From NCBI RefSeq assembly GCF_006345805.1, contig NC_042997.1:174902001-174966000 (forward strand): a stretch of DNA of 64,000 nt. Reading direction: 5' to 3'. The DNA is from Octopus sinensis. Taxonomy: Eukaryota. The notes beneath the pieces were generated by a model. The model saw nothing but the letters and a program-made list of their open reading frames with translations. It ran no database searches and was not told the origin of the DNA. The position numbers were made by a program, and so were the translations under genes. Positions 1-64,000 of the stretch are shown here, piece after piece. Numbering within the stretch: position 1 is the stretch's first letter; each line of letters starts with the position of its first letter.

Positions 1-195
1 ACATATATACATATATACATATATATAACATATATATATAGATACATATTTACATGTATATATATATATAATATATATATTATATACATATATATATATA
101 CATACATATATACATATATACATATATATATATCACCTACACGCAAATATAGAGATTGGAAAACATATTTGCACACACACACACACTATATATAT

Positions 196-262
<67 letters not shown>

Positions 263-422
263 GTATGTATGTATGTATATATATGAATGAGAAGATATAT
301 AATACACATATATACACACTGCACATACAGGTACACCGACGCATACGTATACATATGCATATACATACACTATATATACACATACTATACATACACAGAT
401 ATGCATATACATATACGTATGC

Positions 423-474
<52 letters not shown>

Positions 475-509
475 GCATACGTATATGTATATGCATATAC
501 ATACATAAG

Positions 510-551
<42 letters not shown>

Positions 552-1111
552 ATATATATATATAATATATTCGAACCACAGGCATATATCTATACAACCA
601 TTCATACAAAAGGCATGAAACATGCACATCGCATACGCACAGTGTGAAAGTGAGGGCAAGAGTTAGGGATAGTAAGTTAAGAAGGGAAAGACAAGTAAAA
701 ACATATGCTAGCATTTTGTATAAAGGATTGAATGAGAAGATATATAATACACATATATATATACACACTGCACATACAGGTACACCGACGCATACGTACA
801 CATATGCATATACATACACATATATATATACACAGATATATAAGTATATATACAGAGATATATAAGTATACGAATGCATATATCTATACGTATATATGTG
901 TGTGTGTTTGCGTGTGTGTATATGTGTACACATATATAGATATATATACACACACATATATATTATGTATATTATATATAAGGGAGTTAGATTAAGGGAG
1001 GAAGAGGAGGAAGTTAATAATAAAAGCACGAAATGCAAAGATTATGTGAGAAGAATGGAAGACTGATAGAATTCAATAAGCCAGGTGGTAAAAAGCATAT
1101 GTGTGTGTTTC

Positions 1112-1172
<61 letters not shown>

Positions 1173-2174
1173 GTGTGTGTTTGTATATATATGTACATGT
1201 GTGCATTTGTATATATATATGTGTATGTGTGTGTGTGTATATATATATATATTATACATATATATATAGAGAGAGAGAGAGTGGCAAGAAAGATTGTTAG
1301 ATAGATATACACGTGTACATATGTACGTGTGTGTATATATGTATATGTATATACATATATGTCGACATATATGCACGCGCATATATATATGTATATATGT
1401 ATGTATGTATGTACGTATGTATGTGTAACATAAAACTGCATATATATATATATATATATATGTCTGTGTACATATACATTTATTCAAACACACGCCCACA
1501 TGGGGAGGATAGAGTGGAAAATGAGAAGAAGAAGAAGAAGAAGAAGAAGAAGAAGAAGAAGAAGATACTTCCGCCACCATCAGTAACAACAACAACAACA
1601 ACAACAATAAAGATATGAGAGATAATGAGAAAGACACTGCGAGGCGGGGTGACGTCGGATATCGATCGGTGTCAGAGAAAGGAAATAAGGCTGAGTAAAA
1701 AGGTGGGCAAAAAATAGAGAGCGAGAGAGAGGAAAAAGACAAATCTCGGTAGATATATAAGAAACCAGTACAAGTTTGATGTGATTGATGACAAAGAATA
1801 TGAGGCATCGTATACACGTTCAGACACATACACAGATACACTCATACACACACTAACGCATACATTGACACATATGAACACATATACACGACAACGCAAA
1901 ATGGAGGTAAAGAAATGGCGGCGTTATCTTCGGGTGACGTCACTCATTGAAATGCTTCTCATTCAACGATGATAAACCGGCCGTCGGTGTGTAATGCGTA
2001 CGTACGGATGTGTAATGTAATGTAATTTGTGCCCATGTATCTATTGTGCCGATGTGTGTCTAATGTGTGTGTGAAATGTAATGTGTGTGCAATGTATGTA
2101 TCTATATATATGTGTGTGTGTGTGTAACACATGTATTCTACAGTATGTGTAGGTAATGTATATCTAATGTGTAA

Positions 2175-2216
<42 letters not shown>

Positions 2217-2900
2217 GGTGCATTTTGTGTGTGTGTGTGGATGTGTGGGTGCAGTTTTGTGTGTGTGTGTGTGGATGTGTGGGTGCAGTTTTGTGTGTGT
2301 GTGTGGATGTGTGGGTGCAGTTTTGTGTGTGTGTGTGTATGTGTGTAATGTGTGTGTGAGTGTGTAATGTGTGTGTGTGTGTAATATAGAGTAATTATTT
2401 GTGCAGATGCATGTGTGTGTAATGTGATACATAATGTATTATTCATTTATATGTATGTATCTATGTATACATGCGTGTCTGTGAACATACACGTATGTAT
2501 GCATGTACGTATGTATGTGTGTGTATGTTTGCGTGTGTGTGCGCGTGTGTGTGCGCGTGTGTGTGCGCGTGTGTGTGCGCGTGTGTGTCTGTGTCTATGT
2601 GTAACCGTGTATGTATATATGTATGCATGTATGTATGTATACATGTATGTATGTATGTATGTATGTATGTATGTATGTATGTATGTATGTATGTATTTAT
2701 GTACATATGTCTGTCTATTTGTCTGTCTTTATACGTGTTTAAGTGAGTTGTGTGCATGTATGTATAATGTATGTAGATATGCGTGTAATATTTGTATGTA
2801 ATAATATGTAACAGATCTATGTCATATGTGTATGTGTATGTAATGTGATTATATATGTACTTTGCGAATATGATAATCATGGTGTGTAGAGAGTACACAT
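1..2900. repeat. Compound microsatellite field: (TA)n, (CA/TG)n, (TATG)n, (GAA)n, (CAA)n, plus a GTGTGGATGTGTGGGTGCAGTTTT minisatellite at about 2211-2340
   Basis: Directly visible simple repeats; the overlapping ORFs are poly-YI/HT/CV translations. Confidence 0.95.
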
Positions 2901-2904
2901 TATT

Positions 2905-3120
2905 GTTTCTTGGCCCTTAATCAGGTCTGATTCAGTAGACATCTCAAAGATTTTCTAACTGTTCCCATCCCGTCACTTTTGTCCATTCCGTCACTTTTAC
3001 CCATCCCGTCAATTTCTATGTTTAAGGAACACAAAACAAAACTACACTATCCAATAGGTATTTAGTGCAGAAGGTAGAGTGGAGCATAAGGTTTATTTGG
3101 CTACTATTGCTAGCATTTAC
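2905..3120 (+). mobile_element. Degenerate copy of a dispersed SINE-like repeat (family D); related copies at about 12715-12780(-), 31725-31900(+), 37740-37830(-), 53270-53480(-), 59660-59860(+)
   Basis: Shared motifs (cattccagccRtgac, ctacattatccaat, atttggYtgctatttctagca) recur at several positions in the window. Confidence 0.5.
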
Positions 3121-3872
3121 ATCTATCTCTATGTGTGTGTATGCAATGTGTATAAGGATGTATATATATATATAATGCGTGCATATTAATGTCAGTAAAT
3201 TCGTAAATATGTCTATGTATGTAATGTGTGTAAATATATATATATGTAATGTGTATGCATTTTTGTGAGTCCCCATATTTGTGTATTTGCTTTTATGCGT
3301 AAGCGTATATATTTATGTGCATGTATGTTTGTGTGTAAATATTAAGCCTTATGTCAGCATTTATCGATACAAAAATAAATAAAGGCTTTCCAAGCGTGAT
3401 CATCTCGTCTTTTATTTAGTGGTACTATGACCAAATTATATCGTAGGTTCTTACATAACACATATCTGTATATTGTAAATACATAAATATAAATGTGACC
3501 CCTCTCATTATGATGAAGGATGAATTTGTGATCTTCTTTCATAAGGGAGGAGCTGTACAGAGCTTTGTGAAGAAGCTAGAAGGCCGGAAGGAAGTGGTCC
3601 TGACCTGTACTGAAGACACTGACTGGCCTCCACATTTACCTGCGGAGGTCATGAGGGAAAATGAGATGTTCAGGGTGATGGACTCCTTTCTCAAGGACCC
3701 ATACAGTTTTGCTTTCTGGGGCCTCGACTTAGAACTGCAGGATTGCCTGCGGGAGGCAAGTTGCCTGGTCGGAGGAGGAGAAAGATAAGGGGGCCTTAGT
3801 GCCTCGATTTGAAAAATTGCAAAGACAAGTACAACTTGTTGACTGTTATAAAGTCTACGAGCAGGTAGATTC

Positions 3873-4091
3873 ATTAGAACGCTGGACAAAATGCTTAGCG
3901 GTATTTCGTCTGCCGTTACGTTGTGAGTTCAAATTCCGCCGAGGTCGACTTTGCCTTTCATCCTTTCGGGGTCGATAAATTAAGTACCAGTTATGCACTG
4001 GGGTCGATGTAATCGACTTAATACCTATGTCTGTCCTTGTTTGTCCCCCTCTATGTTTAGCCCCTTGTGGGTAATAAAGAAATAGGTATTT
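3873..4091 (+). mobile_element. tRNA-derived SINE, family A, 5'-truncated
   Basis: B-box gagttcaaattcc, core gaggtcgactttgcctttcatcctttcggggtcgata, tail taaagaaataggtatttc. Confidence 0.9.
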
Positions 4092-4277
4092 CTTTTGGCA
4101 TTTTCTTTTTTAGTTCAAGTGCTACTACAATCGACTTTGCCCTTCATCCTTCGTGGTCGATAAAATAAGTACCAGTAAAATACTCGGGATATAACTAACC
4201 ATCTACGCCTAAAATTGCTGGCCTTGAGCCAAAATTTGAAGCCATTAATTGACTTTGAAGAGACTTCAATATTATAT

Positions 4278-4494
4278 TAATAATTCTTTCTATTATAGGT
4301 ACAATCCCCGAAGCTTTGGGAGAGGAGAGTAGTTGATTACATCGACCCCAGAATTTCACTGTACTTAATTTATCGACTCTGAAAGAATGAAGGTAAACTC
4401 GATCTCGGCGGAATTTGAACTCAGAACGTAGCGACGGGCGAAATACTGCTAAACATTTCGCCCAGCGTGCTAACGACTCTGCCAGCTCGCCGCC
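4278..4494 (-). mobile_element. tRNA-derived SINE, family A monomer
   Basis: Reverse complement starts ggcggcgagctggcagagtcgttagcacg; core and short tail present. Confidence 0.9.
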
Positions 4495-4548
4495 TTAATA
4501 TTATACAAATAATAACAAATAATAATAATAATATAATAATAATAATAA

Positions 4549-4579
<31 letters not shown>

Positions 4580-5250
4580 ATAATAATAATAATAATAATA
4601 ATATACACAAATTAACACCATACATATGTATGTCTATGGATATATTTTGGATATGTATATATAAACACGTGACCGGCTTCCATATAGTTTCTGTTTGCCA
4701 AGTTTCACTCACAAGATATTGGACAATATGACATCAGGATACAAGGGGTGTACCCCCCAGGTGCCGCCGCGCAGTGGGATTGAGCCTCCAGAACATGACT
4801 GCGAAGTGAACTTCTTAACCTCATAATCATGCCAAGGTGAAAAAGGACAGAGCTAAGTAAGGAATTTGTTCAAAATGCTTATAACGAACTTCCTTCAGAG
4901 TCAACGAGGGAGCAAAAAAAAGGTTTCTGACAAGGTTCTTATATGTGTGTATAAATTTGAATATGTATGGTCTCTTCTGCTTTCAATTATTTAAATTCTT
5001 CCTCTGAGGAAGGAGTTAGTTTCTAACATAAGATACAAAATTCCCTTGCCGGAATGTAGATAACGAAAACAATGTCACATTTTAAACTAGAGAAATGTCT
5101 GGCATATTTTTACTGTTCCACTTCCAGGTTGTATTTGTAATGTGCGAGTTAGTTGATTTCTTTTTCTGAAAATCCAAGTTTACCGAAGCTGTCAGTTAAG
5201 CACTTAGTCACAAAACCAAGTGCACCAGTTTATTATTGGTATAAATTCAG

Positions 5251-5612
5251 GGCGGTGGGTTGGCAGAAGCGTTAGCACGCCGGGCGAAATGCTTAGTAGT
5301 ATTTCGTCTGCCGTTACGTTCTGAGTTCAAATTCGCCGAAGTCAACTTTGCCTTTCATCCTTTCAAGGTCGATAAATTAAGTACCAGTTACGCACTGGTG
5401 TCGATGTAATCAACTTAATCCCTTTGTCCTTGTTTGTCCTCTCTATGTTTAGCCCCTTGTGGGCTATAAAGAAATAAGAATCGTTAGCACGCCGGGCAAA
5501 GTACTTTGCGACATTTCGTCCGTCTTAACGTTCTGGGTTCAAATTCCACCGAGGTCGGCTTTGTCTTTTATCCTTTCGGGGATCTTTGTCTTTTATCCTT
5601 TGGTAGAAAGAA
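5251..5612 (+). mobile_element. Family A SINE dimer
   Basis: Head plus two bodies; flanked by ttattggYataaatt (5233-5247 and 5613-5627), a 15-bp TSD with 1 mismatch. Confidence 0.85.
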
Positions 5613-5713
5613 TTATTGGCATAAATTTAAATTTGTAATCTGGATATAGAAACTGGAAGTTTCGAAGTTATCCTCTTTCTCTTTGATTTTCTTTGATTTT
5701 CAAAGAGATGTTC

Positions 5714-6011
5714 ACATCAGCTGGACAAGTTGACCTCTATGACAGTACATACTTTTTTCTGTGAGTATCAAACAACAATATCCGGCCTGTTATGCTTAAA
5801 CTTGACAAATGTTTTGATGGGAATATTCCACTAATATTCCTTGCGTTGATGTTTGTGTACGTATTCAATAACAGGAGGGTTACCTATATTCCAGAACAAC
5901 CTTTTTTTCCGGATAACATTGTATGTTAAGCATAACAGGCCGGATATTGTTGTTTGATACTCACAGAAAAAAGTATGTACTGTCATAGAGGTCAACTTGT
6001 CCAGCTGATGT
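5714..6011. repeat. Perfect 86-bp inverted repeat with 126-bp spacer (foldback)
   Basis: 5714-5799 is the exact reverse complement of 5926-6011, checked base by base. Confidence 0.95.
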
Positions 6012-6619
6012 ATGTATGTATGTATGTGTGAATGTATGTATGTATGTGCGTGTATGTATGTATGCATGCATGTATGTATGTATGCATGCATGTATGTATG
6101 TAGTATGTATGTATGTATGCATGTATGTATGTATGTATGTGTGCATGCATGTATGTATGTATGCATGTATGTATGTGTGCATGCATGTATGTATGTATGT
6201 ATGTGCATGCACATGTATGTATGTATGTATGTGCACATGTAGGCATGCATATTTGTGTATATGTATACGTGTATGTACGTCTTAGTCTGAGTGTATGTGT
6301 GTATATGTGTATGTCTGTATGTATGTATGTATGTATGTATGTATGTATGTATGTATGCATGCATGTATGTGTGTATATGTAAGTGTGTGTACGTATGTAT
6401 GTTGTGGGATGTTTTATATGCAAGTATGTCTGTATGATGAATGTAGAATGTTTGTGTGCATGTAAGTATGTATGATGTATGTGTGTGTATGTATGCTGGT
6501 GCGTAGATAGACAGGTAAGTAAATAGATGAGAATGTAAGCAGATATGTAGGTAATCACGTAGATTGGTATCAAAATATGAATGCATGAAGCGTTGTATTA
6601 AAAATGCTGTGTATGCATA

Positions 6620-6679
<60 letters not shown>

Positions 6680-6680
6680 T
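6008..6680. repeat. (TATG)n/(TG)n microsatellite
   Basis: Directly visible. Confidence 0.95.
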
Positions 6681-6779
6681 TCGTGTGTCTATGAAAGTTT
6701 GTTTTTTTTGATGCGTAATAAAAAAGAATTATCAAAAGCAGGAAAAAAGAGAAACAACAGCATCGATGACAAAAACAAT

Positions 6780-7600
6780 AGAAGAAGAAGAAGAAGAAGA
6801 AGAAGAAGAAGAAGAAGAAGAATAAGAAGAGAAGAAGAAGAAAGAAGAAGAAGAAAGAAGAAGAAGAAGAAGAAGAAAGAGAAGAAGCATAAGAAGAGAA
6901 GAATAGAAAGAAGAAGAAGAAGAAGAAGAAGAAGAGAAGAAGAAGAAGAAGAAGAAGAAGAGAAGAAGAAGAAAGAGAAGAAGAAGAAGAGAAGAAGAAG
7001 AAGAGAAAGAAAGAAGAGAATAGAAAAAGAAAGAAGAAGAAGAAGAAAAGAAGAGAAGAAGAAAAGAAGAAGAGAAGAAGAGAAGAGAAGAGAGAAAGAA
7101 GAGAAAGAAAGAAGAAAAGAAGAGAAGAGAAAGAAAGAAGAAGAAGAGAAAGAAGAGAAGAAGAAGAAGAAGAAGAAGAGAAGAAAGAAGAAAGAAGAAG
7201 AAAAGAAGAAGAAGAAGAAGAAAGAAGAAGAAGAAGAGAAAGAAAGAAGAAGAAGAAAAGAAGAAGAAGAAGAAGAAGAAGAAGAGAAAGAAAGAAGAAG
7301 AAGAAGAAGAAGAAGAATAGAGAAAGAAGAAGAAGAAGAAGAAGAAGGAGAAGAAGAAGAAGGAGAAGAGAAAGAAGAAGAGAAAGGGAAAGAAGAAGAA
7401 GAAGAAGAAGAAGAAGAAAAAGAAGAAGAAGGAGAAGAAGAAGAGAAGAAGAAGAAGGAGAAGAAGAAGAAGAAGAAGAAGAGAGAAGAAGAAGAAGAAG
7501 AAAGAAGATGATGATGGTGGTGGTGTTGGTGGCGGTGGTGGTGGTGATGGTGGTGGTGGTGGTGGTGGTGGTGGTGGTGGAGGAAGATGGTGAAAGAAGG
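6780..7600. repeat. Degenerate (GAA)n polypurine tract of about 730 bp followed by (GGT)n
   Basis: Directly visible; explains the K/E/R-rich and S/F/L-rich ORFs. Confidence 0.95.
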
Positions 7601-8419
7601 AACGAAGAAGGATGAAGTGGAATAAAGAAAATGGCTTAAGACTTTAAACAGAGGAAGCAGGCTTCGGTCGGATCGAAAAGAGAGGCAAAGCAAAAGAAGA
7701 AGCTAGCTATATCTTTAATGGGTCACGCAAGAGGATTCAGCATCGGCGAGGAATCAATTAAGCGTTTCTACTGGTGCTTACCATAGTATCAGTTACATTT
7801 AGCGTGTGTAAAAATAATGTATTTCATCACGGGACTCATCAATCTGTCAAAGAACAAATTGTTTTTCCCTCCTTGCCAGTCATGATAGGCACAAATCCTT
7901 CAATTGCCAAACTACTGTCTCTTTCTTTTTCAATTTTATTTCTTTGTCCTTCCTTCGCTTTCGCTTCACATGTACATATCTCGAACAGAGTGAATGCGGT
8001 TTTAATTTCTCTACCGCCTTTTCTTTACCTGCTTGTCTTACTTTATCATATCTTATCTTACCTTATCTTGCCTTAATTTACCAAGTAGGAGCCGTAACTG
8101 ATTGAGTATTTAGAATATCGAGGTATCGAATTGCTTGCCAAGCTGATACGATGTTAGTTTCGTACGCACTGACACCGGTGTTGTGATGTGTTCTGTTTCT
8201 GATAAACACGCTGAACACTGATCGGTACTCAATTTTTACTTAAGCTCTAAGAACCACGAAGATATATAATTCATTTCACCGAGACAGTGTAGACAGTAAG
8301 AGATTGTGTAACTTCAAAAGTATTTCTTTGGTTTTGTTGTGCTGATCTTTTCCTGAGTTCAAACTCAGCAAGAGGCAGCACTAAGTATATAAATGATTTT
8401 TTTTTTTTTTCATATAAAT

Positions 8420-8818
8420 AAAAATTACAATTCTTTTCTACTCAAGGCCCGAAATTTTGGGGGAGGGAACCAGTCGATTAGATCGACCCCTTTATGTAAC
8501 TGTTAATTTATCGACCCCGAAAGGATGAAAGACAAAGTTGACCTCGGCGGAATATGAACACAGAATGTAAAGACAGACGAAATACATATTTCTTTACTAC
8601 CCACAAGGGGCTAAACACAGAGCGGACAAACAAAGACAGACAAACGGATTAAGTCGATTATATCGACCCCAGTGCGTAACTGGTACTTAATTTATCGACC
8701 CCCGAAAGGATGAAAGGCAAAGTCGACCTCGGTGGAATTTGAACTCAGAACGTAACGGCAGACGAAATACCGCTAAGAATTTCGCCGGGCGTGCTAACGC
8801 TTCTGCCAGCTCACCGCC
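8420..8818 (-). mobile_element. Family A SINE dimer
   Basis: Head ends at 8818 (reverse complement ggcggtgagctggcagaagcgttagcacg); two core copies. Confidence 0.9.
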
Positions 8819-8838
8819 TTTTTTTTTCTTCAAAAAAT

Positions 8839-8890
8839 GAACAACTTTAATCGATTTTCGAACCTTATTGGGTTCTCATCAGAGGCGTCC
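8839..8890 (-). ncRNA. Minimal type I hammerhead ribozyme motif (Penelope/retrozyme-type)
   Basis: Minus strand reads ggacgcct-CUGAUGA-GAACC-caauaa-GGUUC-GAAA-A-UCGA-U-UA-aaguuguuc: intact core, perfect 5-bp stem II, 2-bp stem III with palindromic UCGA loop, UUA cleavage triplet; stem I imperfect. Confidence 0.65.
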
Positions 8891-9394
8891 ACACCATTCT
8901 GACAGTCTCCACAAGATATGTAATTCCTTTCACCGATACAGTCTAGACAGTTTAACTGAAAAAGTATTTCTTTGGGTTTGTTTTGCAGATTTTTCCTGAG
9001 TTCAAACTCACCACGAGGCAGCAGCAAATATACAAATGATTTTTCATAAATCAAAAATTACTTATTAACCAGTAATTTTAGACAAGAAACGATATATCTC
9101 TCAGCCACTTGTCACTGTGAATGCTGGAGAAAGATCCAGTACACTTCGCCTTAAGGTAACATGCTTTCGACAGACAAACAGTAAACACAGAATAATTTTT
9201 TAAGAGGAAAGGAAAATATATTGAATAGGCCCCTGTACTCTATTCTTTTGCAGTTGATCATTGAAATAACACCATCCTGGGGCACTGCTTTGTATCGTAG
9301 TCGAATGCAACGTCAACGTTCTCTGCACTTACTTTAGCGACTTGTGATGGATGAAGGTTAAATTAAACCTCTGTTGTGGTTACGTGGTAGTGTG

Positions 9395-9735
9395 TTTAAT
9401 AAATTCCCTTTGCAACTATGTAGTTTCGGGTTCAGTCCCATCGCGTGGCACATTGAATAAGAGTCTTCTGCTCTAGCTCCGAGCCGAGTAATGCATTGTA
9501 AGTGAATTTGCTATACGGAAACAGTAGGGAAGCCCGTGCATGTGTGTCTGTACGTGTGTTTGCTTTTGTCTTTGCCTTTGTCCCGCACACGCCGTTTGAC
9601 AACCGCTGTTGATTTGCTCACGTTATCGTAACTTAGTGGCTTGACAGAAGAGACGAATAAAGTAACGACTAAACCCACCAAGGTAGTGCTTAGCATGGCT
9701 GCAGTCCAATGACTGCAACAAGTAAAATGAAAATA
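9395..9735 (+). mobile_element. Diverged family B SINE
   Basis: Head ...tcgggttcagtcccatcgcgtggcac, body tttgacaaccg...aacttag, tail gcagtccaatgactg. Confidence 0.75.
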
Positions 9736-10155
9736 AGAAAAACCATCGATTTATTTCTATTCGGAATTGAACTAAACTTTGAAGACAACAGCTACAGTCT
9801 AATGAATAAAACTTATTTTACTGATACTTGTTTTATCCATCCCAGCAGAGATGATTAACAAAATCAACGCTAATTGGTTTAAAACACAAAATAAACAGAA
9901 AAGAAACGAAATTACTATAAGCCACATTTCTGTCAACACGAGCCTAACCAGTATTATCCCCCAATTTTTCCACTCGGGATAAAAATACGTCACTTCAGGA
10001 GGAAGGAATCTCGGGAATTGTGACACTTATGACTTATTCTCAAAATAATTATTAGAGGAAATGAAATATGTTTAACTGGTAATCGAAAATGAATTATCTT
10101 TGCCTTATATATATATGTGTGTGGGTATGTATATGAATATATATGTGTATATATA

Positions 10156-10195
<40 letters not shown>

Positions 10196-10199
<4 letters not shown>

Positions 10200-10798
10200 C
10201 ATCAAAAAAGTGGCAGCATATTAAAATACCTTTAAAGGTTAAAATTATAAACAACTTATAAACATGGGCAAAAGAAAAATATTCCTATGCCAATATGCTG
10301 ATAACAGACTTTTAAATCGTCAATTTCCACATATTATTATATACCCACTACAGAAATACGTTCTGCTGAAATCGAGGAAAGCTAGCCAAAAGAATTTTCA
10401 AAAAAGTTCGTTATTTCTATATTGAATTAATTTCGGAATTAATCTCATAATAGATTTTTTTTCTTCGTCAGTAGAAAATACGAATAGAAATAAATGAAAT
10501 ACTTACATGCGCTCATGGAAAAAAGCCGAAGCAAAAGTCATGCGTACACATATATAAAATCCTTTGGTTAGCCTCAGCACACGTGTGAACTGCTCTCCAC
10601 CACAGCTTATAGTGGTTACCAGTCCCTATAGCGAATAGTAATAAATCTACTACTAATATAGGATTAAGTTTTTTTACAGAAAATGTATGTTATCAGCATA
10701 TTGGCATAGGAATATTTTTCTTTTGTCCTTGTTTATAAGTTGTTTATAATTTTAACCTTTAAAGGTATTTTAATATGCTGCCATTTTTTTAATGAAAT
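10196..10798. mobile_element. (TA)n-embedded non-autonomous element with 111-bp inverted termini; probable Penelope-like derivative
   Basis: 10196-10306 vs 10688-10798 reverse complement, 4 mismatches; related fragment at 62674-62840; internal hammerhead-like motif. Confidence 0.75.
10411..10480 (-). ncRNA. Hammerhead-like motif (type I, degenerate stem II)
   Basis: Minus strand: uauuuucua-CUGACGA-A-gaaaaaaaaucu-auuaug-agauuaauucc-GAAA-uu-aauuc-aa-UA-uagaaaua; stem I 6 bp, stem III 3 bp. Confidence 0.45.
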
Positions 10799-10811
10799 TT
10801 TGTATATATAC

Positions 10812-10868
<57 letters not shown>

Positions 10869-11080
10869 CATGTATGTATGTATGTATACATGTATGTATG
10901 TATGTATGTGTGTGTATGAATATAAATATACATATGTACATATATATATGTATAAATGTATATATATGTATATTTATTTGTGTAAGTGTATATATTTGTG
11001 AATATATATATGTATGTATATATGTATATATGTGTATATGTATATATGTATATATGTGTATATATATGTATATATATGTA

Positions 11081-11111
<31 letters not shown>

Positions 11112-11116
11112 GTGTG

Positions 11117-11152
<36 letters not shown>

Positions 11153-11224
11153 TGTATGTATGTATGTATGTATGTATGTATGTATGTATGTATGTATGTA
11201 TGTATGTATGTATGCATGTTTGCT

Positions 11225-12320
11225 TGTATGTATGGCCGACACAACGGAACAGCATGCTTCTGTGAAATTTTGTTTTCGACCGTGGAAAAAAGGCGTCCGA
11301 AAGAGTTATTATGTTTCAAACAGCTAACAAGGAAGCTGCCATGAGCAAAACATATGGGAAAAGTCAATTGTCGCTTGAAGACCACTCTTGTTCAGGTTGA
11401 TCTGAACCTCCCAAACTAATGAAAACATCACGAAAATTCATGAACTGATCTTAGAAGACCGTCGCTGAACAATTGAAAACTTGTTGATATGACTGGTGTA
11501 TCCTGGACCTCTTACCAACGGATTTTGAGCGAGGAATCGCGAATGAAAAGAGTTGCAGTAAAATTTATGCCTCGTTTGCTCACGGAAGATCAAAGACAAT
11601 CACAACTTAATTAATGCGTGTCGTGAACTGAAAGAACAGTTGGAAGTTGATCCGAACATTTTTCCAGGGGTCATCACTGCTGACGAAATCTGGTGTTATG
11701 GCTACGAGCCGGAAACAAAGCAGCAATCAAGTCAATGAAAGTAGTCAATGTCACCACGACCCAAAAAAGCGCTTCAAGTGAAGCCCAATGTCAAGACGAT
11801 GTTAATTTTTGTTTCGTTGATGTGAAAGGAATTGTCTACACAGAATTTGTTCCTCCTGGTCAAACTGCTAACCAGACATTTTACTTGGCAGTTCTGAAGC
11901 ATTTGCGAGATGCGTTGAGACGAAAACGCCCCGATCTGTGGTAAATTGGAGAGTGGTAGTTTCATTACGATTATGTGCTTGTGCACACCACTTAGAGTTT
12001 GAGACAGTTTTTACCGGAAAATGGCATGACCTCGCTTACCCACACACCCTATTCACCGATCTTGATCCCAGCGACAATTGTTCTCCCGAACGAAAAATGA
12101 CTTTCGAGGAAAACGTTTGCAGATGTGGAAGAGGGGAAGAAAAATGACGGAGGCATTAAAAGGCATCACTTCGCAAGAGTTCCTGGACTACTTCGAACAG
12201 TGGAAAATGCGTCTGGACCGATGCATAGCTTCAAATGGGGAATACACTGAAGGCGATAAAATTGTAAACATATAAAACTGAGTGAATAAAATAATATTGC
12301 AAAATTGCTGTTTCTTTTGT
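11225..12320 (+). pseudogene. Mariner transposase pseudogene (D,D34D type), many frameshifts and stops
   Basis: Motifs resembling TADEIWCYGYEPETKQQS, FVDVKGIVYTEFVPPGQT, HTPYSPDL, WKMRLDRCIASNGEY. Confidence 0.92.
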
Positions 12321-12339
12321 ATATGTGTTTGTGCGTGTT

Positions 12340-12389
<50 letters not shown>

Positions 12390-13846
12390 CGTGTGGGAGG
12401 GTTTGAAAGAAAAGGAGATTATGTTGCAATGTTCAGCTGGTCGAACGACTGCATATAAGCGTTAGTGTGTTTGTCCAGGCACAAAAGTCCAGAGTCCTAA
12501 TATTTTAGAAAATTTGAAGACATGTGTGGCGGGCAAAGAGAAGTTTTGATGTTCATGTCATGCCAAAAGGCAACCAAGAAATGTCAGATTTGTAAAACGG
12601 TTTCACTGGACTAAAAGTAGTCTTCAACTTTTCAGAACTTCAGCTTTTCATATACTTTTCTTAACCTGCAAATCTTTCACTCACCTTATAATAAATATGA
12701 ATAATTCTGGGTCAACATGGGAGCCCTTATATAGTTGCTCGACCTGCAGAAATAGCAACCAAATTTTCCTTAGTTTTCTTCATCTGTCGCCGATGTACGC
12801 CAGAGCTCGGAGTCACAGCTAATAGTTTGCCAGACTGTTCCGGGACGTTATAGCCGTCTATATTTTCCAAGGTACAATACGTTTGGCAATAAGACGAGAT
12901 AGTTACGGCTGGAATACCTTTGATTTTACGTCTGTTGCTTGATTAGATTTTATCTGGAGTAAAACGGTTACATTAATAACAACAGCGTTAATTTTTCATT
13001 CTATCATTGATACAAGACCACGATTATTTAGAAAAAGATGATGTTTAAATATTTGACTAAATCGTTTCCTCTGTACATAACAGTTAATCCTGAAATGCAT
13101 GGGCGAGCCACTTGGCCCCTACATTCATTAGCTTCTAATCAACGCAAAGAGACCGAAGATTTCTGAAATGAAAGCTCTGTCCAAACGTCACTAATATAAT
13201 TACGTCATAACCACAATATGGAAAAGTTTAAACTTCTTTGGACTTGAAAATGCTGAAGTCAAATTCATTTTCTTTCTCCCACTTTCTCTCACTTCTTCTC
13301 TCTCTCTTTCTACCCTCTCTCTCTCTCTCCCTCTCTCTGTCACACTCACACGCACAACATACAGACACATACACATCACATGCACACACACACACACACA
13401 TACATACACGCGCGCAAACACACACATAATCACGAAGGCCCTCATATCTATACACACATACACACACCACAGTGACGCACTCATGTACACACAGATAGTG
13501 GTACACACATGCACAAACACACACACACAGACAAACGCATGCGCACACGCGAGAATGCGTGTCAGAGACAAAATGAGTAAGGTCAAAAGGACGGAGATAA
13601 GAGAATGTGAAAGAGACCAAGAGATACACATATACAATCTATACTAACACACACAAATACAGAGTTTCAGACACATTCACACATTTATAACCAAAGTTAT
13701 ATGCGGTCATATGTTTTTCAAAAATAGTGATATATGCAGTCTATCGAACATTTAATAAAGAATCTATTTGGCTTTATTACTGAAACTAGCAGGAATATCT
13801 AATAATATTATATCTAACCAACGAAGGCGGCGAGCTAGAAGAATCG

Positions 13847-13995
13847 TTCGGCCGGAGGATCACTCGGTTCGTCCGTCGATGAAGAGCGCGGCTATCCGTG
13901 AACTGATGCGAATTGCAGGACTCAGAGAACATCGACACTTCGAAGGCACATTGCGGCCCTGGGATCCCATTGTCCCAAGGGCCCCGTCCGGTCGA
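13847..13995 (+). rRNA. 5.8S rRNA: 5.8S rRNA copy, nearly full length, isolated from 18S/28S (probable retrocopy)
   Basis: Recognisable 5.8S sequence: ggaggatcactcggttcgtccgtcgatgaagagcgc...gaattgcaggac...gaacatcgacacttcgaaggcacattgcggccc, with a GC-rich 3' hairpin (ggccctggga/tcccaagggcc); no ITS or 18S/28S sequence in the flanks. Confidence 0.9.
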
Positions 13996-14003
13996 TTTTT
14001 GAA

Positions 14004-14617
14004 GGCGGCGAGCTGGCAGAAACGTTAGCACGCCGGGCGAAATGCTTAGCGGTATTTCGTCTGCTGCTACGTTGTGAGTTCAAATTCCGCCGAGGTCGAC
14101 TTTGCCTTTCATCCTTTCGGGGTCGATAAATTAAGTACCAGTTACGCACTGAGGTCGATATAATCGACTTAATCCGTCTGTCTGTCCTTGTTTGTTTCCT
14201 CTGTGTTTAACCCCTTGTGGGTAGTAAAGAAATCGGTATTTCGTCTGCAGTTACGTTCTGAGTTCAAATTCCGCCGAGGTCGACTTTGCCTGTCATCCTC
14301 TCGGGGTCGATAAATTAAGTTACGCACTGGGGTCGATGTAATCGACTTAATCCTTTTGTCTGCCCTTCTTTGTACCCTCTATGTTTAGCCCCTTGTGGGC
14401 AATAAAGAAATAAGAATCGTTAGACCGCCGGGTAAAACGCTTAGCGGCATTTCGTCTGTCTTTACGCTGTGAGTTCAAATTCCGCTGAGGTCGACTTTGC
14501 TTTCATCCTCTCGGGGTCGATAAAATAAGTACTAGTTATGCACTAGGGTCGATGTAATCGAATAGCGCCCGTCCCACTTCCCCCAAAATTTCAAGCCTTG
14601 TGCCTATAGCAGACAGA
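14004..14617 (+). mobile_element. Family A SINE trimer directly downstream of the 5.8S copy
   Basis: Full head ggcggcgagctggcagaaacgttagcacgccgggcg at 14004; unit junctions at about 14232 and 14412. Confidence 0.92.
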
Positions 14618-14637
14618 AATATTATACCTAACAAGAA

Positions 14638-14870
14638 TGCGGCGAGCAGGCAGAATCGTTTAGGGACGGACAAAATGCTTAGCGGCACTTCGTCCGGTTT
14701 TACGCTCTTGGCTCAAATTCCGCCAAGGTCTACTTTGCCTGTCATTCTTTCGGAGTCTATAAAAAAATGTCTTAGTTAAGCACTGGGGGATCAATGTAAT
14801 AGACTTAACCCTCCGCACACACATACACACGATATTGCAGGTCTTGTGCCAAAATTAGAAGCCAATAAAC
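14638..14870 (+). mobile_element. Older diverged family A SINE
   Basis: gcggcgagcaggcagaatcgtt head, ctcaaattccgcc B-box, degenerate core. Confidence 0.8.
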
Positions 14871-16259
14871 GCGATAGATAACGAAAATATATTTCACCGA
14901 TATTTTCTAAGCATCTTAGAAAAAATAAACTTTGTAATCATTTATTTTAAATGAAAACAAATGAAAAGACCAGTAGAGATCGAGAGACAGAAACAAACAA
15001 GCCTATACCGCAATAAATATGAATTTGTTTTGTAAATGATAGCAGTAAATATTGAATATTTTGTAATTAAAACATGAACTTGAATCAATAATTATAATAA
15101 AATGAAAAGCCTTCTTTAATTAAAATAAATTTTGAATTGTTTTAATTTTTTAAGAATTTTGTAAACAACGGAAATTTTAATAATTGCTTACTTTTAATAA
15201 ATGCAACAATTTTTAGCAAAAGTTACATAATTAACAAGCAGTTCTCTCCATTATAGTATAGTTATCTTGAAAATATTCTCAAACGTTTTAAAAGCAACAA
15301 ACTTAATTTTTACTAAAATACTCACCATGTTTATAGCAATAGTCTGTTGATATACGTATAACTACGTCATGTCACCATTATTTCGTATTCATAGTTTTAA
15401 TTGTCATTCAGTTACACTAAATGCAGCACAGAATTTTGTCAGTGAACAGGTCGCGGTCTCAAAGCGACGAAAATATTTTGGCAAATTGAATTTAAATGTT
15501 GAAGTGAATCTAACGGTTTTTGTGTGTTTCTTAAATGGCTTATAAACAACACCTTCCACGTTGCAATTGTTTTCGTTCCAGCACACGACCTCAGATCAGG
15601 TCACTTGCTATGCAAGTACATCTCTACAATAAATTCCTTTCCGTGAATGTGTCGATTGAAATCCCCGGGTTACTTCAACTGAAATTGATGGTTAAAATTT
15701 CATACGGTTACAGTAACACTACAGTACACCTTGTGACTATGTAATGGTATCAAGCAGCATCTTAAGAACTGACTTGATACTAGTCTTTAGATGTTTGGTT
15801 GTACCCGTGGCGCACACTTTTTTTTTTGTTTCTAATCACTGTGAGTGATTGAAAGAGAGTGAAAATTTCTGAAACGAAAACCTCCACTGACATTATGACG
15901 TCATAATCACAATATGAAAAACTTAAAACTTCTTTGTACTACGTGGAAAATGCTTAAATTCAATCTTCTCCCCTTCTCTCTCCCCCTCTCTCTCTCTCTT
16001 TCTTTTTTTCTTTCTCTCTTTTTCCTTTTCTTCCTCTCACTCTCTCTCCCTTTCTCTCACACATATTCACACACCACATACACATACTGACATACAGGTA
16101 CCCCACACGCTCACGCACACAAACCCACTTACGCATATACATACATACACACACACGCATATATACATATGTATGCATGCATGCATACATACATGTATGT
16201 ATGTATGTATGTATGTATGTATGTATACTCTTTACTCTCTTTTACTCTTTTACTTGTTT

Positions 16260-16511
<252 letters not shown>

Positions 16512-17452
16512 TTTTTCTTTATTAGCCACACAGGGCTGCACACAGATAGAAAAATTACAAGGTAGAGCTTTTCTTTTGAAGGTTTAAAAAAAAAAAAAAA
16601 AAGGAGGGGGAGTTTCGATCAAAAGGGATCGTAAAAGGAGAGAAAGAGGACAAAAGAAAGGGGTGTTAAAAAAAAAAAAAAGGGGAGAGGAAAAAAAATT
16701 GATCAATAGGGATCGTTATCACAGAAATGTCAATATGAAGTGTAAAGGGGAGGACAGGTGAGGTTTACCCGTGGAAAGAAAAGCCTACGGAAAAGACCAC
16801 GGTAACCTCGGTCATGAAGTCACATTTTATATTTCTTTTTTTTTTTTTTTTTTTTTTGCAAATAAGCAACTCTCTGTTTTCGATTTCTGGGTTCATAGGA
16901 CTATGCTCAAGGTGGCTTCGTCATTCATACGTGCCATTCTTGCTACATTCACCCATCTTTTTTAAAACATTCGCTAGACAAAACTTGCCTCTCTACTCTC
17001 ACTTTCCTTTTCAAGTGGTACTTGAAGAAGTTGATGAGAGATTGACCAGAGAGGAAAGTGTTTGTCTCCAATCCTTTCAGACGCGTCCACCAGATACATT
17101 CTTTCGCCATAGCCACAAGGATGATGAAAATAGCTCTTCCTTCCCGTTTGAAGGAAGGAGGCGTGACAATATTGACGATAGACTCAGCTGATAAACCGAC
17201 TCGTCCAACCGTGACAGCAGTTGTTCGACATAAGCCCACAGGTCGGAAATTGTTGGACACTGAACGAGTGCGTGCAGAACGGTTTCGTCGCTCTGACCGC
17301 ATCTCGGGCAGGTCGGCCCCGTGTTTCTCGAGCCGTGTCTGTAGAGCTTATCCCGAACGGGTAGCGCTTCTCGGTAGCACTGCCAGGCCAGGGATCTCTG
17401 GAAGTTGTCCATGGGCCCTGGCCCGAGATATAAATTAGAAATGGAAACCAAA
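16512..17452 (-). mobile_element. L1/Tx1-clade LINE 3' end (zf-RVT C-terminus plus 3' UTR)
   Basis: LAWQCYREALPVRDKLYRHG...TCPRCGQSDETVLHALVQCP (CCHC zinc finger); ends in aataaaagaaaa. Confidence 0.9.
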
Positions 17453-17569
17453 ACAATAAATTGAATAATTAAATAATTTAATCATTAAATGATAAATTCA
17501 ATTCAATTTTATTATTCTATACAAACAAATGACACATATATATCATAATACACGCAGGTACACAAACAC

Positions 17570-17735
17570 ACATACACAGCGCGTTTCTTTCAGTTCCATC
17601 AACCAAATCCTCTCACAAGACCTTGGTAGGCTCGGGGCTGCATTAGAAGACATTTTGCCAAAGGTGCCACGCAGCGAGACTGAGCCCGAAATCATGTGTT
17701 TGGGAATCAAGCTTCTTATCAAACAGCCCACACAG
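17570..17735 (-). mobile_element. Family B SINE 5' half
   Basis: Reverse complement of tggctgtgtgg...tcgggctcagtctcgctgcgtggcacctttggcaaaatgtcttc. Confidence 0.8.
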
Positions 17736-18157
17736 CCATGCTTGTTCGTATTTTGATTATTTTTTTTTTTAAACCAACTCTACCAGTCTTCAAATAAATA
17801 AAAACATAAATAAATAAACATCATGTAATGAAGGAAAAGAAACAGATCAATCTAAATTCTCGTCGCACAGCTAGCAGTAGGTCTGGCAATTGATTTTGAT
17901 TGTGTATAATGTTTTATTTAACCTCTGTGTAAACGTTATCTCCATTGATGAGTTGTAATTATGTTTCCTGACACCCATGGTGTCGTCTCAAATGTTGTTA
18001 GCTCCCATTCATTCATGTGTGAGTTGCAACATTTCTTAAGATATACACACACATACAAACACACACATACGAACGTACACATGCAAAATGCACACCACTC
18101 TGCGAATAACACTTCGTACATATGTGTGTGTGTATATATATATATATGTATATATAT

Positions 18158-18214
<57 letters not shown>

Positions 18215-18779
18215 CATATATATATATACACACACACACACATATATATATATGCGTTCATGTATGTATACGTATGTATGCATGTACCTATGTTTATGTT
18301 TTTGTATGTATATACGATGTATGTGTATATTTACGTACGTATTCACGTATGTATACATACACGCGCGTATATGTATATGTACGTATATATTATATGTATG
18401 CATCCATGTATGTATGTATGTATGTATGTATGTAAGCATGCATATATGTGTATATCTAAGTATGTATGCATGTATATATGCATATGTATGTACATATGTA
18501 TCTTTGTGCATATATGTATATTTGATGTTTGTCTATGTATTTATATATGCATTCATGTATTATGCATGTATATGTATGCACGTACATATGTATGTATATA
18601 TGATGTATGTGTGCTATGTATGTACGTATAGATGTACGTACGGATGGCTGTACGGATGTAAGCGCAGTATGGCTGAATGGTTCAGACGCTTGCTTCGCAA
18701 CAACATGATCCCGGTTTCGATCCCATTGCGCAACATTTTGACTAAATGCCATATTCTATAGCCTAAGAGTGATCGATAC

Positions 18780-19290
18780 CTTGTGAATGAAACTGCGTCG
18801 AGACAAACTGCATAAAAGAAGCACATCGGCTGGATTATACCAGTAATTCAATAGGGACTGCCTTGTTACACATTTTGTCACACTGATTCTTCCAAAGAAT
18901 TTCGGTAAGAAGGAGGAATTTCAACCGTGTTTCGTGGTCTGCTACCACAACAGCTCCTTTATAGGATCCAGTTAGCTCAAGACATCATCAGAAGGAACTA
19001 CGTCCGATTTCAGCCCCTACTCTTCTACCGTTTTGACGTGGCGGGGCCCCACTTTCGGAGGTGTCTTTAGCTCTGGTGTTGGGTGCATGTCTTCTTTCTT
19101 TTACTTTCTTCTGTTCCCTTCGATGTCTGTGGAATTCTCAGCCACTTATTCGTTGGTTCAGAAACAAGCAATTCAGATGGTCGAATAACTAAATCCTCGT
19201 CGTCAAGAGACGGAGATTGAGCACTCCATATATATTGTTCTTCACCAGTTTCTATCATTGAATTACGACCATGCTAGCGAACAGCTTTAC
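18780..19290 (-). pseudogene. Possible decayed DNA transposase N-terminus (piggyBac-like)
   Basis: Acidic SLDDEDLV...W.RIPQTSKG followed by an FLLLTEIL-like stretch after frameshifts; weak similarity by eye only. Confidence 0.25.
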
Positions 19291-19542
19291 AAGATTTTTA
19301 GTTGAATATATAGCGCGACAGTATCATTTCGGTTTGATAGTTATTTTACTGATCTTTATGTATCGAACCGCTAAGTCACGTGACATCAAAAACCACTCGG
19401 ATTTTATTTTGTTCGATGCAAGCGCATACTCAAGCGACACATAATACTCAAGTGACACATTATACTCAAGCAGGAGTATGTATTTGTGTAATTTTATGTA
19501 TGTGCGCGTGTATGAACACATAAATATGTTCGTATATATATA

Positions 19543-19591
<49 letters not shown>

Positions 19592-19691
19592 TATATACTC
19601 ACACACATATATGGATGTGTGTATGCATGTAACCGCACACAAATATATAGATAAATACACGTCTGAGTATATGTATGTGAACGCGTGCGTG

Positions 19692-19747
<56 letters not shown>

Positions 19748-19908
19748 AATGTATATATATATATATATATATATATACGTTAGCTGTGTGTCTTTATCCG
19801 TATGTAATCAAAATGGAGGAATAACAGGGCTGTTCGGGATTCATTAGAGGTTTTTAAGCAAATATCTATCTTGTCATTAGAATTGGAAATGTTTATCTTC
19901 AGACACAT

Positions 19909-19945
<37 letters not shown>

Positions 19946-20264
19946 ACACACACACACACACATACTTATAAATACACACACACACATACACTTATAAATA
20001 CACACACACACAAATATATATATACACATATAAACACACACACATATATATACACACGCAATTCGTCACCGTTCAACGTTCAGTATTCACCATTCCGCGT
20101 TGTAATTAATGTTACTGTGTCACCTTCAGCAGCAGTATCTTTCTGAGACAATAGTAATTAGTTCTTTTAATTGGTTCCAGCTTGATAAACTGAAGGATCT
20201 AAAGATAATTATCTTATTCGGCTATAAGACTAAAAATTGCTGCCATGGTAATATTTCCCTACTA

Positions 20265-20280
20265 CTACTACTACTACTAC

Positions 20281-20330
<50 letters not shown>

Positions 20331-20477
20331 CTACTACTACTACTACTACTGCTGCTGCTACTAATACTATACTAATAAAACGACCTCTGTTTCTTCAACC
20401 AGCTACTGCCAGTACTACAACAACCACTTCTACTTTTACCACAACCACTACTACAGCTACAACTACTACTTCTTCTT

Positions 20478-20511
<34 letters not shown>

Positions 20512-20585
20512 AACTTCTTCTACTACTACTACTACTACAGCAACTTCTGCTGCTGCTACTACTACTACTACTACTACAACTTCTT

Positions 20586-20649
<64 letters not shown>

Positions 20650-20932
20650 TTCTGGTAGTATCGCTACGAGTACTACTGCCACTATTACACAAATATTGAT
20701 AGTTGCTATACAAACACCTCCACCACCGCCATAAGCAGTACTATTATTACTATTTCTACAGCTACCCCTACTACTACAACTGCTGCTGTTGCTGTCGCTG
20801 CTATTGTTACTGCTACTACTACTACTACTATTATGATTACTTCCAGAACCATCACTACTATTTTTACCCCAACTACTATTACTACATCCACTACTGCTTG
20901 TATTACTCGACACTACTACTACTACGCTACTA
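20265..20932. repeat. (CTA)n/(TAA)n/(CTG)n trinucleotide field
   Basis: Directly visible. Confidence 0.95.
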
Positions 20933-21496
20933 TTGGGTTGTCCGGAAAGTTCGTGCCGATTTTAAAGGAAAGAATAAGGTCAATAAATACTTGCCATTAT
21001 ACTTTTAATCAACCAAATATGAACCATTTTGTTGCACAATGCGTCTCCATCTTTCCTATAACTTGAAAATACCCTCTTCCCAGAATTGTGGTGGTTTCAT
21101 GGCAAAGAATTCATCAAGGTATCTTTTTACATATCCAAGGAATTGAAATTTTTACCATTAAGACTATTCTGCAGAGACCTGAATAAGTGGAAATCCGAAG
21201 GAGCAATATCTGCTGAATATGGACGGTGGGGTAACGCATACCAGCCGAGCTGTAGCAATTTTTGTCTGGATCCCAAAGCATCAGATGCCAAAAATGTACT
21301 TTGTTATCTTCCATTTTAAGGGGTTGTAGAATTAACTCAGGTTATAGGAACATAAACCTTCTTCCGCGAAAAGATAGCTTAAACTGTGTTCTAAATGGAG
21401 GTGTAGTCAAATCCTATTTCATGGACTCAACCATGTTCTAAAATAAGTCGAAAGGTAAGCTACTATAAATTGGCACGAACTTTTCGGACAACCCAA
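20933..21496 (-). mobile_element. Internally deleted mariner with both TIRs and TA target duplication
   Basis: TIRs ttgggttgtccggaaagttcgtgccgattt / aaattggcacgaacttttcggacaacccaa; TA at 20931-20932 and 21497-21498; residual PYSADIAPSDFHLFRSLQN and RWRRIVQQNGSYLVD. Confidence 0.92.
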
Positions 21497-22035
21497 TACT
21501 ACCATTATTGCTACTGCTAATGCTAATACTAGTATCACAAGAAAAATGGTGGACGATGCCCTAAAGATGGTTGGTTATTGGCTCTATTAGGTGTTATTTA
21601 GCCCAATTGCAATCGCGAAATCCAGGAGCATGTAGGTAATTGATCGAATGAGGTGCGATCCACAGGCTTATTGTTACAGATGGAGCATTGTCTTGCTGGC
21701 GACCGCCCGTCCGTAGGTATCATCTTGGCAATATACTTGATGTATCTGCTGCAATAGGGGAGGCGAGAAAGCTCACAGGTTTTATTCTGTTAATCTATTT
21801 AAGCCTTATGCTTACACATGTACGCCACGACACACGAACCTATGTACAAATACGTAAAAGTGTTTTCTTATTTTTGTGTTGTGTTCGGGTAAATAAACTG
21901 AGCCTTCTTGGGTCATGAATGACTATGGGACTACACCTAGAAAGTATTACTTGTCCTTAACTTTCTCTCGTTATTTGCGTATCTAACTCATTTGTTTTTG
22001 TATTCATGTGGGTGACGTCCTGTACACATATATTC

Positions 22036-22104
<69 letters not shown>

Positions 22105-22173
22105 TGTGTGGTGTTGTGTGTGTGTGTGTCTGTGTTTGTGTACATATATATGTACATATATATATACGTTGTG

Positions 22174-22500
22174 AAGGCGCATGGCTCAGTAGTTAGAGCC
22201 TCGAGCTTACGATCGTGAGGTTGTGAGCTCGAATCCCGGACCCGGCTGTGTGTTGTGTTCTTGAGCAAGACACTTTATTTCGTGTTGCTCCAGTTCACTC
22301 AGCTGTAGAAACGAGGTGCGACGTCGCAAGTGCCAAGCTGTATCGATCTTTTCCTTTCCCTTGGATAACACTGGTGGCATGGAGAGGGGAGACCAGTATA
22401 CATGGGCGACTGCTGGTCTTCCATAAACAACCTTGCCCGGACTTAAACCTGGGAGGGTAACTTTCAAGGTGCAATCCCATGGTCTGTGTCGTGACCGAAG
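22174..22500 (+). mobile_element. tRNA-derived SINE family C (long tail variant)
   Basis: A-box gcatggctcagtagttagagc, B-box agctcgaatccc, then gtgttcttgagcaagacacttt. Confidence 0.85.
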
Positions 22501-22998
22501 GGGGTTTCAGAATATATACATACATATATATATATAACATTTATATTATTATTATTATTATTATTATTATACATACATACATACATACATACATACATAC
22601 ATACATACATACATACATACATACATACACACATACATACATACATACATACATACATACATACATACATACGTACATACATACATACATACGTACGTAC
22701 GTACGTACGTACGTACGTACGTACGTACAAACAAATAACTGCCAGTCTGGATAAGCTTGGATTTTCAGAAAAAGAAATCAACTGATTCGCACATTACAAA
22801 TACAGTTTGTAAGCGGAACAGTAAAACCATGCAAAACTTTTCTCGGGTTTAAAGTCTGACAACATTTTCGTTATCTAGATTCCAAAGATGGAGCTTTGTT
22901 AAAATTCAGCTCTTTCTTCAGAGGAAGAATTTAAATGATTAAAAACAGAAGAGACATAATACATACATACATACATACATACATACACATACATACAT

Positions 22999-23033
<35 letters not shown>

Positions 23034-23411
23034 TACTTATATGTATGCATACATTATTGAAGGGATACATAAAATCCAAGCGTTCACATCACCAACACTT
23101 CATGCAGGAACCTAGGTAACAGAGTGTTCGAATAATCCAAAAACTGATTGGTTGTACTTCGGTCAATTATTATAGGAGCACTTCGCCTATCCAAAGCATG
23201 CATATGAGATAAGTATGTAATAATCCTCACAAAGTCAGTAACAATAATTTTAATTGGGTAAAAGATAAGTAAACTTAATGTTACCGTATCTTTCGGTGAA
23301 CGACCGTAACATATTACATATTGCATAAAAAGTTGTGTAGTTTTACGCAATAACTTAAGAATTCACACGCTTCTTCAGATATTATAATTTGTTTCACTAT
23401 CAACTGATAGC

Positions 23412-23456
<45 letters not shown>

Positions 23457-23507
23457 TCAATTTTTTTATAAGAAATAATATAGGTCCACGGTTTGTACAA
23501 ATCACGT

Positions 23508-23910
23508 AGGAGTGGCTGTATGGTAAGTAGCTTGCTTATCAACCACATGGTTGCGGGTTCAGTCCCACTGCATGGCACCTTAGGCAAGTGTCTTCTACTA
23601 TAGCCTCGGGCCGACCAAAGCGCTGTGAGTGGATTTGATAGACGGAAACTGAAAGAAGCCCGTCGTATATGTGTATACATATATGTGTGTATGTGTGTGT
23701 GTTTGTGTGTCTGTGTTCGTCCTCCCAACATCGCTTGACAACCTATACTGGTGTGTTTATGTCCCCGTAACTTAGCGGTTCGATAAAATAGACCGATAGA
23801 ATAAGTACTAGGCTTACAAAGAATAAGTCCTGGGGTCGATTTGCTCGACTAAAGGCGGTGCTCCAGCATGGCCACAGTCAAAAGACTGAAACAAGTAAAA
23901 GAGTAAAATA
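23508..23910 (+). mobile_element. Full-length family B SINE (CORE-like motif caccttRggcaagt; possibly OR2-related)
   Basis: tRNA-like head gtggctgtatggtaag...gggttcagtccca, internal microsatellite, tail gactgaaacaagtaaaagagtaaaa. Confidence 0.88.
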
Positions 23911-24917
23911 GAGTATTAATAGTAAAGATCCCTTCACTCTATAGAACATTCTGTCATTATTATTACGAGTGAGGGTGGGGAATTGGCAGAATTGAAATTG
24001 AATCGGACAAAATGCCTTACGGTATTTCTTCCAATTGTTTGGGATCTGAGTTCCAATCCAGGTGATGTAAACTTTACCTTTCATCCCTGCAGGTCTATAA
24101 AATGAAGAAATCGATTTAACCGACGACTAACCGACTCCTCTGAAATTTCAGCTTTTTTTGCCTATGGGAAAAGCAATTATAACTCTAACGTTTGTGTATC
24201 TTTATTACATTGACTGCCGGGTAAGAAAAGATAAATAAGTAGCAATGCAAGCTCGTTGACTTTGTTTCAGAGATACACTTTATCTACGATCTTTTGTCAG
24301 GTGCTAAATGAGCAGGTGTGCTGGCTGCAAAAGAATTTTGTTCAGACCATTACCTTCAAGTGTTATAGTCTTCGAAATGATCTTATAAAGGAGGGTGGTG
24401 CATGCCATAAGTAACTTCGCAAACGGCTTCGTAATTGTTTTCTATGGCATCAAAAGCGGTAACTTAATATATGGTGTATATATATAAATGAATACACACA
24501 TATATATATATATATATATGTAGTATGTATGTATCCATGGATGTAATATGTATATATATAGATTATGTATATTTATATATATATATATATAGATATATAT
24601 ATATATATGTGTGTGGTGTGTGTGTGTGTGGTGTGTGTGTTGTGTGATATAATACATAACATATATAATTATTATATATATATATACATATATATATATA
24701 ATATATATAATATAATATATATAGAGATAAAACTTACTTGGAAATGGATGTGTGGCGTTCGATCATATAATAATAAAAATTTTATAATATAACATGTATA
24801 TAAGATAAAACTTACTTGGAAATGGATGTGTGGCGTTCGATCATATAGTAATATAATAATATATATGCATATATACATACATGTATGTACATACCTACAT
24901 ATATATGTATATATATA

Positions 24918-25640
<723 letters not shown>

Positions 25641-25751
25641 GTATATATACATATATATGTAGGCATGTACATATACGTAGGTATATATGTACATATTTAT
25701 ATATATTATATATATATGTAGACATATATATATAATATATTATATATATGC

Positions 25752-25852
25752 TCAGGAGTGGCTGTGTGGTAGGCAGCTTGCTTACCAACCACAGTGTTCC
25801 GGGTTCAGTTCCACTGCGTCGCACCTTGGGCAAGTGTCTTCTACTATAGCCT
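25752..25852 (+). mobile_element. Family B SINE 5' fragment
   Basis: gagtggctgtgtggtaggcagcttgcttaccaacc...caccttgggcaagtgtcttctac. Confidence 0.85.
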
Positions 25853-25854
25853 AC

Positions 25855-26580
25855 TAGTACGTGCACAAGCGATATATTAATTTGACACACGGTGAAAGGA
25901 AAGAGTTGTTAATGTTTCGAGCATAGCTTTTCGTCGGAAAAAGTAAAGTCCAACGGAAAACAAGAAATATATAAGGAAAAATCGCCAGCAATCCACGTGT
26001 TTTACATTTCTGAGGTGTGAATATAGATGTAGATGTGGTTTCATGGCGAGGAGGAAGAAAAAGAAAGGAGAGTGGAAGGAGAACTGAAGTAAAGTCGAGT
26101 GAAGAGAAGAGAAAGAGTTACGGATAGATTATTATGATTCACAATCAAAGGTGCTGAAATGACGTACTCCGAATGAATAAAAAAAGTGACGTAATCCAAT
26201 GGTAGAGAGAAATCTTTGAATCAGGTACTCCAAAACAATATAATTCCTGCCACTGGTCACTCCAAGATATTTCTCAAACCTAATCACGCAAAATTATCGA
26301 AGGCCATTAAAAATTGTTTAATTTTTTTGTGTTTGTTCAAGTCTTATATCTCACCGGATTCTAGGTGGGGATAAAGCTGTGCCGATGATGTCCATTAAAT
26401 CAGAAATAGTAATTTACAGCTGTCTTCGGGCAAACAATGGTCTTTTCCTTAATTGGATGTTAAGCACCAGGAATTGCTGATCGCGTTGGAGTTATCTTCC
26501 CCTCCCATTCAAAGTTGATTCGAACTGCTGCAAAGTGCTTTACCTTTCTTTCGAAGGTAAGATGATTTTAATAAATCAAG
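25855..26580 (-). mobile_element. Probable Penelope-like element remnant (pseudo-LTR with mutated hammerhead core CCGACGA-aaagc-tat-gct-CGAAAC)
   Basis: Minus-strand motif at about 25905-25937; the rest is decayed coding-like sequence without clear motifs. Confidence 0.35.
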
Positions 26581-26759
26581 GACTTTTATCTATCTGTCTA
26601 TCTTTCTATCTATCTAGCTAGCTAGCTATCCATCTATTTACACACAAATATAAATGTATATGTGTATATGTGTGTGTGGTGTGCCTGAGTGGTGCGTTGT
26701 TAGATGGTGAGGTGTGTCTATAAACTCACACATGAATATGTGTATATATATATATATTC

Positions 26760-26960
26760 TTTTATTCTTTTACTTGTTTCAGTCATTTGACTGCGGCAAT
26801 GCAGGGGCACCGCCTTAAAGGGATTTTGTAGTGAAGAAATCGTCCCCTAGTACTTATTCTATCGGTCTTTTTTGCGCCGAACCGAGAACATAAACACACC
26901 AACATCGGTTGTTCAATGATGGTAGGGAGACAAACATAGACACAAAGACCCACACATAAA
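26760..26960 (-). mobile_element. Family B SINE 3' half
   Basis: ttttacttgtttcagtcatttgactgcgg...gcaccgcc...acaccaacatcggttg. Confidence 0.8.
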
Positions 26961-27003
26961 TATATACACATATTCATGTGTGAGCTTATAGACACACCTT
27001 ACC

Positions 27004-27238
27004 TATTTCTTTACTGCCCACAAGGGGCTAAACACAGAGAGGACAAACAAGGACAGACAAACGGATTAAGTCGATTATATCGATCCCAGTGCGTAACTGG
27101 TACTTATTTAATCGACCCCGAAAGGATGAAAGGCAAAGTCAACCTCGGCGGAATTTGAACTCAGAACGTAGCGGCAGACGAAATACCGCTAAGAATTTCG
27201 CCCGGCGTGCTAACGTTTCTGCCAGCTCGCCGCTTTCA
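27004..27238 (-). mobile_element. Family A SINE monomer with 17-bp TSD
   Basis: tatagacacaccttacc at 26987-27003 and 27239-27255. Confidence 0.92.
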
Positions 27239-27329
27239 TATAGACACACCTTACCATCCAACAACACGCCACTCGGGCACACCACATACACATATACACA
27301 TATACATTTATATTTGTGTGTAAATAGAT

Positions 27330-27788
27330 GCTGCCCTGGGTAAAGAGGGTGGATGCTGGAAGACTCTGCGCCATACTACACAAGCAGGAGAAACCAGCCA
27401 TAGCTGTCAGACAATTTCTACAACCACATCACCCCTAACATCTGGTCAACTAATTCTCCTGACTGCAACATCCATGATTATTTTATGTGGGGAGCAGTTG
27501 AGCGAGAAACTAACGAAACTCATTGTAACATCAAAGATGAACTGAAGGCAAGGATTATGGCAGCATTCACCAACTTAAACAAAGCGACCCTTCAAAAGAG
27601 TTGCGGGAGTTTCCGAAGTCGTCTAGAGGCTGTGGTTGAAGCCAATTGTGATTATACTGGATAAATTTATTCTTTAGTATTTCAATATATTTTTTATGTA
27701 ATTTTGGTAAATATCTCTGTTAAAATGAGATGTTGGTGTTATTTTCATTTTTGCGTAATTTAGACGACAGTTTATTCACCGCACCCTG
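27330..27788 (+). mobile_element. Tc1/mariner (maT/DD37D-like) 3' end with TIR
   Basis: Decayed HITPNIW..NSPDCN..DYFMWGAVERETN...KDELKARIMAAF...RSRLEAVVEAN; ends caccctg followed by TA. Confidence 0.85.
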
Positions 27789-27857
<69 letters not shown>

Positions 27858-27940
27858 AACCTTGATGCAATGGTGAACTCCTTTATTATCTGTTGATTAC
27901 CGACACTTACATTATAATTAGTCGGAATTTGTCGTCAGGT

Positions 27941-28010
27941 GTCGATTAGTTTAATGGTTAGAGCAGTCAGCCGGAATTGGAGTGGCGCATGTTTCAATCC
28001 CCTGTGGAGG
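27941..28010 (+). mobile_element. tRNA-like SINE head (A-box and B-box), family unassigned
   Basis: tagtttaatggttagagc ... tgtttcaatccc; no intact cloverleaf. Confidence 0.4.
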
Positions 28011-28227
28011 CTTGCTGACCACTTTTTCCCGCCTTCTAAAGAGTATTTACTCGATTCTTTCAGTTGTCTTTACAACCTTCCTGAATTCGCGACCTCCTAC
28101 ATTTTCTGTATAAATATATATATACAACGGAGTGGCATCATTCGAAAACTAAAGCAATGCGAGGCGCATTATGACAAGAAATGTATTACAACATCTGGTA
28201 GCACACATACATACATATATGTGTGTG

Positions 28228-28278
<51 letters not shown>

Positions 28279-28559
28279 TATGGCATACACCTGATAGCTT
28301 GCCAGTAAGGCGCGTTCACTGGTTCAGTGTTCGTTACTTGACGATTACTTTATTTTATAGACCCCAAAAGAGTGAAATAGAAAATTGATCTTGGTGGTAT
28401 TAAAACTCTGAAGGTAAAGCAACGAGATTAATACTGCAACCTCCAATAAACTCTAGCACTTTCCTCTCCACCCCCAATTTACTCACCGAATGGAACTTGA
28501 AAAAATGTGCATGAGGACTTAGTCGAAGAGGAAAGTGCCTGTCCTAATCTTTTCAGTTG

Positions 28560-29998
28560 CGACCATCATCAACAACTACTTCTGTCTTAACTAGAGGAAA
28601 AATACCTGCCCTTTCTGATCAGAAACAAATGAACCAAAAATTATAAACCATAACCTGCTTAAAAACGATGTAAAAAATGCTAACATCTGTCTTGACTGAA
28701 TATACCTATAGTTTTTTAATAGAAAGTGGCATGTTCCCTAATGAGCAAAAAGGGTGTAAACGAGGGTCCTATGGTTGTAAAGGTCAGCTACTCATCAGTA
28801 AGATGATCTTGGAAGATTGTCACAAACGACACAAGCCTGGATAGACTATAAAAATGCTTTTGATACTCTACCATATGTCTGGATTAAGAAATGTTTGGAA
28901 ATGTATAAAATAGCACCTACTCTGCGAAACGTCTTGTCTGTAATTATGAGATCATGGAGAACCATACTGACTTTGAACAGTGACAATTAATCTCTTAATG
29001 CTGTAGATATAAGAATTTCATATGGCATTTTCCAGGGTGACTCTCTATCACTACTGCTTTTATGTCTAGCCTTAATACCTCTCTCGAATTTGCTCAATGA
29101 TGTACAATACGGTTATAAAATGTTTGATGAAAATATAAATCATCTCATTTACGGATGATTTAAAGCTCTTTGCAAAAAATGACCAACAACTACAGGGCTT
29201 ACTAGCGATTGTTAAACTATTCAGTGATGACATCAGGATGCTATTTGGCCTCGATAAATGTGCAAAAGCTACCTTTATCAAAGGAAAAATGACAGAAACA
29301 TCCAATGGTAATCTTGATCAGCAGAATGTCATAAAGGAATTAGAACCAGCGGAGGGCAACAAATACCTAGGTGTATTTGAAGGGGACGGAATCAAACATT
29401 CAGTGATGAGGGAAAGGATCAGATGAGAATGTTATCGTAGTGTAAGGACAATACTCAAGACAGAGCTGAATGTAAGAAACAGGATCGTAGTGATCAATAA
29501 CTATAGTCATACCACTCGTGACTTACAGTTTCAATATCATTAACTGGTCAATTACTGAAATATGTAATTTTGACAGAAAAGTACGAAAATTGTTGACAAC
29601 GTATAGAACGCACCACCCTAAGGCAGATATAGAACGACTTTATCTGTCAAGAAAAGAGGAAGGCCGGAGACTTTTACAACTGGAATTAACAATGAAGATT
29701 GCCACAATCGGCCTACACACTTACCTGAAAAACTCTGATGACTGGATGTTTAAACTTGTCTCAAAGCATGAAAACAAGAAAGCATCATACCCAGTAATAA
29801 AACAGACAAAGGAATATCTAAGTGAATTCCAAATACAAAACAATTCCAGAATTAGATGTACTAGAAACAAGCACAGAAAAAGCTAAGCGTATAAAAACCC
29901 GTACTAAAACTACTGCCTTAGATCTTCTTAATGATAAATGGCAAGAAAAAAACTCTCAATGGCGAATAGCCAAAAAGAACTAATAGTGCCGATGTTAA
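28560..29998 (+). pseudogene. R4/Dong-clade non-LTR reverse transcriptase pseudogene
   Basis: EQKGCKRGSYGCK.QLLISKMIL, WIDYK.AFD, GIFQGDSLS.LLF, FTDDLKL, FGLDKCAK, YKYLG, HHPKADIERLYL. Confidence 0.9.
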
Positions 29999-29999
29999 C

Positions 30000-30545
30000 A
30001 TTCACCCAGGACTGCAGCTCTGTCAAGGAAACGAGCTGCGGAAGGACGAGCCTCACAAACGGAGCCCACGCACGCTCACCGTCCAGAAATCGTTGCAGGT
30101 GGCATAACCTAAGGGCGTGTCTGCGCATCAAATACCACAGCATACCTAATCTGCCACTCAGAGTATGCTGGCAACAGACTGAAACGCTTCAGCCTGGTCA
30201 ATCAGTAACCGTGACAAGGCACGACGGTCAACGATAAATGATAGCGGAGGTGGTGTAGGTATTCACCACCTCTACTCGACCTTTCAGGGACAGCTTCGTC
30301 TCAGCCCTTTTCTGGGTAAAACTGCCACCTCGCCCCAGTTCTTATCTACCTGGAGGTCGGGACCAAACCAGACAGCGAGCGGTTTAACTGGTCCGTCGGT
30401 CCAGCGCCCGACCACGCCATCCGATGGCATCGACCTGCCTCTCCAGGAGCCCAACCGCAAGCCACCGATTAGTCGTCGTTGATTATAGCCCCTGTAACCG
30501 ACTCATATTCCTTTAGCATGGTGCCGACTGTCTCCACTTCGAAGA
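30000..30545 (-). mobile_element. L1/Tx1 ORF2 fragment (post-RT region)
   Basis: RRHALRLCHLQRFLDGERAWAPFVRLVLPQLVSLTELQSW, matching the copy at 46122-46349. Confidence 0.85.
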
Positions 30546-30547
30546 AT

Positions 30548-30769
30548 AATAATAATCCTTTCTACTAAAGGCACAAGGCCTGCGATCTGGCAGAATGGGA
30601 GTAGTCGATTACACTAACTTCCATGTTTCACTGGTATTTAGTTTATCGACCCCGAAAGCATGAAAGGCAAAGTCGACCTAGGCAGAATTTGAACTCAGAA
30701 CGTAAAGACGGACCAAATGCTACTAAGTATTTGGCCCGACGTACTAATGATTCTGCCAGCTCGCCGCCT
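30548..30769 (-). mobile_element. Diverged family A SINE
   Basis: Core and head motifs on the minus strand. Confidence 0.85.
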
Positions 30770-30774
30770 CCAGT

Positions 30775-30801
30775 ATATACTACTACTACTACTACTACTA
30801 C

Positions 30802-30834
<33 letters not shown>

Positions 30835-30896
30835 TAATAATAATGATGATGATGATGATGATGATGATGATTATGATGATAATAATAGTAATAATA

Positions 30897-30945
<49 letters not shown>

Positions 30946-32111
30946 CAAAGTTTACCCCCGAAATCTCATTAGTTCATTGAAGATAATGTCAATGTGAAGA
31001 TATTTGGTGGAAGGAAGGAAGGAAGGAAGGCAGAGAGGGAGGGTGGAAAGAAGAAAAGAAGGACTGGGTTGTTTATGAGTGACATTAAGCATGGAATTCT
31101 TGAGCAAAGATGAAGACAATGATGTCAAGTTGTTTCGCAGCTTTCAGCTGCGCATGAGGTAGATAACATTCCTTAGTTAGTGGTGAAAGGGTGGTGGCGA
31201 AAGATGAAGAAGTGAGCTTATGATGAAGATGAAGATGAAGGGGGGGCGGACTGACGAAAATGATGGTAGTGGTGGTTGTGGTGGTGGTTGGTGGTGGTGG
31301 TTGTGGAGATAGGTTATGGTTATGATGAAGGTGTTGGTGGTGGTGGTGATGGTGGTGGTGGTGGTGGTGGTGGTGGTGATAGGTTATGGTTATGATGAAG
31401 GTGCTGGTGTTGGTGTTGATGGTTGTGTTGATGGTGTTGGGTTGGAGGGGGACGAGCGTAGGAAGATGGTGAAGGTTGTTGTGGTCGCTAGCTTAGGATA
31501 ATGTGGTGGTGGTGGTCGTCGTCGTCGTGGTCGTGGTCGTCGTCGTTGTCGTCGTGGTCATGGTGGTGGTAATGGTGGTGGTTCGTATACAATTAAGACA
31601 GTTGTGGTTGTAGTTATAGTAGTAATGGTTAGAGTACAATGACAATAGTAGTAGTGGTGGTGGTGAAGATGGTAATGTTTTTGTTCTTGTTGTCGGTGGT
31701 GGTGGTGGTGGTGGTTAAACCCACCCCAAGCCAAGGTCATTCCAGCCGTGACTATCCTGTCTGTCTCCTATATACAGGGAAGTCATGGCTAGATTGTCTG
31801 GCGCGTCTTTGTATTTTTTTTTAGATTGCATGATGTAATTTGAAGGGGGGTTTGGTTGCTATTTCTAGCATGTCGAACGACAGCGATGAATTTTCTTTGT
31901 TGGCTTGAAGCAATTTTATTGTTGTTACTGTTATTTGGGTAGTAGCGGTGGCAGTGGTGATGGTGGTGATGGTGGTGGTGGTGGTGGTGGTGGTACTGCT
32001 GCTGCTGCTGCTACTGCTGCTGGTATTTTGAAGTAGGTAGGATACGTTAATAGGACGGTTGAGATGCTGCTGGTTATTATTTCAATGTTTGGTGATTGCG
32101 ATGGTGACGAC

Positions 32112-32151
<40 letters not shown>

Positions 32152-32182
32152 GTGATGGTGATGATGATGATGATGGTGATGG

Positions 32183-32220
<38 letters not shown>

Positions 32221-32334
32221 GTGATGATGAGATGATGATGATGATGATGATCATGATCATGATGATGGTGATGATGATGGTGATGGTGATGATGATGATG
32301 ATGATGATGATGATAATGATGATGATGGTGATGG

Positions 32335-32382
<48 letters not shown>

Positions 32383-33153
32383 GGAGGAGGAGGAGGAGGA
32401 GGATGTTTGCCAAGGTGGTGAATGGGAGATGGTTGGTCTAGATATTGGTTGTTGGCAGTGGTAGAAGACGGCAACAAAATAATTAACTAATAAATAAATA
32501 AATAAATAAATAAATAATAGATAAATGACAACATATTTTCGGCTACGCAACTTACCCACCACTACCTTCGACCTCACCTCGCACTCCCGTCCGGAATCCC
32601 ACTGCCATCGTTTCAACCCCGCCCCTCAAACCTCTTTCAAAAATCTCAAACAGAAACATTATAATTATCTCTGTTGTGATGCCTTTTTCGCTGTGTTAAT
32701 GATCTCTGAATGTGGCAGCAAGCTGTGGCAAAGGTAAGAATAAACTGAAAAGGGAGGGTAAGGAGAGGAGGTGGGGGTAGGGTGGGGTGTGGATGGGGGG
32801 GGTGTCGGCACGGGGGTGGGAGGGGGTCGAGCAAGAGTTATCTACCATTAGTGTTTGTTTATTGATATGTGTGTGTGTGCTTGTGTGTATGTGTGTACGT
32901 GCGTGTGTGTGTGTGTGTGTGTGTGTGCGCGTGTGTGTTTCAAATAATTATTTGGGTCGGATGGAGGGTGGCAAGGGGCGGTCCAGAAGTTTATTGGGAG
33001 AATAGAGGTAAGAAAGGAAGGAAGGAAATAGAGAAAGAAAGAAAGAAACAAACAAAGTTGGTGGTAGTAGTAATAGTAGTAGTAGTAGTAGTAGTAGTAG
33101 TAAGTAGTAATAGTAGTAGTAGTAGTAGAAGCAGCAGCAGCAGCAGCAGTAGC

Positions 33154-33201
<48 letters not shown>

Positions 33202-33210
33202 CTTGTAGAT
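30775..33210. repeat. Field of trinucleotide and dinucleotide microsatellites (TAA, GAT, GGT, GTA, TG) with short unique spacers
   Basis: Directly visible. Confidence 0.9.
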
Positions 33211-34294
33211 GAAATAGAGTAAATAAAAATTAAGGAAATCCGACCGACAGGCTGTACCTGTAATTTTAAAGGAACTCCAGCATTGTTTGCAACGGATTAC
33301 GTGTATGTGGAATACACAGCCACTGACCCAATATAATACAACAGATATGTAGTTCCGCATGTCAAACACTTGGAATGCACATCGTTAAATACAAGAGAAA
33401 ATCCTGTAATCCACACTGCAGATACAAAGTACAACTGTGTCTGACAAGCCAAGTGGAATACTTAGGTACTCTTCGTCGAAACAGACGGTAGGCCCATTAC
33501 GATCTTCGTCGTATACATTTCAAAGACGAGCATGACTACGATTGTTATATTTGGTTGCTCTGACCATGAGGTTTCAGGTTATTGGACATATTCAGACCTG
33601 CCATCCCTTAGCTTTGAACGAAATTGGGGAAAGAGGTACAGTTTATTTTGTCTTTTGTTTTGAATGAGTGACAATGACGGTTGTTTCGATTTTTGAAAGT
33701 GTTTCCAGCAAGTCCTATATAAAAGCTTTTATCGATACCTTCTAGACGAAGTAATGAATATCTATAAACACTGTCTGTAATATCTGCATTAATATTTTTC
33801 TTTTAATATAAATATTAACTTTATTTCATTCTATCTATTTGTGTGTGTGTTTGTGAGTGCGTGCGTGCGTCTGTGTGTGCGCGCAATCGTGTGTGTGCGT
33901 GTAATGCACTGCATTCTAACATTAAAGTCATCAAGATTCATTTCATTTATTTCATCAGAAAATAAGTAAATAGGACAAAAGTTTCGTTATGTCTTCCAGT
34001 GCGTGACAGATTTTTGCGGCCGTTCGTGCGATTGCAAATACAAAAAGTGCATCCTTAACAGCAAATCGGTTTTGGAAGCCAAGGATAGGAACTTCGCAAT
34101 TGATTTTTTTCATAAGACTATTCCTATAGTGACGTTTAAAATTCTTGATAATTAACTGGTGGCCGCTGGTACACTTGTTTGACACCGCCAGTTGACAGCT
34201 CGACTGTGTTGATAGTGTACGCTCCGATTGTTACTCGCGATTTAAAATCTAACAACATTTTGAGTATTTTTGTTTTGTAACTCTTTGCGAAGTA

Positions 34295-34925
34295 ATGGCA
34301 GGCAATAGTGTGTCCAAAAGGAGGAAGTGGTATATCAAAAATTTCGAGAAGTCATGGTTGGAGGATGCTGAGCTTAAAGATTGGTTACGGCAAAATGATA
34401 AATATCCTGATACCTGCCACTGCGTTTGTTGCAACGTTGTGTTGAAAAATGCTAACAAATCAATGCTGTTAGCTCATAAAAAACACTGCCAAACACAAGA
34501 AAGCTTTTGATTGTGCGAAATCTGCTATTGAATTAGACAGATGATACATTAAATGAAAAAGTAGCTAAGGCAGACTTGCTACTAACAGGTTATGTTGCTG
34601 AACATCACCTACCTTTCATCCATATAAATCACTAAGCTGAAATTTGTAAAAGGCCTTTCCCGATAGTGAAATCGCTAAAAATCTACGAATGAAAAAAACA
34701 AAATTAACATACATTATGCGAGACGGAACTGTACATCATGAACGAAATGAAATCTTGGAAATTGTCAAGAAACGAAAGTTTTCATTATTGATAGATGTGA
34801 ATACGGACATCTCAGTGACACAAATCTTAGCAATAGTTGTTCGCTTTTTTGATGAACAATTGCTTAATGTCAAGGATGCTCCTCTGGATGCAATTGTAGT
34901 AGAAAATGGTTCGTCTCAAGTAAGG
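34295..34925 (+). pseudogene. hAT-superfamily transposase 5' part (zinc finger plus start of catalytic domain), disrupted
   Basis: KSWLEDAELKDWL...CHCVCCNVVL...LLAHKKH; GYVAEHHLPF; FPDSEIAKNLRMKKTKLTYI; KFSLLID..TDISVTQILAIVVRFFD. Confidence 0.85.
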
Positions 34926-34999
34926 AGTCGATGGAAGCAATTCAAATTTGTACGAGTCCATACCTCTTAGAATTCAGGCTGTAATTAGATAAGTTACTC

Positions 35000-35230
35000 T
35001 TTTACACTTTTACTCGTTAACTTGTTTCAGTCATTTGACTGTGGCCATGTTGGAGCACCGCCTTTAGTCGAGAAAATCGACCCCAGGACTTAATCTTTTG
35101 TAAGCCTAGTATTTATTCTATCGGTCTCTTTTGCCGAACCGCTAAGTTACGGGGACGTGAACACACCAGTATCGGTTGTCAAGCAATGTTGGGGGGGGGA
35201 CAAACACAGACACACAAACATATACACACA
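35000..35230 (-). mobile_element. Family B SINE 3' half
   Basis: cttgtttcagtcatttgactgtggccatgttggagcaccgcctttagtcgag...gctaagttacggggacg. Confidence 0.88.
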
Positions 35231-35247
35231 TACACTTACACACGCAG

Positions 35248-35323
<76 letters not shown>

Positions 35324-35364
35324 CGGCTTACCATACAGCCACTTACCACACAGCCACTCCTACG

Positions 35365-35718
35365 CCTATAAGTCGATTATATCGACCTCACTGCGTAACT
35401 GGTACTTATTTAATCGTCCTCGAAAGGATGAAAGGCAAAGTCGACCTCGGCGGAATTTGAACTCGGAACGTAACGGCAGACGAAATACCTATTTCTATTT
35501 CTTTACTACCCACAAGGGGCTAAACACACAGAGGACAAACAAGGACAGACAAACGGATTAAATCGATTATATCGACCCCAGTGCGTAACTGGTACTTAAT
35601 TTATCAGCCCCGAAAGGATGACAGGCAAAGTCGACCTCGGTGGAATTTGAACTCAGAACGTAACAGCAGACGAAATACTGCTAAGCATTTCGCCCAGCAT
35701 GCTAACGTTTCTGCCAGT
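35365..35718 (-). mobile_element. Family A SINE dimer
   Basis: Two core copies joined at gaaatacctatttc; truncated head. Confidence 0.88.
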
Positions 35719-36734
35719 TTTTTGGGGGTTTTTTCAAACCACATCCTACTAATTTTAAAAAAGACAACTTATTGGATAATGTAGTATGTAATCCACTAAG
35801 GTTTAAAATGAGGGGGAGAGGAAAGACGGCGTGATAAGCCTGAAATGTGTTTGATCACCATTCACTTCAGTCAGAACGATTTGGAGCTAAAATTTTAAAA
35901 AATACGTTTCTGTCGTAAAACCGTACATCCACTCCACTTGGACATTGCAATGACTTAGAAATTATTGGTAACAAAACAAGAGAAAAAAAAAACATTCTCT
36001 GTGACTGTCGCATAACAACTAATTAACTTCCATGGTCAAAGGGTTAATTGGCAAGCTACATTAATTAATCCTGCTACAAATGAAAGAACTCAATTTAAAA
36101 TAGAAACAAGTTTACTAATTACTAAAACTCAGAAAACGAAATTGAGAGCAAGAATTAAGAACACAGACTTTTACTGCATTCTGTATCATAACAAATAACT
36201 TGTTCCGCGTAGTGTAAGAGATCGGTGGGCGTTGGAAAGAATTAATGGTTGTGTGCCGTTGTTTTTACCAATTAGAGTTAAAGACCAAATTTACGCCAAT
36301 CTGCATTGTCTATAATGGCCAAAAATTTCGATCAGATAAGATATTATTGGGTTATCTCCCTTTCTCGTCGTTTTCAGATTTTAACAAGCTGAACCCTGAA
36401 AGAGGTCAGCAAAGCCTGTGCACACACAAGCACACATACATGCAGCCACATGGTTGTACACGCACAACCACACTCACACATACACACACATAGGCGCAGA
36501 CGCACGCAGACACACACACACACACATGTACACACACAGACCTATCCGTCATCATCACCGTCACACCTACTCCTAAACAACAGACGCCTACGCACACGCA
36601 TATAATCAACGAGATCTCAGATAGGCAAACACGGCCTCCGTAATGAACTGGGAGAGAAGGCACTGAAAAGGTTGCGATTAGCAACGAACGCACTTTGACA
36701 AACAACAACAAAAAAAGCAATTGACTGTTTAACC

Positions 36735-37575
36735 TATTTCTTTACTACCCACAAGGGGGCGAAACACAGAGAGGACAAACAAGGACAGACAAACGGATTA
36801 AGTCGATTATATCGACTCCAGTGCGTAACTGGTACTTATTTAATCGACCCCGAAAGGATGAAAGTCGACCTCGGCGGAATTTGAACTCAGAACGTAGTGG
36901 CAGACGAAATACCTATTTCTTTACTACCCACAAGGGGGCTAAACACAGAGAGGACAAACAAGGACAGTCAAACAGATTAAGTCGATTATATCGACCCCAG
37001 TGCGTAACTGGTACTAATTTAATCAACCCCGAAAGGATGAAAGGCAAAGTTAACCTCGGTGGAATTTGAACTCAGAACGTAGCGGCAGACGAAATACCTA
37101 TTTCTTTATTACCCACAAGGGGCTAAACATAGAGGGGATGAACAAGGACAGACATAGGTATTAAGTCGATTACATCGACCCCAGTGCGTAACTGGTACTT
37201 AATTTATCGACCCCGAGAGGATGAAAGGCAAAGTCGATCTGGGCGGAATTTGAACTCAGAACGTAGCGGAAGACGAAATACCTATTTCTTTACTACCCAC
37301 AAAGGGCTAAACACAGAGGGGACAAACCAGGACAGACAAAGGGATTAAGTCGATTATATCAACCCCAGTGCGTAGCTGGTACTTATTTAATCGACCCCGA
37401 AAGGATGAAAGGCAAAGTCGACCACGGCGGAATTTGAACTCAGAACGTAGCGGCAGACGAAATACCGCTAAGCATTTCGCCCGGTGCGCTAACCACTCTG
37501 CCAGCTCGCCGCCTTTGGAAGACGAAATACCGCTAGGCATTTCGCCCGGCTTGCTAACGTTTCTGCCAGCATGCC
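36735..37575 (-). mobile_element. Family A SINE tetramer with doubled head, single 14-bp TSD
   Basis: Units start at about 36732, 36911, 37096, 37280 (periods 179-185 bp); ttgactgtttaacc at 36721-36734 and 37576-37589. Confidence 0.93.
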
Positions 37576-38104
37576 TTGACTGTTTAACCAACAACCCAAA
37601 GAAACGATCGGGTAGTTAGTTGGATAGATATTCAACCAAATGACTAATAATGCAGGAGTGGAATTGAACAGGTGCATGTGTTATTTAATATTGGTGTAAT
37701 AACCCACCCTAGATAAAACAAAATAGAATTCAAAACTACCACAAAAAGTATTGTTGTTCTTTTGAGTATGATTTAGCTACTATTTCTACCATGTCAAGGC
37801 ACCACATAAAAGGCTTCCTCGTTTCTTCGTCATTTGTATTGCTTTGTCGTGTCTTTTGGTCTGGACTGAATTCGTCTGGTATTGATTTGACCTCTGTTCT
37901 GTTAATCTCTCTTCCACGCGGTAACCACTCGGCGATTACTGCAAAAGTAACCAATATATAGCTTATATTTGGCAACGAACTATAAATTTCACAATATAAG
38001 TTAATCCATTACTTACAAAGGGATCCTTCATCATTTTCGTTTTGTCGTTTTTAGCTTTCTTTTATGATATTTTCTTATTCATCGCTGTTAATAGATATTT
38101 CTCG

Positions 38105-38248
38105 AGACTAGGAGAAGCCATATATGTGTGTTCATATATATATATATATATATATATTATATTATATATATAATACATACATATATATATATATATATAT
38201 ATTATATATACATATATATATATATATATCAATATATATAATATATAT

Positions 38249-38302
<54 letters not shown>

Positions 38303-38325
38303 TATATATATATACATACATACAT

Positions 38326-38378
<53 letters not shown>

Positions 38379-38880
38379 ATATATACATACATACATATAT
38401 ATGCATATATATATATATATATATATCACATATAAATACATATACATCTAACTATCAGATAGAAAATTATTTCTTTCCTAGTATATAAATATATATATAT
38501 ACACACAAATATATACATATACATACATATATAAATGCATATATTTATATATATATATACACATATATATAATATACATATATATATACATATATATATA
38601 CACATATGTATATACATATATATATATATATACATATATACATATATATATACCACCCCACATTATATACATATATTATACACATATGTATATATATATA
38701 TATATTATATATATACATATATATATATAATATATTATAGATATATAGATATACATATATAGACACACATATATCTATACATATATATATGTGCACATTT
38801 ATAGATACACATGCATACATAAACACACACGCACAAATACACATACATACACACACACATACATATATATAAATATATAT
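38105..38880. repeat. Long degenerate (TA)n/(CA)n tract
   Basis: Directly visible. Confidence 0.95.
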
Positions 38881-38889
38881 CGCAATTCG

Positions 38890-39226
38890 CCTCATTGTTA
38901 CTGGTTCCATTATCTTTACTTGGATACTTTCATAAGACCTAGAGTAGATGTTTTTAACAGTTTTCTAGCTGCAGAATTGTCCTTATCTCTCTCTATATAC
39001 TCGTAGTAATTTTTCTATCTCTTATTTTGGCTGATGTATTCTAAATGCAGTCATTGGCAGTCATTATTTTTCTTGTTTTCCTGTCTAGCCTCACTAATTC
39101 GTTTAGCGTCCAGTTGAGAATATTAGAGCTATAATTTATTACTGAAACACCAAGAGTATCCATACTTATTTTATTATCTTTATTATTATTTTCATCATCA
39201 CCATTATTATAATAATAATAATTATA

Positions 39227-39273
<47 letters not shown>

Positions 39274-39700
39274 CATTCGTTTGTGTTTAGCTCTATTTTA
39301 AATATTAATCTAATACGTCCTGTAATATTTTTTTTCTTAACATATTCTCTGATTCGTGTTCGTTGTCTAGTTCATTAATCCTAAGTATTTGTAAGTCTGT
39401 GTTTTGTTTTATTCTCATATCCCTGTTTCTTTATTTAATATGGACAGAGTTCTTCCAATTAATTTTCCTCCCTTCAAGATTATTTTAGTGCATATTGCTA
39501 AACCAGATTCCATATCAATTTCTGTATTCTATCTGTAATAATTCTTTAATTGTGTATCATCTGAAAGCATTCAACAATTGGAGGTAGTTGATTGTCCGTC
39601 TACACAATATTTTATACGAGTTTTGTCTGGTTTAAGATGTTTGCCAAAGAACTTTACTTTTCATCCTTTGCAGTTGATAAAATGAGAACGAGTCAAATAC
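38890..39700 (-). pseudogene. Decayed R4/Dong-clade RT fragment interrupted by (TAA)n
   Basis: YKYLG.NELD, RIRLIFK.ELN, NYSSNILNWTLNELVRLDRKTRKIMT on the minus strand. Confidence 0.65.
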
Positions 39701-39719
39701 AGCAGTTATACATGAGTAA

Positions 39720-40110
39720 CTATTCTTTTATTCTTTTATTTGTTTCAGTCGTTTGATTGCGACCAAGCTGGAGCACCGCCTTTAGTCGAGCAAATCGACC
39801 CCCAAGACTTATTCTTTGCAAGCCTAGTACTTATTTTCTCGTTATCTTTAGCCGAACCGTTAAGTTACTGGGACGTAAACACACCAACATCGGTTGTCAA
39901 ACGATTGTAGGGGAACAAACTCAGACACACTAACATTTACGTATATATATATACGACGGGCTTCTTTCAGTTTCCGTCTACCAAATCTACTCACAAGGCT
40001 TTGGTTTGCCCGAGATTATAGTAGAAGACACTTGCCCAGGTGCTATGCAGTGGGACTGAAACCGGAACCATGTGGTTGGTAAGCAAGCTACTTACCACAC
40101 AGCCATTCCT
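39720..40110 (-). mobile_element. Full-length family B SINE
   Basis: Head and tail motifs as in 23508-23910. Confidence 0.88.
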
Positions 40111-40113
40111 GGG

Positions 40114-40167
<54 letters not shown>

Positions 40168-40169
<2 letters not shown>

Positions 40170-40421
40170 CACAATTGGTAAAATTGTATGGTCGAGTCTG
40201 TGGCAGTAGAGACTTCCGGTGTTATCGGTCCTTGCGTCATATCCCTGCTCACTGCTATCGAGACGAATATGGCTGCCTGCAAGCGCGAGCCCCCTCAGTT
40301 TGAGTGGCTGTACCAGTGCATCTTCTTTGCCATCCTCCGGAGTAACGCCTTTTCCATTTTGCCTTCTGAGGGCAAGAGGTGGTCTCAATTACAGGAAAGA
40401 ATACGTTCCATTCTTTCATGA
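40168..40421 (+). mobile_element. CRE-clade non-LTR element 3' end (restriction-like endonuclease C-terminus)
   Basis: ESVAVETSGVIGP...REPPQFEWLYQCIFFAILRSNAFSIL matches the recalled P(F/V)AVETxG...LxQRISxAIQRGNAxSI signature. Confidence 0.7.
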
Positions 40422-40749
40422 GTGAGTATTCTGTCCATTCAAATAGCCCTGGCGTAAAAGTAAAGTCAGCTATCAACAGACATTTTGTACAGAATGCTGA
40501 TAGTTCTGCCAGCTCTCGGCCTGGATGCAGATAAAAGCAAAATTATAGGCACAAAGTTTGAAATTTTGGGGAAGGCGGGAAGCTGGTCGATTACATCGAT
40601 CCCAGTGCTCAGATGGTACTTATTTCTTCGACTCCGAAAGAATGAACAGTAAAGTCGACCTCGGCGAAATTTCAAACCAAAACACAAAATTAAACCTTGG
40701 CGTATCGACAGATTATTGACCAACAAAATATCTGAATAGACGTACACAT

Positions 40750-41048
40750 CTTTCTTCTTTCGCCCTTTTCAAGCCTAGCCCGTTTTCCCGGTTTCTGTGG
40801 CGTATGGGTTCCCCCCAGCTGGACGGCACGCCAGTCCATCGCAACGTTCCTCGAGAAACAGGAAGAGAGAATGAGAGAAAGTTGGGGCGAAAGAGTACAA
40901 CAGGGTTCGCCACCATCCCCTGCCGGAGACTCGTGGAGCTTCAGGTGTTTTCGCTCAATAAACACACAACGCCCGGTCTGGGAATCGAAACCGCGATCCT
41001 CCGACCGCGAGTCCGCTGACCTAACCACTGGGCCATTGCGCCTCCACT
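40750..41048 (-). mobile_element. tRNA-derived SINE family C variant with 11-bp TSD
   Basis: Head gtggaggcgcaatggcccagtggttagg, internal tgcgatggactggcgtgccgtccag; TSD gacgtacacat at 40739-40749 and 41049-41059. Confidence 0.9.
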
Positions 41049-41149
41049 GACGTACACATAGGTAATATAAATTTGAGGGAATATGAAAAGATTTAAGATT
41101 TAAGAAAATTGTAAAGACGGTAACTTGTAGTACGACAATATCTTTAATA

Positions 41150-41208
41150 TGTGCAGAGGCATGTGGTTAAGGAAGGAACTTGCTTTGCGATCAAGATGTT
41201 TTGGGTTC

Positions 41209-41248
<40 letters not shown>

Positions 41249-41525
41249 AAGAATGCAAATATATGTGTGTGTGTGTGAGTACACATGTATATGAGTGTAT
41301 GTCTGTCGGTGTTTGCCACCTATACAACTACTTGACAACCGGTGTTAATTTGTTTACGTTCATGTTATCTAGCGGTTTGGCAAAAGTAACTGATAGAATA
41401 AGTAACAAACTAAGAAAAAAGTACTGGGATCGATTTGTTAGACGAAAACAAAAACAATAAAAAAAACTTTCAAGGCGATGCCTCAGCATGGCCGCAGTCC
41501 AATGACTGAAGCAAGTACAAGATAA
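41150..41525 (+). mobile_element. Diverged family B SINE
   Basis: gcatgtggttaag head; cttgacaaccggtgtt...cagcatggccgcagtccaatgactgaagcaag tail. Confidence 0.7.
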
Positions 41526-42300
41526 AAGATGACGCCATAATCTGAAAGTAGAAATAGTTAACGAAATCAAAATAGATAGATTTTCCTATGGTTTAACCAA
41601 ATATGCCTCCAATGATATACGACTGGCTATTGTTGACTTAATGAAAACAGATGTGGACCTCAATATTATCAGGGAAAACTAAATTTATGTGTCACCGAAG
41701 ATCACTCGATACATCCGCTTTCTTTTCTCTGTGCATCTCTGCGCAGACTCACGACCCAAGCTTTACATTAGGCACATTCCTTAAATGTTTATCCTTGGAA
41801 CTGGAAAACCCTTTGGAAGTCTCTTCTCTCTGCCCGCTTACATATTAACCAGCTTATGTTTAAATTGAACATTGTTCTCATCCGACTTGGTAGGAAAAAT
41901 TGGAAAGGTGATGGGGTCACTGCTCTTCTTCCCAACCCCGACTAACAATGGCGAACAGGAGGTCTGTTTGAAACGAGGATGGTAGTATTCGTTACAAACT
42001 AATGTAACAAATAGAACTGGTCGGAATTATACCACCATCATTTTCCTTACCGTTGCGGAGAGTTGATATATTCTGCAAGTTCTACACTTAGTTTTATTTC
42101 AATAGAAGAACTCGAGCGTGCAGGGGGATTTATTTTTGTATTAGTATTTAGAAGTTAAGGTTTCAACGAATAAGCAAACTCGATGTCGGTGAAGTTAATG
42201 TCAGCCATAAATATTTGTTTAACGCTGATTTCGGTAAACAAACATTAATGACGTTGAAGATACTGAACGCGTTGGCGATACCGAGTGTTAGACCTAATAG

Positions 42301-42323
42301 TAAGATGGCGGCGATTGGTGAGT
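42301..42323 (+). promoter_or_regulatory. Candidate translation start with YY1-type motif AAGATGGCGGC and a consensus GTGAGT donor
   Basis: aagATGGCGGCGATTG|GTGAGT (ATG 42305, donor GT 42318); CpG-richer context; no downstream exon confirmed. Confidence 0.3.
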
Positions 42324-42791
42324 AGAAATAGCAAGAGTAGGAGTAGGAGAAGAAGTGGAGGAAGGAGAGAAGAATTTGATAAGAGACGACAGAGGTGGCA
42401 GTAGCTGCAATCTGAGTATTAGCAATTAGGAGTGTCAGAGAGTAAGAGAGGCTAAAGAAACGCCAGTAGCGGTAGAAGGGAACGCAAAGCAGGCAGGTGA
42501 ACAACATATTATTCTGTTGACTATAGGAATAAATAAATGAGTTTTTCCATCTCCGTACTATTTATCAGGGAAGCGGGGGAGGGGCAGGTGGAGTGATAGG
42601 GGGGTTGGAATAGGCCACGAATATTTATGACTTTTTCCGTGATTGTGTAGTGGTTGATTGAGTGTGTGCTGCTTAAGAGTATTTGTCTTTATCTGTTTAC
42701 TGTGATTTACAACGTGTGAGTATGCACGCACGCGCTTGTGTGTGTGTGTGTGTGTGTGTGTGTACGTGCGTGTGCGTGTGCGTGATTGCTG

Positions 42792-42825
<34 letters not shown>

Positions 42826-43010
42826 TTCATGTGTGCACGCGCGTGTGTGCGTTCATGTATATGCGTGTAAATATGTACATACTTACACTCATACACAAAC
42901 ACATTAATATATAAAAATATATATACACACACGCACACACACAAACACATACATACATTCCTACACTCCGCATACATGTATATACATCACGCATATATAT
43001 ATAGATAGAT

Positions 43011-43085
<75 letters not shown>

Positions 43086-43114
43086 TAGATATAGATATTA
43101 GATTAGATAGATAG

Positions 43115-43145
<31 letters not shown>

Positions 43146-43457
43146 TATACATATATATACATATATATATACATATATAATATAAACATATACACATATA
43201 TATTATATACATACATATATACATATGTGTGTATATACATATATATACACTATATATAACATACATATATATATATATACATATATATCACTATATAATA
43301 TTATACATATATATACATATATATATATATACATATATGTATATAATATACTATATATCATATATCATTATATATATGCATATATATATGTATATGTATA
43401 TGTATATATGTATGTATATATATATACATATATACATATATATACATATATATACAC

Positions 43458-43488
<31 letters not shown>

Positions 43489-43859
43489 AACACACACACA
43501 TATGTATACACACATACACATATATATATATGCATGCATGTATATGCTTGTTTGTGTTTATGTGCGCGCGCGTGTACCATTTGTGCTTATAGTTAAAAAA
43601 TAATATGTGTAAGTGACGAACGCATCACAAGCTCCCCAATTTATAGCACTCACTGGTATGGGCGAGGCAGTAGAACCAACGGAACTAACATTTTGTGTTG
43701 TTTAGAGTCATTCTTCCCCTTCGGTTCCGGGTTCAAATCCCAGCGGGGTTAATTTACCCCCTATCAGCCATCATCAGAGCCAATAAATTTTATTCCCTGC
43801 AACGAGACTGAATCGTCCCTGCTGTTGTCTCACAAAACCCCAGGCGTGTCTTGTGACAA

Positions 43860-44103
43860 GAAGAAGAAGAAGAAGAAGAAGAAGAAGAAGAAGAAGGAGA
43901 AGAAGAAGAAGAAGAAGAAGAAGAAAATGAAGAAGAAGATGATGAAGAAGATGATGAAGAGAAGAAGAAGAAGAAGAAGGAGAAGAAGAAGATGAAGAAG
44001 AAGAAGAAGAAGAAGAAGAAGAAGAAGAAGAAGAAGAAAATGAAGAAGAAGAAAAGAAAATGAAGAAGAAGAAGAAGAAGAAGAAGAAAGAAGAAGAAGA
44101 AGA
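43860..44103. repeat. (GAA)n tract
   Basis: Directly visible. Confidence 0.95.
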
Positions 44104-44299
44104 ATGATTTCATTTATTTGTCACCAGGGCGAATGGTGAGGGGGACAATAGAAAGACAGACGTAAAGTGTAAGGGTTTACATATAATGAAATAATAATAA
44201 TAATATTAATAATAATAATAACAACAACAACAACAACAACAACTACAACAACAACAACAATAATAACAACAACAACAACAACAACAATAATTATAATAA

Positions 44300-44665
44300 T
44301 AAGCAAATATTCTGCTCAATACCACAGATTTGCTTTGTTTTGTCTTGGTATAAAGGATGGGCTACAGCAAATATTCTGCGCAATACCACAGATTTGCTTG
44401 TCAGTTGTTTGACCATAACCAATTGACCATGTCTCTTAGTGGCTGACGATATGTGCATCTCTGATCATGAGCAGAAGTAGTGGGGGAGCATCATAGCAGT
44501 GTGCTGAAAGGAATTCTTAGAGGTTTGAATAATTCACCTTATTCAGGAACCTTTTGAGCGGGATGCGCTGTTTATCTTGATATGAGATCACCATTTCGCG
44601 CACATATGGTTGTGATGCATGTGTCTGGTGTACACTTATCAGACAGGTAGTCATGATGGGTATAT
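44300..44665 (+). mobile_element. Dispersed repeat (family F); second copy at about 45285-45605
   Basis: Shared gatatgtgcatctct.atca.gagca.aagtagtgg ... gcacatatggttgtgatgcatgt.YctggtgtaY. Confidence 0.7.
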
Positions 44666-44684
44666 AATAATAATAATAATAATA

Positions 44685-44724
<40 letters not shown>

Positions 44725-44732
<8 letters not shown>

Positions 44733-45095
44733 AATGGTGGTGGACAAGATGCAAGCCCCTTTGACACACGAAGGAAGGAGAAAAGATAGATAAATACAAC
44801 CCTCTTAAATTCGAAATAGACCGGCTATGGAAGATGACGAAGGTGAAGATAGTGCCAATTATTCATAGGTCCTTGGGAACAGTATCAGAAGGCATCAAGG
44901 GGAATATAAAGGAAATTGGAAAAGAATGCCCAACAGAACCGTTACAAAAGGTCTGCCTCCTTGGCACAGCTAGAATATTCAAGACAGTATTAGATGGCTG
45001 AAAAGAATGGATAGCGTAGAACCGTAGGCTGCTGGTAAGATTCCAGGAACTCAAAAAAAAAAAAAAAGAAACTGTGATAAAAAGAAATAATAATA
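44725..45095 (+). mobile_element. R4/Dong-clade 3' end (RLE C-terminus plus 3' UTR ending in TAA repeats)
   Basis: KIDKYNPLKFEIDRLWKM..V.IVPII...LGTVS...LQKVCLLGTARI; tail ctgtgataaaaagaaataataataat. Confidence 0.8.
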
Positions 45096-45621
45096 ATTAT
45101 TATTATTTCATCGACTCCAGTGTTCAACTGGTATTCATTTTATCGACTCCGAAAGGATGAAAGGCAAAATCGATCTCAGCGGAATTTGAAGTCAGAACGA
45201 AATACCTCTAAGCATTTCGCCCGGCGAATTCTGCCAACTCGCCGCCTTAGTAATAACACAAATAATAAATAAATTAATTAAAGTTGCCCTGATGCAGTAC
45301 CAAGCACTGGCTACGATATGTGCATCTCTAATCACGAGCAAAAGTAGTGGCAGGGGCATCATAGCTATATGTTGAGAGGAGTTCTTTGGAGTTGAATAAG
45401 TCACCTCTGGAAGCATGGATGTTTCGTTGAACACCCTTAAACAACCCTTATTCAGGAACCTTTTAAGTGGGATGGGATACTCAATCTGAAGAAAATCTAA
45501 CTGGGCGCCACCTGCAAGGTCATGCGCTGTTCAACTTGATATAAGATCACCGTGTAGCGCACATATGGTTGTGATGCATGTACCTGGTGTATCCTTATCA
45601 GACACTGCTCTCATTCAATAA

Positions 45622-46960
45622 TAATGATTTCATTTATTTTCCACAAGAGCTAGGGATGAGGGGGACAATACAAAGACAGACCATAAAGTGTAGGGGTTTA
45701 CATATAATGAAATAATTAAAAAATGAAAGAATGAAAGAAATTTAGTATACACGGTATACACTGAAAAAGAAGGGACGTACGCATAGCATACAAAGGTTTA
45801 AAAAAGTAGCGGAGAGAATGATAGAGATGTGGCCCTCCTAATACAGGAAGGCCTCTAGAGATAATCGAGGAACCCCACTGTCCGAGATTTCCCTGAAACC
45901 CGGTAGCGGCCCCCGGTAGCACTGCCAAGCCAAAAACATTTGGAAATTATTCATAATAGTCCCCGAACGGAAAGTCCTCCGGAACAGACGCATAGGAGTC
46001 TCCCCCAGGATGTCGTTGCACTTTCCCGCCACCAATCCTCTATAAATAGCTAAAGTGGAACATCCACTGACTGGTAGAGGACAGTGAGCGCCTGACGATA
46101 TTGTAAGTTCCAGGTACCCAGTCATGGTCTATCTTTCACCCAGAACTGCAGCTCCGTCAAAAAGACGAGTTGCGGAAATACGAGCCTCACAAACGGAGCC
46201 CACACACGTTCACCTTCTAGAAATTGTTGCAGATGGTGCAACCTGAGCGCATGTTTGCACATCAAAAGCCATGGCATGCCTAAACCGCCACTCAGTGGGA
46301 GCTGACAGCAGATTGACCGCCTGACCATTGGAACACGTCCCTTCCACAAAAAACATGAACAAGAGATGCTCCAACTTGATCAAACAATAACTGGCACAAG
46401 GCATGACAGTCATACGGTAAATGATAACGGAGGCAATGTAGGCATTCAAGGAAACAGTGTTTCCTAGGGCTAAATAACAGTAGCATTCTTCCTTTTCATG
46501 GGACTGTCACATTAAGTTGACAGCATATTATCACTTTATCGTGCTGCTACTGCATAAGTCTCTGAGAGATTTAAAAATGTATTATTTCTAGTTCTCAGGA
46601 ATGTTTCTAGACGCCTGAAGAAATCTGGCCTCCCAGACCCTGTCGGAACATAAATGGCCACCAATCTAAAGGTACTACCTTCATCGCCATTCTCATCAAG
46701 GACCATCAACCTACCGTCCAGGTCCAAGAAGATTGCCCTCACTGTGAGACCTAAGGATTTTCAGAATAACACTGCTACACCGCCACCCGCTTCCGACAGA
46801 CCATAAATGAGAATACCTCGTAGTCTTGAGTACTTACTGAACTTTCCAATATCTTGTTGGAATTTCTCTTTCAAATCAAGATCCGTATCTGTTTGGATTA
46901 ACATCCTGTCCGGTGGAACTTTCTGGAAGGAGTTCCGCAAAACCTTCACTTGTAATGTTT
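45622..46960 (-). mobile_element. L1/Tx1 element, internally deleted (APE endonuclease joined to post-RT region and 3' UTR)
   Basis: GGGVAVLF, DLDGRLMVLD...FRLVAIYVP...RPDFFRRLETFL at 46536-46950; QLPLSGGLGMP...HALRL at 46122-46349; LAWQCYRG. Confidence 0.88.
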
Positions 46961-47140
46961 TTGTTATTAACTACTTAATCAATCCAATGTTGATGAAAGA
47001 AGCACCCGAGAGTGTGACTGCCGGTGGGTTCAGTTTTTCCGGGTGTTGCTTTTTTGTTTTCATGATTTTTGTGGTTGTGAATGTGGTTGAGAATATGTTT
47101 GCGAAAATTGATCGTCTTGTAATGAAGATGTTGATGTTGA

Positions 47141-47368
47141 TGTTGATTTATTTATAAATTGGTGTTGAGACTTTTTTTTACCGTCATGTCTTAGGGCCTT
47201 CAATTTGATTCATATTCATATCTGATTCATATTCATTTATCTCTTATCTCCTTTGTCGGCGATAAGAGATAAATGAATATGAATCAGATATGAATATGAA
47301 TCAAATTCAAGGCCCTAAGACATGACGGTAAAACAAAGTCTCAACACCAATTTATAAATAAATCAACA
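47141..47368. repeat. Near-perfect palindrome: 108-bp arms, 12-nt loop
   Basis: 47141-47248 vs 47261-47368 reverse complement, 2 mismatches. Confidence 0.95.
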
Positions 47369-47775
47369 CGACTTTGCTTTTGAGGGGCCCGAGTCGAAGG
47401 AAGGAGGCAGATGCGAGGTAATAGTTTTTACCGGCGGCGGCGGCGGCGGTGGTGGTGGTGGTGGTGGGCTGGTCATTGCCGTGGTATTGTAAAGGTAGTT
47501 GTGGTGATGGTAATAGTGATTCTGAAAGTGATGACGATAGTGTTGGTGGTGGTGTAGTGTTGGTGTTGGCAGCTGTTGTATATTCCCAAGCAAGTCCTGT
47601 ATGAACAGATCTCTAGCCAAAAACCATTCCAACCATGGCCATCCTGTCCTTTATGGTACAATGGTTATTGTGACAACGGTAATTAATAGATACGAAATCA
47701 ATCTATCTAATTTAAACGAAATAACAGTGTGCGTGCGTGCGTCTGTCCGTCCGTCCGTCTGTGTGTGTGTGTGTG

Positions 47776-47822
<47 letters not shown>

Positions 47823-47837
47823 GTGTGTGTGTGTGTG

Positions 47838-47874
<37 letters not shown>

Positions 47875-48114
47875 TGAGTGTGCGTGTGCATGCGTGTTTG
47901 CATATGTGTGTGCATTTATTTTGGTTTTCATCGACCACTCATCTTTAAGACTGGGCTTCCGATCAAACGAGGGTGAAAGATTCTTTGGAACACCCATCCT
48001 AATGATGAGTTCCAGAGAGAGAGAGAGAGAGGAGGGAGAACTTTCTTGGGAGGAACGAGAATGGGAAATCCTTAAAACAATAATCCACTATTTTTCTTTA
48101 ATAGATCTAAATAG

Positions 48115-48376
48115 GTGGAGGCGCGTGGCTTAGTGGTTAGGGTGTCAGCATCATGATCACAAGATTGTGGTTTCGATTCCTGGCACCGGTCGACGCGTTG
48201 TATTCTTGAGCAAAACACTTCATTTCACATTGCTCCAGTCCACTCAGCTGGTAAAAATTAGTAACGCTGCGATTGACTGGCGTCCCGTCCAGCTGGGGAA
48301 GACATATGCCATTGAAACCGGGAAACCGGGCCCGTGAGCCTGGCTAGGCTTTAAAAGGGCGCATTTATCTATTTTT
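48115..48376 (+). mobile_element. tRNA-derived SINE family C variant with 13-bp TSD
   Basis: Head ggaggcgcgtggcttagtggttagg; gctgcgattgactggcgtcccgtccag; TSD tagatctaRatag at 48102-48114 and 48377-48389. Confidence 0.9.
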
Positions 48377-48574
48377 TAGATCTAGATAGAGAAAAAAAAT
48401 TTCTGCTTTTCTTCGTTCCCTGGTGGTCAGTCTTTCGGCATTTCTACAACTGTAAACATATGGTTTTTACACGTCGTTTCTCTTTTATTCCAACGAATAA
48501 CTGAATCACAATATTATTTGATCTATTCAGTTGGTTATTCTAATTATTTACATTATTATTGATATATAAGGTGA

Positions 48575-48790
48575 CTAGATTGTGGAATTGTCATCGCGTC
48601 GAACAAAATGCTTAGGGGCAGTTCTTCCAGTTTTACGTTCTGAGTTAAAATATCGCAAGGTTGGTTTTGCCTTTCATCTTTCCTGGGTCGCTAAATCAAG
48701 TACCAGTTGAGCAGTGGTGTCGATGTAATCGACTAACACACTCCCCTTCAAAATTTCAGGCTTTGTGCTTTTAGTAGAAAGACTTATTTT
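48575..48790 (+). mobile_element. Diverged family A SINE
   Basis: aaaatgcttag...ctgagttaaaa...tttgcctttcatc...gtcgatgtaatcgact. Confidence 0.75.
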
Positions 48791-49544
48791 TATAAGTCAT
48801 ATAGTTATATCATCTGATGTCTTTTACGTTATTTCTCCTTCACCGATAAGAGATTTCTCTATCTCGATTTATCAGGAAAAAAAGTCGGTCAGTTGTTTTC
48901 CTTTTTTCTCTCTGTGTGAAACTTATTTCCTTCTCTCTTGCCTCTCTATAAAACCCAACATAAGGATAGGCGCTCTAAAGAATTTCTCTCTTTCTTTAAG
49001 AAACTCTCATTAGGGGATGGGTATCCTACTCATCCTACCCCAGCTATTTCCTTCTCCAAAACGCTTCTCATGATGCGCTCCCACGGCAATTTCCGCCATT
49101 TTGCGGCGCCACTCTGAAAATGACGCTAAAGGTTTGAGTTTACTTGTCTCCACAGAATTCATTTATTTTTCTTAGTTATCTTTGTTAAAAAGATATTTTA
49201 CATCTCTACATATTTTTGTTATACACTTGCACAAATAAGATCTTCCACTTTACTTTTACCATCCCATGTGCTTTCTCAATATCTTTATTCCCTCATACTT
49301 GCACATTCTCTCACACCATCCCCATCTTGCGATTATGCACGCATACGAACATCTGACGCAACCACTAAACATCGCCACTATATTCTCACATTTGCGTACC
49401 TCTATCACAAGCAAATACTACACGCACGCACAACTTGCACACGCATACACACACACACACACACACAAATACCATTGTCCTTTTTCCCGCTTCCAAACAC
49501 AGCTACACTCTTATTTTCAGAGAATATTGACAATAGTGTGACTT

Positions 49545-49880
49545 CCCCTAATAATTCAAATATGTACAGACACTCATCTTTTACAAGAGGAAGGATAACC
49601 GACACGATAGTGGAAACAATTGAAAAAATTCTCTTCTTTCAATTGCAGAGAAAATTCTGGCAGAAATATTGCTCCAAAGATTACAAACAAATATCGGAAC
49701 GAATTCTTTCTGAGAGCCAGTGTGGATTTCATGTGTCTAGGAGCATCAACGATATGATTTTCACTAAACGAAAAATTCAGGAAAAATCCATTTAATATTA
49801 CATCCTACTTTTTACTGTATCCATCCACTTTACGAAAGCTTTCGACAGTGTGGAAAAACAGGATTTACGGACCCCACTCA
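49545..49880 (+). pseudogene. RTE-like reverse transcriptase fragment
   Basis: ERILSESQCGF..SRSINDMIFT.RKIQEK followed by a FTKAFDSV-like motif. Confidence 0.7.
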
Positions 49881-50067
49881 AGGAATTTCCCGAGTAAATA
49901 AGCTCTCTTCAAAGCGATATCTCACCCGATTTCCAGTTGCCCAAGAGGTATAACAAGATTCCTGGATGCCGTGCTTGAAAAGGTGCAAGCGCAACCACAA
50001 ACGGTGTATAAATTTACAGAAGACTAGATAATGAGTTGTTGAAACTATCTCAGTTAAGCTCCATCGG

Positions 50068-50307
50068 GAAATACCCATTTCTTTATTACCCACAAGGGGC
50101 TAAACATAGAAGGGACAAACAAGGACAGACATAGGTATTAAGTCGATTACATCGACCCCAGTGCGTAACTGGTACTTAATTTATCGACCCCGAAAGGATG
50201 AAAGGCAAAGTCGACCTCGGCGGAATTTGAACTCACAACGTAACGGCAGACGAAATACCGCTAAGCATTTCGCCCGACGTGCTAACGTTTCTGCCAGCTC
50301 GCCGCCT
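50068..50307 (-). mobile_element. Family A SINE, near consensus
   Basis: Full head and body. Confidence 0.92.
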
Positions 50308-50399
50308 TAACTACACTGAAACATACACACACACACACATATTATAGTCGTATATATGTAAAGTATATGTCCGTGTCAACGTATATCTATACGTGTGCG

Positions 50400-50890
50400 C
50401 GAATACATATGAATATTTTTTAACAAGCAACCTGAAAAGAAACTACAGTTGCACAACGAATAGGGAAAATATATCATATTCACATGCCAATAAAACTAAC
50501 GCCATATGTGCACACAACATAAATCTCACTTGGTAAAAGTCATATAAAACCAAGACTAGAAGTGGTATGTAAACGACAAATAGGCATGATGGAAAGAAAA
50601 TTTAATAGAAGGTTCTATAACCAAAGGATCGCTTTTTTAGGCATATAGAGAAAAGGTACAAAGCAAAATTATCCTACGATACCAGCCATTTAAATGAAAA
50701 CACTTCAGATTTCCTCAGTACATAAAATATGCTAAGATATAAATTCTATAAAAATAGAAGCAGAAAGTGCAACCTTTTTGAGTAGTAGGGTAGAAGAAGA
50801 TTTTTAAAAATACACAATCACATATTCAAAGACCAGATCAGAAATATTCGAGAAATGCAGGTACGCCGAGAAGCACAGGTTACAGATCTG
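50400..50890 (+). pseudogene. Decayed Penelope-like GIY-YIG endonuclease C-terminus
   Basis: IGMMERKFNRRFYNQR..F/RHIEKR..., RKCNL, RSEIFEKCR resemble YIGxTExxFKxRxxNH...KCNLC...RSEIxxKCRH. Confidence 0.6.
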
Positions 50891-51269
50891 AGAATTACTG
50901 CCTCCCCCTGTCCACAGGACTAAAACCATCTAGATGCATGGTCTTTTGAAATTGCTTTGCATTGTCGTTTTCGTCACCTCTACAATAACAAATCTTTTCT
51001 CTTCCATTTTACATTTTTTTTCTCATGTCACTGCGTTATTTTATATTCTAAAATCTACCTTCTCCTTCTCATCCCTATGAATTGTTATTGTATTTCTCAT
51101 CCATTTTTTCACGAAATGTATTTCATTCATTTTCAAAAAATATATCTTCCCAACCCCTACCGCCCATCCTATCCAAAAGCTAAAACTTGCTTTAGGAAAG
51201 GGGAAATAATCCACTTCTACCTTATCCACCTTATTGGTAGCGGAAGGCGCATACATAAGCCAACGTCTG

Positions 51270-53150
<1,881 letters not shown>

Positions 53151-53670
53151 TCACCTTCTCTCGTTCTCTCTTTCCTCCTCATTTTTCTCTTTCTTTGTCT
53201 CTTCCTTGCCGTTCTTACCACCACCACCACCACTCCTACCCACTGTACTATCAATCAGCATCATCAACTAATTCTACGGCCTTTACGTGGCTGCTTGCTT
53301 TGCCAGAGATAACAGCCAAATCTCCCTCAATGCACACACTATCACGTCTTAGAAAAGGAAACGCTAGATAATGTGATCCTAGGTTCTGAGCACATGAAAA
53401 TAGGCACAATGGTCACGGCTGGAATGGTTTTTATCATAGACTCTTCAGGTTTGAACTGGGGTTAAGCAACAATAAAAAATCTACTACACTCGTAGCAAAT
53501 AAGTCACACCCAGTAGTAGTAGTGGTGGTGGTGGTGGTGGTGGTGGTGGTGGTGGTGGTTTTGGTGGTGGTGGTGGTGGTGGTGGTGGTGGTGGTGATGG
53601 TGGTGGTGGAGTCAGTAGTGGTAGTAGTAGTAATCTATTATCACTACCAAAACCACCACCATTTGCACTA

Positions 53671-53708
<38 letters not shown>

Positions 53709-53760
53709 GAACCACTACCATCTGAATTACAACTGCTACCACCAAAACCAACACAGTATG

Positions 53761-53808
<48 letters not shown>

Positions 53809-53830
53809 GGCTGCTGCTGCTACCACTACT

Positions 53831-53875
<45 letters not shown>

Positions 53876-54600
53876 GACTACTACTACTACACTACTACTA
53901 CTACTACTTCTGAACCACTACCATCTGAATTACAACTGCTACCACCAAAACCAACACAGTATGTACTACTACTACTACTACTACTACTAGACTACCACCG
54001 TAACACTACCAAACACTTCAACAAACACTTCGACCACAACCAAGATTATGTGCCACCACTACTTCCATAGCCACCCCTATACTACCGCCAATACTAATTA
54101 CAGACAAAACTACTACCACCACACTGCAATTAGCAACACTACTGCAAATGAAATGACACAGGGTGTGAGTTAACACGTTCACAAAATATTCAGACACGAA
54201 CATTCATACATGCACACATGCACGCACACTCACGTAAACACATAAGCATATACACATATAAGCATACAGATATAAACACGCAGAAACACACATGCATACA
54301 TACACAATCACTCATATAAATACACACAAACACACACAAACACACATGCACACATAAACATACACAAACACACACAGATACACACAAGCACACATAAACA
54401 CACAGAAGCACACACAAACACACAGAAGCACACATAAACACACAGAAGCACACATAAACACACACAAACACACATAAAAACACACATGCACACATAAACA
54501 TACACAAACACACACAGATACGCATAAACACACACAAACACACATAAAGACAAGCGGACGGACACACACACGCACACACACACACACACACACCACACAC

Positions 54601-57390
54601 ACGACAAACATTACTATAAGTACATTTTCATTTTGATTCACCTGTATGTATGTCTGTATGCGTGCATGTGTGTACGTATGTATGTATGTGAGTATGTATG
54701 TATGTGTGTATGTATGTATGTGTGTATGTATGTGTGTATGTATGTGAGTATGTATGTATGTGTGTATGTATGTGTGTATGTGTGTATGTAGGTATGTGAG
54801 TATGTATGTATGTGTGTATGTATGTATGTGTGTATGTATGTGAGTATGTATGTATGTATGTATGTGTGTATGTATGTATGTGTGTATGTATGTGTGTATG
54901 TGTGTATGTAGGTATGTATGTATGTATGTATGTGTGTATGTATGCATGTATGAATGTGTGTGTGTATGTATGTATGTATGTATGTATGTATGTATGTATG
55001 TATGTATGTATGAATGTATGTAAGTATGTATGTGTGTATGTATGTATGTGTGTATGTATGTGTGTATGTATGTGAGTATGTATGTATGTATGTATGTGTG
55101 TATGTATGTGTGTATGTGTGTATGTAGGTATGTGAGTATGTATGTATGTGTGTATGTATGTATGTGTGTATGTATGTGAGTATGTATGTGAGTATGTATG
55201 TATGTGTGTATGTATGTATGTGTGTATGTATGTGTGTATGTGTGTATGTATGTATGTGTGTATGTATGTATGTGTGTATGTATGTGAGTATGTATGTATG
55301 TATGAATGTGTGTATGTATGTTTGTGTGTATGTGTGCATGCATGTATGTATGTGTATGTATGTGTGGAGTATGTGTGCATCTTCCTGCATGTATGTCTGT
55401 CTGCCTTTCTGTATGTAAGCGTGTACATCTGTGTGTATGTGTGTGTATGTATGTGTGTGTATGTATGTGTGTGTGTGTGCGTGTGTGTGTGGAACATTGG
55501 AGTGGAACATTGTGTGCATCTGCCAGCATGTGTGTATGTTTATCTGTCTTTCAGTGTGTATGTCTATTATGACTTTCTATATGTATGCGTGTACATCTGT
55601 GTGTATGTGTGTGCATGTGTGCGTGTGCATATCTGTGTGTGTGTGTGTGTGTGTGTGTGCATATCTGTGTGTGTGTGTGTATGTGTGTGTGTGTGTGTCT
55701 GTGGTACATTAAAGTATTGTGTGCATCTGCCAGCATGTGGGTATGTCTATCTGTCTTCATGTTTGTACGTCTATATCTTCATGTATGTATGTGTATACAT
55801 TTTGTATGTGTGTATGTATAAGTGTTGTTAGTTAATGTTATTTCTTTATAAATTTATTTATTTTCTTCAATTTTTAGACCAATTGACAATTCATTTCATA
55901 TGTGATTAAAATGACATATATAAACGTACACACGAGTGCAGATAGACAGGGTCTGGCATGGTATGATGTACACACACACGCACACACACTCACACACCAC
56001 ACACACACACACGACAAACATTACTATAAGTACATTTTCATTTTGATTCACCTGTATGTATGTCTGTATGCGTGCATGTGTGTACGTATGTATGTATGTG
56101 AGTATGTATGTATGTGTGTATGTATGTATGTGTGTATGTATGTGTGTATGTATGTGAGTATGTATGTATGTGTGTATGTATGTGTGTATGTGTGTATGTA
56201 GGTATGTGAGTATGTATGTATGTGTGTATGTATGTATGTGTGTATGTATGTGAGTATGTATGTGAGTATGTATGTATGTGTGTATGTATGTATGTGTGTA
56301 TGTATGTGTGTATGTGTGTATGTAGGTATGTATGTATGTATGTATGTGTGTATGTATGCATGTATGAATGTGTGTGTGTATGTGTGTATGTATGTATGTA
56401 TGTGTGTATGTATGTATGTATGTATGTATGTATGTATGTATGTATGTATGTATGAATGTATGTAAGTATGTATGTGTGTATGTGTGTGTATGTGTGTGTA
56501 TGTATGTGTGTAGGTATGTGAGTATGTTGTATGTATGTGTTGTATGTATGTATGTGTATGTATGTGAGTATGTATGTGAGTATGTATGTATGTGTGTATG
56601 TATGTATGTGTGTATGTATGTGTGTATGTGTGTATGTATGTATGTGTGTATGTATGTATGTGTGTATGTATGTGAGTATGTATGTATGTATGAATGTGTG
56701 TATGTATGTTTGTGTGTATGTGTGCATGCATGTATGTATGTGTATGTATGTGTGGAGTATGTGTGCATCTTCCTGCATGTATGTCTGTCTGCCTTTCTGT
56801 ATGTAAGCGTGTACATCTGTGTGTATGTGGTGTATGTATGTGTGTGTATGTATGTGTGTGTGTGTGCGTGTGTGTGTGGAACATTGGAGTGGAACATTGT
56901 GTGCATCTGCCAGCATGTGTGTATGTTTATCTGTCTTTCAGTGTGTATGTCTATTATGACTTTCTATATGTATGCGTGTACATCTGTGTGTATGTGTGTG
57001 CATGTGTGCGTGTGCATATCTGTGTGTGTGTGTGTGTGTGTGTGTGCATATCTATGTGTGTGTGTGTGTGTATGTGTGTGTGTGTGTGTCTGTGGTACAT
57101 TAAAGTATTGTGTGCATCTGCCAGCATGTGGGTATGTCTATCTGTCTTCATGTTTGTACGTCTATATCTTCATGTATGTATGTGTATACATTTTGTATGT
57201 GTGTATGTATAAGTGTTGTTAGTTAATGTTATTTCTTTATAAATTTATTTATTTTCTTCAATTTTTAGACCAATTGACAATTCATTTCATATGTGATTAA
57301 AATGACATATATAAACGTACACACGAGTGCAGATAGACAGGGTCTGGCATGGTATGATGTACACACACACGCACACACACTCACACACAC
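54601..57390. repeat. Tandem duplication of about 1.4 kb (54601-56010 and 56011-about 57390) built on (TATG)n/(TG)n
   Basis: acgacaaacattactataag at 54601 and 56011; identical unique block gtgttgttagttaatg...ctggcatggtatgatgta in both copies. Confidence 0.92.
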
Positions 57391-57574
57391 ACACACACAC
57401 ATACACACACACACACGGGCGCGCGTATATACATAAACATATACACGTTTGTACACACATGCATACATATACAGTGATGGCTAGCGTTAGGAAAGACAAA
57501 AATATAGAATTATAGACTAGAAGGAACAAGGAATGGTCGGGATGAAAAGGGGACAGACAGACAGACAGACAGAC

Positions 57575-57637
<63 letters not shown>

Positions 57638-57662
57638 CAGACAAACAGACAGGCAGGCAGGC

Positions 57663-57709
<47 letters not shown>

Positions 57710-57712
57710 TAT

Positions 57713-57776
<64 letters not shown>

Positions 57777-57899
57777 ACAAACAGCCAGTTAGACAGACAG
57801 ATAGATAAACAGACAGTCAATGAGATAGACAGAAAGGTAGACAGACCGAGCGAGAGACAGAGACATATAGGTGGACAGTCAGAGAAACAGAGAGCCAGT

Positions 57900-57931
<32 letters not shown>

Positions 57932-57940
57932 AAGAAAGAC

Positions 57941-58050
<110 letters not shown>

Positions 58051-58446
58051 GAGAATTAAATAGAAGAATGAGAATTGAGACATGGGGGAAAGGAGAGTGT
58101 GTAAGAAAAGAGGAAAAATGAAAAATTAAATAATAAAAAAAATAAAGAAAAACTACTAATAAATAGAGAGAGATAATAGACAGGTTCAACGGCTGAAATG
58201 GAGAAAATGCGAGAAAGCTGAAGAGATGAGCGTAGAGAGAATAAGAGAGAGAGAAGTGAGTGAATGAATGGGAGAAGAAAGGAGAGGGGCAAGAGCAAGG
58301 AGACAGAAACAGAGTCAAAGAAAGGGGAACAAATAGAAAGAGAGGAGACATTATAACAGAATAATACAATATAATTTTGTGAAAACTAAGAGGAATAAAT
58401 AGAAGTCAATTAAGATCTAGTCTGGTCAATGAAAGTGTTTCACCGA

Positions 58447-58507
<61 letters not shown>

Positions 58508-59864
58508 GTATATGTGGTGGGGTGTATGGCTGTGTGTATGTATATGTGACTTGTCATGGCAACGGACATTTGTTTGTTTGTAAGGATTCTGGAAATACAA
58601 GTCTTCATCGCTCTCCAAAATATTCAATTTCTAGTATAACTCGGAAAAATCATGCTAATGGGTTTCGCAATAGCACAGTAATTCTTGACAACTTATTGGA
58701 AAAATAGAGACGTGTGTGTGTTGTGTGTGTGTATTTGTATGTGTGTGTGTGCACGTGTGTGTTTATGTGTTTATGTGTATGCGTATACATACTCAAGAAC
58801 ACGTCCCTACTTAATCTCTCTCACACACAATCATATATATGTGTATGTGTATGTGTACATATATATATACACACACATATATATATATTTACATACACAC
58901 ACACAAACACAAACACATATATTTACACACATACACACACACACATATATATATACGTACAAACGTAGATGTGTATGTATATAAATAGAGTCAATCATAA
59001 CTCAAAAGTTTGCTCGGAAAATATTTAGTAACATTATCTTACACGTATTTCACTAACAATGAAATATATGTTTAATAAATGATACCTTATAACCAGATTA
59101 TATTGTCAAATCTTCAGAGATTTCATAACTCTCATTAGTATTGTATAGGATTGATAGTGTACTGCACGCAGTGTTACGATATTAACGACCATATTACATT
59201 ATGCCTCATAGTAAGATAATATCTAGAAGACGTTCTCTCACAGCTGGCAATAATGTGATTGGTGTTTTCAGTCTTGGTCTTGCAAAGCCTATTTGTTGTC
59301 TTTCAACGTTTTCTTCTTTTAATGCTGTAGGTACAAGGCAGGAACCTCTTGTTCTTGGATTACATGGATGTTGCCTTCGGTACTCCATACCAAGCTTTTA
59401 ACAAAGAAAGCATGCCTCACAATCTAATATCATACATCCCAATAATATAAATCTCGGCAAATAACACAGTTAAGGCTCATATTACGCTTCATCAGTTACG
59501 ACATTTCGAGAACCACGCTGGAAGTGGATGCGGTTAGAAATTTAGATCTGCGACCAAAGCAACAAGCCCCTAGGACCGACGGATCCGTCTCTATCAGCTG
59601 AATGTATTTTGTAAACTGTTTCGAAGCTTTCTATCGCTAGGTTGAAACGATGAAGCAGATTTTTGTTGTTGTTTAGTACCCAAACAGCTCTTTACTAAAC
59701 AACCTATGATCAAAGGAACTCCGGTCATAATCATTTGTTTTTCTTTAATAATTATTACAGGACTACATTATCTAATATGTCCTTTCCTTTTTCAAATTGT
59801 ATTGTATGATTAAAGGAAATCTGGCTGCAATTTCTAGCAAATTAAGAGTCTGTGTAGAGCAGAG

Positions 59865-60428
59865 TAGTGGCTCTCAACCGAAGTCCATATGGTCCTTGGA
59901 GGTTCATAATAAGACTTTGTTGTTAGAATTTATGTGAAATATATCGGTTATACTTCTGAAGTACACAAAATATTTTAAACATTTTTTATACAATTACTCT
60001 CTTTACTTGTTTCAGTCATTTGACTGTGGCCATGCTAGAGCACCGCCTTCAGATGAGCAAACTGACCCCAGGATTTATTTTTTGTAAGCCTAGTACTTAT
60101 TCTATCGGTCTCTTTTGCCGAACCGCTAAATTACGAGGACGTAAACACACCAGCATCGGTTGTCAAGCAATGTTGTGGGACAAACGCAGGCACACAAACG
60201 TATCCACACACACACAAACACACTATATATATATGACGGGATTCTTTCAGTTTCTATCTACCAGATCCAATCACAAGGCTTTATTCGGACTGAGGCTATA
60301 GTAGAAGACACTTGCCGAAGGTGCCACACAGTGGGACTGAACCCAGAACCATGTGGTTCGTAAGCAAGCTACTTACCACACAGCCACTCCTATGCCTCTT
60401 AATATTTAATAATAGAATAATAATAATA

Positions 60429-60493
<65 letters not shown>

Positions 60494-60605
60494 TAATAAT
60501 AAATATATAATAGGACTTTTTAAAGCATCGAATGTTTATTAGGGTCCATCCGAGTAAAATAAGAATCAAAGGGTTCCATACGTAAAACATGGTCGAGAAC
60601 CACTG
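59865..60605. mobile_element. hAT-type MITE with nested family B SINE (59995-60390, minus strand) and (TAA)n
   Basis: Termini tagtggctctcaacc / ggtcgagaaccactg resemble CAGTGGTTCTCAACC TIRs; no clear 8-bp TSD. Confidence 0.5.
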
Positions 60606-60949
60606 GTATGGAGATTCCCCTCAATTAGGTGGTTCTTGTTGAAAAGGTAATATGATGGACGAGGCTAAATATGCTGAGGACAAGGCATTTCTTCCGCAAG
60701 GAAAGCACAATCATTTATCGAAGCAGGGTAAAAGGTGAAGACGGGGAGAGTATTATTCAAGAGAAAAATGTCTTTTCATGTTTCTACTTTATCGTGGAAT
60801 ACAATTGTGTCTACTGACTATGCCTAACTTACTATAGACGTTGAAATTATTTAAATTGATTTCAGGGGCCTTTTTAAAGGATTCAAGATCTATACTGAGT
60901 TTATTTCCCTAAAATATCAGTGAATGATTTCTCAATTGTTAACATCAAT

Positions 60950-61552
60950 ACCTATTTCTTTACTACCCACAAGGGCTAAACACAGAGGGGACAAACAAGG
61001 ACAGACACACGGATTAAGTCGATTATATCGACCCAAGTGCATAACTGGTACTTATTTAATCGACCCCGAGAGGATGAAAGGCAAAGTCGACCTCGGCGGA
61101 ATTTGAACTCAGAACGTAGGGGCAGACGGAATACCTATTTCTTTACTACCCACAAGGGGCTAAACACAGAGAGAACAAACAAGGACAGACACACGGATTA
61201 AGTCGATTATATCGACCCCAGTGCGTAACTGGTACTTATTTAATCGACCCCGAAAGGATGAAAGGCAAAGTCGACCTCGGCGGAATTTGAACTCAGAACG
61301 TAGCGGCAGACGAAATACCTATTTCTTTACTACCCACAAGGGGCTAAACACAGAGGGGACAAACAAGGACAGACAAACGGATTAAGTCGATTAGATCGGC
61401 CCCAGTGCGTAACTGGTACTTATTTAATCGACCCCGAAAGGATGAAAGGCAAAGTCGACCTCGGCTGAATTTGAACTCAGAACGTAGCGGCAGACGAAAT
61501 ACCGCCAAGCATTTCGCCCGGCGTGCTAACGTTTCTGCCAGCTCGCCGCCTT
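60950..61552 (-). mobile_element. Family A SINE trimer with 18-bp TSD
   Basis: Units at 60950, 61133, 61317; TSD tcaattKttaacatcaat at 60932-60949 and 61553-61570. Confidence 0.93.
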
Positions 61553-62478
61553 TCAATTTTTAACATCAATTCCACGAAGAATTACTAGAACATAAAATAA
61601 TTCCACTACACACATTTCATCGCAAAGCATCAACGATAGCAAGTATCTTCTGCTAAGAATATTGGATCAAATTCCACGTAAATTAAAAGAAATTATAGAA
61701 ATGTATAAACAAAACCTGAAGCCATATTCAGCAGAAATAATCGCCTGTAAAGTAAGCAAGAGAGACATGGGTCACAGTAGCACAAATGTTGTAGTTATAC
61801 GTATGACTCCGGTTTATGTTCAGGCAGAGACATATACAGAAAATACAATCACCTTAAAATGTGAATTTATCGATATTCACAGGCTACCACTTGAGAATCA
61901 TGTAAAATGCCATTTACTAGAAACAGTTAAGAAATGTACAGATCTGATAACATTAGCCATCGATCATAGATTTAATGAATACTTGACACACATTGGATGT
62001 TCCCAATGTATAAACATTGAATTCTGTATTGTTTTATGCTCGAGATAGTTTACAACGACATTAGTAAACTAAAAAAAAAAATCGATCGAAGTAAGCAGAC
62101 ACGTCATTAAAATATACTCTGCTTCTTCCAAAGTAAGCTCGACAGACCACAGAGAATGTTTCGCTAGTTGGATATTATCATTAAGTGTATAGCGAAGAGG
62201 AAATTTACAAGCCACCAACTGAGATTTAGCGATATCTTATCTAAATTTTTTTTCGAGAACTGCTGATTTCAGAAACTTTAGTACCCCATGAACCTCAAAC
62301 TATATGTAGTAAGTGGAAAACCACGTTACCAGGAAAGAGAAAAGATATTAGAAATAAGATTGTCCTCTTTAAGTTTGCAAACCGTATATTATCAATATGA
62401 TACTGTCGAAGTTATGAATACTATATGTGTGTGTGTGTGTGCATGTGTGTGTGTGTGTGCGTGTGTGTGTGTGTGTGT

Positions 62479-62517
<39 letters not shown>

Positions 62518-62524
62518 GTGTATA

Positions 62525-62564
<40 letters not shown>

Positions 62565-62844
62565 AGGTTAATCCAAACGGGAAAACAGAAAAAACAACAA
62601 CACGTGGAACAATTACAGTATAATTATTATTAGGCGCTCAGGAAAATAAAATTTTTCGAAAAAGTTTTTATCAATGGCCAGCATATTAAAAAATACCTTT
62701 AAAGGTTAAATTTATAAACAACTTATAAACACGTGCTTATAGTGATGAATTATATGGTTATAGACGATTTAAGTTGATTTTCGGCATATTTGGCATTAGA
62801 ATTTTTTTCTTTTGCCCTTGTTTATAAGTTGTATATATATATAT

Positions 62845-64000
62845 AATAGAGCTGTCTATGTACGGACCAAAATTAACCAGAGACATACAGCCTAACGGAA
62901 GCACCCAAAATCTCTCCAATCTGAATTTCCACAAAGCAGACTGGAAATGGATCCAAAAAGAGATCCTCAGACCGGACTGGCCGAAATGTCTCTCCACACC
63001 AGACGTTGGCATGAAACTAGAATATTCCATATCTGCTATGCAAAACATATGCCAGAAATATGTCACAGAGCACAAGGCCAACACAAAAGGAACAAGATTC
63101 CAAGGGAGAGGAAGATCCTCATGAGACGACAGACTAAGGTTGCAAATCACTTCAACCAACATCCCAAAAGTAGTGAAATGTCCCACCTAAAAACAACACT
63201 GATGGAGATTGAAAAAAGGCTACAACAATCCTATGTGAGGGAGAAAGCAGACAAAGAAGTCTGGGTTATAAAAACAGTAAGTCAAACCCAAAGGCTTTCT
63301 TTCGTTATGCTAAAGAAACAGCCTCAGTGCGCTGCAAGATAGGACTCCTCTTCCAAAAGGATGGCTCCCTCACAGATAGTCCAACAAGGATCAGTGTGCT
63401 ACTGAATGACCAGTTTAAAAGTGTCTTTACCACTCCATTGGAACATAGACAAGTGAATGAACCGGTGGATTTCTTTGCCGCTTCACCTATAACCAGCGAG
63501 GCAGTTACGATGAATTACATCGACATTAGTGAAGAAGATATACTACTAGCCATAGATGAGGTGGACGCAAACTCAACTGCTGGTCCTGATGGTTTCCCAG
63601 CAATTCTCCTCAAATTATGTAATCGTGCCCTGGCGAAACCACCACAGATTCTCTTCCAGAGCTTTCTTGCAAATGGCAGGCTGCCAAGTAAACTGAAGGA
63701 GGGAATAATATGCCCAATACATAAAGAAGGAAACAGAACAGATGCCAAAAATTATAGGCCTGTCTCTCTGACTTCACACATCAGCAAAGTCATGGAACGG
63801 ATAGCCAGAAGGAAACTAATCGCATTCCTTGAAGAAAACGACTTGCTGAGTGATACCCAGCATGGCATTCGACCAGGTGGGAGCTGCCTGACCCAGCACT
63901 ATCACTGGGTGTTGAGGTAGTTACTCAATAACTCTCAAATGCGGACATAATATAACTTGATTTTGCAAAAGCTTTTGATAACGTGGATCATGGTATGATA
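62845..64000 (+). pseudogene. CR1/L2-group LINE ORF2 (linker plus RT N-terminus), frameshifted, runs off the window
   Basis: NFHKADW, LLNDQFKSVFT, AGPDGFPAILLK, KNYRPVSLTSHISKVMERI, QHG.RPG.SCLTQ, DFAKAFD.VDHG. Confidence 0.92.

What the first reader, a model, noticed from the sequence alone, without database searches (positions are those of the whole stretch)
13804..14660. 5.8S rRNA-SINE chimeric retrocopy
Seen: a SINE head fragment (ggcggcgagctagaagaatcgtt, 13826-13848) joins a nearly complete 5.8S rRNA (13847-13995), then ttttt-gaa, then a full family A SINE trimer (14004-14617). No ITS, 18S or 28S sequence flanks the 5.8S, so a mature-RNA template is implied. The block is bracketed by aatattataYctaac (13804-13818 and 14618-14632). 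The match extends imperfectly (5 substitutions, 2 gaps) to about 45 bp, through the head of the older SINE at 14638, so the 5.8S+SINE unit may have landed inside that older SINE head. Either way 5.8S and SINE appear co-inserted. Established: small-RNA/retroelement chimeras (e.g. U6-L1) arise by template switching or RNA ligation, and known SINE heads derive from tRNA, 7SL, 5S, U1/U2 or 28S RNA. I am not aware of a 5.8S-headed family. If this structure is multi-copy it would be a new SINE class; if single, it is a rare chimera that reveals the mechanism.
Basis: partly seen in the sequence, partly recalled or inferred. Interest (0 to 1): 0.9.

Follow-up and report, generated by a model that had tools for sequence, protein, structure and literature searches.

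The report
Recurrent 5.8S rRNA–SINE chimeric retrocopy
A dead copy of 5.8S ribosomal RNA fused to a SINE was pasted into an older SINE in one retrotransposition step, and it is one of at least about 23 independently formed fusions of this kind in the genome, not the founder of a new SINE class.

Summary
Window 13850-13995 is a near full-length 5.8S rRNA copy (Rfam 83 bits) with no ITS on either side. It is followed by TTTTT-GAA and a complete multi-unit SINE.

The structure is multi-copy, but not as a family. I found 18 loci with a 5.8S-to-family-A-SINE junction and about 5 more with other repeat partners. No two junction linkers are alike. The 5.8S ends are ragged but never pass the mature 3' end. 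Seven loci have their own TSDs around the whole unit. On a tree, the SINE halves scatter among ordinary SINE copies (10 label changes, shuffled mean 10.8). These are repeated independent fusions of the U6/L1 chimera type, and the same SINE also has at least 42 U6 junction loci.

The "SINE head fragment" is most likely the stump of a target SINE hit at a hot spot (113 such sites genome-wide). That gives a 9-bp TSD, AGAATCGTT, at 13840-13848 and 14413-14421.

Contigs from two other organism labels carry the 5' junction, so it is not an assembly artefact.

This scan had already noted three other 5.8S-SINE chimeras on other DNA of this genome, each called a one-off.

The parts
13804..13825 (+). 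Outer direct repeat, 5' copy (aatattatatctaaccaacgaa). Most likely the TSD of the target SINE X. In the alternative reading it is the first half of a 45-bp TSD.
   Evidence: repeat alignment score 23.5 against shuffled maximum 12; sequence.
13826..13848 (+). Stump (positions 1-23) of the target SINE X. Its last 9 nt (13840-13848, AGAATCGTT) are the 5' copy of the chimera's TSD.
   Evidence: 113 genomic sites (control 0) where a SINE-head stump ending ...AGAA(T/A)CGTT(AG) is followed by a new SINE head. L015 has the same arrangement.
13849..13995 (+). 5.8S rRNA retrocopy. It covers positions 6/7-153 of the roughly 157-159-nt rDNA 5.8S at 91.2% identity. No ITS1 or ITS2.
   Evidence: Rfam 83.1 bits, full model.
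13996..14003 (+). Junction linker: TTTTT, not encoded in rDNA, plus GAA. GAA matches the 1-5 nt A-rich leader seen in front of ordinary copies of this SINE.
14004..14233 (+). Family-A SINE, full first unit (head plus body, tail ...AAAGAAAT).
   Evidence: 86-94% identity to 7 other full units in the window; tree.
14234..14412 (+). Second, head-less repeat unit of the same SINE (starts cGGTATTTCG, tail AAAGAAATA). The multi-unit form is canonical for this SINE.
   Evidence: 32 such unit junctions against 45 heads in 256 kb.
14413..14617 (+). Remainder of target SINE X, from head position 14 to its own tail. Its first 9 nt (14413-14421, AGAATCGTT) are the 3' copy of the chimera's TSD.
14618..14637 (+). 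Outer direct repeat, 3' copy (aatattatacctaacaagaat).
14638..14830 (+). Older SINE Y directly downstream. Its head explains why the outer repeat seems to extend to about 45 bp.
   Evidence: a 163-nt contig of organism C spans 14532-14694.

Best explanation
Window 13849-14412 is a chimeric retrocopy. While the reverse transcriptase of the SINE's partner LINE was copying a family-A SINE RNA at a nicked target site, the cDNA was continued on a mature 5.8S rRNA molecule. The most likely route is a template switch from the 5' end of the SINE RNA to the 3' end of the 5.8S, with a few untemplated or tail-derived T-rich bases at the jump. The joined cDNA (5.8S, then TTTTT, then the SINE) was integrated in one event into the head of an older SINE at a preferred target that resembles the SINE's own tail. 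This duplicated AGAATCGTT.

The copy is dead: about 9% diverged from rDNA, and 5.8S RNA carries no promoter of its own. The same accident happened independently at least about 23 times in this genome with 5.8S, and at least 42 times with U6.

Shown: the RNA origin, single-event integration at sister loci, independence of the loci, the hot spot, and presence in other organisms' assemblies.

Inferred: template switching as opposed to RNA ligation, the origin of the T-rich linker, and which of the two nested repeats is this copy's TSD.
For: 1. RNA origin. The dispersed 5.8S copies start at rDNA positions 3-14 and end at 146-157. None passes ...GAGAGG into ITS2 and none carries ITS1, whereas true rDNA units have both.
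2. One-step insertion. TSDs of 11-19 nt abut the 5.8S 5' end and the SINE 3' tail at L025, L028, L030, L058, L065 and L079 (L072 likewise, at a SINE-head hot spot), each above the 95th percentile of the shuffled controls.
3. Independence. All 18 family-A junction strings differ in linker (3-18 nt) and in 5.8S end point, with reversed-pattern controls at 0. The 5.8S parts carry private substitutions only, apart from one variant that is also seen in chimeras with other partners. SINE unit 1 of 13 chimeras is scattered among 22 background units: 10 label changes against a shuffled mean of 10.8, and well-supported branches force at least 3 origins. WIN and L015, which look alike, share 1 derived site while L015 shares 9 with an unrelated copy.
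4. Other partners. 5.8S is fused to the exact 5' ends of two other interspersed repeats (L012, L060), to a third repeat (L010), to a 45-nt repeat tail (L014) and to a 5'-truncated SINE body (L052).
5. Same process with U6. There are 42 U6-3'-end/linker/SINE-head junctions, control 0.
6. Hot spot. 113 sites have a SINE stump ending ...CGTT(AG) followed by a new SINE head, control 0. AGAATCGTT is present at both 13840-13848 and 14413-14421.
7. Not an assembly artefact. Contigs of organism B (13546-13898, 1 mismatch) and organism D (13546-13912, 9 mismatches and 2 gaps) bridge flank, stump and 5.8S.
Against: - No RNA or enzyme evidence separates template switching from ligation.
- The T-rich linker is not explained by rDNA sequence. 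It is longer than the 1-5 nt leader of ordinary SINE copies.
- If AGAATCGTT is the TSD, target SINE X must have inserted exactly at the 5' edge of SINE Y. That is an unexplained coincidence, unless tandem reuse of one target is common here.
- The partner LINE was not found in the sequence held.
- No empty orthologous site was seen.
- The census is a lower bound built from patterns, not a full annotation.
Confidence: 0.8

Rival explanations
1. RNA-level fusion first: 5.8S rRNA and SINE RNA are joined by an RNA ligase (as proposed for U6/L1 through RtcB) or another RNA-processing step, and the fused RNA is then reverse-transcribed as one template.
For: Most junctions use the complete SINE 5' end with its usual A-rich leader. 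The layout mirrors U6 junctions in the same genome. PMC11838501 lists RNA ligation as a route to such chimeras.
Against: L014 (only the last ~45 nt of a repeat tail) and L052 (5'-truncated SINE body) fit an early or internal template switch better than end-to-end ligation. From general knowledge, mature 5.8S has a 3'-OH made by exonucleases, not the cyclic phosphate that RtcB needs. Variable extra bases sit at every junction.
Confidence: 0.12
2. A true 5.8S-headed (or stump+5.8S-headed) SINE family: one chimera became a master gene and its transcripts were retrotransposed many times.
For: The junction is multi-copy. WIN and L015 share the architecture stump, 5.8S, two A units, X remainder. Twelve of 18 aligned chimeras share one T>C difference from today's rDNA.
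Against: No two junctions are alike. The SINE halves do not cluster. WIN and L015 carry different SINE subfamilies. The shared T>C also occurs with other SINE partners, so it is an older rRNA variant. The shared architecture is explained by the hot spot. From general knowledge, 5.8S is a Pol I product without an internal promoter, and this copy has a T5 run right after the 5.8S that would stop Pol III.
Confidence: 0.04
3. Same chimera, different borders: the insert is 13849-14617 (5.8S plus all three units) and it landed in the head of SINE Y with an unusually long 45-bp TSD (13804-13848 against 14618-14661).
For: The 45-bp repeat is real. A-unit plus X(14-end) composites do move as one unit, as at window 5251-5640 with its own TSD. 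It removes the need for X to abut Y by chance.
Against: TSDs at the other loci are 9-19 nt. The SINE-head portions of the repeat share no derived differences beyond family similarity. L015 has the same stump arrangement but no matching SINE head after its downstream repeat. The exact AGAATCGTT overlap and the 113-site hot spot are explained only by the nested reading.
Confidence: 0.25
4. Two unrelated insertions that happen to touch (a 5.8S retropseudogene, later a SINE next to it), or a DNA-level rDNA fragment.
For: SINEs make up about 7% of the window, so chance contacts do occur.
Against: 18 family-A loci, plus about 5 with other partners, have the same polarity and end-to-end geometry against 0 in reversed controls. 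TSDs enclose both parts. There is no ITS.
Confidence: 0.03

Closest known systems
U6/LINE-1 (and U3, U5, 5S, 7SL, Y, 7SK, tRNA, 28S/LINE-1) chimeric retrocopies of mammals
   Same: A small stable RNA lies 5', in the same orientation as a retroelement 3' part that ends in its normal tail. One TSD pair encloses both. No source-gene flanks are present. Formation is recurrent and independent, with variable junctions. The explanation is template switching or RNA ligation (PMC4476161 listed; PMC11838501 read).
   Different: The 5' partner here is 5.8S rRNA, which is absent from the partner list of PMC11838501. Pol I rRNA retrocopies are reported as under-represented in human (PMC5322556). The 3' partner is a full-length SINE rather than a LINE 3' end. 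The host is a non-mammal (earlier scan notes call it an octopus; I did not verify this). Junctions carry T-rich fillers of up to 18 nt.
Bi- and tripartite chimeric pseudogenes of Magnaporthe grisea (MINE LINE / WEIRD RNA / Mg-SINE)
   Same: Chimeras that include a SINE and an abundant cellular RNA, attributed to one or two template jumps by a LINE reverse transcriptase (PMC2104539, title and abstract).
   Different: Different RNAs, a different LINE clade and a different kingdom. I read only the abstract.
rRNA-derived SINEs (SINE3 and other 5S-headed SINEs, SINE28 from 28S)
   Same: rRNA sequence joined to a LINE-dependent retroposon body (table in PMC10946416).
   Different: Those are amplified families with a master lineage, and for 5S an internal Pol III promoter. 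The 5.8S chimeras show no master lineage. No 5.8S-derived SINE is listed in that review.

Membership tests
Chimeric retrocopy of the U6/L1 type | The 5' part is a processed cellular RNA without flanks of its gene | tested here: met
   No ITS1 or ITS2. Copies span rDNA 5.8S positions 3-157 at most.
Chimeric retrocopy of the U6/L1 type | The 3' part is a retroelement in the same orientation, ending in its normal 3' tail | tested here: met
   Family-A SINE with tail ...AAAGAAAT(A).
Chimeric retrocopy of the U6/L1 type | A single TSD pair encloses both parts | tested here: met
   Clear at seven sister loci. In the window itself two nested candidates exist: a 9-bp AGAATCGTT, or a 22-45-bp outer repeat.
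Chimeric retrocopy of the U6/L1 type | Recurrent independent formation, with junctions that differ between loci | tested here: met
   18 distinct junction strings; no clustering of SINE halves.
Chimeric retrocopy of the U6/L1 type | Made by a LINE reverse transcriptase through template switching (or after RNA ligation) | not testable with these tools
   Inferred from anatomy only. The partner LINE was not identified.
SINE family with a 5.8S head | Copies descend from a master: shared junction and shared diagnostic substitutions | tested here: not met
SINE family with a 5.8S head | The head supplies an internal Pol III promoter | not testable with these tools
   From general knowledge, 5.8S is cut from a Pol I transcript. 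In this copy a T5 run follows the 5.8S.
rDNA fragment / orphon (DNA-level copy) | ITS or 18S/28S sequence flanks the 5.8S | tested here: not met
   Contrast L002-L009, L011, L013, L016 and L055, which do have ITS flanks.

The most novel reading that the evidence does not exclude
5.8S rRNA is a habitual, not accidental, acceptor for this lineage's LINE/SINE reverse transcriptase. The T-rich linkers would then be fossil records of post-transcriptional U-rich tails on 5.8S rRNA or its decay intermediates, and the chimeras would report on nucleolar RNA surveillance and on where the retrotransposition complex works in the germline.
Probability: 0.25. Interest if true: 0.6.

Novelty: new member of a known kind. 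Interest (0 to 1): 0.4.

Why it matters
Chimeric retrocopies are natural records of which RNAs a LINE reverse transcriptase meets and how it changes templates. In mammals the record is dominated by U6, and Pol I rRNAs are scarce. Here a Pol I product, 5.8S rRNA, is a repeated partner alongside U6, with a SINE rather than a LINE as the 3' half.

This matters in three ways:
- It adds a partner RNA and an animal lineage to the phenomenon.
- It gives a set of dated, independent junctions (5.8S identity to rDNA 89.5-99.3%) for studying template jumps and 3'-end tailing.
- It warns annotators that dispersed 5.8S hits in this genome are retrocopies, not rDNA loci or a new SINE class.

It does not open a new category.

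Tried and rejected
- **tRNA derivation of the SINE heads.** ARAGORN and Rfam call no tRNA in family A or in the other partners, so I do not assert tRNA derivation. Only box-B-like motifs can be read by eye.
- **Partner LINE.** I looked for non-SINE elements sharing the SINE tail in about 320 kb. There were only 3 orphan tail hits, at locus ends or short. The partner was not identified.
- **WIN and L015 as sister copies of one composite master.** Rejected: 1 shared derived site, and the hot spot explains the shared layout.
- **Mean shared-derived counts between chimeras.** These are inflated by truncated rows, so I did not use them. The tree test was used instead.
- **Rfam microRNA hits at 10-19 kb.** All are below gathering score and lie on TG/TA microsatellites. 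They are chance matches.
- **Locus retrieval.** The five extra junction loci and the U6 loci are therefore known only from their matched strings.
- **Empty orthologous site.** None was seen in the contigs laid. Short contigs break inside the SINE, so this says little.

Full report
**1. What is in the sequence**

- A 23-nt SINE head fragment lies at 13826-13848.
- A 5.8S-like sequence follows, then ttttt (13996-14000) and gaa (14001-14003).
- Three SINE-like units follow, at 14004-14233, 14234-14412 and 14413-14617.
- A direct repeat brackets the block.

Rfam's 5.8S model matches 13843-14001 over its full length at 83.1 bits, against a gathering score of 42. BLAST to the genome's own rDNA 5.8S covers 13850-13995 at 91.2% identity. 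The bracket repeat scores 23.5 against a shuffled maximum of 12.

**2. The true rDNA, and the absence of ITS**

The window's genome (2.72 Gb) has at least 40 5.8S hits on many chromosomes. Eleven of the loci I fetched are real rDNA units, with the same ITS1 and ITS2 on either side. A second set, mostly on contig C18 at 3.8-4.7 Mb, has another ITS1 but the same ITS2.

All other copies lack ITS. Counted on the rDNA 5.8S, they begin at positions 3-14 and end at 146-157. None passes ...GAGAGG, which lies two bases short of the end of the Rfam model. This is what a mature RNA template predicts.

**3. The junction is multi-copy**

A BLAST of window 13700-14700 against the fetched loci showed seven other places where the alignment runs from the 5.8S straight into the SINE. 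Two pattern searches across the junction raised this to 18 loci on 14 chromosome-scale contigs plus one unplaced contig. The reversed-pattern controls gave 0.

The 5.8S is also fused to other partners:
- the exact 5' ends of two other interspersed repeats (L012 and L060 partners, each with several further copies in my sample);
- a third repeat (L010);
- the last ~45 nt of a repeat tail (L014);
- a 5'-truncated family-A body (L052).

Earlier notes of this scan describe three more 5.8S-SINE chimeras elsewhere in the genome, each judged a one-off. I could not tell whether they overlap my list.

**4. One event per locus**

Seven loci (L025, L028, L030, L058, L065, L072, L079) have TSDs of 11-19 nt or more. 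At six of them the upstream copy abuts the 5.8S 5' end and the downstream copy abuts the SINE tail ...AAAGAAAT or the X-type tail; L072 lies at a SINE-head hot spot. All score above the 95th percentile of the shuffled controls. L026 has a weaker repeat of about 22 nt, seen by eye. So the 5.8S and the SINE entered together.

**5. A family or repeated accidents**

Four tests agree on repeated accidents.
- **Junctions.** The 18 junction strings all differ. Linkers are 3 to 18 nt, and the 5.8S ends at different bases.
- **5.8S parts.** They carry private substitutions only. The one shared difference from today's rDNA (T to C in GGATCC-C-ATCG) also occurs in chimeras with other partners. It is therefore better read as an older rRNA variant.
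- **SINE halves.** In a maximum-likelihood tree of the first SINE unit, 13 chimera units are scattered among 22 ordinary units. The label needs 10 changes, against a shuffled mean of 10.8. Well-supported branches force at least three origins.
- **WIN and L015.** These have the same overall layout, yet share one derived site in that unit, while L015 shares nine with an unrelated copy.

The identity of the 5.8S parts to rDNA ranges from 89.5% to 99.3%. The process therefore ran over a long time and may be recent. The window copy is among the old ones.

**6. The same thing happens with U6**

It found 42 loci, with a control of 0. They have the same layout of RNA 3' end, short T/A-rich filler and (A)AG-GCGGCGAGC. 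Earlier scan notes report many such U6-SINE chimeras. The 5.8S chimeras are thus part of a general chimera-forming habit of this SINE's reverse transcriptase.

**7. The head fragment and the borders of this copy**

- Ordinary copies of the SINE carry 1-5 A-rich bases between TSD and GGCGGCGAGC. The gaa before 14004 therefore belongs to the SINE RNA.
- The multi-unit form is canonical: 32 unit junctions against 45 heads in 256 kb.
- Genome-wide, 113 sites (control 0) show a SINE-head stump ending ...AGAA(T/A)CGTT(AG) followed directly by a fresh SINE head. This position, which resembles the SINE tail AAGAAAT, is an insertion hot spot.
- In the window the stump ends ...AGAATCGTT (13840-13848). 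The sequence after the second unit's tail resumes AGAATCGTTAG (14413 onward). L015 does the same.

The rival reading has a 45-bp TSD in the head of SINE Y, with all three units inserted. It is not excluded, and I give it about one chance in four. It avoids the coincidence that X abuts Y.

**8. Independent support from reads**

Sixteen studies hold at least part of the stretch (20 of the 24 runs listed), and runs under six coded organism labels (A-F) hold a third or more of its words. From the contigs laid on 13500-15000:
- one from organism B covers 13546-13898 with one mismatch;
- one from organism D covers 13546-13912 with nine mismatches and two gaps;
- both bridge unique flank, stump and 5.8S;
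- one from organism C spans 14532-14694 (X tail, outer repeat, Y head).

The 5' junction is therefore not an assembly artefact, and the insertion is shared by differently labelled organisms. Contigs break inside the SINE, so the 5.8S/SINE junction of this very locus is not bridged by them.

**9. Mechanism**

The anatomy fits target-primed reverse transcription of a SINE RNA, followed by continuation on 5.8S rRNA. I favour template switching for two reasons:
- two loci join the 5.8S to internal or tail-only parts of the repeat (L014, L052);
- every junction carries variable filler.

RNA ligation before reverse transcription remains possible (for the published options).

The T-rich filler is not rDNA-encoded. 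It could be untemplated addition at the jump, or U-rich tailing of 5.8S. I could not test this. The partner LINE was not found.

**10. Comparison with the literature held**

- A 2024 review of rDNA-transposon relations lists 5S- and 28S-derived elements, but none from 5.8S.
- A 2025 survey of LINE-1 chimeras lists U6, U3, U5, 5S, tRNA, 28S, 7SL, Y and 7SK as partners.
- A study of tailless retropseudogenes had 5.8S in its library and reports Pol I rRNA-derived copies as under-represented.
- Searches for 5.8S with SINE, chimera, retropseudogene or cephalopod found no report of 5.8S chimeras.
- A paper on octopus LINEs does not mention 5.8S.

The library is incomplete, so "unreported" is provisional.

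**11. Verdict**

The feature is real and well-bounded. It is a known kind of event with an apparently new partner RNA, and it is recurrent in this genome. It is not a new SINE class.

Noticed in passing
genome-wide (matched strings), e.g. G000:C6:109777727-109777762: At least 42 loci have the U6 snRNA 3' end joined through a short T/A-rich filler to the head of the same SINE (reversed control 0). U6 is an even more frequent chimera partner than 5.8S.
   Followed up: partly
genome-wide; in the window 13840-13848 / 14413-14421 and the TSD GGTATTTCGTCTTCC of a minus-strand SINE copy in the window (listed as WIN 26488, counted on the reverse strand): There are two insertion hot spots inside SINE heads: after ...AGAA(T/A)CGTT (113 sites) and before GGTATTTCG. 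Both resemble the SINE tail AAGAAAT. They produce nested and tandem SINE arrays.
   Followed up: partly
window 5251-5640: A family-A unit followed by an X-type SINE lacking its first 13 nt sits between one TSD (TTATTGGYATAAATT). This composite therefore moves as a single element.
   Followed up: partly
L018-L024, L027, L029 (G000:C18 3.8-4.7 Mb and unplaced contigs): A second set of rDNA-like units has a different ITS1 but the normal ITS2, with 5.8S 95-97.5% identical to the main rDNA. It may be a diverged or pseudogenised rDNA array.
   Followed up: no
L002-L009, L011, L013, L016 (C2, C3, C17, C18, C19, C27 and unplaced): Apparently intact rDNA units with identical 5.8S lie on at least six chromosome-scale contigs. 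This is either several NORs or assembly scatter.
   Followed up: no
L014:1502-1700 (G000:C4:150658707): A 5.8S copy 98.6% identical to rDNA is joined to only the last ~45 nt of a repeat tail followed by (TCAA)n.
   Followed up: partly
window 40872-41050 and 22169-22513: These are copies of the two other repeat families that also occur as 5.8S partners: the L012 partner (~180 nt) and the L060 partner (~340 nt).
   Followed up: no
window 10800-11230, 16130-16240, 18040-18640: TG/TA microsatellites give dozens of sub-threshold Rfam microRNA hits (mir-297, mir-3149 and others). They are chance matches.
   Followed up: no
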